Positions 1 through 64,000 of a stretch of 64,000 bases of DNA are shown here, one piece after another. Each line of letters begins with the position of its first letter. Position 1 is the stretch's first letter. Under the pieces are notes generated by a model. That model did no database searches, was not told the origin of the DNA, and saw only the letters and a program-made list of their open reading frames with translations. The position numbers and the translations under genes are program-made. The stretch covers positions 1,610,326-1,674,325 of the forward strand of contig BCKQ01000002.1 of NCBI GenBank assembly GCA_001600695.1. Reading direction: 5' to 3'. The stretch is from Ascoidea asiatica JCM 7603. Taxonomy: Eukaryota; Fungi; Ascomycota.

Positions 1-187
1 TAAATTTCTTTTAAATGAGATTTTGATCTTTTATCCCATTTTTTTAAAATTTTTCTAAAACCAGTTTCATTTAATTCAACAAATTGAGATAATCTATCAA
101 GATCTTTATTAAATTTTTGAAAATTATTAAATAAATTTTGAAAAGATATTGAATCATTATCAAAATCTAAATCATTTATATCATTAA

Positions 188-222
<35 letters not shown>

Positions 223-590
223 GATGATGAAGATGAGGAAGAAGGTGAAGATAAAGTAGATAATAATGTTTTTTTCTTTTGAATTAAAATATCTAATTTT
301 AATTTTAAATCAGCTTCTTTTTCAATATAAAAATTATTAACTTTTTCTAATTCTCTTTCAATTCTAAAAAAAAAACTAGCATTATTTTCTTTTAATAATA
401 ATTCAACTTGTTTATTATTAAAATCAATTTTATTTGAAATATTATTATCAATTGAGGATTGAAGTGAATTTACTGTATTTATAGTTGCTAAAGATTTAAT
501 TAATTTCTTTAAAGATTTATAATTCATAAAATATGGTAAATATTCAGGTAATTGTAATTTTCTAGCTTCTAGATATTTACCATATTTCAT
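1..590 (-). CDS. PHO81: SPX-domain CDK inhibitor Pho81 (5' part; gene runs off the left edge)
   Basis: Not in the ORF track. Manual translation from the ATG at 590 gives MKYGKYLEARKLQLPEYLPYFMNYKSLKKLIK...SFFFRIERELEKVNNFYIEKEADLKLKLDIL, which matches the Pho81 SPX N-terminus. Pho4-type sites lie upstream. Confidence 0.85.
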
Positions 591-1008
591 TTTGTTTTAT
601 TATTAAATTTTGATATTAGATTATGATAGTGAATGAATGAATGAATAAATCTATAAATGATTCTATGATTCTATGATTCTATGATTATAGAATATGAGTA
701 ATTGAATATTTATTTGAAAGGAGATTGATTTGAATTGAATAGAATATAATTGAATAAAAATAATATATGATTAAAACAATAGAATAATAGAAATAATACA
801 AATGTTAAAAGAAGAAAAAGAAGAAAAAGAAGAAAAAGAAGCAGAATCTGAGGAAATTGAGGAAATTGAGGAATCTGAAACTGAAAATGCTTGGATTTGG
901 CTGTGGATGGTCCAGGGACCGGAACAGGTCCACTGTTCTGGTCTCACTCCGGGATGTACAAACATGCAGTCTAGTGTATCATGGAACACCTGGCTGCACC
1001 AGAGAGCC

Positions 1009-1220
1009 CACGTTCTCTGATTCTGTGCTCTTATTGGCCAGAGCACCACGTTTTCCATTAACACCATGTCACTGGTTTAGGTGCTTCCAAAAAGGGGTAT
1101 CACCCACAAAACTGGATTTGAATCCGCAGGGCTGTGTGCGCTGCTGCGTTCCACTGTGGAATTACTGCTGGTGACGTAGCCCGCCGAGGAATGAGCTGCT
1201 CTGCGTTCTTCCCGCACGTG
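1009..1220. promoter_or_regulatory. Pho4-type E-boxes in the GC-rich PHO81/ANP1 divergent promoter
   Basis: CACGTT at 1009-1014 and 1047-1052; CACGTG at 1215-1220. PHO81 is a known Pho4 target in yeasts. Confidence 0.6.
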
Positions 1221-1282
1221 ATCTCTCCGACTCTCTCAAACTCTCGTTTTAGCAACAGTAATAAAAATACCTGCCAGTTTTC

Positions 1283-1341
1283 TCACTTTCACTTCTCTCA
1301 CTTCTCTCACTTCTCTCACTTCTCTCACTTCTCTCACTTCT
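1283..1341 (+). repeat. 9-bp tandem repeat (CACTTCTCT) x~5
   Basis: Directly visible. Confidence 0.85.
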
Positions 1342-1586
1342 CGCAGCTGATTTGATTTATTTTCGTTTAAATTCACTTGAAATTAAATTTAGCTTTAAAT
1401 GGTTTATTTTTATTTTCAACACCTGTAACTTATAATCTGAAAATATCTATTGTCAAATTATTAAATTTTAAATAAAGAACAATATAAAACTTTTCAATTA
1501 TCAATTATTAGTTATTGATATAAAATAATAAAAGGATCATTTTTTTCTTATACTTTTTTTTTTTTCTCTTATGGCCCAATATATAA

Positions 1587-3512
1587 ATGAATCATCCTTT
1601 TTTCAGGTATGTAAAATATATTATTAAAACTATATCCTATTTTATACCTAGTATATATATATATTAAAAATTATTTTTAACTAACATTATTTAAAAAAGA
1701 CCAATAATTAAAAAATCCTCAAAGGGTAATTTTAATAAAAGTTATAAAAATCTAAAATATATTTTAGTTTTTTCAATTTTATTATTAATTTTAATTTTTT
1801 TTTTATTAAAAATTTTAAATTTTTTTAATATATTTAAAGTAATTTTAAATATTATAAATTTTTCAATATTTAAAAAAATATTTAATAATTATAATAATTA
1901 TTATTATAATAATAATAATTATATTGATAATAATCTTTATAAACCAAATTTAAATGATATACCAAATGTTAAATTTTTTGATTTAAAAAATTATCAAGGT
2001 TCAAAAAATGGTTGGCAAAATTTTGAAAAAGTTTTATTTTGTGTACCTTTAAGAGATGCAGAATCTCATTTACCAATGTTTTTTAATCATATGAGAAATT
2101 TAACTTATCCACATAATTTAATTGATTTAGCATTTTTAGTATCTGATTCAAAAGATAATACAATGGATTCTTTAAGATCTCATTTAGAAGATATACAAAA
2201 TGATTCAAATATTAATTTACATTTTGGTGAAATTGAAATTTTTGAAAAAGATTTTGGACAAATTATTGGTCAAGGATTTTCTGATAGACATGGTTTTGAA
2301 GCTCAAGGTCCAAGAAGAAAATTAATGGCAAGAGCAAGAAATTGGTTATGGACTGTAGCTTTAAAACCAAATCATTCATGGATTTATTGGAGAGATGCTG
2401 ATGTTGAAACTGTACCTCCAACAATTATTGAAGATTTAATGCATCATAATAAAGATGTTATTGTACCAAATGTTTGGAGACCATTACCTGATTGGTTAGG
2501 TAATCAACAACCATATGATTTAAATTCATGGCAAGAAAGTGATGGAGGTTTACAATTAGCAAATTCATTAGATGAAAATGCTGTAATTGTTGAAGGTTAT
2601 GTTGAATATGCCACTTGGAGACCACATTTAGCTTATTTAAGAGATCCAAATGGTGATCCAGAAGTTGAAATGCCTTTAGATGGTATTGGAGGAGTTTCAA
2701 TATTATCAAAAGCAAATGTATTTAAAAGTGGAGCACATTTTCCTGCATTTTCATTTGAAAAACATGCAGAAACTGAAGCATTTGGTAAAATGTGTAAAAA
2801 AATGAATTTTAATGTTTTTGGTTTACCACATTATGTAATTTGGCATATTTATGAACCAAGTACAGATGATTTAAAACATATGGAATGGATGGCAAAAGAA
2901 GAATTAAGACAAAAAGAAGAACAAAAATTAAAAGAAATTTATGATAAATCATGGATTGAAAGATTTGAAGATGTTCAAGATTCTTGGAAATCTGATAGAA
3001 TTAATATTTTAAAAAATACAGATATGACAAGACATAGAAATATTATTGTTGATTGGTCTGATGATGATATTATTGATAATAATAATAATAATGATAATAA
3101 TGAAAAAATTAAAGATGATAATAATGAAAAAATTAATAAAGGTATACCACCTGCTCAACCTCCAAGACAAAAAGATTTATTACCTGAAGAAAAATTATTT
3201 GTTGATGAATCTTTAATTGAAAATCAAAAAGGTATTGTAAAAGATATTTTATCAGATAATAAATTAGATACTCAAAAAGATAACAAAATAGATAATCAAA
3301 AAGACAATAAAAATGATATTCAATTGGATAATAAAATAGACAATGAAATAAAGAATAATAATAATAACAAAGATATTAATAACAATAATAAAGATAATAG
3401 TAACAATAATAAAGATAATAATATTCAAGTAGATAATTCTAAAAATCAAAATCAAAATCAAAATCAAAATCAAAATCAAAAAGAAGATAATAATATAAAA
3501 CCAGATAATTGA
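1587..3512 (+). CDS. ANP1: Mannan polymerase II subunit Anp1 (GT62); two exons, 1587-1606 and 1700-3512
   Basis: The 2076 ORF frame stays open back to 1701 and includes a TM segment ([17 protein letters not shown]) and VLFCVPLRDAESHLPMFF. Splicing 1607-1699 gives MNHPFFRPIIKK.... Anp1 motifs: WIYWRDADVE, VPNVWRPLPDWLG, HAETEAFGK. Confidence 0.9.
1607..1699 (+). other. Spliceosomal intron of ANP1 (93 nt)
   Basis: GTATGT donor at 1607, TAACTAAC branch site at 1678-1685, AAAG acceptor ending at 1699. The phase-2 junction restores the reading frame. Confidence 0.8.
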
Positions 3513-4019
3513 TAATACACACTCAAATTATTATCATTATGAATATATTAATATATTAATATAATAATATAATATAATATAATATAATATAAGATATATA
3601 TACAAAATAAGTTTTTTTTTTGTATTTTTTGTATTTTTTGTTCGTTTTTGTTAGTCTTTTTTTTCATCTATATTCTTGCATTAATAATTTTTTATTTATT
3701 AACGTTTTATCTTTTAATTTACATGTATATTACTTAATTATTCTTCCAAAGCTAATAACCATTACAATTTCAATTATTTTTTATCCTTTTTCTTCTCTTT
3801 TTAATACACTTTTGAAAAATAACAATGATAATAATGATCGTGTCACGTGCGAGTCCATTTCCATGGGTCTTCTTTTTTTAAATTCTTTGATTTTAATTTT
3901 CATTGGCTGAGTTCAATGAAAACGAATAAAAGAAAAGAAAAGAAATGAAAAGAAATGAAATGAAATGAAAAGAAGTTGATTGAAGTTGATTGAAAGAGAT
4001 ATATTTATTGAATATAATA

Positions 4020-5621
4020 ATGTTTATGTTTAATAACATATATCCAATTAAAACTTCAATCAAATGCTCAATTATAAAGTCAAGGTTAAGATCAGTTAAT
4101 AGTTATAATAAACTTATATTACTAAAAAGAATTAATCAAAACAATAATAAATTAAATAAACTTTTTATATCCAATTCATCTTATAATCTTAATAATAATC
4201 TTAATAATAAATTTAATAATAAAGAGAATGAAAATTTTAAAAATATAAAAGAAACTTTGAATTGTGATTTTAAATTTTTAATTTATGATAATGTTTTATT
4301 TCAAAATTGTTTATCAATAGAAGAATTAATAATTCAAGTATTTTTATCAAGAATTGAGATTCATATAAAAAAAAATGTAAATAAATTTAAAGAAGATAAT
4401 AAACCTTTAATAAATAATAATAATAATAATAATAATGAATTAAAAGATATTGAAACTATCACTGAAGATATTGAATATAATGAAAAAGATATTAAGATTA
4501 TAAATGATTTTTTTAAAGATTCAAATAATCTTTTATTATTTAATAAATTATTTGAAGAAAAATTTAATAAAGAATGGTATAATAATATAAATTTTGAAGA
4601 ATTATTAGAAAATATTAATAAAAAAGATATTGAAAAATTAAATGAATTTGAATTTCAAGAATTTAAAATTTTTAATTATATTTTTATAAAAATTTTACCA
4701 AGAAAATATAAAAATTTATGTAAAGAAATATTTTCAATAAAAATTTATAATAAAAATTATAATAAAAATTTATATTCAAATTTTTTAATAATTATTCAAT
4801 TAAATAAATTTTTAAAAAATTCATTATATAATAGTATTGGATCATTTAATAAAAAATTAATTAAAGAAATTAGATTTACAAAAAAATTTAATTTTGGATT
4901 AATTTTAAGTGAAAATTGGATTAAAGGTAATATTTATGAATTTTCAAAATTTTTAAAAAATTATTTTGAAATAAAAAATTTAAATGAGATAATTTTTTTA
5001 AATAAAAAAGAAATAAATTTAAAATTTAATAAAAAAAAATTTAAAGATGATAAAAATGAATTAATTTTAAAATTTAAAAAAATTAATATAATTAATTTAT
5101 CAAGACCAATTTTTTTAAATAATAAAAAATTTAATTTAAATAAAGAAATTAAAGAAATTAAAGAAAATTCATTTAAAGAATTTTTTAAAAAAAAATTAAA
5201 AATAAATTTAATTTATTTAATATTTTCAAAAGAAATAAAAAATGATAATAATAATAATTATAATTATAATTTAATTGATAAATTAAATTTAATTGGTGAA
5301 AAATTAAATATTAAAACTATTTATATTACAAATGGTGATAATAATTTTAATAATATTAATGAAATTTCAAATATTGAAGAATTAATAATAAATTTTAAAA
5401 ATTTTAAAAAAAATTATGATATTTTAAATTGTAAAAAAATTTATTTAAATCTTTTAAATTTAGATAAAATTATTTTAAAAAATAATAAAGAATTACTTGA
5501 ATTAATTAAAATTTTCAATGATAAAATAATTTATATGAAAGAAGAAGTTACAGATAATAATCAAAAATTAAATAAATTCTCAGAGGCAGCAGAATTAGTT
5601 GCAAAAGATAATAAATATTAG
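4020..5621 (+). CDS. Hypothetical N/K/I/L-rich protein (533 aa), possibly mitochondrial
   Basis: 1.6-kb open frame in very AT-rich DNA. The first ATG is at 4020 (the track start at 3990 is TTG). The N-terminus is basic and acid-free, like a presequence. No family recognised. Confidence 0.65.
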   Translation: MFMFNNIYPIKTSIKCSIIKSRLRSVNSYNKLILLKRINQNNNKLNKLFISNSSYNLNNNLNNKFNNKENENFKNIKETLNCDFKFLIYDNVLFQNCLSIEELIIQVFLSRIEIHIKKNVNKFKEDNKPLINNNNNNNNELKDIETITEDIEYNEKDIKIINDFFKDSNNLLLFNKLFEEKFNKEWYNNINFEELLENINKKDIEKLNEFEFQEFKIFNYIFIKILPRKYKNLCKEIFSIKIYNKNYNKNLYSNFLIIIQLNKFLKNSLYNSIGSFNKKLIKEIRFTKKFNFGLILSENWIKGNIYEFSKFLKNYFEIKNLNEIIFLNKKEINLKFNKKKFKDDKNELILKFKKINIINLSRPIFLNNKKFNLNKEIKEIKENSFKEFFKKKLKINLIYLIFSKEIKNDNNNNYNYNLIDKLNLIGEKLNIKTIYITNGDNNFNNINEISNIEELIINFKNFKKNYDILNCKKIYLNLLNLDKIILKNNKELLELIKIFNDKIIYMKEEVTDNNQKLNKFSEAAELVAKDNKY

Positions 5622-5816
5622 TATTAGTATTAGTATTAGTATATAGGGTATTATATAGGATATTATATAGGATATTATATAGGGCAATGGACATGAATAT
5701 ACAGGACGTACTGTCCTACAAGCTATTTAAGCTTTTCTGGGCTTGGAACAAAAAAAACTCGAGAAAAAAAACTGGAAAATGCTTGATTTTTTTGACTTGA
5801 AGTCTTGGTGCAGGAG

Positions 5817-5859
5817 CACGTGACAGCCAAGCCCTGATTGTCAACAACGAGCACGTGAC
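5817..5859. promoter_or_regulatory. Paired Cbf1-type sites (CACGTGAC x2) in a GC-rich promoter island
   Basis: GAGCACGTGAC occurs twice, with cores at 5817-5824 and 5852-5859. Confidence 0.55.
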
Positions 5860-7241
5860 TTCACTGCTAAACTTCCTTTGTTTTTACGAGCAGCGCCGAA
5901 ACTGAAATTTTTCCCGTGAAATTTGCCCATGCTTTAATCCCGGTCGCGGTGGAGATTCTGCTTGGAAACAGCACCCTGCCGCCGTGTGCGCACGCCAGTC
6001 CAAACGGTGCCCGGAGACAAACTCCATTCGGTAATGAGTCTATAAATAGCTCGCCGGTGCGGATTACGCCACCGCACAATGGAGTATGGAACCAAGAAAA
6101 ACCGCGTCGAGAACTGTTTTAGGCTGTTTTGTTGCCGGATATCGGATCTGGAATAGCAGAAAACAGGGACCCTCCTGCCAAAAGAGTAGAAAACACTGGC
6201 GTATTTGTGGCGTAGACCTGAGGTCTCGGCCCACTGCTGCAGCACACCCCTGTGGCAGTCCAACAAACTGCCGCTGCTGTTTCCGATTCTTTGTGGTCTT
6301 GGCCCGCTGAGACTGGGCGATTTACCTGCCGCATTTGGCTCGCAGATATTCCGTTAAGAAATACGGTTAATTTGAATATAATATTTATATTTTGAATATT
6401 TGAATATTTCACTATTTCACTATTTCACTGATAATATCAATAATATCAACAATATCAACAATATCAACAAGTTAATAAAAAGAAAAAGAAAAGGAAAAGA
6501 AGACAGTAAAATCTTAAAGCTATCTGAAATTTAGCTCTTTTATTTAACAAAACTCCAAGATTTACTTGTCTCCTTCTAGACTTTCACCCAAATCTATCTT
6601 TAAACTCCAGCATTATCATTGTAATCCTTCATATTCTTAATATTCTTCACTCGTTTACTCTCTCAATCACTCTCTCTCTCACTTTCTTTAATCTCATTGT
6701 TTTCTTTCTACTACGACAACTTATTAACTATTTTATCAATTATATACCAATTTATATCAAAATCCAATAAAACAAATAAAACATATATCAAAATTATAAT
6801 CTAATCTAATCTGAGAGCAAATATTTTCTTCTAAAAGTTATCAAATTATCCAACTAATTGTCTTTCGTTTATCACTACAAAAACATTCTTTTCTTTTCTT
6901 TTCTTAACTTTACTTTACTTTACTTTACTTTTTTCTCAAATCCAAAAAAAAAAATTCAATAATATATATTAATAACTATTTATTAATTATAATTGAAATC
7001 TGGTGAAATTTTATTACAATTACTTTCTTTCCTTAAGTTTTGTTTTAATTCTCAATCAATCACTCTTTTTAAAATTTTTTAAGAAAACAAATTTTATTCC
7101 TTTCTTTTCTCTCATTTTTAATGCGACTTAACAGTAAATTGAATTATTAAATTATTTTATTATTATTTTTATTTTAATTTTAATTTTAATTTTTATTTAA
7201 ATTTTTATTTATCTTTTTTTATCTGATTTTTAACTCTAAAA

Positions 7242-8316
7242 ATGGCTGGTGGTATTTTGAGTATTATTTCAATCACTGAAAATAATGAATCTCCAAATCC
7301 TTTTCAATCTTTAATTCCGGAACCTTTGAAAAATTATCATCATAAACATATAATTCCTTCTCATCAAATTTATGATAACAATAATAATAATAATAATAAT
7401 CATGATTTTCAATCTTCTAATTCAAATCCAATTCTTTTACCAAGAATGCCATTTCCAAAAAAAGATGATGATGATGATGACGATGATGATGATTCTTCTT
7501 CTTCTTCTTTTGATTCAACTGGTTTAACTGTTGGTTTATCTGTTAGTGTTCCAATTATTATTTTTATGATATTTTTAGGATTTTTTTATTATATAAATTA
7601 TAAAAAAAATAAACAAGAAGAAAAAGAATTTTTAGATGATCCTGATTTTGCAAATGATGATATAACTGATTTACCTGATTTAAAACCACAAAAATTACCA
7701 ATAAATAAATCTAATTCTCAATCAAATTTATCTTATTTATCTAAAAGTAATACTGATTTAAGTATTAATATTAATATTAATAATAATAATAACTCTTTAA
7801 ATACTGGTCTTAATAATGATGATACAATCTCCGTTCATACTTTTAAATATGATGCAATTGTTTTACCAACTGATGGTCATAATGAATCAAGAAATTTTCT
7901 TGATGAATATGCTAAAGTTTTAGGTACTGGAAACTCTCCATATAATAGTGCAAATTCATCTGTAACAAATTTAAAAAATTTAAATTCTCCAAATTCTCAT
8001 TTAAATTTATCAAATAGATTTAATTCTTCTTCTATTACAAATTTACCTTCTCCATTAAATGAAAAAGCTTTTTCAAATCGTTCTTCTGATACTTCAAATT
8101 CAAATAATACTTTAAATTCAAATAATCATTTAGATAATAATAATTATAATAAAAATGATATTCATGAAGAAAAATCAAGTGATATTAGTACAAGTACAGT
8201 AATGGATTCTCCAATTATTGATATTAAACAAAAAAATCCATTTAGTGATAGTAATCAACCAACTCCAAAAAATGTTAATAATCTTCATAATAATCAAGAT
8301 ATTGATGATTATGATG

Positions 8317-8357
<41 letters not shown>

Positions 8358-9689
8358 TCTGATATTCAATCAATTTCACCTTCAAATTCTTTAAATCTGT
8401 TCTCAAATAATCATAATCATAATAATAATAATAATAATATAATATCTGATAGTTTAAATTTTAATAACAATAACAATAATTATATGTTAAATGATAATGA
8501 TGATGATGATATTGATTCAATTCCAAAATCTATAAAACCAAAAAAATCAGTTAAACTTAATATACCTGATGATTATGATTATCAAAAATTTAATGAAATT
8601 GATATAAATGATCCTTCAATTACAAATGAAGAAAAAGAACAATATCAAAGAATGAAAAGTGTTTATAATATTTATTTTGATAGACAAAATTCAATTAAAA
8701 CAATGAATTCTCAAGCTCATTCTCAAGCTGAAGCTCAAATTTTAAATTATAATGAAATTAATAATATACAAACTTCTCAACCATCTCCATTACCAAGAGC
8801 TTATAATCCTGTAAGTCCTCCGCCTCAACAACCTTTACCTTTACCACATTCTATAGATACAAATGATTTTTCTGAAAATAATCCTTATGAATCAAATTCA
8901 AATTCAAATTCAAATTCAAATATGAATATGAATATGAATATGAATATGAATATGAATATGAATATGGAAATGGAAGTTGAGAATTCTTCAAATTATTTAC
9001 CTTATCCAAATGCAAATAATCCTGCTCCTCAGCTAAATAATAATAATCATCAACAACCAAAATTAAATCAAATACCTCAATCAATTAAATCACCTCAATT
9101 AAGTAATAATATTATTGAGAAACCAATTGTTAAACCATTAAAACCTTTAAGACCTTTAGAAAAACTTCCTTCTGCATCAAATATTCATGATATTGGTTCT
9201 TCATTTACAGATTTTGCATATTCTTCAAAAGTTAAACAACAAAAAAATACAGGTAATAAAAATTTAAAACCATTTAATCCTATAGAACATAATGAAGTTT
9301 GGACTTCACCAGTTATTCCAAATTCACCAAGTTCTGGTTTCACAAGTCAAAAAAATCTATCAAGTACAAGTTTAAATCATACTCCAATTGAAATTGAAAA
9401 TAATAATTTCTCTGCTTCTCAAGTTGGAAGATCAAGTGTTGTAATGTTGAATACTGTAGATTTTGGATCATCTAAAACATATAGACCTGCTGGAAGTATG
9501 GCTAATATGAATAAAAAAAGAATACCCTCATCACCAAATCCTGATAATAATAATAACAATAACAATAATAATAATAATAATAATATGATTCCAGATACGT
9601 ATAATGGTAAAGATAAAAGAACAAATCCTAAGAAAAATCAAAAAAATCAAAAATTACTACGAAATCAATTAATGAATTCTGATTTTTAA
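7242..9689 (+). CDS. SKG6: Skg6/Tos2-family single-pass plasma-membrane polarity protein
   Basis: One TM segment (GLTVGLSVSVPIIIFMIFLGFFYY) followed by KKNKQEEKEFLDDPDF; conserved EQYQRMKSVYNIYFDR block; long S/N-rich cytoplasmic tail. Confidence 0.7.
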
Positions 9690-10330
9690 ATGTGATTTTT
9701 TTTTGCTTTTTTCTTTTATTTTTTTTTTATTTTTTTTAGGTTATTTCGTTCTGCGTTCATTTATTTTTTTATTTATTTTTATTTTATCTATATATATTTA
9801 TTCATTATTCATTTTTTTTCGTAATTTTTTATATATAACTTTTTAAAGAATTTTTAGATTTAGGTCTTTTAATTAAAACGTTTGTTTTCCTTGGCGTTTT
9901 TTGTTCTTCTTTTTTTTTTTTTTTTTTTTCTCAAATTTCTACTTTTTATTTAAATATTTATTTTAAATTATTTATTTTGCAAACTTTGCTATTTAAGATT
10001 TCATTTATTTTCATTTTATTCATCATAAATTAGATATCAAATAAATCATATTGTTCAGAATTCATAAGACGGTTTTTGGAGTCAAAAGACAAATGAGTAA
10101 TTTCTTTTTTTGATTTCCAATTAATTTTTATTTTTCAAATACTTTTCTGATTCATATAGATATAAGATAAGATATAATATTTATATAAATTTTCAATAAA
10201 TAAGTTAGCTAGTTATATATAAAAAGAAAAAAGAAAAAAGAAGCAAACGATGTAGTGGAATCGAAGAGAAGAATAGAATACAATACAGAGAAGTAATGTT
10301 GAATGAATTTAAATGAAGAAAGAAGTTTAT

Positions 10331-10882
10331 TTAAGCTAATTCAAAATCATCAAGTTGATTTTTATAATTAAGTATATTTTTACGAATTTTACTTGTATTA
10401 ACCCAAGTTAAATGATCTTCCATATTTCTTGTAACTAAATAAGCAGGATCAGTTATTACATTTGGACCAACTCTTATATGACCTTGTTCTATAAAAGTTA
10501 CAGCATCTTTTATAGTTTCAGCCATTTTTAATCTTTGCATTACAACACCAATTCTTCTTCTACAAAAAGCAGAAACAGTAATTTTATTTTCTAAATCAGA
10601 AATTTTAATTTTTGAATTTAATATACCTATAATATATAATTTTTCAATTAATAATTGTTCATGTTGTATTCGTATTGGATCATCCGAAGGTAATAAAGAT
10701 AAATTTCTTGCTAATTTTCTTATATCACCACAAATTTTATTATATTTATGATAATCTTCTCTATTTTGAATATAATATGTTCTCATAACTTGAGTATCAC
10801 GATGATTTTGATCTTGTTTCCAATTAAGGAAATCTACTTTTTTTAATAATTTTTGTTCATGATATTTAAGTTTTCTAACCAT
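10331..10882 (-). CDS. IMP3: U3 snoRNP protein Imp3 (S4 domain)
   Basis: [22 protein letters not shown]...[27 protein letters not shown], 183 aa. Confidence 0.97.
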
Positions 10883-11030
10883 TTTTGAAAGTTTTCTATA
10901 TTATTATTAATATTATTGATATTATTTGATTATATTTCTTCTTTTATTTAAATATCTTTAAACAATATTTCAAGAATTTCAAGAATTTCAAGAATTTCAA
11001 GAATTTAATAGTAATAAAGTTAAAAAAAAT

Positions 11031-11090
11031 AATTTTTCAAAAAAAAAAATATTAACGGAGGTTTTGAAAAATTGAAAGAAAGTTACCCGG
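11031..11090. promoter_or_regulatory. RRPE x2 plus Reb1 site in the IMP3/MRPL6 divergent promoter
   Basis: AATTTTTCA at 11031-11039, TGAAAAATT at 11065-11073, TTACCCGG at 11083-11090. Confidence 0.6.
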
Positions 11091-11162
11091 CGAGTACCAT
11101 AATTAAACGATTTTAAATTACTGTTTACTTATTAAAAGATATGAAATGAAATAAAATATTAA

Positions 11163-11195
<33 letters not shown>

Positions 11196-11221
11196 CAAAG
11201 AAAGAAATAATTAGGATTAAA

Positions 11222-11926
11222 ATGAGTTTAAATATTTGTAATAAATATTTAATTAAGAGTAATTATTATTCTAAAATTAGATTAAATTTAATAAAAAGAT
11301 CATTTTGTGAAAGTCAAATTATAAAATCTCATATTGGATCTCAACCAATATATTTATCAAATGAAGTTTCATTTGAATTAAGAAATTTAAAAAATCCAAG
11401 GATTGTAGTTAAAGGTAGAAATAGAATAAATTTATCACAAGAAATTATAATTAAAGGACCAAAAGGTGAATTAAAAACCATTATTCCAGATTTTATTCAA
11501 GCAAATAAAAAAGAAGAAAAACTTTTAATAAAAGTTGAAAAAAATGAATTAAAAAATCAAAAAGCAATGTGGGGTACAGTTAGATCAATTGTAAATAATA
11601 ATGTTATTGGAGTCACAGATGGTCATCTTTGTATTTTAAGATTAGTTGGAACTGGATATAGAGCACAAATTGAAGATAGAGAAAATGGTAAAAAATTTGT
11701 TGGATTAAAAGTTGGATATTCAGTTTTAAAAGGTCTTGAAGTACCTGAAGGAATTGAAGTTTCTTCACCAGTTCCAACTAGAGTTATCATTGAAGGTATA
11801 GATAAACAACAAGTTAAATTATTTGCAGCCAGTCTTCGTCAATTTCATCCTCCAGAACCATATAAAGGTAAAGGAATATATATTGATGATGAAAGTATAA
11901 AATTGAAAGATAAAAAAATCAAATGA
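11222..11926 (+). CDS. MRPL6: Mitochondrial ribosomal protein uL6m
   Basis: [52 protein letters not shown]; presequence-like N-terminus. Confidence 0.95.
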
Positions 11927-12244
11927 TGTAAAATTGAAGACCATTCTACTTCCATTTGGTGTGTTTTACTTCATTCTCTTTCTCACTTGTATATAACAAT
12001 ATAATCTAGATCAATAAATAATTAATAAATTCAATGCTTTCATGCTCAGCAGACACAGCAGACAGCCATGGTAATTAATAATTAATAACTAGTAATTAGT
12101 AACTAGTAATTAGTAACTTTATTGTTCACAAAAGCAATGTCACGTGTCTTTGATGTTAATGAAAATTACTTGAGAAAAATCAGTGAGATTTTCATGGAGG
12201 AGTTGAAACGGAAATTGATTGAAGTTGAAGGAGAGTGAATAAAA

Positions 12245-12313
12245 GAAGAAGAAGAAGAAGAAGTATATTATAGATTATTGTCAGTAGAAGAAGAAGAAGA
12301 AGAAGTAGAGGAT

Positions 12314-12344
<31 letters not shown>

Positions 12345-12357
12345 AAGAAGAAGAAGA
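12245..12357 (+). repeat. Interrupted (GAA)n microsatellite upstream of MRPL9
   Basis: Directly visible. Confidence 0.85.
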
Positions 12358-12360
12358 ATA

Positions 12361-13176
12361 ATGTACTCGATATTTAATAAACCTGTTATTTTGAGATCAT
12401 GTCTTATGAGATATTCTAGTACAGCAACTTCTGGAATAAATGGAGTAGTAAAATCAGTACCTATAAAATCATCAACAATTAAAATTCCAAATCATTCACC
12501 AGAACAAGCAAGATTAAGAAAAAGATTACCAAGTAGACCAGGAATAATTGCAGTTAAAAAAGGAATGGTACCATATTTCAATGAAAATGGTGAAAAATTT
12601 GGATGTACAATTTTAGAATTAGATTCAGTTGAAGTTATTTATCATAAAACTATTGAAAAAGATGGATATTTTGCAGTTCAAATTGGTTATGGTAATCAAA
12701 TACCAAAAAAAATTTCAAGACAAATGTTAGGACATTTTTCAAAAGCTAAAATTTCACCAAAAATGGAAGTTAGTGAATTTCAAATTAAAGATAAAAATGG
12801 ATTAATACCAATTGGTACAGAATTAAAAGCAAATTATTTTAAAATTGGACAATTAGTTGATATTAAATCAATTTCAAAAGGTAAAGGATTTGCAGGAGTT
12901 ATGAAAAGACATAATTTTGGTGGTTTAAGAGCAAGTCATGGTACATCATTAGCTCATAGACATGGTGGATCTTATGGACAAAATCAAACACCTGGTAGAG
13001 TTTTACCAGGTAAAAAAATGCCTGGACATATGGGATGTAAAAATGTTACAACTAGAAATTCTAAAATTATTGAAGTTAATTCTGAAAAAGGTTATATATT
13101 AATTAAAGGACCTGTAAGTGGTGCAAATGGTGCATATATTAAAGTCCAAGATGCACGATCTAAAATTTCAACATAA
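12361..13176 (+). CDS. MRPL9: Mitochondrial ribosomal protein uL3m
   Basis: GIIAVKKGM, SKGKGFAGVMKRHNFGGLRASHGTSLAHRHGGSYG, PGRVLPGKKMPGHMG. Confidence 0.95.
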   Translation: MYSIFNKPVILRSCLMRYSSTATSGINGVVKSVPIKSSTIKIPNHSPEQARLRKRLPSRPGIIAVKKGMVPYFNENGEKFGCTILELDSVEVIYHKTIEKDGYFAVQIGYGNQIPKKISRQMLGHFSKAKISPKMEVSEFQIKDKNGLIPIGTELKANYFKIGQLVDIKSISKGKGFAGVMKRHNFGGLRASHGTSLAHRHGGSYGQNQTPGRVLPGKKMPGHMGCKNVTTRNSKIIEVNSEKGYILIKGPVSGANGAYIKVQDARSKIST

Positions 13177-13344
13177 AAATAGAAATAAAGAAATTTTTAA
13201 TCATTGTATATAAATAAATATAAATATAAATATAAATATAAATATAAATATAGTAATAATAAAAACACGTAAATAAATAAAAAAATAGAAGAGAAAGGAA
13301 ATTTAGACTATAAAGAAGATTTAAAAATTGAAATATAATATTAC

Positions 13345-13456
13345 TTATTTATATTGATCAGGAAGATCTACATATGGAGGAGGAGGACCCTGAGTAGTAG
13401 GTACACCATTATTATTTGAGGTTGAGCCATAATTTTGTTGTTGTTGAATAGGAAGC

Positions 13457-13490
<34 letters not shown>

Positions 13491-13812
13491 GATATCTATA
13501 AGCTTGAGAATCAATATTAGAATCAGTTTGAGTTGAATGAGATTGTTGTTGAGGTAAATTATTAGATTGTTGTTGAGGTAATGGAACTTGAACTAAAACT
13601 GGATAATAAATATTTTCTTCATCTTCTACATAATATGGAGGATATTTTGAAATTATATACCAACTATGTAAAATTCCTGGTAAAATTCCAAGAAAACATA
13701 ATGCAATATTAATTAATAAATCAACTCCACAACCTCTTCTTATTATTACTGTTAATGGTGGAAAAAATAAACTAACAATAACTAAAATACAATCACAACA
13801 AAATCCTGACAT
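13345..13812 (-). CDS. SNA4: Pmp3/Sna-family proteolipid, Sna4-like
   Basis: N-terminal Cys cluster (FCCDC), FFPPLTVIIRRG..LLINIALCFLGILPGILHSWY, and C-terminal PPPY (Rsp5-binding) motif. Confidence 0.7.
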
Positions 13813-13863
13813 TTTCTTTTTATAAATTATTATAATGTAAATGATTCAAAAGTTATTCAAAAG

Positions 13864-13926
13864 TAATATAATATAATATAATATAATATAATATAATATA
13901 ATATAATATAATATAATATAATATAA
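13864..13926 (+). repeat. (TAATA)n pentanucleotide microsatellite
   Basis: About 12 units directly visible. Confidence 0.85.
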
Positions 13927-14142
13927 TGAAATGAAATGAAATGAAAGTGAATTAAAAGAAGGTGAAGAGAATAATAATCTTTTAAATTATCAAAGCTTTT
14001 TTACCACTGTCAGATCAAATCAAAGGTATCGCAGGCCTTAATCAATACTCAACCAGTACTTAACCAGTACTTAACCAGCACTTAACCAGCAAAGGCTCGA
14101 GTGAGAACAGGAAAAGGGATGACGGACGGTTCCCCGGACGGC

Positions 14143-14642
14143 TGTTCAGACGCAGTTGATTCTAGTTCGAACGAAATATCTAATTATTACTAAGAAGATA
14201 TCTAATTCAAATTATAAACAATTGTTAATTAAAATATAAAATATATAAAAATTATATAAAAAAAATTGGGAGGTAAGTGCCCTATTTATATTAGTGGAAA
14301 ATAGGACCGGGTAACCCATCTTAAGAATAAATTTCTAAATTTAGAATGTGACAGTTCACTTCCCATACTTAAGAAATGAAATTAAATAAAGTATTGATCT
14401 AGAAAACACTACGTCATTCTAACAACAAACACAAAGATTCTAGTACATTCGAAATGCACACAAAACTTCGAAGAGGGAATAAATAATGCAGACCCAAAAC
14501 GTTCTCGTAAATTTAACATGTACACGGAAGTTTGGGAACGCAATAGAATGTAGTCGAAGACCAATCTATGCTATCTTAGAAAGTCTAAGAATAGCCTAGA
14601 ATATTCGAAGACAACTCCAATAAAAGAGTAAAATGATTAACA
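14143..14642 (-). repeat. Candidate 3' LTR (~500 bp)
   Basis: Follows the integrase stop (14659) and a purine tract GAGGGG (minus strand, 14651-14656). TGTT...AACA termini; minus-strand TATAAATA at 14283-14290. Boundaries are uncertain because no second copy is present. Confidence 0.45.
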
Positions 14643-14658
14643 ATCAAATACCCCTCGT

Positions 14659-15889
14659 TTACAAATCAAAAGCCCTTAAAAGTTTAGTTAATTTTGATTT
14701 ATCACCATTTCGTAATTTTTGATAATGATTCAAACTTTTTTTAATTAGATGCTTATCATCAGTCAAAACAAAAAATAATCTATTATCCTTTACTTTATTT
14801 TCAATATGAGCACCGTTTAAAGTAGAAAGTTTGTAAACATTATTATCAAAAACTTTTGTCACAATATGTGGACCATTATAATATGGTTCTAATTGGTGTT
14901 GTTTAACTCTTTGTCTTAAAACATAATCACCTACTTCAAAAACTTTAATGACTGCTTTGTCTTCTTGAAGGTTCTTTTTAGTATTTTCAATGTGTCATTT
15001 AAATTTAGAATGCTCCTTTCTTTTTTTATTTAGCTTTTGAATTTGTTAGACTTATAATTGAGTAGTTTCTTGATCTTCGGCATCTATTGTTTCTCTTGCA
15101 TAAGGTTGTATATTATTGCTTGAACTTGAATATACACCAAAAACTAAGAAGTTAGGCGAAAACCCATATTTTGACTTTCTTGACCTGTATTGAATTAATG
15201 CAGCATTGATAAGGAGGTCCCATTCTGGGGAAACATTCAAATGAAATAAAATTTGTTTGAATAAACCATTAAACTTTTCAAATTTACCATTAGTCTCTGG
15301 GTGATATGGAGTGGTTTTGCGACATTTGATTCCTAAGGAATATAATTTCTCAATAACATTATTTGCAACAAAACGATTACCATTATGCATAATTATTTCT
15401 TTCATTTGACCATGGTTAGTGACAATAGTTTGAATTAAATTCAGAACATGTAACAAGCCAGTATCTGGGGTTGCAACAGCATAAGCGTAATCTGTACCAT
15501 AATCAATTGCAGTGATACAAAATTTATTCCCACATGAAGTTTTTTGGAAAGGACCAATATAATCCACCCCCCCCCCATCTTGAGAAGGCTGTTGCAGATG
15601 AAATTGGAGTTAATGTCTTAGAAATAGCTGATGGCTTTTTCATAAGCTGACAATGAGGACAAACTCTAATAACTTCTTGAAATAATAGAATACTATCAGG
15701 ATGAAAGTATTTTTCATTTACCATGTTTTCTAGATTTGCAATGGAACAGTGATCATTTGAAAGATGAACTTTTTCAGAGACATCCTTAAACTTATCTTCA
15801 CTTAAAACTATAGCAAAACGATCTTTAATTCTAGTATGTAGTTGATTATCATAGAAAATAATGTTAGCAAAGATAAATTTACAACTCAT
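14659..15889 (-). pseudogene. Retrotransposon integrase, fragmented
   Basis: HHCC-type zinc finger (H..H..CPHC); DYIGPF, IDYGT, MHNG (second catalytic Asp replaced by His), PYHPETNGKFEKFN; FEVGDYVL...YNGPHIV tail. Frameshift at a C10 run near 15570. Confidence 0.9.
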
Positions 15890-16004
15890 ATTTTTAGGAA
15901 TTTCTTTATCTTAAAAAAATTCTTTCATTCTAATAAGATCGACTTCACACAAATCCTTAATTGATTTGATGGTTTTGATCCGAGTTTCAGTTTCATTAAG
16001 TTCA

Positions 16005-16480
16005 TCAATTTCCATTAATTTGATCAATATGATCTGCTTTATTATGGCTGTAAATAATTATATCATCAAAATAAACCATAACATAAGGTAGGTGGCCTAA
16101 AATTTTTATCATAAATGATTGAAAGGTATAAGTACTATTGGCTAAGCCGAAAGGCATGACATTGAATTGACAATGACCTGAATTGGAAGAAAAAGCAGTT
16201 TTAGCTTTACTATCATTATCTAAAGCAATTTGGTGAAAGCCATTTTTTATATGCAAACAAGTGAAGTATTTAGCACGATTCAGTTTATTAAGGCAAATAT
16301 CAATAGATGGCAAAGGAAAATAATGCCTAACACTATTAGCATTTAATTTCCTATAATCAATGCAAACTCTATAAGTTCTATCATCTTTTGGAACAAGAAC
16401 TAATGGAAAGTTCCAACCACTTTTAGTTTCAGAAATTAATCCAACTTCTAGAGTTGATTTAACAAATTCATCAATGAATT
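16005..16480 (-). pseudogene. Retrotransposon reverse transcriptase, C-terminally truncated
   Basis: WNFPLVLVPKDDRTYRVCIDYRKLN...FPLPSID...GFHQIAL...KTAF...MPFGLANS...YFDDIIIYS. Confidence 0.9.
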
Positions 16481-16754
16481 TTTGTTAAAGAAGACTATGG
16501 TTGTAACTTCCAATATAAATTGGTGTTTCAGAAGTTGGTTCAATAGTGTGTTTAAACAGCCTTTCTGGAGGTAATCTTGGAATTGAATCATTTAAGTAAG
16601 AGTATTTCTTAAGATCAAACACTTGTTCCTCATTTGACTGTGATGTTGAGACATAAAATTTTTCCAATTCATCAACATTTTCTGGACTCAAACTACACTT
16701 TTTATCTTGGTTAAAAAACATAATTGAAAATCTATCACTACCTTTTGCACAAAA

Positions 16755-17018
16755 TTAATGGTCGTAGAGAAATCTACTTCCAATAGTAATATCGAAAGCT
16801 TTTGTTGAACTTTCTGGCAAAACCGCACATTTAATGTCAATTAAACCAAAGTTTTCAATGAATAGTGGTAAAATGACATTATTCTTGACTGTCATTGTCC
16901 CTGTAAAGGCATGGATTATTGTAGGCTTACGCTGTAGAATTTTGATTTCCAAGCCTTTTAAGGATGATTCAAAAACATAGTTGGATTCAGCACCAGTATC
17001 GAAAAGAATTTTTATCAT
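16755..17018 (-). pseudogene. Retrotransposon aspartic protease
   Basis: ILFDTGAESNYV active site; FDITIGSRFL downstream motif. Confidence 0.85.
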
Positions 17019-17115
17019 TTTATCATTTACAGAAGAATTGAAATATCTATTAGGAAACTTTTTGTTATTGGTGTTAATTAATCTAAAATGTTCATCGTCA
17101 GAAAAGGATGCTGAG

Positions 17116-18690
17116 GTCAGTTCCAGCTCTGACTTTCAGATTGGTCTTCCTCCACTCGTTCTTCAGCAATTCTGTAACTAGACTTCTTGTCATATTTGTT
17201 TTTGTATCTAGAATTGGAATTACCTTTTGATTTTTTATTTGCAGCTTGGGTTTCAGCAATTGTTTTGTAGTTTCTATACCAGAAACAAGTCTTTCTGAAA
17301 TGTCCTGGGAGATTACAGAAATCACAAGTTTTGATTGTGGAACGAATTGCATTGAAGTTTTCCTTTGAGTTTGAATCAATAATTGATTCAAGATTATTGA
17401 ACTTATAAATATCATTGTCAATAATAACTTAATTTGAAACAGCTGTAAAAACATCTCTTGAACTGAACAAGTTAAGTAATTTGTTGAACAATTCAATAGT
17501 TGTTTTGGATGGAAATTTGGTTTCCCATTGAATTTGATGAAGAAATTCATTTTTAATTTGAGAAATAATTGTTGATCTCATGAAAGTACTAAAAACAGCA
17601 TTTAAAGGAAGACTTTCATAAGAATTTCTAAATCTTGTAATATAATCAACAACTTTTTTGATTTTCAGAGGGTTTAATTTCTTTGAATTGTTGAATTAAA
17701 GCTCTATAATTTTGATCCGTGGCTATACCTCCCAGAATGAAAGCACAGGCAGCAGGCCATGAAGGGTTTTTTAAACCATTTCTTGAAATGGTTCTAATGA
17801 AATTAATTCATTCTAAATTCATAGATTCTGGAATATAGTTATAAAGATTTATACCCCATAAATCATATCTTAACCTATTCCTTTTGAAGTAAGTTTCAAT
17901 AGATTCTAATTTTAGAATTAATTTTCTACCTTGTCTACCTTTAATAATTAAATTTTGTTTTAATTTTGGTGGTTTTGAAGTACCATCCATACCAATACCA
18001 GAAATATCTCTGTTTATTGTCATACCTGGCCAAAGTAAAACACTTTCAATCTTCGGATTCTCCCAAGCAGCAGAATCAATATTTGTTTCATCAGACTTAA
18101 TTGGATTGAGACCATATCGCCAGTTATTAACCTCTGTCAGTTCAGTGAATATGCTCTGGTTATTCTGTTTGGGTGCTTTAAAACCTTGTGCAAGCTTTTG
18201 AACTTTAGGCGTAGCAGCTGGTATAGTTGGTGATTTAAGAATTTCTTCTTCGATTTTGTCTTCAGCTTCAAAACCTCTAGTATTACCAGGATCATTAGTA
18301 GTATTGACATTTGGGTGAGCAGCAACTCTTTTATTAACTGTAGCATTAGTTTTGCGTGAAGCAAAAGCATTTTTTTTGTTTAATTTGAGCAACTGGATCA
18401 TTCATTGTGGTTGTTTTAGATAAAGAAGATGTAATGGATTTAAGCATATCTTTAATAAACGCTGTATCCGATATTTGATTTTCAATATTAGAGCTTAAAT
18501 CATCAAAATGCTTACTGTAATTAAGGGTATTTGAATCTTGATTTTTAAATCTTTCACTAACGTCAGATCTTAGTTTGTTGATTGATTCACTAACCGGTGT
18601 AATTTGTTTCTATAATTTATTACATGTAACTTCATTTAAGGCAATGTTGTCATTAAATTTCTTGGATAAAGATTTAATAGTTTCAGTCAT
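17116..18690 (-). pseudogene. Retrotransposon gag, fragmented
   Basis: Manual translation starts MTETIKSLSKK (ATG at 18690), has an internal TAG and frameshifts, and contains CDFCNLPGHFRKTC (CX2CX4HX4C) at about 17286-17327. Confidence 0.75.
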
Positions 18691-21388
18691 GATTATATTT
18701 TTTTTAGTTAAAATAGTGTTTATTATTTTTAGTTATGATTTTAAAAAAGTTTTTGGTTTTGGAAATTTTTTTTTTTTTTTTTTTTTTTTAAGTTGAATTT
18801 AATAGAGTATTATAATTAAAAAAAATGGAATAAAAAAAAAAGTATTATCAGTTGAAGTATTAGTAGTATAAATAATTTGAAATAGAAAGTAATATTAAAG
18901 AAAATATATTAGCAGATTCTTTTGTGACTGATGTAATGCGAGACGGCGTGACTAGAGCCAACTTTTCGGGTGGCATTAACATAAAAGATCCGGAACCCCC
19001 GGAACCGCAATCAAAAAAATACTAACAAAAAGTAGGGCAGCCAGTTATCCCTTTAAGAGCCCTGTAGATATCAATTACAAATAAATTGTAGAGAAAAAAA
19101 ATTATTTGAAGCAAGAATTCATTTCAATTGACAAATTAATTTATCCGAGTGGTCTTCATAAAATTTACTTTTTTTTTATGGGGATCTTTTGCAGGCGGGT
19201 AACTCAAGAATTTCTCAGTCAAACAGGTAATATTAAATAGGTTATCCTTTTTGAGAAACATAAGGCTTAAAGCTCAATAAATGAACAAAATCATGAGATT
19301 TAGATTATAAGTAAAAAATTCTATTTGAATGATAGAAACTATTGGAAAAGATGCAAACGATTTAGAAACGACTAGAAAATACGGTCTACATCTCTTAAAG
19401 ATGCTTGCAAGTTAATATGGCAGTACCGCAGTTGGGAACAAGCTAAAGGAAAGTTAAAGGCAGGGTGAAAGCCCGTTATAAAATAAGAGTGACATAGAAA
19501 AATATATTCAATTACTTGTTCAATGCCCTACCGATTTTTTATTACTTTAAATCATTTCTTTAGTTTCAATTATTCAGAAAAAAAGCTCTTCATATGTTTT
19601 GTGGAGTAATGAAGCTTTCTTCACATACAAATCTGATATTAGCATTTGATATTTGGCATATGCGCTCTTGAACTCCAAAAGTGTGGGTCTTTAGCCACGA
19701 TCCCACAGCATGCACCCCCGTTCTTAGTTTTTCCTGGTGGATTTTTTCCGATTCATAATTTACTAAATCTCAACGGTTTTTTTAGCAGAAATAATATCCG
19801 GAGCACGGTTTTATGGAATTTTTTATTTGCAGATACCCAGAATACAATGCCTAAGAGCACGCTACGGAAATCCGGAACTACCCGGAACAAGAGCATAAAA
19901 TATTGGCCCACGTGATACTACTAATAAAAGCACTTCCGGCTGTGATTCCGGAAGAGTAGTCAGTGACTGACTAATGACTGATTGGACCGGTGGGCTGGCG
20001 TGTGTGCAAACAGCCTAGAGAGATGTGCAAATAGCCTGGAAGTGTTTAATTGGGCGAGCTTTTTGTTATATGCCTGAGAATAATATAAATTATGGTAGTA
20101 GCTGGTAACCGGTGCAGTAGTCGCCTGAGTCCGTTGAATCTTGAAGAAATTTGATTTGACTTTAGTTTCTTCTTCAAGGTGATTTGGTTTTGTAGAAGAA
20201 TATTCATTTAATTTTTTTCATTATTGTAAAGTTTTTAGTTAATTATTAAAATAACCAGTTTTTTTAATTTTAGTTTCTAAGAATCTTAATATCAAAAAGA
20301 AAATCTTCATTAATTTGTATTTTTTTCAATCATTTAAATCTTTACTTTACAAAGATTGAAACATACTCAACGTTTTTTTTTATTAGAAATTCTATTAAGA
20401 ATAATTCATCAACAAAAACTTTGATAGATATTATATCTGGAATTAAAATACACTTAAATCCATTTATAAAATACTCTAAATATTATCACAAACTATCATT
20501 ATCACTATCACTATCACTTCAAAGATCACAACTTACTTGAAAAACTCAACATTCACAGATAATTAATAACGAACGTTTAATCTATTAAACTCTTAATCTC
20601 TTAATCTATTAATCCATTAATCTAATTAATTAATTAATCTTGTTAAATATTATTTCGTTACTATAACGCATAATCTTATAATATAAAAACTTTATTAACT
20701 ATTCAATTTGATTCAATCATTATTCCTATAAATTTAATCGTTTTTCTTCAAAGAATAAATATCATAATAATAATAATATATATTTTTTTTTGCCTCTGTT
20801 CAATATTCATTATTAGATTTATTTTATTTTATTTCAATATATTCACTACAGTATTTAAACTCTTATAGACTAAATTATTCATATATAAAATTATTTATAT
20901 CTTTCTAAAATATTTCAACTTTAGAAATTCAAGACTTATTTAATCCTCAAGTTATCCTTCAAGTTAATTTTTTATTCTTTCTTGTATTTTCTATTGTTTT
21001 ATATTTAACTTTAATTTATCATTAAATCAAATATTATAAATATATCTTCACTATTATACAATATAAGTATTGTATTTTATTAGCAATATTCCAATAATCA
21101 AATAATACAACATTAATAATTAAATTATATTCGTCTTAACAATCTCAAACTAATATTATTCTATCTATTAACTATTCTTTTTTAAATTTACTATTCTTTA
21201 TCTTTAAATATTAAATATTCCTTTTCATTAATCAAAATCTCAAATTATATATCTATTCATTATTTATATTACATATTCAATCAACTTATCAAATCCTTTT
21301 AATATCAATTTAATTCAATTTAATTTATTCAAATCAAAACTTATTCAAATAAAACTTATTTAAAAAAATCTATTATAATAATTTCAAA

Positions 21389-23227
21389 ATGTTTAGAATC
21401 GTATCACAAACTGGGTTCTCAACAACCTTAAAATCTCGTGTTGTTCCTCAAGCTACACATTTTGCTTCAAGCACCACTAATTCAACAAGAAATACTTTAA
21501 ATTTAGCTCCAAGAAGAATGAATTCTTCTACTACAATTTCAAACTCAAATTCAAAAGTTGAATTAGCTCCTGTTTCTTCAAATTATTCAAATGGTAGACC
21601 TTACCAAAATAATAATAGAAATTATAATAACCGTAATAATAATAGAAACTCAAGAAATAGAAATTATTCTTATAATCCAAATGATATTCCTCATGGTAAA
21701 GATAACCCATGGTTTCATCAATTAATAGCTTTTGAAGATTGTGTAAGTCAAAGTGCAACTGCTTCAAAATCTGGTTCTCATTATGATCCTTTATTTTGGA
21801 CTGCAATTGGTAAAGCAATGGATTTATATAAAGAATTATCTGGTACTCCTGACTTTAACGCTGAAAGAGTTTCTAAATTAGTTTATCTCTTACATACTGG
21901 TTTAAGACAAAATAGATCTCAAACTTTAAGATTAGATAAAAAACCAGATTTCGATTCAAAATCTTTTCATAAAGATATGAGCGATTTTCTTTGTACTTCT
22001 TTAAGAGAAGTTTCAAGTGATATTATTCAAAATAAAGTCAAAATTAATGAATATGGTGCAATGCATTTAATCACTTCTTTCAAAGAATTAGTTTTATATA
22101 GTGAAGCAATTGAAATCTGGTCTTCCTCAAGAAATTCTGAATCAGGTAATGTATTCTTAGACCCAAGAGTTGTTGGTGTTATATTACCTTTAATGTATGA
22201 AAATGGTAACTCTTTTAGTGAAATTAATCAATTATTTGAAGATTCAAAATCAAAAATTAATTATTATCATCCAAATTTAGCTGTTGGAATGATTAGAACA
22301 TGTCTTTTAGCAAATGAAATTAATAAAGCTTTAGAATTATTTGAAGAATTATGTGCAAATGCTCAAGAAAAAAGATTCGGTTATTTAACTGAAACTCATT
22401 TATCTTTTATTGGTGAATCATTAGATTTAAATGTTGCTAATACATTTTTTGAAAAAGCTTTAAATAATGAAATGCCTTATAAAGTTGATTTACAAGCTCC
22501 ATATATTAAAAAATTCATGTTAAATACTTGGAATCAAACTCATGATTTTGAGCGTGTTTTAAATATTTGGATTAAATGTTGGGGTAATTATGGTGTAAAT
22601 GTTAATAAAGGTGTTTCGTCATCATTAAATGATTTATTTTTAGCTATTTTTTTTGAAAATTATCTGAATGATGCAAATTTGGGTTTTTTGAAATTAAAAG
22701 AAATCATAAGAATTTATAGTAATATTAAACCAGTTGATGAACCTTTCCTTAATATTATCATGACCAAATGTATCTGTTGGGAAGATGCAAATACCATAAA
22801 TAGTATCAATGAAGCATATGATGTTTATGGTGTTGAAAGAACATTAGTTGCTTATAGAGTTTTCTTAAAAGCTTTAGGTCATATCAATGTATCCGAACAG
22901 CATATTCTTCACAAATGGAATGAACTACTTCAATTTTCAGATAATACTGGTGCTACATTCATTCATAATGCTGATTGGGCTGCTTTAAGAGATGCTACAA
23001 TTGCTTCAGCAAAATATTCAAATGAAAGAAATGAAACTTATTGTAAAATTATCAAATTGTATTGTATTTTCTGTAGAGATTTAAGACAATTTAATATGAT
23101 TACAGAAGTCAATGGTTCAAAACATCCTAATATTCTTCCAATCTTACATTCTTTAGATAATTTAGATGTAAGTGATATTTCCGTCCCAAGCTTCAGAAAT
23201 TTCAAGTATTTTACTCATAATTCTTAG
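21389..23227 (+). CDS. RMD9: Mitochondrial PPR-type mRNA-stabilising protein Rmd9
   Basis: PWFHQLIAFEDCVSQ, LFWTAIGKAMDLY, ERVSKLVYLLHTGLR, KKPDFDSKSFHKDM, NEYGAMHLITSFKEL, PRVVGVILPLMYENG. Confidence 0.92.
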   Translation: MFRIVSQTGFSTTLKSRVVPQATHFASSTTNSTRNTLNLAPRRMNSSTTISNSNSKVELAPVSSNYSNGRPYQNNNRNYNNRNNNRNSRNRNYSYNPNDIPHGKDNPWFHQLIAFEDCVSQSATASKSGSHYDPLFWTAIGKAMDLYKELSGTPDFNAERVSKLVYLLHTGLRQNRSQTLRLDKKPDFDSKSFHKDMSDFLCTSLREVSSDIIQNKVKINEYGAMHLITSFKELVLYSEAIEIWSSSRNSESGNVFLDPRVVGVILPLMYENGNSFSEINQLFEDSKSKINYYHPNLAVGMIRTCLLANEINKALELFEELCANAQEKRFGYLTETHLSFIGESLDLNVANTFFEKALNNEMPYKVDLQAPYIKKFMLNTWNQTHDFERVLNIWIKCWGNYGVNVNKGVSSSLNDLFLAIFFENYLNDANLGFLKLKEIIRIYSNIKPVDEPFLNIIMTKCICWEDANTINSINEAYDVYGVERTLVAYRVFLKALGHINVSEQHILHKWNELLQFSDNTGATFIHNADWAALRDATIASAKYSNERNETYCKIIKLYCIFCRDLRQFNMITEVNGSKHPNILPILHSLDNLDVSDISVPSFRNFKYFTHNS

Positions 23228-23638
23228 TCTTTTTTTTTGTTTGCCTGTCTTTGTATTATTTGCCAATATTTCTTTTTCCTTACTTTATTTTAATTTGGTT
23301 TGGTAAATATTCTTTTTAAACCTGTTCAATCTTTTATCGTTTGGTTACATTTATTTATTCATTTTTCATCAAAACTCTCACGTCTCTATTATGATTATGT
23401 CTCCTTTATATTCGTTTTATTTTTAATGATCTATATTTTAAGAATAAAAATCTGCTATCCTTAGATTGTTATTTCTCAACTTACATTCTTATTTTTTCAT
23501 ATTCTACTCTGTTTTTGTTATATTATAGTCATACTACTTACTACATCTATATGAATAATATCTAATTCATTTCAAATAAATAAAAATGCTCTATTCGAGC
23601 ACCAGTTAAATTAATCTAATATATTCTTGATTGAAATT

Positions 23639-23992
23639 TTAGTCAAATATTAAAGGATCGTTATTTCTGGCTTGTAGATTTTTTTCAGCCTCCCTTTTCA
23701 GATGAGTTTGCATTGACATTCTTCTTTGCTGTTCGAGCTTTTTGCTCAACTCCCCTTTTGGCTTATTTTGTTCCATTCTCTCTTCTAGAGCATTAGCCGC
23801 TGCAACTTTTGGGTCAGTTGCTTTTTTTTCAGTATCTCCACCTAATTTTTGACCCTTCAGCTGTGATTTGGTGCTCATTGATAATCTATTCTTTCTGATT
23901 TTAACATTATTTGAAGTTCTAACTTGTCTATTAATTGGAGGATTGACTTTTTCTTCTTTGGAAGAATTTGAAAAGCAAAAACAATTTCCCAT
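23639..23992 (-). CDS. Small N-acylated protein, YGL108C-like
   Basis: MGNCFC myristoylation/palmitoylation-type start; G.KLG...PKVAAANALEER...KGELSKKL...LIFD pattern as in S. cerevisiae Ygl108c. Confidence 0.7.
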   Translation of the reverse strand: MGNCFCFSNSSKEEKVNPPINRQVRTSNNVKIRKNRLSMSTKSQLKGQKLGGDTEKKATDPKVAAANALEERMEQNKPKGELSKKLEQQRRMSMQTHLKREAEKNLQARNNDPLIFD

Positions 23993-24437
23993 AATTTGTT
24001 AGATGTTCAATCAGATATATCCAATAGATTTCCGAATAGGGACAATAATGGTTTTTATTGTTGTTTATCGAGTTGAATTACTCCAAAATAATTAAATCTA
24101 AGGATTATGCTTGCTTTAAAGAGACAATATGAGACTTAGAAAAGGGTTCATATTGATGTTTACTGAGAAGCGCAAATACAGGAAGCGGAATCCTTTTGTT
24201 TTAAATTGTAGAAAGTTCCTTCCTTTAAATAATATTCCTTCTTACTTTTCGTAGCAACTTCTATTTGGAAATAAGCCACTAAAAGAATAACTAGCTTTCA
24301 TTTTCTAAAACTAAAGCATAGTATAATCATTACAATATAAAACTATAAAAATATATAACATATTAAGAGCCATCAATAGTGCTAAAAGTAATATAAATGA
24401 AAATCCTTGTTTCAAGAATATACATATAAATCTATAA

Positions 24438-25352
24438 TCATCGACTATTTTCTGCTTTTAACTCTTCTAATGGAATTCCTTTTGTTCGGCGTTCTTCATC
24501 ACTTTTTAAAACAGATTTGATCTGTTCATCTAATTTTTCTATAATTTTAGATGCTTTGAAGCAACAATCCATTAAACTTAATGCATTTAGGGGTAATCCA
24601 CCTGCCTTGGAGATTTGACATATTTCTTTGTTTTTATTCATTGTGATCGTCATATTACCCTGAGCCAAAAGTTCCTCTTTAAAAGTACCATCAATTACAA
24701 CTACTTCTTCATTTTTGTCTCCCTTGATATTTTGCTCCACTCCTGCTGGATTAAAAAAATAGAAAGTAACACATAAAGGAACATGTAAAATAGATAATGG
24801 AACTGGTTCGGTCTCTTCTATTGGATGGAGAATTACTTGCTCTCCAGAAACGGTTATTTCAGGCTTTCTAAAATGTTGTAAAGCTGTCATTACAGCAATA
24901 CAGCTGGCATCAATAAAACCACCATCAAAGTCTAAGAAATGTACATCAGCTCTAATAGACCAACACTTTTGACCTGCCACAATACACAATGATTCAAGAT
25001 CTAATGCACCTGATCGTCTTACTGCCTTTTCTACTAATCTTGAAATCATTAATTCATCTTCAGTTTGTTTTCCATTTTCGAATATGGGAGAAGCCATTGG
25101 GCTTATTTCTGTTGATAAAACAAATACACCTTCATAAGGTCTATCTTCATAAGGAATTACTACATCAGCTGAAATAGTTGCGACAACTTTTGTGTTCCCC
25201 ATCTTTACTTCAACATATCCATAGTCTTCACCAAGCGTAATTTCTACATCTCTGAATTGATCCAACTTTCTTCCATCGATCCTCTTTTCCTCCCTGAGAA
25301 GATCTAATACAAAATCTTGTTCATTTTTGGATAAAACTATTCCTTTAACCAT
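24438..25352 (-). CDS. RRP45: Exosome RNase PH-like subunit Rrp45
   Basis: RIDGRKLDQFRDV, PYEDRPYEG, RRSGALDLESLCIVAGQKCWSIRADVHFLDFDGG, C-terminal AENSR. Confidence 0.95.
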   Translation of the reverse strand: MVKGIVLSKNEQDFVLDLLREEKRIDGRKLDQFRDVEITLGEDYGYVEVKMGNTKVVATISADVVIPYEDRPYEGVFVLSTEISPMASPIFENGKQTEDELMISRLVEKAVRRSGALDLESLCIVAGQKCWSIRADVHFLDFDGGFIDASCIAVMTALQHFRKPEITVSGEQVILHPIEETEPVPLSILHVPLCVTFYFFNPAGVEQNIKGDKNEEVVVIDGTFKEELLAQGNMTITMNKNKEICQISKAGGLPLNALSLMDCCFKASKIIEKLDEQIKSVLKSDEERRTKGIPLEELKAENSR

Positions 25353-25594
25353 TTTGATTTACTTCTACTCACTATTTAACATCACTCAAAAATATAGCTA
25401 AATTTATGGATCTTGAAAAAAAAATTATAACTGAAAAATTGTATTACCGCAGTTAATCAAACGCACGTGACCAACTCCACCTTCAGCAATCGTTCTTTCT
25501 CTATTATCTTCGCCATCCATTTAAAGGTATTACAAACTTGATTATAAGATCTTGAACAAAATTTAAACTTGAAGAACCATAAATTAAAATTAAG

Positions 25595-26746
25595 ATGTTT
25601 TCCTTAGCTTTGAAAGGTAAATTATTACAAAATTCGATTTCTCATAATGAACATGTATTATTGAGACAATCAATTCGTGCTTTTTCATTATTAAGCAATG
25701 GGATGCCTAAATCCACCAGCTTAGTTTCTAATAAAAACAAGAGAATGACTGGATTCTCTAAGAATCAAATTCGTCAATTTGCAGGTCAAAATAATTTGAA
25801 TTTTTTCCAAAAAGAGTCTTTGCCTGCAAATACAATAATAAGATTTGTTCCTCAACAAACAGCATGGATTGTTGAACGTATGGGAAAATTCAATAGAATT
25901 CTTCAACCAGGTTTAGCTATCTTGATACCATTCCTTGATAAAATTCAATATGTTAAATCTTTGAAAGAAGCTGCAATCGAAATTCCTAGCCAAAGTGCAA
26001 TCACCTCAGATAATGTTACCTTGGAAATGGACGGTGTCTTATATATAAAAGTTTTTGATGCTTATAAAGCTAGTTATGGAGTTGAAGATGCTGAATATGC
26101 AATTTCTCAATTAGCACAAACTACAATGAGATCAGAAATTGGGCAGTTAACATTAGATCATGTTTTAAGAGAACGTCAAACTTTGAATTTAAATATAACT
26201 GCTTCTATAAATGAAGCAGCTAAAGATTGGGGTATAAAATGTTTACGTTATGAAATTCGTGATATTCATCCTCCAGCAAATGTTCTTGAAGCAATGCATA
26301 GACAAGTTTCTGCTGAGAGATCTAAAAGAGCTGAGATCTTGGATTCAGAAGGTCATAGACAATCAGCTATCAATATTGCAGAAGGTCAAAAAACTTCAGC
26401 TATTTTAGCTTCAGAAGCAAGCAAAGCTGAAAGTATAAATAATGCAGCTGGTGAGGCTGAAGCTATATTATTAAGAGCAAAAGCTACTTCAACTGGAATC
26501 CGTCAAATTGCAGAAGCTATTGAGCAAACACCAGGTGGGAAAAATGCTGTGGCATTGCAAGTCGCTGAAGAGTATGTAAAAGCATTTGGTAACCTTGCAA
26601 AGGAATCAAACACAATTGTCATTCCTGCTGGTCTTAGTGACATGAGCTCCTGGATAGGTGGTGGATTATCAATATATGATAAATTGTCTGATACATTAAA
26701 TGCTAATAAAAAGAAAATTAGCAATGAAGAGTCAAAAAAAGACTAA
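25595..26746 (+). CDS. SLP2: Mitochondrial stomatin-like protein 2 (SPFH/Band 7)
   Basis: IRFVPQQTAWIVERMGKF, AITSDNVTLEMDGVLY, ASYGVEDAEYAISQLAQTTMRSEIG, AERSKRAEILDSEG. Confidence 0.9.
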   Translation: MFSLALKGKLLQNSISHNEHVLLRQSIRAFSLLSNGMPKSTSLVSNKNKRMTGFSKNQIRQFAGQNNLNFFQKESLPANTIIRFVPQQTAWIVERMGKFNRILQPGLAILIPFLDKIQYVKSLKEAAIEIPSQSAITSDNVTLEMDGVLYIKVFDAYKASYGVEDAEYAISQLAQTTMRSEIGQLTLDHVLRERQTLNLNITASINEAAKDWGIKCLRYEIRDIHPPANVLEAMHRQVSAERSKRAEILDSEGHRQSAINIAEGQKTSAILASEASKAESINNAAGEAEAILLRAKATSTGIRQIAEAIEQTPGGKNAVALQVAEEYVKAFGNLAKESNTIVIPAGLSDMSSWIGGGLSIYDKLSDTLNANKKKISNEESKKD

Positions 26747-26906
26747 GTAATATTATATAACAGGTAATCAATAATAAATAGGTAATTAATAGCTTGTAAT
26801 TAGTAATTGAACTTGAAATTTGTAAGTTAAAGAATTTTAATGTCTATTCAAAATCTATTTATTAAAAATATGGCAAAACAAATGAGTGAACTGAAACTGT
26901 TCAGTT

Positions 26907-27890
26907 TTATTTTTTTTTAAAAAAAGCGTCTAAAGCACCCTTTCCAACAGCTACTCTTTTTTTCTGACTTTTTGGATTTAAAGTAGATTTAGGCTTGGAT
27001 TTTGATTTTGATTTATTTGAATTTAGTACACCATTCATCAAAGAATCGTTCAATTCTTCTAAATTTTCTTGGGCTATTGATTTGTTTTTTTTTATTTTTT
27101 CCATTTCTTTCATGTAAGTCAATAATTTTTCAAGCTGAATCTCATATTCTTTTTTAAGTAAGATTGTCACTTCTTCAAGTAAATATGATGATAAAATCTC
27201 AATTGAATATTTAATTTTGTCTGCAAATATAATATTTTCGGGTATTTTATTATTTTTCAAATCTATTGGAAATAAATTAGCTAATATACAAGAGTTCAAT
27301 ATTGAGTCTGGAAATTTTGAACATAAATTATCTACTTTACATTTTAAAAAAGTCATTGTCTTAATCAAAGAAAACTTGTAAAAGAATTGTTCGCCTTCAC
27401 TGATAGTTTCACAAATAACCGATAATTTTGAAATTAATAAATCTGAAGGTATCTGGGCTATTGAAGGGTATTTTTCTTCTAATGAATCTATTATATCATC
27501 AGAGCCCATATATCTTCTAGACTCTTGAAAATATTTATAAAAATAAGATATTAGGAAGTAAGTTATATTGAAAGGTGTTGCAAGAAATATTGAAGGATCT
27601 TCCATTATCAATCCACTATTTTCTAGATGTTCCTCATTTTTTTCTTGAATATTTTCAATTATTATGGATTTCACCGGTTGGTTTTGTTTTGTTTCAATTC
27701 TTTGAGAAGGTTTGAGATGAGGATTGGAATTTGAAATATGTTTAAGTTCAAATAGTTTATTTTGACTTAAAATATATTTACTGTTTTGAAAATATCTAGG
27801 AGAAGGAATATCTATAATTTTGTCTGGTATTTTCAGGGTACTCCCATTTGGAAAAATTATTATTTTTAAATTATTTTTCTTGCTAGGCAT
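26907..27890 (-). CDS. RNH202: Ribonuclease H2 subunit B
   Basis: IPSPR...LFEL, GLIMEDPSIFLATPFNITYFLI, and C-terminal PIP-box-like GALDAFFKKK. Confidence 0.8.
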   Translation of the reverse strand: MPSKKNNLKIIIFPNGSTLKIPDKIIDIPSPRYFQNSKYILSQNKLFELKHISNSNPHLKPSQRIETKQNQPVKSIIIENIQEKNEEHLENSGLIMEDPSIFLATPFNITYFLISYFYKYFQESRRYMGSDDIIDSLEEKYPSIAQIPSDLLISKLSVICETISEGEQFFYKFSLIKTMTFLKCKVDNLCSKFPDSILNSCILANLFPIDLKNNKIPENIIFADKIKYSIEILSSYLLEEVTILLKKEYEIQLEKLLTYMKEMEKIKKNKSIAQENLEELNDSLMNGVLNSNKSKSKSKPKSTLNPKSQKKRVAVGKGALDAFFKKK

Positions 27891-28030
27891 TTTTGAATTT
27901 AGATAAAATATAATTCCATCAGTTTATTTTGGATTATTTTCAAATCAATTTTTCTAACTTGATTTGTGTTTTATACATAAGTAATGAAAAAATCTCGAGA
28001 ATATAAAACTGAAATTGTGATTTGTATTAT

Positions 28031-28038
28031 TTTCGCGT
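28031..28038 (-). promoter_or_regulatory. SCB/MCB-type G1/S element upstream of RNH202
   Basis: ACGCGAAA on the minus strand, about 140 bp upstream of the ATG. Confidence 0.45.
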
Positions 28039-30160
28039 TTCGATAAAACTCCTAACGTGTTGAATCATCCTTACAAAACAGGAAATAAAGTAAAAATATG
28101 CAACTATATAAATAAGTACCTATAGAAACTGATACATACATTTTTAATTTCCCTAAAGGGTAGGTAGTTTAATAATTACATAAATACAAAAAAGAATATT
28201 GCTTTAGGGCTCCAAGTTTTGATAGAGGAGGTTTTAGTCAGAAACTTGCTTTATTTTATCAGGATTATTTGCGTCTTACCGATAGAATTTCAGTTAAGGG
28301 TAATAAAGACTCAATAATTTCCGACCAGGGGTTTCATTTGTTGCCTGACTCTGATATCATTTTTTTCCCGGTTTATAGATTTCCAAAACCAGTATCTCAA
28401 AACCAGATTTGGGAAAGCTGGAACTAAAGTTGAAATTTCTGCCAGTGTAAAATGCCCAGTGCATTTAAAAGCAGAAAGTGTCTGACTTTTTTATTCAGCG
28501 TTCCAAAATCTGTTTATGGTAAAAACAAAACATATTTGTCGTCAATTGCTAATCTATTTGAAACAGACACATACAAACTCCACAAATCTTGCAAACATTT
28601 TCTCATTAACGTTACCAAAAGTTTTTAGGTAAGTCTTCAAGAAGAGTCTTATTTTTTTGAAATAACTATTCTATGGTAAATTTCCAAATATAATCAAAAT
28701 GCCGTACTTGAAATGAAATATCATTAAAGCAAATAATAGTTTTCTATTAAAAATATGTGAATTTTGTTGGAAAACCATAATTTTTGTTTTACAGTGGGGT
28801 CTTCTGTATTACTTGATTCAAAGATATGTCTTTTATTATTAAATTGTGTAATCAATGTCTTTGCCGAAAGTGAATACATAAAAGTAGGGAGTCGCTAAAA
28901 ATTAAAATTTTGTATAAAATAATTGAAATTTTTATCTTTGGTCTACTATGTTCATAATAAAAATGCAAATGTCTATAACTGAATATATCAGTTTTAATAA
29001 ATGACATCGTTATTGAATACACCTTTAAATAACAAAATTATTAAGGGTATATTGATACAATCGTACAATCAAATATTAATACTCCTTTTATTCTTATTTT
29101 AAATATAACTTTCAATCAAAAAATTCTGATTTCTTTTGTTATACTTTCGTTTGGAATTTTTTTCTATGAATCATGATATTCTCTTTCTCATATTTAAATC
29201 AAAGCATAATTAGGTGCATTTATTGTTATTTTTGACATCTTAAGTAATTGTCTTTGAAAATTCCAAGTCAAATAATTTTAAGAAAGCTTCCCCTTTAAAA
29301 CTTGTTTTTACTCGAATTTAAGACAGTTTGAAATAAACTAATTTTCTACTCCACATTTTTGAAGTATATTACCAATCACTCTTATTGTGACATGATTAGG
29401 TCTTGACATGAATACGTAGATCCAATATCCAATCATCTTTGTTTATTATTTTTCATCAGATATTTTTTCTTTTATTACCATGGTAGATAATTTCAATTTA
29501 TAATTTTTCAATTTAAATTTTTAAGATTTTATTTTTACCGAATATGATAAAGTTAATATTAACCACTTGTCTCAAATTCTCTTTTATTTAATGGGAAACT
29601 AACTTCGACTTTTTCATTGAGTTACTTTTCCAAGAAATTCGAATCAATTTTCAATGGTTAAATGATTTTTAAAAATTAAATTTCGTTCAGAGTTTACAAC
29701 TTATTATAGCCGAATATAAATCAAGAAAGAATTAATTACACGGTTGATTATTAACTTAGTTACTATTTTTTAAACTATATAGACTAATGTTAGATGCAAA
29801 AAGAGAAAATTTTTTGAAGAGTTAAAAAAATGAGAATCAAACTAAAACTTTGAACTTATTATATAAAAAAAGTGATAAAAAAATATGGTCATGACAAAAC
29901 TTCATATAAATTAAATAGTAGATTAACACAAAGGACAAACAAAATATAATACATTTTTTTTTCGCTCATTATATAAAACAAATTATTTAAATAAATTTTT
30001 TTAAAAAAAAAATTGCATCAGATTTCATTATGGAATGGTGATTTTTGACCAAGAAAAAATGTTTGGTAAAAATACTATAGATTTTTTTTGTGAAGAGGTT
30101 AGAAAAAAAAAGACTAAAGATAAAGAATAAGATATAATGATAATATAGTTGGATATAGGA

Positions 30161-31012
30161 TTAGTTAATTGAAAGACTTTTATCTCTTAAATCTTTAACC
30201 TTTCTTCTTCTCGCATTAATAAACCAGTTATCTAATTGTTGAGGTGATAAACCCGTTTGAATACATAAATAATTTTTCTCTTTTGCATTTGGATATGGTC
30301 TATCTAAATTTTCTTTTAACCAATTCATTAAAACTTCGGTAGTTGCCTTTGGTAAATTCTTTCTCTTCTTTTTATTGTAAGAATCAATTGAATCATTTTT
30401 ATTCATCATAAATCCAGCTTGATTCATATTCATATTACTCATATTTAGATTCATATTCATATTCATATTTGCCATACTCATATTATTCATATTTCTAGAA
30501 TTCAAATTACTTGAATTTGATGAATTATAAAAATTAGCAACAGAGGTCAGAGATTTTAATATTGGAGGAATTAAAGGTGTTGAAATTCTCTGCTGTAAAT
30601 TTTGATGAATTTGAAACTCCTGCATATCTGTTTGACTATTTGATAAATGAGATGGTAAAATTTCTTTGATTCCAGGTAACTTAACACTTGGAGTTCTTTC
30701 CATTTGTTGACGAGATAAATGACCAAAGTTATCACAACTGTAAGTTTTGGATTGATTTATATATGGTGAAGATGAAGAAGTTGATGGTAATGTTTGTGGG
30801 GAACCAACACATGAGTATTGAAAAGAAGATTGATGATATTGATTTGATGGTAATTGATTGTATGACATTTTTGAAGATAGAGGTAAATTTGAACGAGAAT
30901 GAGATGAGTTGGAATGTGAAGAATTTGAAGATGAACGGGAATGTGAATGAGAGTGAGAGTGACTAGATGAACTTTTTTGATTTGTAGTAGATATTAGGTT
31001 TTTAATATCCAT
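30161..31012 (-). CDS. CUP9: TALE homeodomain transcription factor Cup9/Tos8
   Basis: KKRKNLPKATTEVLMNWLKENLDRPYPN...TGLSPQQLDNWFINARRRK (PYP loop, WFINARRR); VKLPGIKEIL motif. Confidence 0.85.
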   Translation of the reverse strand: MDIKNLISTTNQKSSSSHSHSHSHSRSSSNSSHSNSSHSRSNLPLSSKMSYNQLPSNQYHQSSFQYSCVGSPQTLPSTSSSSPYINQSKTYSCDNFGHLSRQQMERTPSVKLPGIKEILPSHLSNSQTDMQEFQIHQNLQQRISTPLIPPILKSLTSVANFYNSSNSSNLNSRNMNNMSMANMNMNMNLNMSNMNMNQAGFMMNKNDSIDSYNKKKRKNLPKATTEVLMNWLKENLDRPYPNAKEKNYLCIQTGLSPQQLDNWFINARRRKVKDLRDKSLSIN

Positions 31013-34000
31013 TGTTTAATATATTTTGATGAATGAAATTTTTAAAAGTGTGAAAATTATATTGAAAATAAATGAAAAAATTGGAGATTATTTAGAATAT
31101 TTAAATAAAGTTAATTTTAATATTGTTAAAGAAGTTCAGTTAATAAACTTAATCACAATTATATTATAAGGTATATTATAATTTAGAAATATATTGAAGT
31201 GAAAATTTTTTCAAAATTTTTTCAAAATTTTCTTTTTTAGATCCCTGAAATTGTTAGCAAGTTTTGAAACTAAAAAGACCTATTTCTTGAAAGCAAGGAA
31301 TAAAAAAAGTTTGGTAAATCTGGCAACAAATATTAAACACAAAGTGAAATTTTGGGTGGCTAGTAGGTTTGAAACAGATTGGAGAAATTTTGAAACAAAT
31401 ATACACTATATGTTTTTTTTTCTTTTTTCTAAAGATTTAAATATATAATACAAATATAGTATAATGAAATATTAGTTCATATAATTATTATGTTGAAATT
31501 ATTATAGTCAATATATAATTTTCAGCCTGAAAGTAAATGAACAAAAAGTAATTTGAAATTTGGATTGATATCGTTATTGATATTGATATCGAATTGAAAC
31601 TATAAGTATTAATATAAATATAAATGTAAATGTAAATGTAAATGGAAAATTAATAAGAATTGGAAATTAAATTTAAAGAAAATAGTAACAGAACACAAAA
31701 CATGGGGAATTGAAATATATATATAATATATATATACAGTACTAGTAAAGTTATATTAATAATATTTAATAATATTAGAGTACTATTACTACTAAAAATT
31801 TTGAAGAATTTAATTTGAATAATTGGAAGTCAAAATTATTGAAATGCTAAGAAGTATAATAAAATAAAAAGATACATTTTAAAATAAAAAATAAATTTCA
31901 TCTTTTTTTGTTTTTTTAGTGAATTTTTAAATACATAAAAAGCTGACGTTAAAATAATATTATTTTTAAAATTAAATAGGTAATGATAATAAGTATTTGT
32001 TAGCTAATGCAATTTTAAAGAAAGTTTTGAGAATAAATGCTACATGTACTACGGTATAATAATAATGTTATTTATGAACTCAGTGATAAATTAAACTTTA
32101 AATGTATATACGCACTTATGTGTTAATACTTATTAGTCTATTTATTTATTGTTTCAATTTTAACTAATGAATCAAGAAATCAAGAAATCAAGAAAATAAG
32201 AGAAATAAGAAAAGAAGTAAAAGAAGTTAAATAAAGAATAAAATCATTTCTAGAAAAGCAAATAAATTTATTCGAATAAATCAAATTTTAAAGTCATTAA
32301 TTTACTTAATTGAATGATTATTTCTTGAAAAGATTATTTTCAAGATTATTCACTAATTTATTTTAATATTCTTTGTGATCGAATAAAAACTTTACAGCGA
32401 CTTTGAAAAAAAAAAAGGGATTATTTATAATAGCAATAAAGGCCTTTTAAATAAAAATATAAAGAAAGAGAGTAAGAGAGTAAGAGAGAAAGAAACCAAA
32501 AAGGAAGATCATAATAAAGCATTTTAATAAATTTTGATGTTGATTTTAAAAAGTGACTTTGAAATTCAATTTTTTTATATAAAATTTATCAGAAAAAGCT
32601 AAATCACAAAATCATATGTATTTTCTTAACCAAAAAACTTTATTCGGGGAAACGCATGAAAATAAACAAATGTTGATATTTGTTGGTATTAATAGTAGTG
32701 CTGTAGTAATTCTTAACAGAAAAGTAAAATAATAAAATCATTGATTTCCGAAATCAAAATAGAAATCTGTCAAATGTTTTAAAAATAAAAGAAAAAGTTC
32801 TCCCCCATAAAAACATAATAAATCTATGTTACAAACTAATTATTATAGCCCTTAATAAAGACTCTATCTCACAGGATTATTTCTGAATATTGAAATGTGA
32901 ATTCTTCCTGAATTTCAAGTCATAACTTCATGAGTTTAAAAACATTTTCGGTGAGAATTTTTAAATTGAAAAGTTTCTTAGTTGTGCTCTTCAAAGCTTG
33001 TAAATTACAGCATGATCTTCTACTCCGGCATAGCCATTTCGATTATTTTGAATTCAGAAATGGATTCCTCGAGAAGTTTCAATGATTTAATCATAAATGT
33101 TCTTTAACAATTGAATTCATATATCGCATACTTGCAGTTTCAAAATCTAGTAGAAATAATAAAAATATTATTATTCAAAATTTCACTTCCTTTATTTATT
33201 TTTTTGTATCTACTCTCTGGTAAATTAGTAATGGTTCAAATTCGAAAGGGAGGGTAGGTAGGTAGGAACACCTTGCGTTGCCTTTGCTCGAAGTTGTGGC
33301 ACAAAAATTGCCTTTTGACAGTGAGCCAGGATTAGCGCGCTCAGAGCTGCTGGCTGCGCTGTCTGTTGCGGCTTGGGGGTGCCTAGCACTGTTTTCCCCG
33401 GCCCGGCCTGTGACGCGTAAAGCTTACAGCGCTTACACTACTACGCCAATTGAACCACCAAACTTCCAGCATTTGCACCATTCTCAGAAACATTACTAGC
33501 ATTTGGATTCAACAAATTTGACGAAGGGTCTTGTGAGTTAACCTTAAGTGCTCCAACTGGAACTAGAAATGAAATTGATTGAAGGTTTTGCCTTATGTAT
33601 TACTGTTTTAATTTATGGGTTATAATAAGCTGCTCATAAACATTAAATTACTATTAAATCATCGGTTTATTATGAGTTATTTCTCTATAAAATCCACTTT
33701 TTGGAACTGCTTCTTCAGTTTGAAATCTTACCAAAACAGACTTTAATTCCAAATTAAATTTGAAGCAGTCAAGAATTAATGCTTTAAGGAAAATCATGTC
33801 ACAATTGACAAACCAAATTAGATAGACGATAATATTGAACACTCCCCCCTGTGATAGAAAATGTAATAGCATTCAATCTTGCTTTTGATTCCATTTTGAA
33901 TCAAAGATTATCAGTACTTTATTCTCCTTTAATCTTACAAAAAAATCATTTTCATTCAAAATCAAACACCGGGCAAAGGTTCTTGAAGCTATTTGTAGAT

Positions 34001-34957
34001 TTAATTGCATTAAAATAAAGTTAAAACTTAAAGAACGTTTTTTAGGTATCTTAGCGAGCATTATCATAAGGTAACTTTAATCTTAATGTCATAATCGTTC
34101 GTTAAAAATTATCTCGAGACCTGTTAACAATTGATAATCATGCGGAGGTAACTTTTCTTCCTGGTGCGTAACGTCACATTTTTTAACGCTCAATAATCTT
34201 CATAAAAATTGGACAGATGGTTTGAATTAATAACTGAATAATGTTACATAATTTCATCTAGCGCAATAATCTATCCTAAGATAAAAAAAAGCGTGCAAAA
34301 CTGTAGATCCCTCTGGGCTGTGTTAATCAAAAATAAAAATATTCCCACAAACCCTAATTTATTTGAAGGAAAATATCCGGAAATAATTTACCTTTTTAGG
34401 AAGAATGTACTAATTCTCAATTTCCGAGATTATTTCCCGACTAGATACTGAATATCAACTCAGAATATCCTGAAAAGAAAAATTTCAAAAATGTGCTACT
34501 TTATGAAGAAAGCAGGACAGCTAATTTTCAGTAAAATTGCAATAATCACAATAAAACTAGAAAGGAATTATAATACAATTATCACGACCATACTATAAAT
34601 CTAAGCAATAGGTTAAAAAGTTTTTTCTTTTATTATATTCTGAATTTCAGTATTCATCTATAGAGTTCTTAAGTTTTCCTTACTCGAAATATAAAAATAA
34701 AGGTAAAAGGATATAAAGATAAAAAGAAATATATATATATATATATATCTTAAAAAAAAGAAAATTGAAAAAATTAAAGAAGAATTGAATTAAATTATCA
34801 TGACAAGATAAAATCTATAAAGTTTATCTATTGTTTGTTCAAAAAAGCAGAAAGAATTTTTTTTTTTTTATTTTTACTTGAATAATAACTATATTTAGCT
34901 TTAAGCAATAATTATAATTGTATAATTGTAGCGTTGTTTGGTTAAAAAAAAGTAAAA

Positions 34958-35213
34958 CTATTTCACAAGATAGTTTAAAGAACTTTTCTTTCTTAACATA
35001 TTTTTATGATTATGTCTTTTTGTTTTAGAAATTATTGATTCATTATCATCCTTAACTTTTTGTTTTTCAGAATTTCTTCCTTTACTTGTTTTATTCATAA
35101 AATTATTTAATTTGCTTTTTGAATGTGAAGTTGAGTAAAGAGGTGAATTAGAACTTGGAGGTTCAAATTTGAAATTATGAAGATCATATTCATTATTTTG
35201 ATCATATTTACTA

Positions 35214-35245
<32 letters not shown>

Positions 35246-36328
35246 GTTGTTTATATTGATATTATAAGAATCAAGACCGAAAGGTTGAGCAATATCATCT
35301 CCATGATCACCAAAATTTTCTAATTCATCATCTGAAACTTTTAATAGAATAGTTTGAGATTCAATCATTGTATTTGAAATAAAACAATATAAACTAATCC
35401 AAATATTTTCTAATTCAGGTGTAAAAGCTTCTGCAAATCTTTCATTTAAAGTTTTCATTATAGCAACACCTAAATCTTGAAAAAAATTTGGTTCTGCACC
35501 AAATATGACTCCATGTCTTCTACCAATATTACCTAAATAATCTTTTAATACATTTAAATCTTCTGCATTTAAAACTGCCATTCTTAAAATACCTGTGAAA
35601 AAAGTTGCTTGATGTTCTGAACTTGGTAAAAATCTTTCTAATTGAGGATTGATATTAAAAGCATTATTATGAATTTCATTCCAAAATTGAATTGAAGAAA
35701 AAACTTCAGATAAGGAATTTGCTTTGGAATTTGGATTTTCAATTTGAACATAATCATCAATTACTTCTATTGGAGGTGTTAAATTTTCATTCCAAGATTT
35801 TCTAAGTAATATAACCTCAGAGTTACTGAAAGTTATAGTACTCGGTAGATCGTCAAAACTATTTTCAAAATCTTCATCAATATCATTCATATTATTCATA
35901 TCGTGCATATCGTTTATATTATCTGTTTGATTTATGTTATTAATTTCATTCATGCAATTTAGCAAACTCATATTATTCATCATCATATTATTATTATTGC
36001 TACTATTATTACTATTAGTATTACTAATTTCATCACTAATATCAGTACTATAATTTGTAGAATAATTTAAAGTTGTGCTAGTTATCAGGTTACTTTTGCT
36101 TCTTCCATTTTTATTAGAATTGTGATGATCTATTCTTAAATTTGATTTTGGAGAATTTGCACTTGAATTTGAAGAACCAATTGATATAGTTGAAGGATTT
36201 TTTGAATGTGAATGACCATTTGAATTAAAATCTGGTTTAAGATTTGAACTATTTAATAAATTTGAATTATAATCTCTTGGAGCTGGTCTTTGATGCTTTT
36301 TGAAAAAATTTCCTAATCTCAGTGACAT
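34958..36328 (-). CDS. Fungal single-domain globin with disordered flanks (YNL234W-like)
   Basis: LLRKSW (A helix), FW..I...F.INPQL..FLP, EHQA, LGNIGRRHG (proximal His), FQDLGVAIMKTLNERF..FTPELENIWISLY. Confidence 0.8.
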
Positions 36329-37706
36329 TTTTAATGGAGAGCTTTGAAAAAAGAATTGTTATTATTTTTATTATCTTCTTTGAGTATTCAAGTACTTTAA
36401 AAAATTGAATGATTTAATAAGGAAGGGAGTAAAGAAATAAATTGAGTAAAATTAAATATATAAATTAATGAAAAGATCATTCAACTAGTGAAATAAAAGA
36501 AAAATTCAGCACTAAAAGTGGAATTGGCATTACAATGGATCAGATTATTATATTAATTTTGATTACAATTAGATTAATAAAATTTAGAGCAACAGTTCAC
36601 AATTCAGCTACCGTTGTAATGATAATAGAACTATCAAGGAAAGTAATCAAGGAAAATCCCAAAAAAATAAATACGATAGGTAGCCTATGGCAGCTGACAG
36701 TTTGTAAGTGAATTTATGGTATTAGCAAATAACAATATTTCAGGCATTGATTTTGTATGCAAATCAAGTATAAAGTTTTATGGTTGAAAAAAAAGAAGAA
36801 AATTTAACAGGTAATTCGCTGATTTGCTGAAAAAGGCCGTAGTTTAGCATATGGGCATTCAGAAAATGAAACAAAGGATCATAAAACGAGTGTGTTTTTA
36901 ATAAGAAATATGTATTTAATTATTTCACTTAATATTTTTTAAAGGAGTTCATTAATCAATTCTTTAATATTTCTCTTTTATTTTTGGTTTTCTTGAGGGT
37001 TTTTACTATTGTTGGGCGCTTTCAATTTTGATTCCAGTTTTTATTCATTTGTTATTTCATTTTCTCTTTCGATGTTGATTTAAAGTCGATATGAAAACAG
37101 ACAAAATGCAGAAAAATGTCATAAAATGTATCTGTTTGTACGCGGGCGCGTTTTATGGCAAAAAATAATACACCCATGGTAACGGATCCGCCTTGGTCAC
37201 GTTTTGGATTTGTTTATGTGAAATACCGTTGACTATGATAAAGCTACTTCAGCACTAATTACTTATGGCTCATACAATATCATATAACGACAATCAATAG
37301 CTTTTTCAAAGAAAGTCAAAATTATAATGGATTTTTTGAAATTTTGATTTTTAAGTTTATTTGTGATTGAAATTGATATTAATGAAATATTTTATACTAG
37401 AATAGTTGTAGAATTAAAGATTATAGAGTTAGCATATCCAAAATAGAGTTAATAATACAAACTATATAGGACATCTAGAGATTAGTTATTGCCAAACAAA
37501 AAAAAATTGAAAAAAAAATGAGAAAAATTGTAAAAAAAATCTTAGAAAAAAATGAAACAAACTTAGAAATTGATAGAAAGAAAAGTAAAATAAATAATTA
37601 ATAAATAACTGAAAGATAAAAAAGAATTATGGAATTAATTAAAAATTATAACAACGACAGAAAGCCAAATTTATATTTGAGAAAGTAGAAAGAAAAAAAA
37701 CAAAAT

Positions 37707-38750
37707 TTAAGAACCTAGAACAGAGAGCTCTAATGTCCAAACACGTCTTATATGGAGTGAAACTTTAACTTTCTTTGAAGGAAAAATATTTTGAAGTTCA
37801 GGTAGTTCAAGTTCAAGAGTTTCATTTGACCACCAACATTTTCTTGCAGGCTTTCTCCAAAATAATAATAATTTTGAAGATGGACCTCTTTTTGTAGATG
37901 ATGATCTATTTCTTGATAATGATCTTGAAGCTGATCTTGCAGTATTAGCTAATGAATTAGCAAATCGACTTCTTGACTTTCTTAATGTATTTGAACTCAG
38001 AGAAGTAATTGGTTTTAAATTTGGTGAAGATGGTTCAGGTGTTGGAGGATCACGTTTTAAAATTACTAAACAAAGAGATTCAATAACTGTTCTACCTGGT
38101 TCCATTGAACGATGACCCCATTGAGAATCAAGTTGAAAACCAGAAGAAGATAACATATCTAATAAATGTTGTTCTGCAGCTCCTAAAATTTTACCAGGTG
38201 AATATCCTAGACCATCAAATACTTTATTATTACTAACTAAAAGGCTGCCTGCAGCTAATTTAATTAATTTCATTTGATCAACAGTTAAACCTTTAATTGG
38301 AGAAATACAATAATAATCAAGATCTTCTCTTAATACAATTATTGAAGGTTTATCTAATAATGCATCATTTGAACTAACAGTTGAATTCATTTCATAATTA
38401 TTATTATTATTTAAATTGAAATTACTCATTTGAAGATGAGTTGAAGCTTCTGCATATGTACTCATTATATATTCAAAACATTCTGGAGGATAGTTTACAT
38501 AAACAATATCATTTTCTGTTAAATTTGATATAGGTTGACCATTTATATCATAAAATAACCCATTTGGAAATAAACATAATAATATACTTTCAGGAAGACT
38601 AATTAATTCCTCTCTTGTGATTGTATATTGAACACCTCTTATATTCAAGTTTACTATTGTACTATATTCATCTTCTTGATTTGTAGAAACTTGTAATGGT
38701 CTTGGACCTGAATCTTGAGAAACTTGTGTAAGAATATTTGAATTTGACAT
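37707..38750 (-). CDS. WHI2: Whi2 (BTB/POZ-like) growth and stress regulator
   Basis: LNIRGVQYTITREELISLPESILLCLFPNG, IIVLREDLDYY, AEQHLLDML, KLLLFWRKPARKCWW, HIRRVWTLELSV. Confidence 0.92.
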   Translation of the reverse strand: MSNSNILTQVSQDSGPRPLQVSTNQEDEYSTIVNLNIRGVQYTITREELISLPESILLCLFPNGLFYDINGQPISNLTENDIVYVNYPPECFEYIMSTYAEASTHLQMSNFNLNNNNNYEMNSTVSSNDALLDKPSIIVLREDLDYYCISPIKGLTVDQMKLIKLAAGSLLVSNNKVFDGLGYSPGKILGAAEQHLLDMLSSSGFQLDSQWGHRSMEPGRTVIESLCLVILKRDPPTPEPSSPNLKPITSLSSNTLRKSRSRFANSLANTARSASRSLSRNRSSSTKRGPSSKLLLFWRKPARKCWWSNETLELELPELQNIFPSKKVKVSLHIRRVWTLELSVLGS

Positions 38751-39164
38751 TTTTGAATGAGAAATAGGAATTTATCAAACTATCAAATTACAGAATTACA
38801 AAGTTATAAGATTATAGAATTATAAAGTTATAAAGATATAAAGTTATAAATTATAAAAATATAAAAATATAAAATTTTATGAGATATTTGATGGGGACCT
38901 AACCAAACATATATTTTTGAATATATTTTGCAATCAGGAATTTAACTTGATTATTTATCCAAGTCAAAATAACGTGAATACCAATTTATCTTGCAATTGA
39001 ATTAGAATTTAATGGTAATTTTTCTGAATAAACATCAATATATTTTCAATATTCAAATGAATAAGGTTAGCTTATTTGTTTATTCTAAATACTTTCATAG
39101 CTTTCTGTATGTTGGTTTCCTCCAGTTTTCTTTCATTAAATTTTGTTTAATTTTTAGAAACATG

Positions 39165-39272
39165 TTACCCGGTGTATTTCTTGATGAATGCGGAAACTTT
39201 TACCGGAACTAAACTGGAAAAAATCTGAAATGGCAAGAAGCCGATAAAAATTGGATAAAATTTTGAGATGAG
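39165..39272. promoter_or_regulatory. Reb1 site and PAC-like element in the WHI2/YAE1 divergent promoter
   Basis: TTACCCGG at 39165-39172; GAGATGAG at 39265-39272. Confidence 0.5.
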
Positions 39273-39350
39273 CAAATGTGCCTAGAAGATTATATTTGAA
39301 GAAGCAGATGAATTATTGATTCCAAGAACAAAAACAAGATTACAGAAGAT

Positions 39351-39866
39351 ATGACAAGCAATGAAGTTAATAATCTTAGTGACGATGATATTTGGGCAGA
39401 TGACGATTTTGTAGTTAAAGAAAGCAACATTGACGATAAAGAACACTACGGAAAGTTTGATGGGCCTGAGAATATAAATATTGCACATTTAAAAAGAACT
39501 CATGGCAAACAGGGTTATCTTGATGGACTCTCAAAAGCAGGAGAAGATGGATTACAAAATGGATTTGATGATGGATATATAGATGGTGGGAAGTTGGCTT
39601 TGCAGATTGGGGAGATAATTGGTAGAATGGAATTAGACCATAGGTTACAACAGAAGAGTTTTTCTGAAAAAAGTGATGCTGGAAGTGAAACTGAAAAAGA
39701 CAATGATCAAAATTTATTTGAAAACGCCAAAAAAGAACTAAACATAACAAATGTGCTTTCTGAAAAGTATTATGAAATTAACGTGGCAAAAAAAGATATC
39801 AAATTAAGACTAAATGGAAAGAATAAATTGCATCCTCTTGTTGAAAAATATTCTGAACTCTTATAG
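39351..39866 (+). CDS. YAE1: Yae1, CIA adaptor for Rli1 (deca-GX3 motif)
   Basis: DDIWADDD; LKRTHGKQGYLDGLSKAGEDGLQNGFDDGYIDGGKLALQIG. Confidence 0.85.
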   Translation: MTSNEVNNLSDDDIWADDDFVVKESNIDDKEHYGKFDGPENINIAHLKRTHGKQGYLDGLSKAGEDGLQNGFDDGYIDGGKLALQIGEIIGRMELDHRLQQKSFSEKSDAGSETEKDNDQNLFENAKKELNITNVLSEKYYEINVAKKDIKLRLNGKNKLHPLVEKYSELL

Positions 39867-40391
39867 ATCCTTGAATCTTTGACACAAGTCAGACCCTTGC
39901 AACTCTGAATAAGCACAATTTTATATAAAGTATTTCAAAATTGAAATTAACTAACGACAGAGTATTAATCACTTTCCAGCAGCATTTATGAAGGTCCTTG
40001 TTCTACTGGGCAAGTGAGGATTTAAACCATTTTTTTTTTGTGTGAGCCAAATCCGTGGCTCGTAGTGAGATTCACAGCAGTGCGCACAACCGCTTTTTTT
40101 CTAAGTAATTTCCTCTTTGAACTCCAACCCACACTCTCACTAAGTCTATTGCGTATTCTCACACATTTAACATAATTGTCGGTAATAATAAATAAACTTA
40201 CTCTATTTGTACAAGTATGAACCGAGTAACTCAACTGTATCATATTAGTTAATTTATATTCTAACAAGCTTAAGTTTCGAGTGAAAAATATTCAACTGAT
40301 TGTTGAAAAAAAACCAACTTTCATTATAAATGGGAGTAATTAACAATATTTATCTTTAATTCAATTAAAATCAACATCATCAATAATTTCA

Positions 40392-43300
40392 ATGTCACGA
40401 AATTCAAGAAATTATTCTAAAAAGCTTGCTATCGCCGAATTCAATGATTTTTTTTCTAATTCAAGACTTCCAAGTCAATTTGAAAATAATATAATGTTAC
40501 GGGGTGTTCAAAAAGCATCTGACTGGTTATATTATGTTGGAAAAATTAGTGGAGATAAAAATGAGATTTTATTTGAAAGATCTGTTGTAGATAGAGATGT
40601 CTTACAAAGAGAAGCAAATTATGCATCATATGATTCTGAAGAATACGAATCAAATAATGTACATTCTCATATTAACAATGAGAATATACAAAATGATAAT
40701 ATTGACAATGAAAATCCCATTGAGAAAAAATCGCCTGATAATGATACTCCAATACTCTCTAACAAATTGAATGACAGTAATAATGAGAATCTAAGCGATT
40801 ATGATTACGATTTTGTTCAGGATAATGGAAATGATATGAATTACGTAGATGAAAGTGAAATTAATCAGGAAGAAAAACAGGTAGAAGAAATAGAAAAAGA
40901 AAAAGAAAAAGAAGTTGAAGATTATAATGAAGACAAAAATGAAAATTTTGAAAATAATTTAAGTCTTACCGATATTGGAATTTCAAATCTCACTTCTCCT
41001 AACAAAGCTTTCAAAAATAAAAATTTAAACGACGATTTGAATTCTATTTCACCACAAACTCCTTTCAATAGCGTTAAAAAATTACAATCTCCTTTTGAAT
41101 TATCACCTTCTTTGAAATCAAAAAGTAAACCTAAAGATAACTTAAAAAACAATAAACCATTTGGTGATAAAGATTTATCATATTTAAAACAAAATATTTG
41201 GATTATTGAAAATACATTCCATGAAACTGTACCATTATCCTCTAGTTTTAATTCTTGTATATGTTTTTCTAATTGTTCAGATGCATGTCTTAATAAAATG
41301 TTAAAAACAGAATGTACAACTAAAATTTGTCCATTTCAAGGTAAAAATTGTGGTAATACCCCATTTCAGGATTTGTACCTGATCATAAATAACAATTCGA
41401 TTACAAAAAAAGAGATACCTTCTCTTTTAGGATATGAAATTACTCCAATAAATATGAAGGGCTTTGGTTTAATAGCTACTAAAAAGTTTCAACCATATAG
41501 TTTTATTATTGAATATACTGGAGAAATTACTAATACCAAGCATTTGAAAAACAAAAATTTAAATTCATTTAATTTTCTAAACCTAGATTCAGATAATAAT
41601 TATTTTTTAGATATAAGTAAGAAAAGCTCACATGCTAGATTTATTAATCATTCTTGTGATTCTAATTCAGTCATTGAAAGATGGTTAGTTAATAGTGAAC
41701 CCAAAATAGGGTTATTTGCGGGACCTAAGGGGATTAAACAAGGGGAAGAAATAACTTGCAACTATGGATCCAGTTTTTTTATTCAAAAGGAACTGGATGA
41801 AAAAAAAAAAAAAAATGCTGATCATGCTTCAAAGATAAAATGTTATTGCAATTCAAAATATTGCTTAGGCTATATACCGGCATTGAATATTAACAGCAGT
41901 AATTACACAAAAGAAGAATCTAAAAAAATTAATCTGGATAAAGTCAAGCCTAGAAGTAATAATAATAAACCAATTTCTCAAAAAAGTCCTAAGTTAGAAT
42001 CAAAGAAGGAAATTCAAAAAAAAAATGCTTCTGACGATATACCTGTTCCAATTAGCAAACGTGCTACACGAAGATCTCAAAAAACTGCTGAGCTATCTGA
42101 CCTTGGATTGTATATGAACCCTAAAACACTCAGAAATTTGGCTATAGATATGGCTCCACCTGGAAAATGGGATCATACTTCGGATGAATTAGTTGAATTG
42201 AATAAAAATGCTCAACTTTCAACTGCAAGATATAATCCTGAACTACGAGGAAAAAATACCAAGTACAAAGATCAAGTAATCGAACTCAACTTAATTCGAC
42301 CTTCTAAAGATATTGAAGAATTAGAATCCGGCAACGAAAGAATGGAATCTGAAAAACAAGAGGACCTTTCTCCCCAGACCGATCATGATTCAAGTTCTCA
42401 AGATAAACTTCAATTGAAAGAATCTTCAGGAAAAATAAAAATGAAAAGAAAGAGAATATATAAAGAAAAGCTGCTTCATGATCCAGCATTTGATTCAGAT
42501 AATCTGATAGAACCTTCAGGGGAAATAAATTTGAAAAAAAAGGCAAAAAAAAAAGAAAATATAACGCATGATGATTCAGACTTTGATTCTGATACACCAA
42601 TAATGAACATTCGTAGGAAATCCAGATCAATCTCCAAAATTGCTATTAGTGAAAAATCTAAAAAAGAAGAAGTAAAAGCTAAACAGAAACCCGAAACAGT
42701 TTTTCTGAAAAGATCAAAAAAAGAAGTAAATAAAATCAGAGCTAAAAAGGAGATGCAAAAATTTCAGGAGTCGCTTAAATTGGATCTATCCAAAATTAAA
42801 AAGCACAAACGTGTAGATAGCAGTAAAACAACGACTCCCATTGAAAAGCCTAAAGAATTGAAAAAGACAAGAACCTTATTAGATTTTATTAATGAAGAAA
42901 AAGCTGCTAAAATTAAAGAATTGAAACAGAAAGCTAGGCTGAAGGCAAAAACTGGTGATCGTATCAATGTTTTTCAATCGACTTCATCTGACGAGGAAGA
43001 GAAAGTGAAAAGCAAAAACCTACCAGATGTGAATGCTTCAAATAGTTCTATTACTCCGATTATAGTACAATCTCCTATTACTCCAGTTATAACCCAACCT
43101 CCTACTAATTTCGTCAACCCTTATTCAAACCAGGATGATAGTTATCTTCAAACATATTATCCCGAATACTTACAAGAAAGTACTTTAAAACCTGAACCTC
43201 AATACAATCCTTATGACTATACTCCTAGCTATAATAATTATGATTCGAACTATGATGGAGGAAATAATTATTCTGCACTGAAAGCACCTGAGAGAGGTAG

Positions 43301-44306
43301 CTCACGAGGCAGCGATTATCGAAGTAATAATAAAACTAGAATTCAGCCGAGAGGTAATTTTGATGCAGTTGATAATAGGAACAGTGGAAGATATTCTAAT
43401 AGCAACAAGTTCGATTATTCAAGAGAAAATAAAAAATATGATACATTTCAAAAGCCTAAAGATTCGAAAAGAAATTCAAATTCATATGACCCAAGAAGTA
43501 AAAGTAGAGGTAGAGATGATAGCTATGATAGTAATAACTTCTCGGCAAAAAATGAATATGATAAAAAAAGCAGTTACATGAGCAGGAACTCTAATGGCAA
43601 AAAATGGGAAAATGGAAGTAAAAATGGATATGACCGAAAAAATAGCAATGAGAGAAAAGAAGGCTACGATAAAAATTATGGAAAAAACAAGGCTGAAAAT
43701 TATAAGCGAAAGGATGATTTCAACAAATCAACCTTTTATGATAAACATAGTGATTATCGTAAAAGCAATGGATACCATAAAGAAAATTCTCGTGATAGGA
43801 AAAATGGGTATGATTCAAAATCTACTTATAAGAAGAGCGACAGTTTCGAAAATAAAAAAAGTGATTACAGAGATTATGAAAATAAGAATTATGATAAAAA
43901 AAGCTCAACTTCCAATTATGAGACTAATCAAGGATATAATAATAGAACAAACTACGATCATTATGATGATAATTATGAAAAATATAATAATAAAGACAAC
44001 TACAATAATTATGATAACTACGACAATTATGATAATAATGAAAATATTTCTATTAAAGTGAATAATAATAAAGGTACTGAGATCCAAGAAAATAAGGAGG
44101 CAGCTGATTTTGTTCAGGGAATTTCGAGTCTTATAAATGAAAATTCAGAAAAGGAAGTTACTAAAAGTTTTAAAACAGTTTCTGAAAAAACTCACTTGGA
44201 AAAAGCAAAGTTTCCAACAGGGCCGCGGGTAGAAAGTAATTCAGCAACTTATGATAACTTTGATAGCTACGATAATTATGATAATTATGATAACTATCAG
44301 AATTGA
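40392..44306 (+). CDS. AWS-SET-postSET histone lysine methyltransferase, ASH1-like (H3K36 class), with a long low-complexity C-terminus
   Basis: AWS: CIC..CSDACLNKMLKTEC..ICP..CGN.PFQ. SET: KGFGL, FQPYSFIIEYTGEI, ARFINHSC, IGLFAGPKGIKQGEEITCNY. Post-SET: CYCNSKYCLGYI. No WW or SRI domain seen. Confidence 0.85.
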   Translation: MSRNSRNYSKKLAIAEFNDFFSNSRLPSQFENNIMLRGVQKASDWLYYVGKISGDKNEILFERSVVDRDVLQREANYASYDSEEYESNNVHSHINNENIQNDNIDNENPIEKKSPDNDTPILSNKLNDSNNENLSDYDYDFVQDNGNDMNYVDESEINQEEKQVEEIEKEKEKEVEDYNEDKNENFENNLSLTDIGISNLTSPNKAFKNKNLNDDLNSISPQTPFNSVKKLQSPFELSPSLKSKSKPKDNLKNNKPFGDKDLSYLKQNIWIIENTFHETVPLSSSFNSCICFSNCSDACLNKMLKTECTTKICPFQGKNCGNTPFQDLYLIINNNSITKKEIPSLLGYEITPINMKGFGLIATKKFQPYSFIIEYTGEITNTKHLKNKNLNSFNFLNLDSDNNYFLDISKKSSHARFINHSCDSNSVIERWLVNSEPKIGLFAGPKGIKQGEEITCNYGSSFFIQKELDEKKKKNADHASKIKCYCNSKYCLGYIPALNINSSNYTKEESKKINLDKVKPRSNNNKPISQKSPKLESKKEIQKKNASDDIPVPISKRATRRSQKTAELSDLGLYMNPKTLRNLAIDMAPPGKWDHTSDELVELNKNAQLSTARYNPELRGKNTKYKDQVIELNLIRPSKDIEELESGNERMESEKQEDLSPQTDHDSSSQDKLQLKESSGKIKMKRKRIYKEKLLHDPAFDSDNLIEPSGEINLKKKAKKKENITHDDSDFDSDTPIMNIRRKSRSISKIAISEKSKKEEVKAKQKPETVFLKRSKKEVNKIRAKKEMQKFQESLKLDLSKIKKHKRVDSSKTTTPIEKPKELKKTRTLLDFINEEKAAKIKELKQKARLKAKTGDRINVFQSTSSDEEEKVKSKNLPDVNASNSSITPIIVQSPITPVITQPPTNFVNPYSNQDDSYLQTYYPEYLQESTLKPEPQYNPYDYTPSYNNYDSNYDGGNNYSALKAPERGSSRGSDYRSNNKTRIQPRGNFDAVDNRNSGRYSNSNKFDYSRENKKYDTFQKPKDSKRNSNSYDPRSKSRGRDDSYDSNNFSAKNEYDKKSSYMSRNSNGKKWENGSKNGYDRKNSNERKEGYDKNYGKNKAENYKRKDDFNKSTFYDKHSDYRKSNGYHKENSRDRKNGYDSKSTYKKSDSFENKKSDYRDYENKNYDKKSSTSNYETNQGYNNRTNYDHYDDNYEKYNNKDNYNNYDNYDNYDNNENISIKVNNNKGTEIQENKEAADFVQGISSLINENSEKEVTKSFKTVSEKTHLEKAKFPTGPRVESNSATYDNFDSYDNYDNYDNYQN

Positions 44307-44390
44307 TATTAGAGTAATTATCGACATACTGATTTATATAGATTTTCATATTATATTTTTTTTATGAGTATATTGTATGCTAATTGATTT

Positions 44391-44448
44391 TAAATTTTGA
44401 AATAAATACAAATTTGGGTTTCCAAATTTGTATTTATTTCAAAATTTA
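44391..44448. repeat. Perfect 27-bp inverted repeat with a 4-nt loop, between convergent genes
   Basis: TAAATTTTGAAATAAATACAAATTTGG-gttt-CCAAATTTGTATTTATTTCAAAATTTA. Confidence 0.92.
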
Positions 44449-44554
44449 CTGAATATTTAATAGCGTTTTTGTATATAATTGGGGATTTTAAATATGGTTG
44501 GATAAATAGAAATAGAGTATATACATAATAAATGAAGGAGAATTATACATGTTA

Positions 44555-45085
44555 TCAAACGCTCCAAATTTTAGAAATTAAGCCAAACAATCCACAATCT
44601 TCGGTCTCCATCAAATAAATCCCATAACTACTTACCAAAGTTCCAAACATTAATAGCCTCATTGCAGCAGTATGCCAAATTCCATATATTCGTTTAGGAA
44701 TATAATCTATAATACATGATTGAAATCCGGCATTGCAATGAATCAATAGCATCATACTTAATAGAGAATCAACTATTGGCAAATCTGCACTCACCACAAA
44801 TGGTGTTATTGTTAAAGGAACTAAAGATACAGCAACTATTCTTTCGTAGGACCAATGATATGATCCATGATAATAATCTGGTTTTGGAATAACAGAAGCA
44901 TCATTTACAGTACCAACAATATAACCTGGAGGCTGAGGAATTGGCTTTAACTTTCGAAACTTTTCCTTAATTGAAAAATGACGAATTGGAAACAGATATA
45001 CTCCAACTTTATTGAATTTATTGATAAAAGAAATACCAACCCTAGCAGAAATGGGTGAGCTCATTTTAGAACCTATTCTTATCAT
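44555..45085 (-). CDS. Sdh4/Shh4/Tim18 (CybS) family mitochondrial inner-membrane protein
   Basis: IPQPPGYIVGTVND, HGSYHWSYERIVAVSLVPL, GFQSCIIDYIPKRIYG. The paralogue cannot be resolved by eye. Confidence 0.88.
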   Translation of the reverse strand: MIRIGSKMSSPISARVGISFINKFNKVGVYLFPIRHFSIKEKFRKLKPIPQPPGYIVGTVNDASVIPKPDYYHGSYHWSYERIVAVSLVPLTITPFVVSADLPIVDSLLSMMLLIHCNAGFQSCIIDYIPKRIYGIWHTAAMRLLMFGTLVSSYGIYLMETEDCGLFGLISKIWSV

Positions 45086-45700
45086 TTTTTTATAAAAATT
45101 TGGTTTTTGTCAATGATTTTTTCAATTATATCGATATTAAATAAAAGCTTCAGTGTTTATTTAGTGAAATAGAGCAAAAAAAGACTCTATTTATACAATT
45201 AATTACCTCGGGGTATGCTTTTGACTTTCTGCTTTAATCAAGAATATTCTTTTAAACACTACGATAAAAAACAATTGTAAGCATTTGAATTCACTGAAAA
45301 ATAGAAAAACTTCAAATTGTTAAAGCATAATAGAAAATTTGAATAAATATATTCTTATATTTATTTTTCATTATTTCACCAGTAGTAAAACTTGGTTTGG
45401 CTCAAGCAATTGAAAAAGATAATTTATTTCTTCAAATACTTCTTTAGTGAAAAACCGTAACCGTTAGCTGCTTCGATTTCCTTGAAACATCCGGATCTGA
45501 GATCTAAAATAACAAAAAGGTCACATGATATCAGGGTAACATTATAATCTTTTGCCTCTGCTTCTGGAACTGAAGTTGGAGTAAGCAATAAATTAATTAG
45601 TGAATTAGAGGATTTTAAGGAATCTCCAAATTTTAAAGTGATTACAACATCAAAAAACTCAATAAGTTAAAATCAGTTAATCAATTAATAAATCTTCAAG

Positions 45701-46606
45701 ATGAATAACCCTCAATGGAATAATTTTGCAAAGCAATTGAGAGATCAAGCTCGTAACGTTCAAAGAAAATCACCTAAGTCACCTCAAGGAATTGCTGGTC
45801 TTGGTGGATTACTTCTTTTAGGAGGTACAGTTCTTGCCATTAATTCTTCTCTTTTCAATGTCGATGGTGGTCATAGGGCAATTATTTATTCAAGAATAAA
45901 TGGTATTCAACCAACAATTTATAATGAAGGAACTCATATTGCTCTTCCTTGGTTTCAAACTCCAATTATTTACGATGTTAGAGCTAAACCAAGAAACATT
46001 TCTAGTTTGACAGGAACAAAGGATTTACAAATGGTAAATATCACTTGTAGAGTTCTTTCCAAGCCAAATGTTTTAGCTCTTCCTACAATTTTTAGAACTT
46101 TAGGTACTGATTATGATGAAAGAGTTTTACCATCTTTAATCAATGAAGTTTTGAAAGCTGTTGTAGCTCAATTCAATGCTTCTCAGTTAATAACACAAAG
46201 AGAAAGAGTTTCTAGATTAGTTCGTGAAAATTTGGTTAGAAGAGCCTCCAAATTTAATATTTTATTGGATGATGTATCTTTAACTTATATGACTTTCTCT
46301 CCTGAGTTTACAAATGCTGTTGAGGCCAAACAAATTGCTCAGCAAGATGCTCAAAAAGCAGCTTTTATTGTTGATAAAGCTATACAAGAAAAACAACAAA
46401 TGGTAGTCAAAGCTCAAGGTGAAGCCAAATCTGCTGAATTGATTGGTGATGCTATTAAAAAATCGAAAGATTATGTTGAGTTGAAAAGATTAGACACTGC
46501 AAGAGAAATTGCTACAATTTTATCTAATTCTCCTAATAAAATCTTATTAGACAATGAAGCATTATTATTAAACACTGTTTCTGATGCTAGATCTTTAAAA
46601 AAATAA
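45701..46606 (+). CDS. PHB2: Prohibitin 2
   Basis: SLFNVDGGHRAIIYSRI, YDVRAKPRNISSLTGTKDLQMVNITCRVLS, AVEAKQIAQQDAQKA. Confidence 0.95.
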   Translation: MNNPQWNNFAKQLRDQARNVQRKSPKSPQGIAGLGGLLLLGGTVLAINSSLFNVDGGHRAIIYSRINGIQPTIYNEGTHIALPWFQTPIIYDVRAKPRNISSLTGTKDLQMVNITCRVLSKPNVLALPTIFRTLGTDYDERVLPSLINEVLKAVVAQFNASQLITQRERVSRLVRENLVRRASKFNILLDDVSLTYMTFSPEFTNAVEAKQIAQQDAQKAAFIVDKAIQEKQQMVVKAQGEAKSAELIGDAIKKSKDYVELKRLDTAREIATILSNSPNKILLDNEALLLNTVSDARSLKK

Positions 46607-46943
46607 TCATAAAGCCTTTACGAAAAGCAAACTCTGTATATATACATATATATTAATATTTTTTTATATTATTAGTAAATATCAAACTTAAATTATCAGA
46701 TATATATATTTATAAAATAAGTTCAAAAAAAATGTTCAAAGCTCTAACTAACCGAAAAAAAAATTAATCAAAGTATTATTAGTCAATACTTTTCTTTGAA
46801 GGATTAGAATGTAGAAAAAGCCAACTAAATATTAAGAAAAAAAACCTTTGACAAACTAGAGAATACAATATACAATAGACAAACCAAAACAACAAGAAAA
46901 AAAAATATAAGAGAAAAATTAAAAATTATTAAGATACGAAGAT

Positions 46944-49900
46944 CTAGGACCGTATCCCAGACATTGTGTTGACCACTTGGCTCATATGAGAATCTATAGC
47001 ATTTCGCACTCGATCATTACCTAGCATTATATTTCCTAAAGTGTCCCTAAAGAATTGACCAATCCAATAAACTGAAGATTCAACAAAGTCAGAGTTTGTT
47101 ATGCTAACATATATATAAATTGATGCAATCAGTATGAGAAGCGGAAGCCAAAAAAATAAAAGCATTTTATCATTTCTAAAACCTCTTCTTTGAGTGAAAT
47201 ATGACTGTAATTTATCAGTCGCTTCATCTTCATTCAAGCTTTCTTCTGTAGTCGAGGAGCTAGAAGAACTATTAACTTTGGTTGCCTTAAATTTAGAAGG
47301 GATAACACTTTGGGGCTCTTGAATTTTTACCAAACTTTTAGTGGTATTCAATTTAGGCTGTCTCATAAACGTAAACTGCTTTTCTATTGTTGGATCACCA
47401 TGTGGATATAAATCATTGTAGTTAGGAGGATCATCTTGTGGTGGCACAAGTTGAGGCTTGAAAGCATTTCGCACTTTTTTCCATAATGATTCTGTACCAG
47501 AACTATTATTATGATCCAAGCTAGCGTCTGAATCTGAAAGTGAAGTTTCATGAAAGGAATTTATTTCACTAATGTATAATTTCATTGAAGGGTCAGGAGG
47601 CATTAATGTTCCATTTTCATCAAGTTGAATATCATTGTTACTACTATCATATTCATCTTCAATATCACTTTCTTCATGTGATTGATTAGATTCATCTGCA
47701 ATTGAACTTTGAACTTCATTTAGAGCCACTGGAGAATTGGCAGTTTCAGCTGTAACCATTCTAGACACATGCGATCTAAAAGTATCATCTTCACTAAATA
47801 AGGATGATAAAGAAGAGCATCTGGACATAGACATTTTGCCATATGAGCTTCTCTCAAGTTCATATTCTTCTTCAGTTTGTGCTTGTAACCTAGTTTCAAA
47901 ATCTGAAATAAATTTATGGGTATAATTATCTTTACTTACATCTTTAATAGATAAACCTAAAGAGGTTCTAACAGTCAATGATGCTTTACATTTTATTAAT
48001 AGTTTGATAATATTTGTAAAGCCCATCATACTAGCAAAATGTAATGGAGTATAGCCATTACGATCTTTACAATTAACTCTTGCACCCCGATTTATTAAAC
48101 TTACAACAACTCTTGAAAAGCCCTTCAAACATGCCAAATGAAGCATTGTTTGACCTTCTTTAGTTGGAACTTGCCAATTTGGTGATGATGGAGCAGATGG
48201 TAAGTCACACATATTAATACAGTGTAAAATATCATCTTCATCACTGGAATTTCTATTAAAATCATTTGAAACTTTATGGGAATAATTATTTGAATGAGAA
48301 TTAGAGTTGGAATTGGAATTGGAATTAGAATTAGAAGATTGAGAATTAAAAGATCCATCATTATTTGCACCTACTATTCTTCTAGCAATATTTCTTGCAT
48401 CTTCGAGTTTTCCATTCATTTTTAAGCCTACTATTTGTAAAGCTAATTCAATTAATTGCTTATCAGTATCATCTTGATAAGTAAAAACTTGCAATGGTTG
48501 ATTTGGTAAACCTTCAAAATTTAATTGAGCTTGAGATTGACTCAGAGATTGAGAAAATACAGCATTATTTTCAAAAGTCACAAGAACTTGTCCTGATTTA
48601 GAAGAAGGGGGTAAAAAAGTTAAAATAGTACTATCAGACCAGCAATGTGTTCCTAAAGCTTTTTTATCACCAAACTTAACTTCTAAACCAGATCTAAAAT
48701 TACAACCCAATAAAGTTATTTCAATTCCACCTCTTAAAGGTCCTTCTGCAGGTATAACTTTTTGAATCATTGGAATTCTGTTTTGTAATTGAGTTATATT
48801 ACTTCTATTCATTAACGATGTTGTTAGATCAATTAAACTATTACCAGATTTATTTCTATCCATATTAACTGATCTTGAGCTTTGACTAGTAGTTGAAGTA
48901 TTTATATTATTATCAGATAAAACGAGAGAATTTCTTGAGGATATAGGATTTACAGAACTGTAATCTGAAGAAGTTGGATCAAATTGAGAATTATTCCCAT
49001 TTCTTTTTCTAGAATTGTTATTGATAAAATTATTATTATTATTAATTATACTATTTTTATTATTATTATTATTAATATTATTAATATTATTGATATTATT
49101 GATATTATTGTTACTAGGAATAGAAGTCAATGGAATAATATTATTATTAGATCTTCTAGAAACAGGTAAAGGAGTGTAATTTGAATAGTCATCAGAAGGA
49201 GAAGCAATTCTTTTTCTTTTAAAAGCTCTTGGTTCATTAGTATTTGGATCAGAAGAAGAATCTTCTAATGAATTTGGAGATAAAGGAAAATGAGTACCTT
49301 TTGAAATTTTTAAAGTAGTATTTTTTGAATTAAATGAAGAATTTGAAAATGGTTTGAATTGAGAAATAGAATTATTTGGTTTCATTTCAGTATCAGTATC
49401 AGTATCCATAACTTTATCAATATCTTTATTATTATCTTTATTATTATCTTTATTATTATCTTTACTTTGAATATTTTCTATAATATTTTCTTTTATATCA
49501 TTATTTTCTACTTCATTAACATTATTATTGTTAATGTTATTATTATCTTTTTCTTCTGTTTTTATAGAATTTAATTTTTCGATAGATTGATTATTGGTTT
49601 GAATTAAATTATTATTTTCATTAATTTTTTCAACTAATAATTTTTTATCTTCTTTAATTTCATTGATTTCATTAATTTTATTATCTTCTTTAATATTTTT
49701 AGTATCAATAATTTCATTAATTTCTTTAATATCTTTATTATTAGAACTTGTATTTTTTTTTCTATCCATAATCATAATTTTATCAGAAAAATTTTTTGCA
49801 ATAATTTCATTTTTATAATTTTTTAAAATAAATAAAAGACGAAAACCAGTTGAATCTTGATGATGACGACAATAACAAACAATTCTTGCAGATAAATCAA

Positions 49901-50456
49901 TTGATTTACAATTTAATTCAGATATTTTGATTGAATTAGAATTAGAATTAGAATTAGAATCAGTATTTGTATTTGTATTAGTATTAGGTAAAGGATTATA
50001 AATAGAAGTTGAATTAGTGGAGAAATTTGAATTTGTAGAATCGGGAATTAAATTTGGTGTTGAAGAAAGAGGTGTTGAAGGATCAGGGGATGGAGAAGGA
50101 GAAAAAGAAGAAGAAGAGGAAGAAATAGGAGAATTATTATTATTATTATTATTATTATTTGTAGAAGTTATAATATTTTTTAAACAAGCATCAGCATTTG
50201 CATTTAAATTAGAAGGTAATGGAGTATCAGTTGAAGAAGCATTAGCAGAAGTTGAATTTGGATCAGGAGAAGGAAAAGCTAAAACTTCTTTACAATTAAA
50301 AATTATTGCTTTTTTATGAGTTGAATCTAACCAAGTTAAACCATCTTCACTTATACCATTTTTTCTTCTTGAAGCTCTTTTTAATTCTCTTTTTATACAT
50401 CTTGGACAAATATAACAAGATTTAAAATTTGAAGTTTTTGATAAAGGAGATGAAAG

Positions 50457-50506
<50 letters not shown>

Positions 50507-51223
50507 GACTTTTATTATCTTTTATAATATTCTTAGTATCTTTATTGTCTATATCTTTTATATCTTTTATATCTTCAGTATCTTTAATATCATTTAAATC
50601 ATTTGAATCATTATTATTGATATTATTGATATTATTGATATTATTAATATTATTAATATTATTAATATTATTAGTATTATTAGTAATATTATTTAATTCT
50701 GAAATTACAAAACAATCAAGAAATAAGAATTTTTTTTTAATATTTATTGGTAAATTATTAATATCATTAATTAAAGAAAATTTTTTTTTTGAAATTAAAT
50801 GTGAAGGTATATGTAAAAGATATTGAGAAGGTTTTGGATAAATTGATAAATTAACTTTAATTTGAGTTTCAACTCTTGAAAATTTTGGTAAATTTGAAAT
50901 TTTTAATTTATATGGTAAATTATCAAAATTATCATTAATTTTTAAATAATTTAAATTTGGTGACCAATTTTTTGATTCTTTTGGTAAATAAGAAGTTTTT
51001 GAAGTTGAATTATTAAATTGAAAATTTGAAATATTTGAAATATTTGAAATTGTTGAAAGATTTGATAAATTTGATAAATTTGATAAATTTGAAAGGTTAG
51101 ATAAATTAGTTGAATTACCAAATTTTAAATTTTTTAAAATATTTTTTGAATTTTGATATTCTTTTAATTCTTTTGCAAATGGAGAATTATCTAATTGTGG
51201 TAAGAAATTATTGAAAGTATTAC

Positions 51224-51256
<33 letters not shown>

Positions 51257-51315
51257 AATTAAAATTATTTGGTAATATTGATCTATTTTGAGATATTGAG
51301 GAATAATATAGTTTC

Positions 51316-51359
<44 letters not shown>

Positions 51360-51772
51360 TGTATTATTAGATTTGATTATTGTATTGGTTTTAATATTAG
51401 TTTTAATATTAGTTTTAATATTGGTATTTATATTAGTGTTTTTATTAGTATTTAAAATTGAATTTGAGTTTGAATTTAATATACTATTAGTTGAATAAGA
51501 TTTATTATCAATATTATTGATATTATTGATATTATTAATTTGATTGATTATTAGATCATTAAAAGATAAATCAGAAGATAGATTACTGTTATTGATATTA
51601 TTATTATTATTATTATTATTATTGCTGTTGATATTATGTTTATATACATTAGGATCTAAGAATTCATCTAAGAAATCATCATCATCATCAATATCAAAAT
51701 CATTATCTTTTAAATCATTTAAATTATTTAAGTTTGGTATATTAGGGATATTAGATATATTATTATTTTTAG

Positions 51773-51818
<46 letters not shown>

Positions 51819-51899
51819 TAATAGAGAATTTATATTAAAATCTTCAAGATTTAAATCTAAATCTAAAGAATTCAATACATCAAAATCAGTATTATCCAT
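46944..51899 (-). CDS. MGA2: ER-anchored transcription factor Spt23/Mga2 (IPT, ankyrin repeats, C-terminal TM)
   Basis: SRVETQIKV, CPRCIKRELKRASRRK, ARIVCYCRHH, IPAEGPLRGGIEITLLG (IPT), GQTMLHLA and GYTPLHFA (ankyrin), PPNY (Rsp5 site), NDKMLLFFWLPLL TM. Confidence 0.92.
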
Positions 51900-52239
51900 T
51901 ATTAAATATAATATTGTTGAAATATTGATATGAATAAATTGAATTGGATTATATTAATTGATGATATATAGAAATATAATAATCAGTTATAATATTTGAT
52001 TGATAATGGATATTTAGTATATTTAATTCAATTTACTCAATATATTAAAATAGTACAGTAGTAAGTAAGTAATAATATAATATAATAGTAACTTATAATA
52101 AATAATAAAAGTAGATCTTGGATTTCGAGAAAAAAAGATGGATTGATTGATCTGATAAGTGAGTAACGGAGAAGGATGAAGACTGAGAGTGAGGACCGTT
52201 AAGCTGAGAGAATTGAATTGTCTGCAGCAGAATCAGAAG

Positions 52240-52464
52240 CAGAAGTAGAAGTAGAAGTAGAAGTAGAAGTAGAATTATGGACAGAGTCGCCAATCCGGAT
52301 ACTGCAGCGGAGCACGGATCACGGATCACGGATGCAGATTCCTTTTTCTGCTTCTGCTGCGGTGGCCGTTTTGGTCTGACCGAGACCAACCGCGTGACTT
52401 GGCCAGTCTCAGTCTGCTTGCTGTTCTGCTGTTCTGCTGTTCTGCTGTTCTGCTGTTCTGCTGT
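52240..52464 (+). repeat. Tandem-repeat cluster (AGAAGT)n, (CACGGAT)3, (CTGTTCTG)n in the MGA2/ERV14 promoter island
   Basis: Directly visible. Confidence 0.8.
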
Positions 52465-52901
52465 AGACGGGACCCCTGGCGGTGGATTCAATAGGAGAGA
52501 AAACGAGAGGAAATCCATTCAGAGCTGGGTTTGTTTCTGTCGACGCAGCTTCTGTGAAGAAGAAGTGGATTTGGATAACTTCGACGTAAAACCAGATCAA
52601 ATTCAAATTGTCTGTGTGCTGCTACTGGCTGAGTTCAGTTCCTATTACATTACATTATATTATATTGTCTTGTCTTGTCTTGTCTTTTATTACAATATTC
52701 TATTGTAATAGCCTTATTGAACTTGCGCTGCAGAGAGACTAATCATCCAAAGACAAATTTGAATTCAACTTCATCAAAATTATGGTATTTGTGAGAAAAT
52801 AGAATCAATATAATAATAATAATAACAATAATAACATTAATAACATTAATAATATATCTACAGGCTATAAGACAATATAATACTCATATAAGAATTTCAC
52901 A

Positions 52902-53425
52902 ATGAGTGCCACTGTTTGGTATGTCAATTTCAATTTTAATTTTAAAATCCTTTTTATCAATAACTAACTTAATAACTAACTAGATAACTAACATTTTATA
53001 ATTATTTAATTTTTATTTTCTAATTTCAATAAAGGGTTTATATAATTGCAGTTATATTAAATGCAATAAATTTATTCCTTCAAGTTTTTTTCACAATAAT
53101 GTTTAGTGATTTAGAATGTGATTATATTAATCCAATTGAACTTTGTAATAAAATTAATCCATATATATTTCCAGAATCTTCAATTCAATTATTTTTAAAT
53201 TTTATATTCTTAATTAATGGTAATTGGTTCTCATTTTTATTAAATTTACCATTATTATTATTTAATATTAATAAAATTTTTATTATTAAAAATTATTTAT
53301 TAGATGCAACTGAAATTTTTAGAACTTTACCAAAACATAAAAAAGAATCTTTATTTAAATTAGGTTTTCATTTAATGATGTTCTTTTATTACTTATATAA
53401 TATGATATTAGCTCTAATAAACTAA
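52902..53425 (+). CDS. ERV14: Cornichon-family COPII cargo receptor Erv14; two exons, 52902-52918 and 53035-53425
   Basis: The spliced product reads [43 protein letters not shown]...[22 protein letters not shown]. Confidence 0.92.
52919..53034 (+). other. Spliceosomal intron of ERV14 (116 nt)
   Basis: GTATGT at 52919; TAACTAAC at 52961, 52973 and 52985; AAAG acceptor ending at 53034. The phase-2 junction makes TGG and restores the frame. Confidence 0.85.
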
Positions 53426-53680
53426 TAACTATTATACTATATAATAATAATATAATAATAATATAATTATAATATAATTAATATATAATAATCTATTCTT
53501 CTAATATTACTATTAATACTACTATTACTCATGTATTACGTAACTGAGATTGCTCACATTGCAACCAGCACGTGGTCTAACATCACATTAAATTAATAAT
53601 ATCAATTTAGTATTAAATTTGATTCACATTTATTATTATTATATCGCTGAAATTACTATTATTACTGTTATTGATGTATT

Positions 53681-53715
<35 letters not shown>

Positions 53716-54011
53716 GTCAATAATTCAATAATTCAATAATTCAATAATATTCTGTATATTAATTTCAAATAATTGAATAGATTATAATATAATAACAACT
53801 AATAATAAACAAGAAGTAATATAATAATCTTCATTATCTTTACGTATTGTTTATTAATCTATCAATACTTTTGGAAATTATGGATATTATATTCAATATA
53901 ATACTATAATAAATATATTACATCTATATATAAAGTATATATGTTTATATGTTTATATCTATTCTAATTCATTTACAATCAATCTAATATAATATAATAT
54001 ATCAGTTCATT

Positions 54012-57000
54012 ATGAATGCAATTATTCCTGATTCTTCAAATAACTTAAATCAATTTAATAATAACTATACAAATACAGATACAAATAGCAATGATATAAT
54101 TCAAAATAATAATATTGAATCTAATAATGAAAAAATTCAAGATTTAATACCAAAAATTACTGAAAATATATTCTCATATTCTCATTTAATTCAAAATTTA
54201 TCTTTAAATTCTTATAATGATTTACTTAATCTTATTAAATTCTTATCAAATAATAATAATTTATCAAATAATTCAAATTCTAATAATAATATTTCAAATA
54301 TTTCAAATATTTCAAATATTTCAAATAATATAAAAAATAAAAAAAATTTTTTAATAACAATAATTAAATTAAAAAGATTATTTGTTAAATTATATGTATT
54401 AAATAAATGGTGTGAAAATTCATTAAATTTTAATAATTTAATAAATTTATTTAATTATTTAAAAATTAATCAATTAAATTTTGATAATTTAATTAATAAT
54501 TTAAAAATTTTAAAATTTAATTTAAATAATGCAAAATTACCAATGGAAGATATTTTAACTTCATATTTAACTTTATCAATTAATAATAATAATAATAATA
54601 ATAATAAAAATCCAAATAAAAATTTATCTTTATTACCTTCTCATAATTTATTTAAAAATAAATCTTTATCAAATAATTATTTAATAAAATCAATAAAAAA
54701 TTTATCAACTCTTTTAAATTTAAAATTATCTTTAATATCTTTTAATAATAATGAAAATATAAATTATAAATCAAATTTATTTAATTTATTAATAAATAAT
54801 TATCAAATTAAAAATGGTAAATTATATATAATTATTAATAATTTATTTAATTTAGTTTTAACTTTAAATGATTATGATAACTTTTATCGTATTCAATTAA
54901 ATAATAATAATATTAAAAATTCTGATAATAAAATAAATGATAATAATGATAAATCAACTGATATTAAATCATTAAATAAACCTAAAACTACTATTAATTC
55001 TGACAATAATTCAACTCCAATTAAAAATTGCTTTTCTTTACCTTTATCTAATTACTCCTTCTTTTTATTATCTTTTTCATTCAATTTTATCTTGGACTCT
55101 GCAACTTCAACAATAATCCCACAAAATTTACTAACCTCAAATACTAATAATAATTCTAATACTAATACTAACTTTAATCAAAATATTAATCAAAATTCTT
55201 TTAATTCATTAAAATCTTTCATAAATAATAAAATTCTCTTGGAAAAATTTAATTCAATATCAATTAATTCTAACTCAAATAAATTATTAAATCTTTTAGA
55301 TTTCTCATATTCTTATTCTTTAAATTATAAATTAAATTTAATTAATCAACAACTATTAAATTTATCAAAAAATAAATTAACTTGGGGTTCAAATTTAAAT
55401 TATATTTATAATCCAGATTTAAATTTAATTAAAATTAATTATTGGATTAATAAAAAAATTAATAAAAAATTATCTTATATTTTAATTCAAATTGATCATT
55501 CAAAAAAATTAATTAACTTCAATTGGTTTAAAAATGGAATTTTATATAATAATCATAATTTTAATCATTATTTTGATTCCTTAAATTATCATAATACTAC
55601 CATTACTCCTACTAATAATAGTACTAATAATAATATTAATAATAATGAAGATATTAATAATGAAGATTTTTCTTCCTTTAATATATCCATTTTATTATCA
55701 AAAATTTTAAATAAACATGCTCAGTTATTATTAACCAAAATTCATGAAAAATTAATTGACTCATTTACAAATTTTGCTTCACTTTATAAAAATAATATAA
55801 TCAATAATAAACTGAATACTTCTAAAGATACTAATGATAATAATAATAATAATTTTTATAAAGATTTAATACCAATAAAATTAAATTTAGATCAAAATCA
55901 AATAATAATTAAAATAAATAATAAAAAATCATTATTTTTTTCAATAGACTATTTAACTGGTTTTTATTTTTTTATAAATCCATCTCCTTTATTAAATTTC
56001 ATTTGTTCTCAATTCAAATTTGATAATTTCATTTTAGGTAATTCAGATATTTCAAATACTTGTTTCAAATTTTTATATACTCATCATAAAAATAATATTC
56101 CATCAATTTATACATCTTCTTTTTTAAAGAATCAACCTTTAATATCTCAAAGTTTTTTAATTTCTAATCAATTATTATCTATAAGATTAGAATTATTAAA
56201 AGCTGAAACTTTTAAAATCTTCAATTTAACAAATTGGGTAACTTCTTCATTAATTAGTTTAAATCAAAGTGAATTAATGAAACTTAATTTACCTCTTAAT
56301 AATGATAATTTTTTTCATTTACAATATTTTCGTATAAATACTTGGCCTTCAAGTTGGGTACTAATGACTGCTGTATTTAATATTGATTCAACTTTTAAAA
56401 CTAATAAATTTTTTTGGATATCAAATATTAAATCAATAAAAAATAAATGGTTTTTAAATTTCTTTAAACCAATATATTGTAATAATTTATTTGATAATAA
56501 CTACAATAATGATAACGATAATGATAATGATGATAATGACAATAATAATAACAATAAAAATCAAAAAAGAACTATTCATTTTGATTTTTCTTTATCCATG
56601 AAATTAATAAAAGAAGCAACAAGAAGAATTATTAAACATATGGTTATTTTAGAGTTAAATAATACAAATGTCAAATGGAAAGAGGTCTCATATGATCGAT
56701 TTTCTTACATACAAACTTTCCTCAATGTATTTTCAAATGAATATAAACAAAATTCCAATAAAAAATTTCTATCGAATACAATTTCGAGTTCTAGTAATAA
56801 AATTATATATAATCCTAGAATATCCAACATCAATATTACAAAAAACGAAGATCAAATTTTTTTATTAATAAAAACAAATTCATTAGTTAAATTTAAAAAT
56901 TGTTCAAAAGTTTTAATTCTCAATATTAAGTTTTTCAAAAGAAATTTAGTTATAAAATTATTAGGACAATTAAAAACACCTGCAAAATTATTTAAAAATG

Positions 57001-58112
57001 AAAATGAAAATGAAAATCATCATATTTCATTTGATAAAAGTGGAAAGATTTTTAAAATTGAATCAATAATTAAATTAAATACACAAGAAGTTGATAATTT
57101 CAAAGACAAATATCCAAATCGATTATATTTTTTCAAAGATATAGTAATTAAATTACAAAAATTATCTAGAATCACATCAATCCTAAATATTTTAACATAT
57201 TATAAAGTTAAAATCAAAAATATTTTATTAGATAGAGTAATAATTGAATATGATCAGAATTATCAAGCAGTACTTAGAATTGTTAAAAAGCCTATTAAAA
57301 TTCAAAGTCTAAAAATAAATCAAAAAAAGTTAAATGTATTTGATGATAATGTTAATAATTATATACTTCGACTAGAATTACCTGAGAACAATCCACATGT
57401 ATTAGCAGTATCTGCTTTAAATGATATATTAAATGGTCCTATTACATCTAATAAATTGAATATCAAAGATAAAAATATTATTAGTGATAATAATGCAGAA
57501 TTTTTTGATTTGGAAAATAAATATAAAAGTCGATTTTCAATATTTTTGAAATCATTAATGAATATATTACCTTTAGTTAAAGTTTTATTTGAATTGAAAA
57601 TAAGACATGATGAATTTTATCGTGATTCAAGAACAAAAGATATAGGTAAAAATTTATTTTTCAAACATAATATTAAATTTAATATTGTTTGTCATGATAT
57701 TTTAGAATATGGATTAATATATGATATTCAAGCAGATTTTTCTAGAAATAAAAGTGTTAATAAAAAAACAGTTTCATCAATTACTTCTAAATCAATTTTT
57801 TCACTATTAATTGTTATAAAAAGTCGAAAAAATGGATTTTATACGATTTGTAATGAATCAGATTCATCAAATGATTTAGTTAGTATTAATCTTATAGGGA
57901 ATAAAGATTTTAATGAAAAAATAAATATATTTAAAGAAAGTTTCAAAAAAGTTATTACCACTGGTTCAATTGAAAATAAAATTAAAAGTTCTAGTGGGAA
58001 TTTAATGTTATTTCAAATTGGAAAGGATAAAAAAGATGGAATAGTTTGTGATTCAAGAGTTATTGCTGATGTACTTGAAGTTATTCATACTGATGTTTTT
58101 AAATGTTTTTAG
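54012..58112 (+). CDS. RGR1: Mediator subunit Med14/Rgr1, highly Asn-expanded
   Basis: N-terminal Med14 pattern IPKITENI..., LKRLFVKLYVLNKW, NAKLPMEDILTS, NYQIKNGKLY; WPSSWVL mid-region; 1366 aa. Confidence 0.72.
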   Translation: MNAIIPDSSNNLNQFNNNYTNTDTNSNDIIQNNNIESNNEKIQDLIPKITENIFSYSHLIQNLSLNSYNDLLNLIKFLSNNNNLSNNSNSNNNISNISNISNISNNIKNKKNFLITIIKLKRLFVKLYVLNKWCENSLNFNNLINLFNYLKINQLNFDNLINNLKILKFNLNNAKLPMEDILTSYLTLSINNNNNNNNKNPNKNLSLLPSHNLFKNKSLSNNYLIKSIKNLSTLLNLKLSLISFNNNENINYKSNLFNLLINNYQIKNGKLYIIINNLFNLVLTLNDYDNFYRIQLNNNNIKNSDNKINDNNDKSTDIKSLNKPKTTINSDNNSTPIKNCFSLPLSNYSFFLLSFSFNFILDSATSTIIPQNLLTSNTNNNSNTNTNFNQNINQNSFNSLKSFINNKILLEKFNSISINSNSNKLLNLLDFSYSYSLNYKLNLINQQLLNLSKNKLTWGSNLNYIYNPDLNLIKINYWINKKINKKLSYILIQIDHSKKLINFNWFKNGILYNNHNFNHYFDSLNYHNTTITPTNNSTNNNINNNEDINNEDFSSFNISILLSKILNKHAQLLLTKIHEKLIDSFTNFASLYKNNIINNKLNTSKDTNDNNNNNFYKDLIPIKLNLDQNQIIIKINNKKSLFFSIDYLTGFYFFINPSPLLNFICSQFKFDNFILGNSDISNTCFKFLYTHHKNNIPSIYTSSFLKNQPLISQSFLISNQLLSIRLELLKAETFKIFNLTNWVTSSLISLNQSELMKLNLPLNNDNFFHLQYFRINTWPSSWVLMTAVFNIDSTFKTNKFFWISNIKSIKNKWFLNFFKPIYCNNLFDNNYNNDNDNDNDDNDNNNNNKNQKRTIHFDFSLSMKLIKEATRRIIKHMVILELNNTNVKWKEVSYDRFSYIQTFLNVFSNEYKQNSNKKFLSNTISSSSNKIIYNPRISNINITKNEDQIFLLIKTNSLVKFKNCSKVLILNIKFFKRNLVIKLLGQLKTPAKLFKNENENENHHISFDKSGKIFKIESIIKLNTQEVDNFKDKYPNRLYFFKDIVIKLQKLSRITSILNILTYYKVKIKNILLDRVIIEYDQNYQAVLRIVKKPIKIQSLKINQKKLNVFDDNVNNYILRLELPENNPHVLAVSALNDILNGPITSNKLNIKDKNIISDNNAEFFDLENKYKSRFSIFLKSLMNILPLVKVLFELKIRHDEFYRDSRTKDIGKNLFFKHNIKFNIVCHDILEYGLIYDIQADFSRNKSVNKKTVSSITSKSIFSLLIVIKSRKNGFYTICNESDSSNDLVSINLIGNKDFNEKINIFKESFKKVITTGSIENKIKSSSGNLMLFQIGKDKKDGIVCDSRVIADVLEVIHTDVFKCF

Positions 58113-58363
58113 AAAGGGAATTTTATACTTTTTATTATTGTTATTAATAAGGTTTTATCTGAAATTATGGTCCAGTTAATCAATCGGTTTGAAAATGAAA
58201 AATGAAGAATGAAGAATGAAGAATTTCTTTCATTTTCTCAAAGTTTTTATAATTTCAATTTTAAATTTTCCTTAATGGATTTTGTTATACTATAGTGTTT
58301 TAATAAAAAAAAAAATAAAATAAAAATAAAATAATGAAACTGTGCATTTTAGATATGTTGTAA

Positions 58364-58756
58364 TTATAATTTCGATTTCAAACTATCTAATTCAGCTATA
58401 CATTCAAGTTCAACTTTAAATTTTGGATTTGGAAAAGTTACAACAATACAACTTCTAGCTGGTTTTGTTGTGAAATATTGAGCATAAACTTTATTAACAG
58501 CAGGAGCATAAGAAGGATGAGAAATAAATAATAAAACTTTAAGAGTTGAAGATAATGATGAACCAGCAGCTTTTAAAGTTGTTTCTAATCTTTGAATTGC
58601 AAAACGAGTTTGTTCACCAACATCTTCTGGAAATTCACCTTTTTCATTTTGACCAACATGACCAGCAGTAAAAACATGGCCATTTGATATATAGGCAGGG
58701 GAGAGTAAATTATTTCCTTTTGCACCAACGTCACTCCAAGTTACAGGTTTAGCCAT
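58364..58756 (-). CDS. RidA/YjgF/UK114 imine deaminase with C-terminal PTS1 (SKL)
   Basis: SPAY..NGHVFTAGHVG, LKAAGSSL, NKVYAQYF..KPARSC (catalytic Arg), KVELECIA; ends in KSKL*. Confidence 0.9.
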   Translation of the reverse strand: MAKPVTWSDVGAKGNNLLSPAYISNGHVFTAGHVGQNEKGEFPEDVGEQTRFAIQRLETTLKAAGSSLSSTLKVLLFISHPSYAPAVNKVYAQYFTTKPARSCIVVTFPNPKFKVELECIAELDSLKSKL

Positions 58757-59168
58757 TGTTGATTAGTATCTATAAGTAGTATATAATAAATTGATAATTC
58801 AAATAACAAATATCTTGAATTGTGTATTGAAAATATTGGAAGGATTGAATGAAATCATCATTAGACATCGAGAAATGTATCTATTCTTATATCTGCTTAT
58901 TTTAGCTCCATTTATTTAGAAAGCTCAAGATTATGAATCTATTTGTATTTCAAATGGAATTGTCCAATGAAAACAGAGAATCTCTCGGAAAAGACTCGAT
59001 CGGCTGAAAAAGTCAAGTTTTTTTAAGGGGAGATACAAAACCGAGACCGATTTAACGGGTCTTCTATTTTCCATGGATATTTCACTATTTCCGCGTACCG
59101 CGCTTATCCGAGTAAGGAATATACTTTGCTTTCCCTTGCACTGTCCGTGTCTTGGATTCCCGGACAGG

Positions 59169-59200
59169 TGAGTCACCGCTGTCTTGAAATTTGTGAGTAA
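59169..59200. promoter_or_regulatory. Gcn4 sites in the RidA/LYS1 divergent promoter
   Basis: Perfect TGAGTCA at 59169-59175; variant TGAGTAA at 59194-59200. Confidence 0.65.
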
Positions 59201-59385
59201 ATTTTCAATATTTCAGATTTGAGTGCGCCCGTTACACAGTAAACGTTAATTATTATGCTGTTTATTATGCTAGTTATGATTCATAAGGTTCTGGAATTTT
59301 TTTTTTCTTTTGCAATTATTACTCTTTGCCCAATACCTAGGGTTAACCTACAGCATCTTATCTTTATTTCATATAAAACCCATAA

Positions 59386-60624
<1,239 letters not shown>

Positions 60625-61133
60625 GATTTTACTTATGTTTTTTTGTATTATATAGATGTATTTTCCTTTTTTAATTTTATAATTCATCTAAATTTGACAT
60701 TCTTCTAAAAGAACTGAATTTAAAAGAATTAATTTAATTTGTAAAATACTGAAATTTTTATTTATTTGAGTTCTATGAAATTGAATTCAAAAGAATATGA
60801 AAAAAAAATAAAAAAAAATGAAAAAGAAAACAGTTGAAAAAAATTGCAGATTATATAAATGACAATATAATATACATGACATGTTAAAAATGGATTTAAA
60901 GGAAAGAAGACCTAAAAGTTTGAAAAAAAAGGTGTTGATAAAAAGAATAGATACAATGGTGAAAAAAAAAAGACTAAACCCCCTTAACGTGTAAATGAAC
61001 CGAATAATAGTAAAACGAGACAAAAACCTAAGAAGAAAAAAAATTAATGATAAAAAATTTGATGATAAAAACTTAATGAAATTTAAACAAATGAAAAAAA
61101 AATGATGAGCATTTATAATAATATCAATTTACA

Positions 61134-63443
61134 TTATATTTTAAGATGATGAATTTTCCTCAAATGAGCTTTTAAATTATCATTTCTGTTAAATCTTTTG
61201 TTACAATCTGGTTGATCACAATGAAATGGTTTTTCTGAAGAATGAGATCTTAAATGTCTTTTTACATGTTCTGGTCTATGAAATTTAGCTTGACAAAGAG
61301 GACATGCATGATTTTTTTTATTCTTTTCTGCTGGATCTTTGGCTTTTCTCCCTCTTTTGGATTTTGGAGGAATTACTTTATTTAAATCTTTTGTAATTTT
61401 AACTGATGAAGGTTTTAATATAGGTACTTTGAATTCTTCAGTTTTACCTTCCTCATTAATTGAAGTAACAGTATCTTGAACTTTTTCTTTAGTTGAATTT
61501 TCAGAAGAAATATTTTCAATTTTACCAGTAAAATTAGGATTGGTAAAAGAATTTAAATTCATACTTTCAGATCTAGATAATGTTGGATATGAATTTAAAC
61601 CATTAATTGAAAAAGATGGTTGAAGAGTATTTTGAGGATTAGAAAAATTAAAAAGATTATGTTGAATATTATTTTGCATTATAAGATTTTGAGCAGCAAG
61701 ATTTATAGAATTTTGATTTATATGATTATATAATAATGGATTATTACTATAAAATGAATTTGCACTATTTGGTGGTGTTGGTAATAATAAATCACTATTC
61801 ATTGGATCACATAACATTGGAAATTCCATATTTTTATCTGTAAAATTATTTTTAGGAAAAGACATTGAACCTCCAGAATTTGAAACATATTTTGAAGCAA
61901 TTTTAAAAGTCATATCAGCTGCATTTAAGAATGCATGATTATTATCTTCTTGATTAGATCTTATATTTAATTCATTATTTGTATTAATATTATTAACTTG
62001 TACAGGATTAATTGAGAATTCTGAGATTATATTTTCATTAATATTTGCAGTTTTATCTCTAGTAATAGTTTCTTGAGTTATTGTTTCATTACTATTGTTT
62101 TGAAGAGAATCTAAAATATTTTGATCTTGATTTAAATTATTAAAATTATTTTGATATTTGTTTTGATTTTGTAGATCATTTCCAGATTGAGATTGATTTT
62201 GGAATTGATTGAAAGATTGCATTTGAAATTGAGAATCATTCTGATTTGCCAATAAATTTTGATGAATATCTTCTTGTTGAATTAAAACTGAATTTTGAAG
62301 TTGGTTTTGGTTTTGGTTTTGAATTTGATTTTGGTTCTGATTTTGATTTTGTAAATCAGTAATATCATTTTTTTTTTCATTTGTATTAAAAAAATTAAAA
62401 GGAGAAATTGAAGATTTTAAATCTAAATCAAGTGAAGTTCTTAAAGGTGTTGTTAAAGGAGTTACCATTGGAGAAATATTTGTATTTATTGGAGAAATAA
62501 AATTTGGAGTATAAAAAGGATTTATACCATGAGAAGGAGATTTAAAATTTGTTGTTGGAGTCATATTATTGTTGGTATTATTATTATTATTATTATTATT
62601 ACGGTTTGAGTTATCAATTGATAAAATTGATTGATTACTATTAAGATCTAAAGATAATTTTGATTTTGATCTAGTTGTATTACTTCTTGGTGTTGCTAAT
62701 GGACGAAAAGTTTTTGGAGGAGAATTTATTGAAGATAATGGAAAATTAGTTAAATTTAAATTTAAGTTTAAATTTTGATTTTGATTTTGATTTTGATTTT
62801 GATCTTGTAAAAGAGGTGTTGAATAATAACTTATTGAAGCACGTCTATTTGATGATTTTAATGGAGTTATAAAAGAATTTTGATGAAAATAATTAACTTT
62901 AGGAGAAATTAAATGATTTGAAAATGAATTATTTGAAAATGAATTAAAAGAATTTGAATTAGATAAACTTGGTATTGAATCATTAAGAGAAGAGATTGAA
63001 TTTGAAGAAAAAGAAGAATTAATTTTTTGAAATTTAATTGGTTGAGATTCATTTAATTCCATTGGAGGAGATAATTTATTATTAATAATATTTGAAGATC
63101 TTTTTGAAGATAAAATTGAATTTAAACTATTATTTGAAAAAGAATGTGGAATTAAATCTGGGATAATATGAGAATGAATATCAGGTAAAGTTGAAGTTCG
63201 TATTAAAGATGGAGAACATAATGAATAATTTTCTTTTGAATTTGAATTGAGTTTTGAATTATCATATTCTTTTGAATTGATATTGTTATTATTGAAATCA
63301 ATTTCAGAATCATTTTGATTATCTTCATTAATATTCTCATTTATATTTTCATTTTCATTATTATTATTATTATTATTATTTTGATTATTAATATTAATAT
63401 TATCTGAAATTGAAGAAGAAGTTAAAGATATTTCAGAAGTCAT
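61134..63443 (-). CDS. CRZ2: C2H2 zinc-finger transcription factor with two C-terminal fingers, Crz2-like
   Basis: [54 protein letters not shown]; long S/N/Q-rich N-terminus. The C2H2 call is firm; the CRZ2 name is from recall and less certain. Confidence 0.6.
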
Positions 63444-63658
63444 TTTTAAAATATTTTATGAATTTTTTTAGTTTTTATTATTATTATTAATGAAAGAAAG
63501 AAAAAATTGAATTGAATTGAATATTATTAAAATAGCATATAATTTACAATTTAAAATTGAAATTGAAATTGAAATTGAAATTTAAATTCTTTAATAGCAA
63601 ATATTTGTAGATAATCTTAATAGGTAATTTTAATAGCCAATTTTAGTAAGTTTAATAA

Positions 63659-63660
<2 letters not shown>

Positions 63661-63690
<30 letters not shown>
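63661..63690 (+). repeat. (AG)15 microsatellite
   Basis: Directly visible. Confidence 0.9.
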
Positions 63691-63694
<4 letters not shown>

Positions 63695-64000
63695 AAAAAA
63701 AAAAATGAGACTAATTAGTAAAAAAAGGAATTATTTCTAATTGATTTGATTTGATTTAATTTTAATTTATTTTTTCATAAATGAGTAAGTTAAGTATTAA
63801 GTATAAAGAATTAAGAATTAAGTATTAAGTATTAAGTATAAAGTATTGAATGTAAAGTGTATAATAATTATTGAGTAATGAGTATTAATAGAGTATATGA
63901 TAAATTAGACGATTAGTTTTTATATGATTGAAAATTTGATCTTGATCTGATTTGATCTACGGATTAATAAGGAGGTCTTTTTTTTTTTTTTTTTTTTTTT

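What the first reader, a model, noticed from the sequence alone, without database searches (positions are those of the whole stretch)
40392..44306. ASH1-like (not Set2-like) H3K36 methyltransferase in a budding yeast: possible retained or repurposed gene-silencing system
Seen: an AWS-SET-postSET module at about 41250-41880 within a 1304-aa protein. It has a long insert between AWS and the GxGL motif, 'FQPYSFIIEYTGEI' and 'LFAGPKGIKQGEE', with no WW or SRI domain. Known: filamentous-ascomycete ASH1 has F.P..I.EYTGEI and LFAGxxGIxxGEE, whereas Set2 has GIFAxRxIxxGEE plus WW/SRI. Neurospora and Fusarium ASH1 marks poorly transcribed genes and is linked to PRC2/H3K27me. S. cerevisiae has only Set2 for H3K36 and no PRC2. 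Inference: this yeast keeps a divergent ASH1, implying a Pol II-independent H3K36 silencing pathway, possibly without canonical Polycomb. The NHSCxPN motif is NHSCDSN and ELTYDY is EITCNY, so activity or product specificity may have changed.
Basis: partly seen in the sequence, partly recalled or inferred. Interest (0 to 1): 0.8.

Follow-up and report, generated by a model that had tools for sequence, protein, structure and literature searches.

The report
ASH1-type histone methyltransferase in yeast
This budding yeast has, besides the usual Set2, a second and very divergent H3K36-type histone methyltransferase of the ASH1 family, which textbooks and surveys say yeasts lack; relatives turn up in many non-model budding yeasts, so it is a real but not unique gene.

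Summary
Window 40392-44306 (+) is an intact 1304-aa ORF with AWS, SET and post-SET and no WW or SRI.

The genome has a separate canonical Set2 (AWS-SET-SRI, contig C15). No EZH2-type CXC, SUZ12 VEFS-box or KMT1 Pre-SET was detected.

- **Phylogeny:** two mixture-model trees put the protein in a fungal ASH1 clade (99/97 and 100/96). That clade holds the characterised Neurospora ASH1 and is sister to animal ASH1L. It is apart from yeast Set2.
- **Family-level test:** joining the yeast ASH1-like family to Set2 is rejected (p-AU 0.0017).
- **Caveat:** this protein is a very long branch, and AU tests on it alone are not decisive (p 0.14 and 0.20).
- **Independent support:** an N-terminal motif profile built from other fungi hits only this ORF's N-terminus in the whole genome (E 8e-9).

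Orthologues exist in Komagataella, Kuraishia, Pachysolen, Wickerhamomyces, Cyberlindnera, Yarrowia, Blastobotrys, Nadsonia, Tortispora and Pneumocystis. Published surveys state that yeasts lack ASH1.

This copy is unusual. It has Cys at the F/Y switch, a degenerate FxLP motif (the MRG15/Eaf3-binding site), and a 13-residue insert in the autoinhibitory-loop region. The genome also has KMT5 and Eaf3.

A silencing function is inference only; no RNA data were available.

The parts
40392..44306 (+). Whole ORF, 1304 aa: ASH1-family lysine methyltransferase
   Evidence: identical in three DNA runs
40395..40541 (+). N-terminal family motif (SR..K......DFF.NS.LP...), residues 2-50. It is shared with yeast and Pneumocystis ASH1-like proteins.
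   Evidence: A profile built from 11 other fungi (A3) gives a single hit in the 20.3-Mb genome, at G000:C2:1650720-1650866, E 7.7e-9.
41094..41108 (+). FELSP (residues 235-239): degenerate remnant of the FxLP MRG15/Eaf3-binding motif, at the family's usual distance before the AWS flank
   Evidence: motif function from PMC5963871
41256..41369 (+). AWS zinc cluster (C289, C291, C295, C299, C308, C313, C320; Pfam AWS 295-326)
41370..41459 (+). AWS-SET linker, lengthened relative to Set2 and to other ASH1
41460..41768 (+). SET domain (residues 357-459): G357-F-G359, E374-Y375-T-G377-E, N419-H420-S-C422, the F/Y-switch position C456 and the catalytic Y458
   Evidence: AF2 model pLDDT 81
41769..41840 (+). 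Loop between the SET core and post-SET (residues 460-483) with a 13-residue Lys-rich insert. It contains the A16 tract at 41800-41815 and corresponds to the autoinhibitory-loop region of ASH1L. Model confidence is low here.
41841..41882 (+). Post-SET (C484, C486, C491)
41979..44303 (+). About 775-aa low-complexity K/S/N/D/E/Y-rich tail with no detectable similarity to orthologues

Best explanation
The gene encodes the budding-yeast orthologue of ASH1 (fungal Ash1/KMT2H, Neurospora NCU01932, animal ASH1L). This is the second member of the AWS-SET-postSET H3K36 methyltransferase family. Shown: it coexists with a canonical Set2 that carries the SRI domain. It has no SRI or WW domain itself. It keeps the SAM-binding and catalytic residues and all zinc ligands. 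Inferred: it methylates H3K36 on nucleosomes independently of elongating RNA polymerase II. As in Neurospora, Fusarium and Zymoseptoria, it would do so over poorly transcribed genes, where Eaf3/Rpd3S-type readers could turn the mark into repression. In this genome that would happen without PRC2 or H3K9 methylation, and possibly downstream of the KMT5 (H4K20) enzyme the genome also retains. This copy evolves fast. Cys at the F/Y switch predicts an altered methylation state. The degenerate FxLP motif and the lengthened loop before post-SET predict altered or lost activation by Eaf3.
For: - Domains: Pfam finds AWS and SET only.
- Own genome: SRI occurs only in the C15 Set2 gene, and AWS only in Set2 and this gene. 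The C15 Set2 domain is 60-70% identical to Set2 of all yeasts.
- Nearest relatives: exhaustive phmmer gives 36-42% identity and 110-135 bits to AWS-SET proteins of Komagataella, Wickerhamomyces, Cyberlindnera (auto-named ash1), Kuraishia and Pachysolen. Pezizomycotina ASH1 come next. Yeast Set2 score only 49-75 bits.
- Tree 1 (LG+C20 PMSF): ASH1 clade 99/91, fungal ASH1 99/97, yeast clade 96/87 with this protein nested at 99/87.
- Tree 2: includes Neurospora ASH1, P0376, whose Y886/Y888 match the paper. Fungal ASH1 including this protein 100/96; with animal ASH1L 98/81; yeast Set2 100/100.
- AU test: yeast ASH1-like family plus yeast Set2 as one clade is rejected (dlnL 52.3, p 0.0017).
- Profile scores of this domain: yeast-ASH1 HMM 198.9 bits, Pezizomycotina-ASH1 HMM 136.0, yeast-Set2 HMM 88.5.
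- Evidence outside the catalytic domain: the N-terminal motif profile from other fungi hits only this ORF's start in the whole genome, E 7.7e-9.
- Conserved residues: all 18 invariant columns of a 54-sequence alignment are kept.
- Structure: the AF2 model has pLDDT 81 and matches the H3K36 KMT fold.
- Partners: KMT5 and an Eaf3 MRG domain are present.
- Function of ASH1 in filamentous fungi: PMC6251624 and PMC10553808.
Against: - This protein is the longest branch in both trees (2.07 and 3.41 substitutions per site) and has deviant composition.
- AU tests on it alone are not decisive. Held with Set2: dlnL 16.0, p 0.143. Forced outside the ASH1 clade: dlnL 8.2, p 0.197.
- FastTree misplaced it.
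- It differs from the consensus at 10 of 47 highly conserved columns, the most of 54 sequences.
- There is no canonical FxLP.
- Cys replaces the Tyr of the F/Y switch.
- PDB sequence and fold searches cannot separate ASH1L from NSD or SETD2.
- No RNA run exists, so expression is unshown.
- Activity, substrate and any repressive role are untested.
- The absence of PRC2 rests on Pfam scans whose controls could not ring.
Confidence: 0.7

Rival explanations
1. It is an ASH1 orthologue by descent but has been repurposed. Fast evolution, Cys at the F/Y switch, loss of FxLP and the long insert before post-SET would mean it no longer acts as an Eaf3-activated H3K36me1/2 enzyme. It might have another product state, a non-histone or other-lysine substrate, or mainly a scaffolding role through its 775-aa tail.
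For: 10 of 47 conserved columns are changed, including Y396L, G412S, P424S, D457N and G487N. FELSP stands in place of FxLP. C456 sits at the switch. There is a 13-residue insert in the loop that autoinhibits ASH1L. The branch is very long.
Against: All invariant SAM-binding, catalytic and zinc residues are kept. The domain folds confidently. Much of the drift runs towards N, K and S, as expected in a genome of 25-30% GC. The Komagataella orthologue also lacks FxLP.
Confidence: 0.2
2. It is a divergent Set2 paralogue that arose by duplication within budding yeasts, lost SRI, and only resembles ASH1 through long-branch attraction.
For: The AU test does not reject this protein alone joined to yeast Set2 (p 0.143). 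The PDB search is a near tie between ASH1L, NSD2 and SETD2.
Against: The family-level AU test rejects it (p 0.0017). Bootstrap support is 99-100 for the fungal ASH1 clade. The domain scores 110 bits more on the yeast-ASH1 HMM than on the Set2 HMM. The family shares the FxLP module with animal ASH1L and Pezizomycotina ASH1. The N-terminal motif links this ORF to that family. The 'FAG' one-residue insertion is shared with Pezizomycotina ASH1 and absent from Set2.
Confidence: 0.04
3. It is a decaying gene or an assembly artefact around the A16 tract.
For: An A16 homopolymer lies inside the coding region, and the sequence is highly divergent.
Against: A 3.9-kb open frame in DNA of 29% GC has a chance probability of about 7e-53. 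The sequence is identical in contigs from two studies. The catalytic residues are conserved.
Confidence: 0.02

Closest known systems
Neurospora crassa ASH1 (NCU01932; P0376) and the Ash1 of Fusarium, Magnaporthe, Zymoseptoria and Aspergillus
   Same: AWS-SET-postSET as the only recognisable domains. No SRI. Same fungal ASH1 clade (100/96). 'FAG' insertion and EYTGE(I/V) motif. Coexists with Set2, KMT5 and Eaf3.
   Different: The SET module lies in the N-terminal third rather than the C-terminal half. Cys replaces Tyr886 at the F/Y switch. FxLP (RDFKLPF in Neurospora) has degenerated to FELSP. There is a 13-residue insert before post-SET. No PRC2 (SET-7/EZH2, SUZ12) was detected in the genome. 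About 25-30% identity.
Budding-yeast ASH1-like proteins (Komagataella pastoris ANZ73739, Wickerhamomyces ciferrii CCH42258, Cyberlindnera fabianii ONH64699 'ash1', Kuraishia, Pachysolen, Yarrowia YALI0D21684p, Blastobotrys, Nadsonia, Tortispora)
   Same: Best sequence matches (36-42% identity). Same clade. Shared N-terminal motif.
   Different: This copy is the most divergent. It has extra low-complexity inserts of about 110 aa between the N-terminal motif and AWS, C456, and no FxLP. Most orthologues carry two FxLP-type motifs; Komagataella also lacks them.
Animal ASH1L / Drosophila Ash1 (AMC complex with MRG15 and Caf1)
   Same: Catalytic module, and sister clade to fungal ASH1 (98/81). Best PDB sequence hit is ASH1L, 2e-17. 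At family level, an FxLP motif lies about 40 aa before AWS.
   Different: No bromodomain, PHD, BAH or AT hooks. This copy has no intact FxLP.
Set2/SETD2
   Same: AWS-SET-postSET fold and the H3K36 KMT superfamily.
   Different: No SRI or WW, and a different clade. The genome has its own Set2 (L015:2575-5589, 1005 aa, sister to Ascoidea Set2 at 98/98).

Membership tests
ASH1 family (KMT2H; fungal Ash1, animal ASH1L) | AWS-SET-postSET catalytic module with intact SAM-binding and catalytic residues and zinc ligands | tested here: met
   Pfam AWS and SET. All 18 invariant columns kept. AF2 pLDDT 81 and H3K36-KMT fold.
ASH1 family (KMT2H; fungal Ash1, animal ASH1L) | No SRI or WW (not tethered to the RNA polymerase II CTD), with a separate Set2 present | tested here: met
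   No SRI or WW down to E=1. The only SRI in the genome is in the C15 Set2 gene.
ASH1 family (KMT2H; fungal Ash1, animal ASH1L) | Falls in the clade holding characterised ASH1 (Neurospora ASH1, animal ASH1L), apart from Set2 | tested here: met
   Support 99/97 and 100/96. Family-level AU test against Set2, p 0.0017. HMM scores 199 / 136 / 88 bits. Caveat: AU tests on this long branch alone give p 0.143 and 0.197. The independent N-terminal motif supports orthology.
ASH1 family (KMT2H; fungal Ash1, animal ASH1L) | FxLP motif about 40 aa N-terminal of AWS that binds the MRG domain of MRG15/Eaf3 | tested here: not met
   No F.LP anywhere in the protein. FELSP lies at the equivalent place. The motif is present in crab ASH1L, Pezizomycotina, Pneumocystis and most yeast orthologues.
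ASH1 family (KMT2H; fungal Ash1, animal ASH1L) | Tyr at the F/Y switch (mono/di-methylase type; Y886 in Neurospora) | tested here: not met
   C456 in ITCNY. Orthologues have Y and Set2 has F.
ASH1 family (KMT2H; fungal Ash1, animal ASH1L) | H3K36 methylation of poorly transcribed chromatin in vivo | not testable with these tools
   No RNA or ChIP data; no RNA runs found.
Set2/SETD2 | SRI domain and placement in the Set2 clade | tested here: not met
PRC2-linked facultative heterochromatin (as in Neurospora and Fusarium) | EZH2/SET-7 (CXC + SET) and SUZ12 (VEFS-box) encoded in the genome | tested here: not met
   No VEFS-box and no preSET_CXC match. The 11 SET loci are Set1, Set2, ASH1, KMT5, Set3/4-like and split-SET types. 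The tool warns that its controls could not ring, and EED was not tested.

The most novel reading that the evidence does not exclude
Many budding yeasts outside Saccharomycetales and Serinales would retain a Polycomb-free, H3K9me-free repressive chromatin pathway built from KMT5 (H4K20me), Eaf3 and ASH1 (H3K36me). In this species the enzyme would have become independent of Eaf3 activation (FxLP lost, autoinhibitory loop remodelled), with a changed methylation state (Cys at the F/Y switch). That would make it a natural constitutively active variant of ASH1.
Probability: 0.2. Interest if true: 0.75.

Novelty: new member of a known kind. Interest (0 to 1): 0.5.

Why it matters
H3K36 methylation independent of RNA polymerase II has been studied in animals, where it is redundant and essential, and in filamentous fungi, where it is entangled with PRC2. 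The field treats yeasts as having only Set2. [quoted passage not shown] In this genome it sits with KMT5 and Eaf3 but without detectable PRC2 or H3K9 methyltransferase. That offers a simple unicellular setting to ask what ASH1-type H3K36me does on its own. This copy's Cys switch and lost FxLP are natural variants of two residues or motifs that control ASH1L product state and activation.

Tried and rejected
- FastTree on 190 rows placed the protein with two long metagenomic branches (P0062, P0154) outside the yeast clade. Two careful mixture-model trees did not reproduce this, so I treat it as long-branch attraction.
- PDB sequence search and Foldseek cannot separate ASH1L, NSD and SETD2. I used them only to confirm the fold.
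- AU tests on the single protein were inconclusive. I replaced them with a family-level test and the extra-domain motif search.
- phmmer with the C-terminal 775 aa found nothing in the relatives.
- Literature searches for ASH1 with Komagataella, and for YALI0D21684, found nothing.
- The look-up of sequencing runs found no RNA run, so expression could not be checked.
- The word-index search with the single protein found only Pezizomycotina hits and missed the yeast orthologues. The exhaustive search was needed.
- Animal NSD and plant ASHH references could not be fetched by name and are missing from the trees.
- I searched the KMT5 gene by its second exon only, by reference (L017:4050-4850).
Full report
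**1. Observation**

Window 40392-44306 (+) is one uninterrupted ORF of 1304 codons ending in TGA. The ORF is 29% G+C. Composition alone gives a chance of about 7e-53 that 1304 codons stay open.

Pfam finds AWS (residues 295-326) and SET (357-459) and nothing else down to E=1, so there is no WW and no SRI. A post-SET CxCx4C lies at 484-491. The catalytic module spans nt 41256-41882.

Contigs of three DNA runs from two studies carry the same sequence with no difference or gap, including the A16 tract at 41800-41815. These runs may be the assembly's own source. No RNA run was found. The ORF has eight CTG codons, none at an invariant position, so an alternative CUG reading would not change the conclusions.

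**2. The genome's set of SET genes**

The window is G000:C2:1610326-1674325 of a 20.3-Mb assembly. Earlier notes of this scan call it a budding yeast. A six-frame Pfam SET scan finds 11 loci. With Pfam on their ORFs, these are:
- Set1 (N-SET, SET_assoc, RRM) on C8.
- A canonical Set2 on C15 (L015:2575-5589, 1005 aa, AWS-SET-SRI).
- The present gene.
- A PHD-containing Set3/4-like gene.
- Several split-SET genes.
- A gene on C4 whose second exon matches SUV420H2/KMT5B at E 2.6e-32, i.e. a KMT5/Set9 homologue. I searched it by exon 2 only, by reference, and did not join the exons.

SRI occurs only in the C15 gene. AWS occurs only in Set2 and in the present gene. The C15 catalytic domain is 60-70% identical to Set2 of all budding yeasts and closest to Ascoidea rubescens.

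No VEFS-box (SUZ12), preSET_CXC (EZH2) or Pre-SET (KMT1) match was found. The tool warns that its control genomes cannot ring for these families. EED was not tested. An Eaf3-type MRG domain is present on C3.

**3. Relatives**

The word-index search found only Pezizomycotina AWS-SET proteins. An exhaustive phmmer of residues 250-540 against 1.84 billion representatives gave 4737 hits. The best (36-42% identity, 110-135 bits) turned out to be budding-yeast proteins:
- Komagataella pastoris.
- Wickerhamomyces ciferrii.
- Cyberlindnera fabianii, auto-named 'Histone-lysine N-methyltransferase ash1'.
- Kuraishia capsulata.
- Pachysolen tannophilus.
- Nadsonia fulvescens.
- Tortispora caseinolytica.

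Pneumocystis carinii, Pyronema, Orbilia and a crab ASH1L also appear among the hits.

A profile of the yeast family added Yarrowia (YALI0D21684p), Blastobotrys and Trichomonascus. The next-best hits were Pezizomycotina proteins named Ash1 and a Neurospora crassa protein, P0376. The P0376 motif LTY886-D-Y888 matches the F/Y-switch and catalytic residues reported for Neurospora ASH1.

No Saccharomycetaceae or Candida/Serinales protein was among the best 120, although these groups are the most heavily sequenced. Kuraishia and Wickerhamomyces also have their own Set2, so the two-gene state is shared.

**4. Phylogeny and other tests of orthology**

Locally, the domain scores 49-75 bits against 120 yeast Set2 and 56 bits against its own Set2. 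It scores 83-100 bits against Pezizomycotina ASH1 and 110-135 bits against yeast ASH1-like proteins.

A careful IQ-TREE under LG+C20+F+G4 (PMSF) with 76 rows and 266 columns gave the following:
- An ASH1 clade (99/91) made of animal ASH1L plus fungal ASH1 (99/97).
- Within fungal ASH1, a Pezizomycotina clade (100/98) and a yeast clade (96/87).
- This protein nested in the yeast clade (99/87).
- Yeast Set2 as a separate clade (100/99).

A second tree with 59 rows added Neurospora ASH1, an Aspergillus Ash1 and Yarrowia:
- Fungal ASH1 including this protein: 100/96.
- With animal ASH1L: 98/81.
- Yeast clade plus this protein: 92/75.

Holding the yeast ASH1-like family together with yeast Set2 is rejected (dlnL 52.3, p-AU 0.0017).

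The caveat is that this protein is the longest branch (2.07 and 3.41) and has deviant composition. FastTree misplaced it. AU tests on this protein alone do not reject joining it to Set2 (p 0.143). Nor do they reject forcing it outside the ASH1 clade (p 0.197).

Three further lines of evidence address this:
- **Profile scores.** HMMs built without this protein score its domain at 198.9 bits (yeast ASH1), 136.0 (Pezizomycotina ASH1) and 88.5 (yeast Set2). Its own Set2 scores 199, 169 and 450 on the same three models.
- **A shared insertion.** The one-residue 'FAG' insertion is shared with Pezizomycotina and several yeast ASH1 and is absent from Set2.
- **An independent region.** A 58-position profile of an N-terminal motif (consensus R.SR...K......DFF.NS.IP..DD..L..AVE.C.EWKRY) was built from 11 other fungi. 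In the whole 20.3-Mb genome, in six frames, it hits one place only: C2:1650720-1650866, which is window 40395-40541, the start of this ORF (E 7.7e-9).

I therefore take orthology to the fungal ASH1 family as well supported.

**5. What is unusual in this copy**

All 18 invariant columns of a 54-sequence alignment are kept. These are the AWS cysteines, G357, E374-Y375-G377, H420, C422, N425 and the catalytic Y458. However, 10 of 47 highly conserved columns differ, the most of any sequence.

- **F/Y switch.** The position that is Tyr in ASH1 and Phe in Set2 is Cys456 here.
- **Loop insert.** A 13-residue Lys-rich insert, partly encoded by the A16 tract, lies between the SET core and post-SET. In ASH1L this region is the autoinhibitory loop. 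The AF2 model (pLDDT 81, pTM 0.79) has low confidence there and high confidence in the core and post-SET.
- **FxLP motif.** In Drosophila and human Ash1, this motif lies about 40 residues before AWS, binds MRG15 and stimulates activity (PMC5963871). It is conserved as (R)DFKLP(W/F) in crab ASH1L, Pezizomycotina, Pneumocystis and most yeast orthologues, and many fungi carry a second F.LP 17 residues upstream. This protein has no F.LP at all and shows FELSP at the equivalent position. Komagataella has also lost the motif.
- **C-terminal tail.** The 775-aa tail is low-complexity and matches nothing.

**6. Mechanism**

*Shown.* This is a second H3K36-family enzyme that lacks the Pol II-binding domain. 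It sits beside a normal Set2 in a genome that also encodes KMT5 and Eaf3, with no detectable PRC2 or KMT1.

*Known from the literature.*
- In Neurospora, ASH1 deposits H3K36me2 over silent or poorly transcribed genes and is needed for their repression (PMC6251624).
- In Zymoseptoria, Kmt5 and Eaf3 are needed for Ash1-dependent H3K36me3 and for silencing (PMC10553808).

*Inferred.* The yeast enzyme marks poorly transcribed chromatin independently of Pol II, and the mark is read by Eaf3/Rpd3S-type complexes. This copy may have an altered product state (C456) and altered or lost Eaf3 activation.

**7. Novelty**

The family and its function are known, and the yeast orthologues are already in public databases, one of them auto-named ash1. 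Yet two surveys state that Saccharomycotina have a single SET2 and no ASH1-like gene (PMC2474616, PMC9692433). The Neurospora paper excepts yeasts. A 2025 survey of 1038 fungal genomes reports Ash1 absent from 36.8% of species without discussing yeasts in its text. I found no paper on the yeast genes.

I class this as a new, divergent member of a known kind. Its broader value is as a pointer to Polycomb-free ASH1 biology in tractable yeasts.

Noticed in passing
G000:C4, locus L017:3894-7238 (+); exon 1 about 3894-3966, intron GTATGT...TACTAAT...AAG, exon 2 from 4050: A KMT5/Set9 (SUV420H-type H4K20 methyltransferase) homologue with one intron. Exon 2 matches SUV420H2 at E 2.6e-32. S. cerevisiae lacks this enzyme, and in Zymoseptoria Kmt5 is required for Ash1-dependent H3K36me3. 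I searched exon 2 only and did not join the exons.
   Followed up: partly
window 40395-40541; relatives P0010:27-84, P0012:16-73, P0050:12-69 and others (alignment A3): An undescribed conserved N-terminal motif (R.SR...K......DFF.NS.IP..DD..L..AVE.C.EWKRY) in ASH1-like proteins of budding yeasts and Pneumocystis. It has no Pfam match, and a simple pattern search did not find it in Pezizomycotina ASH1. Its function is unknown.
   Followed up: partly
relatives, about 15-35 residues before the AWS flank (e.g. P0012:132-153, P0020:343-364, P0050:117-138): Fungal ASH1 proteins often carry two FxLP-type motifs 17 residues apart (F.F.LP..G.GL..LN....DFKLPW), whereas animals have one. This could be a bipartite Eaf3/MRG-binding module.
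   Followed up: no
window 41800-41815: The A16 homopolymer inside the coding region encodes part of the Lys-rich loop insert. It has the same length in contigs from two studies. It is a potential slippage site that would truncate the protein before post-SET.
   Followed up: partly
P0050 (Pneumocystis carinii, 356 aa): Pneumocystis (Taphrinomycotina) has a short ASH1-like protein with both the N-terminal motif and DFKLPW, although the surveys read here list no Ash1-family protein for S. pombe.
   Followed up: no
L015:2575-5589 (G000:C15): This yeast's Set2 (1005 aa) shows AWS, SET and SRI but no WW domain in Pfam, like the Ascoidea and Saccharomycopsis Set2 hits. Most other yeast Set2 proteins have WW or the PF18507 domain.
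   Followed up: no
P0062, P0154, P0100 (metagenomic or unnamed): A small clade of AWS-SET proteins that attracted the query in FastTree but groups near P0152 outside ASH1 in the careful trees. Its identity is unknown.
   Followed up: no
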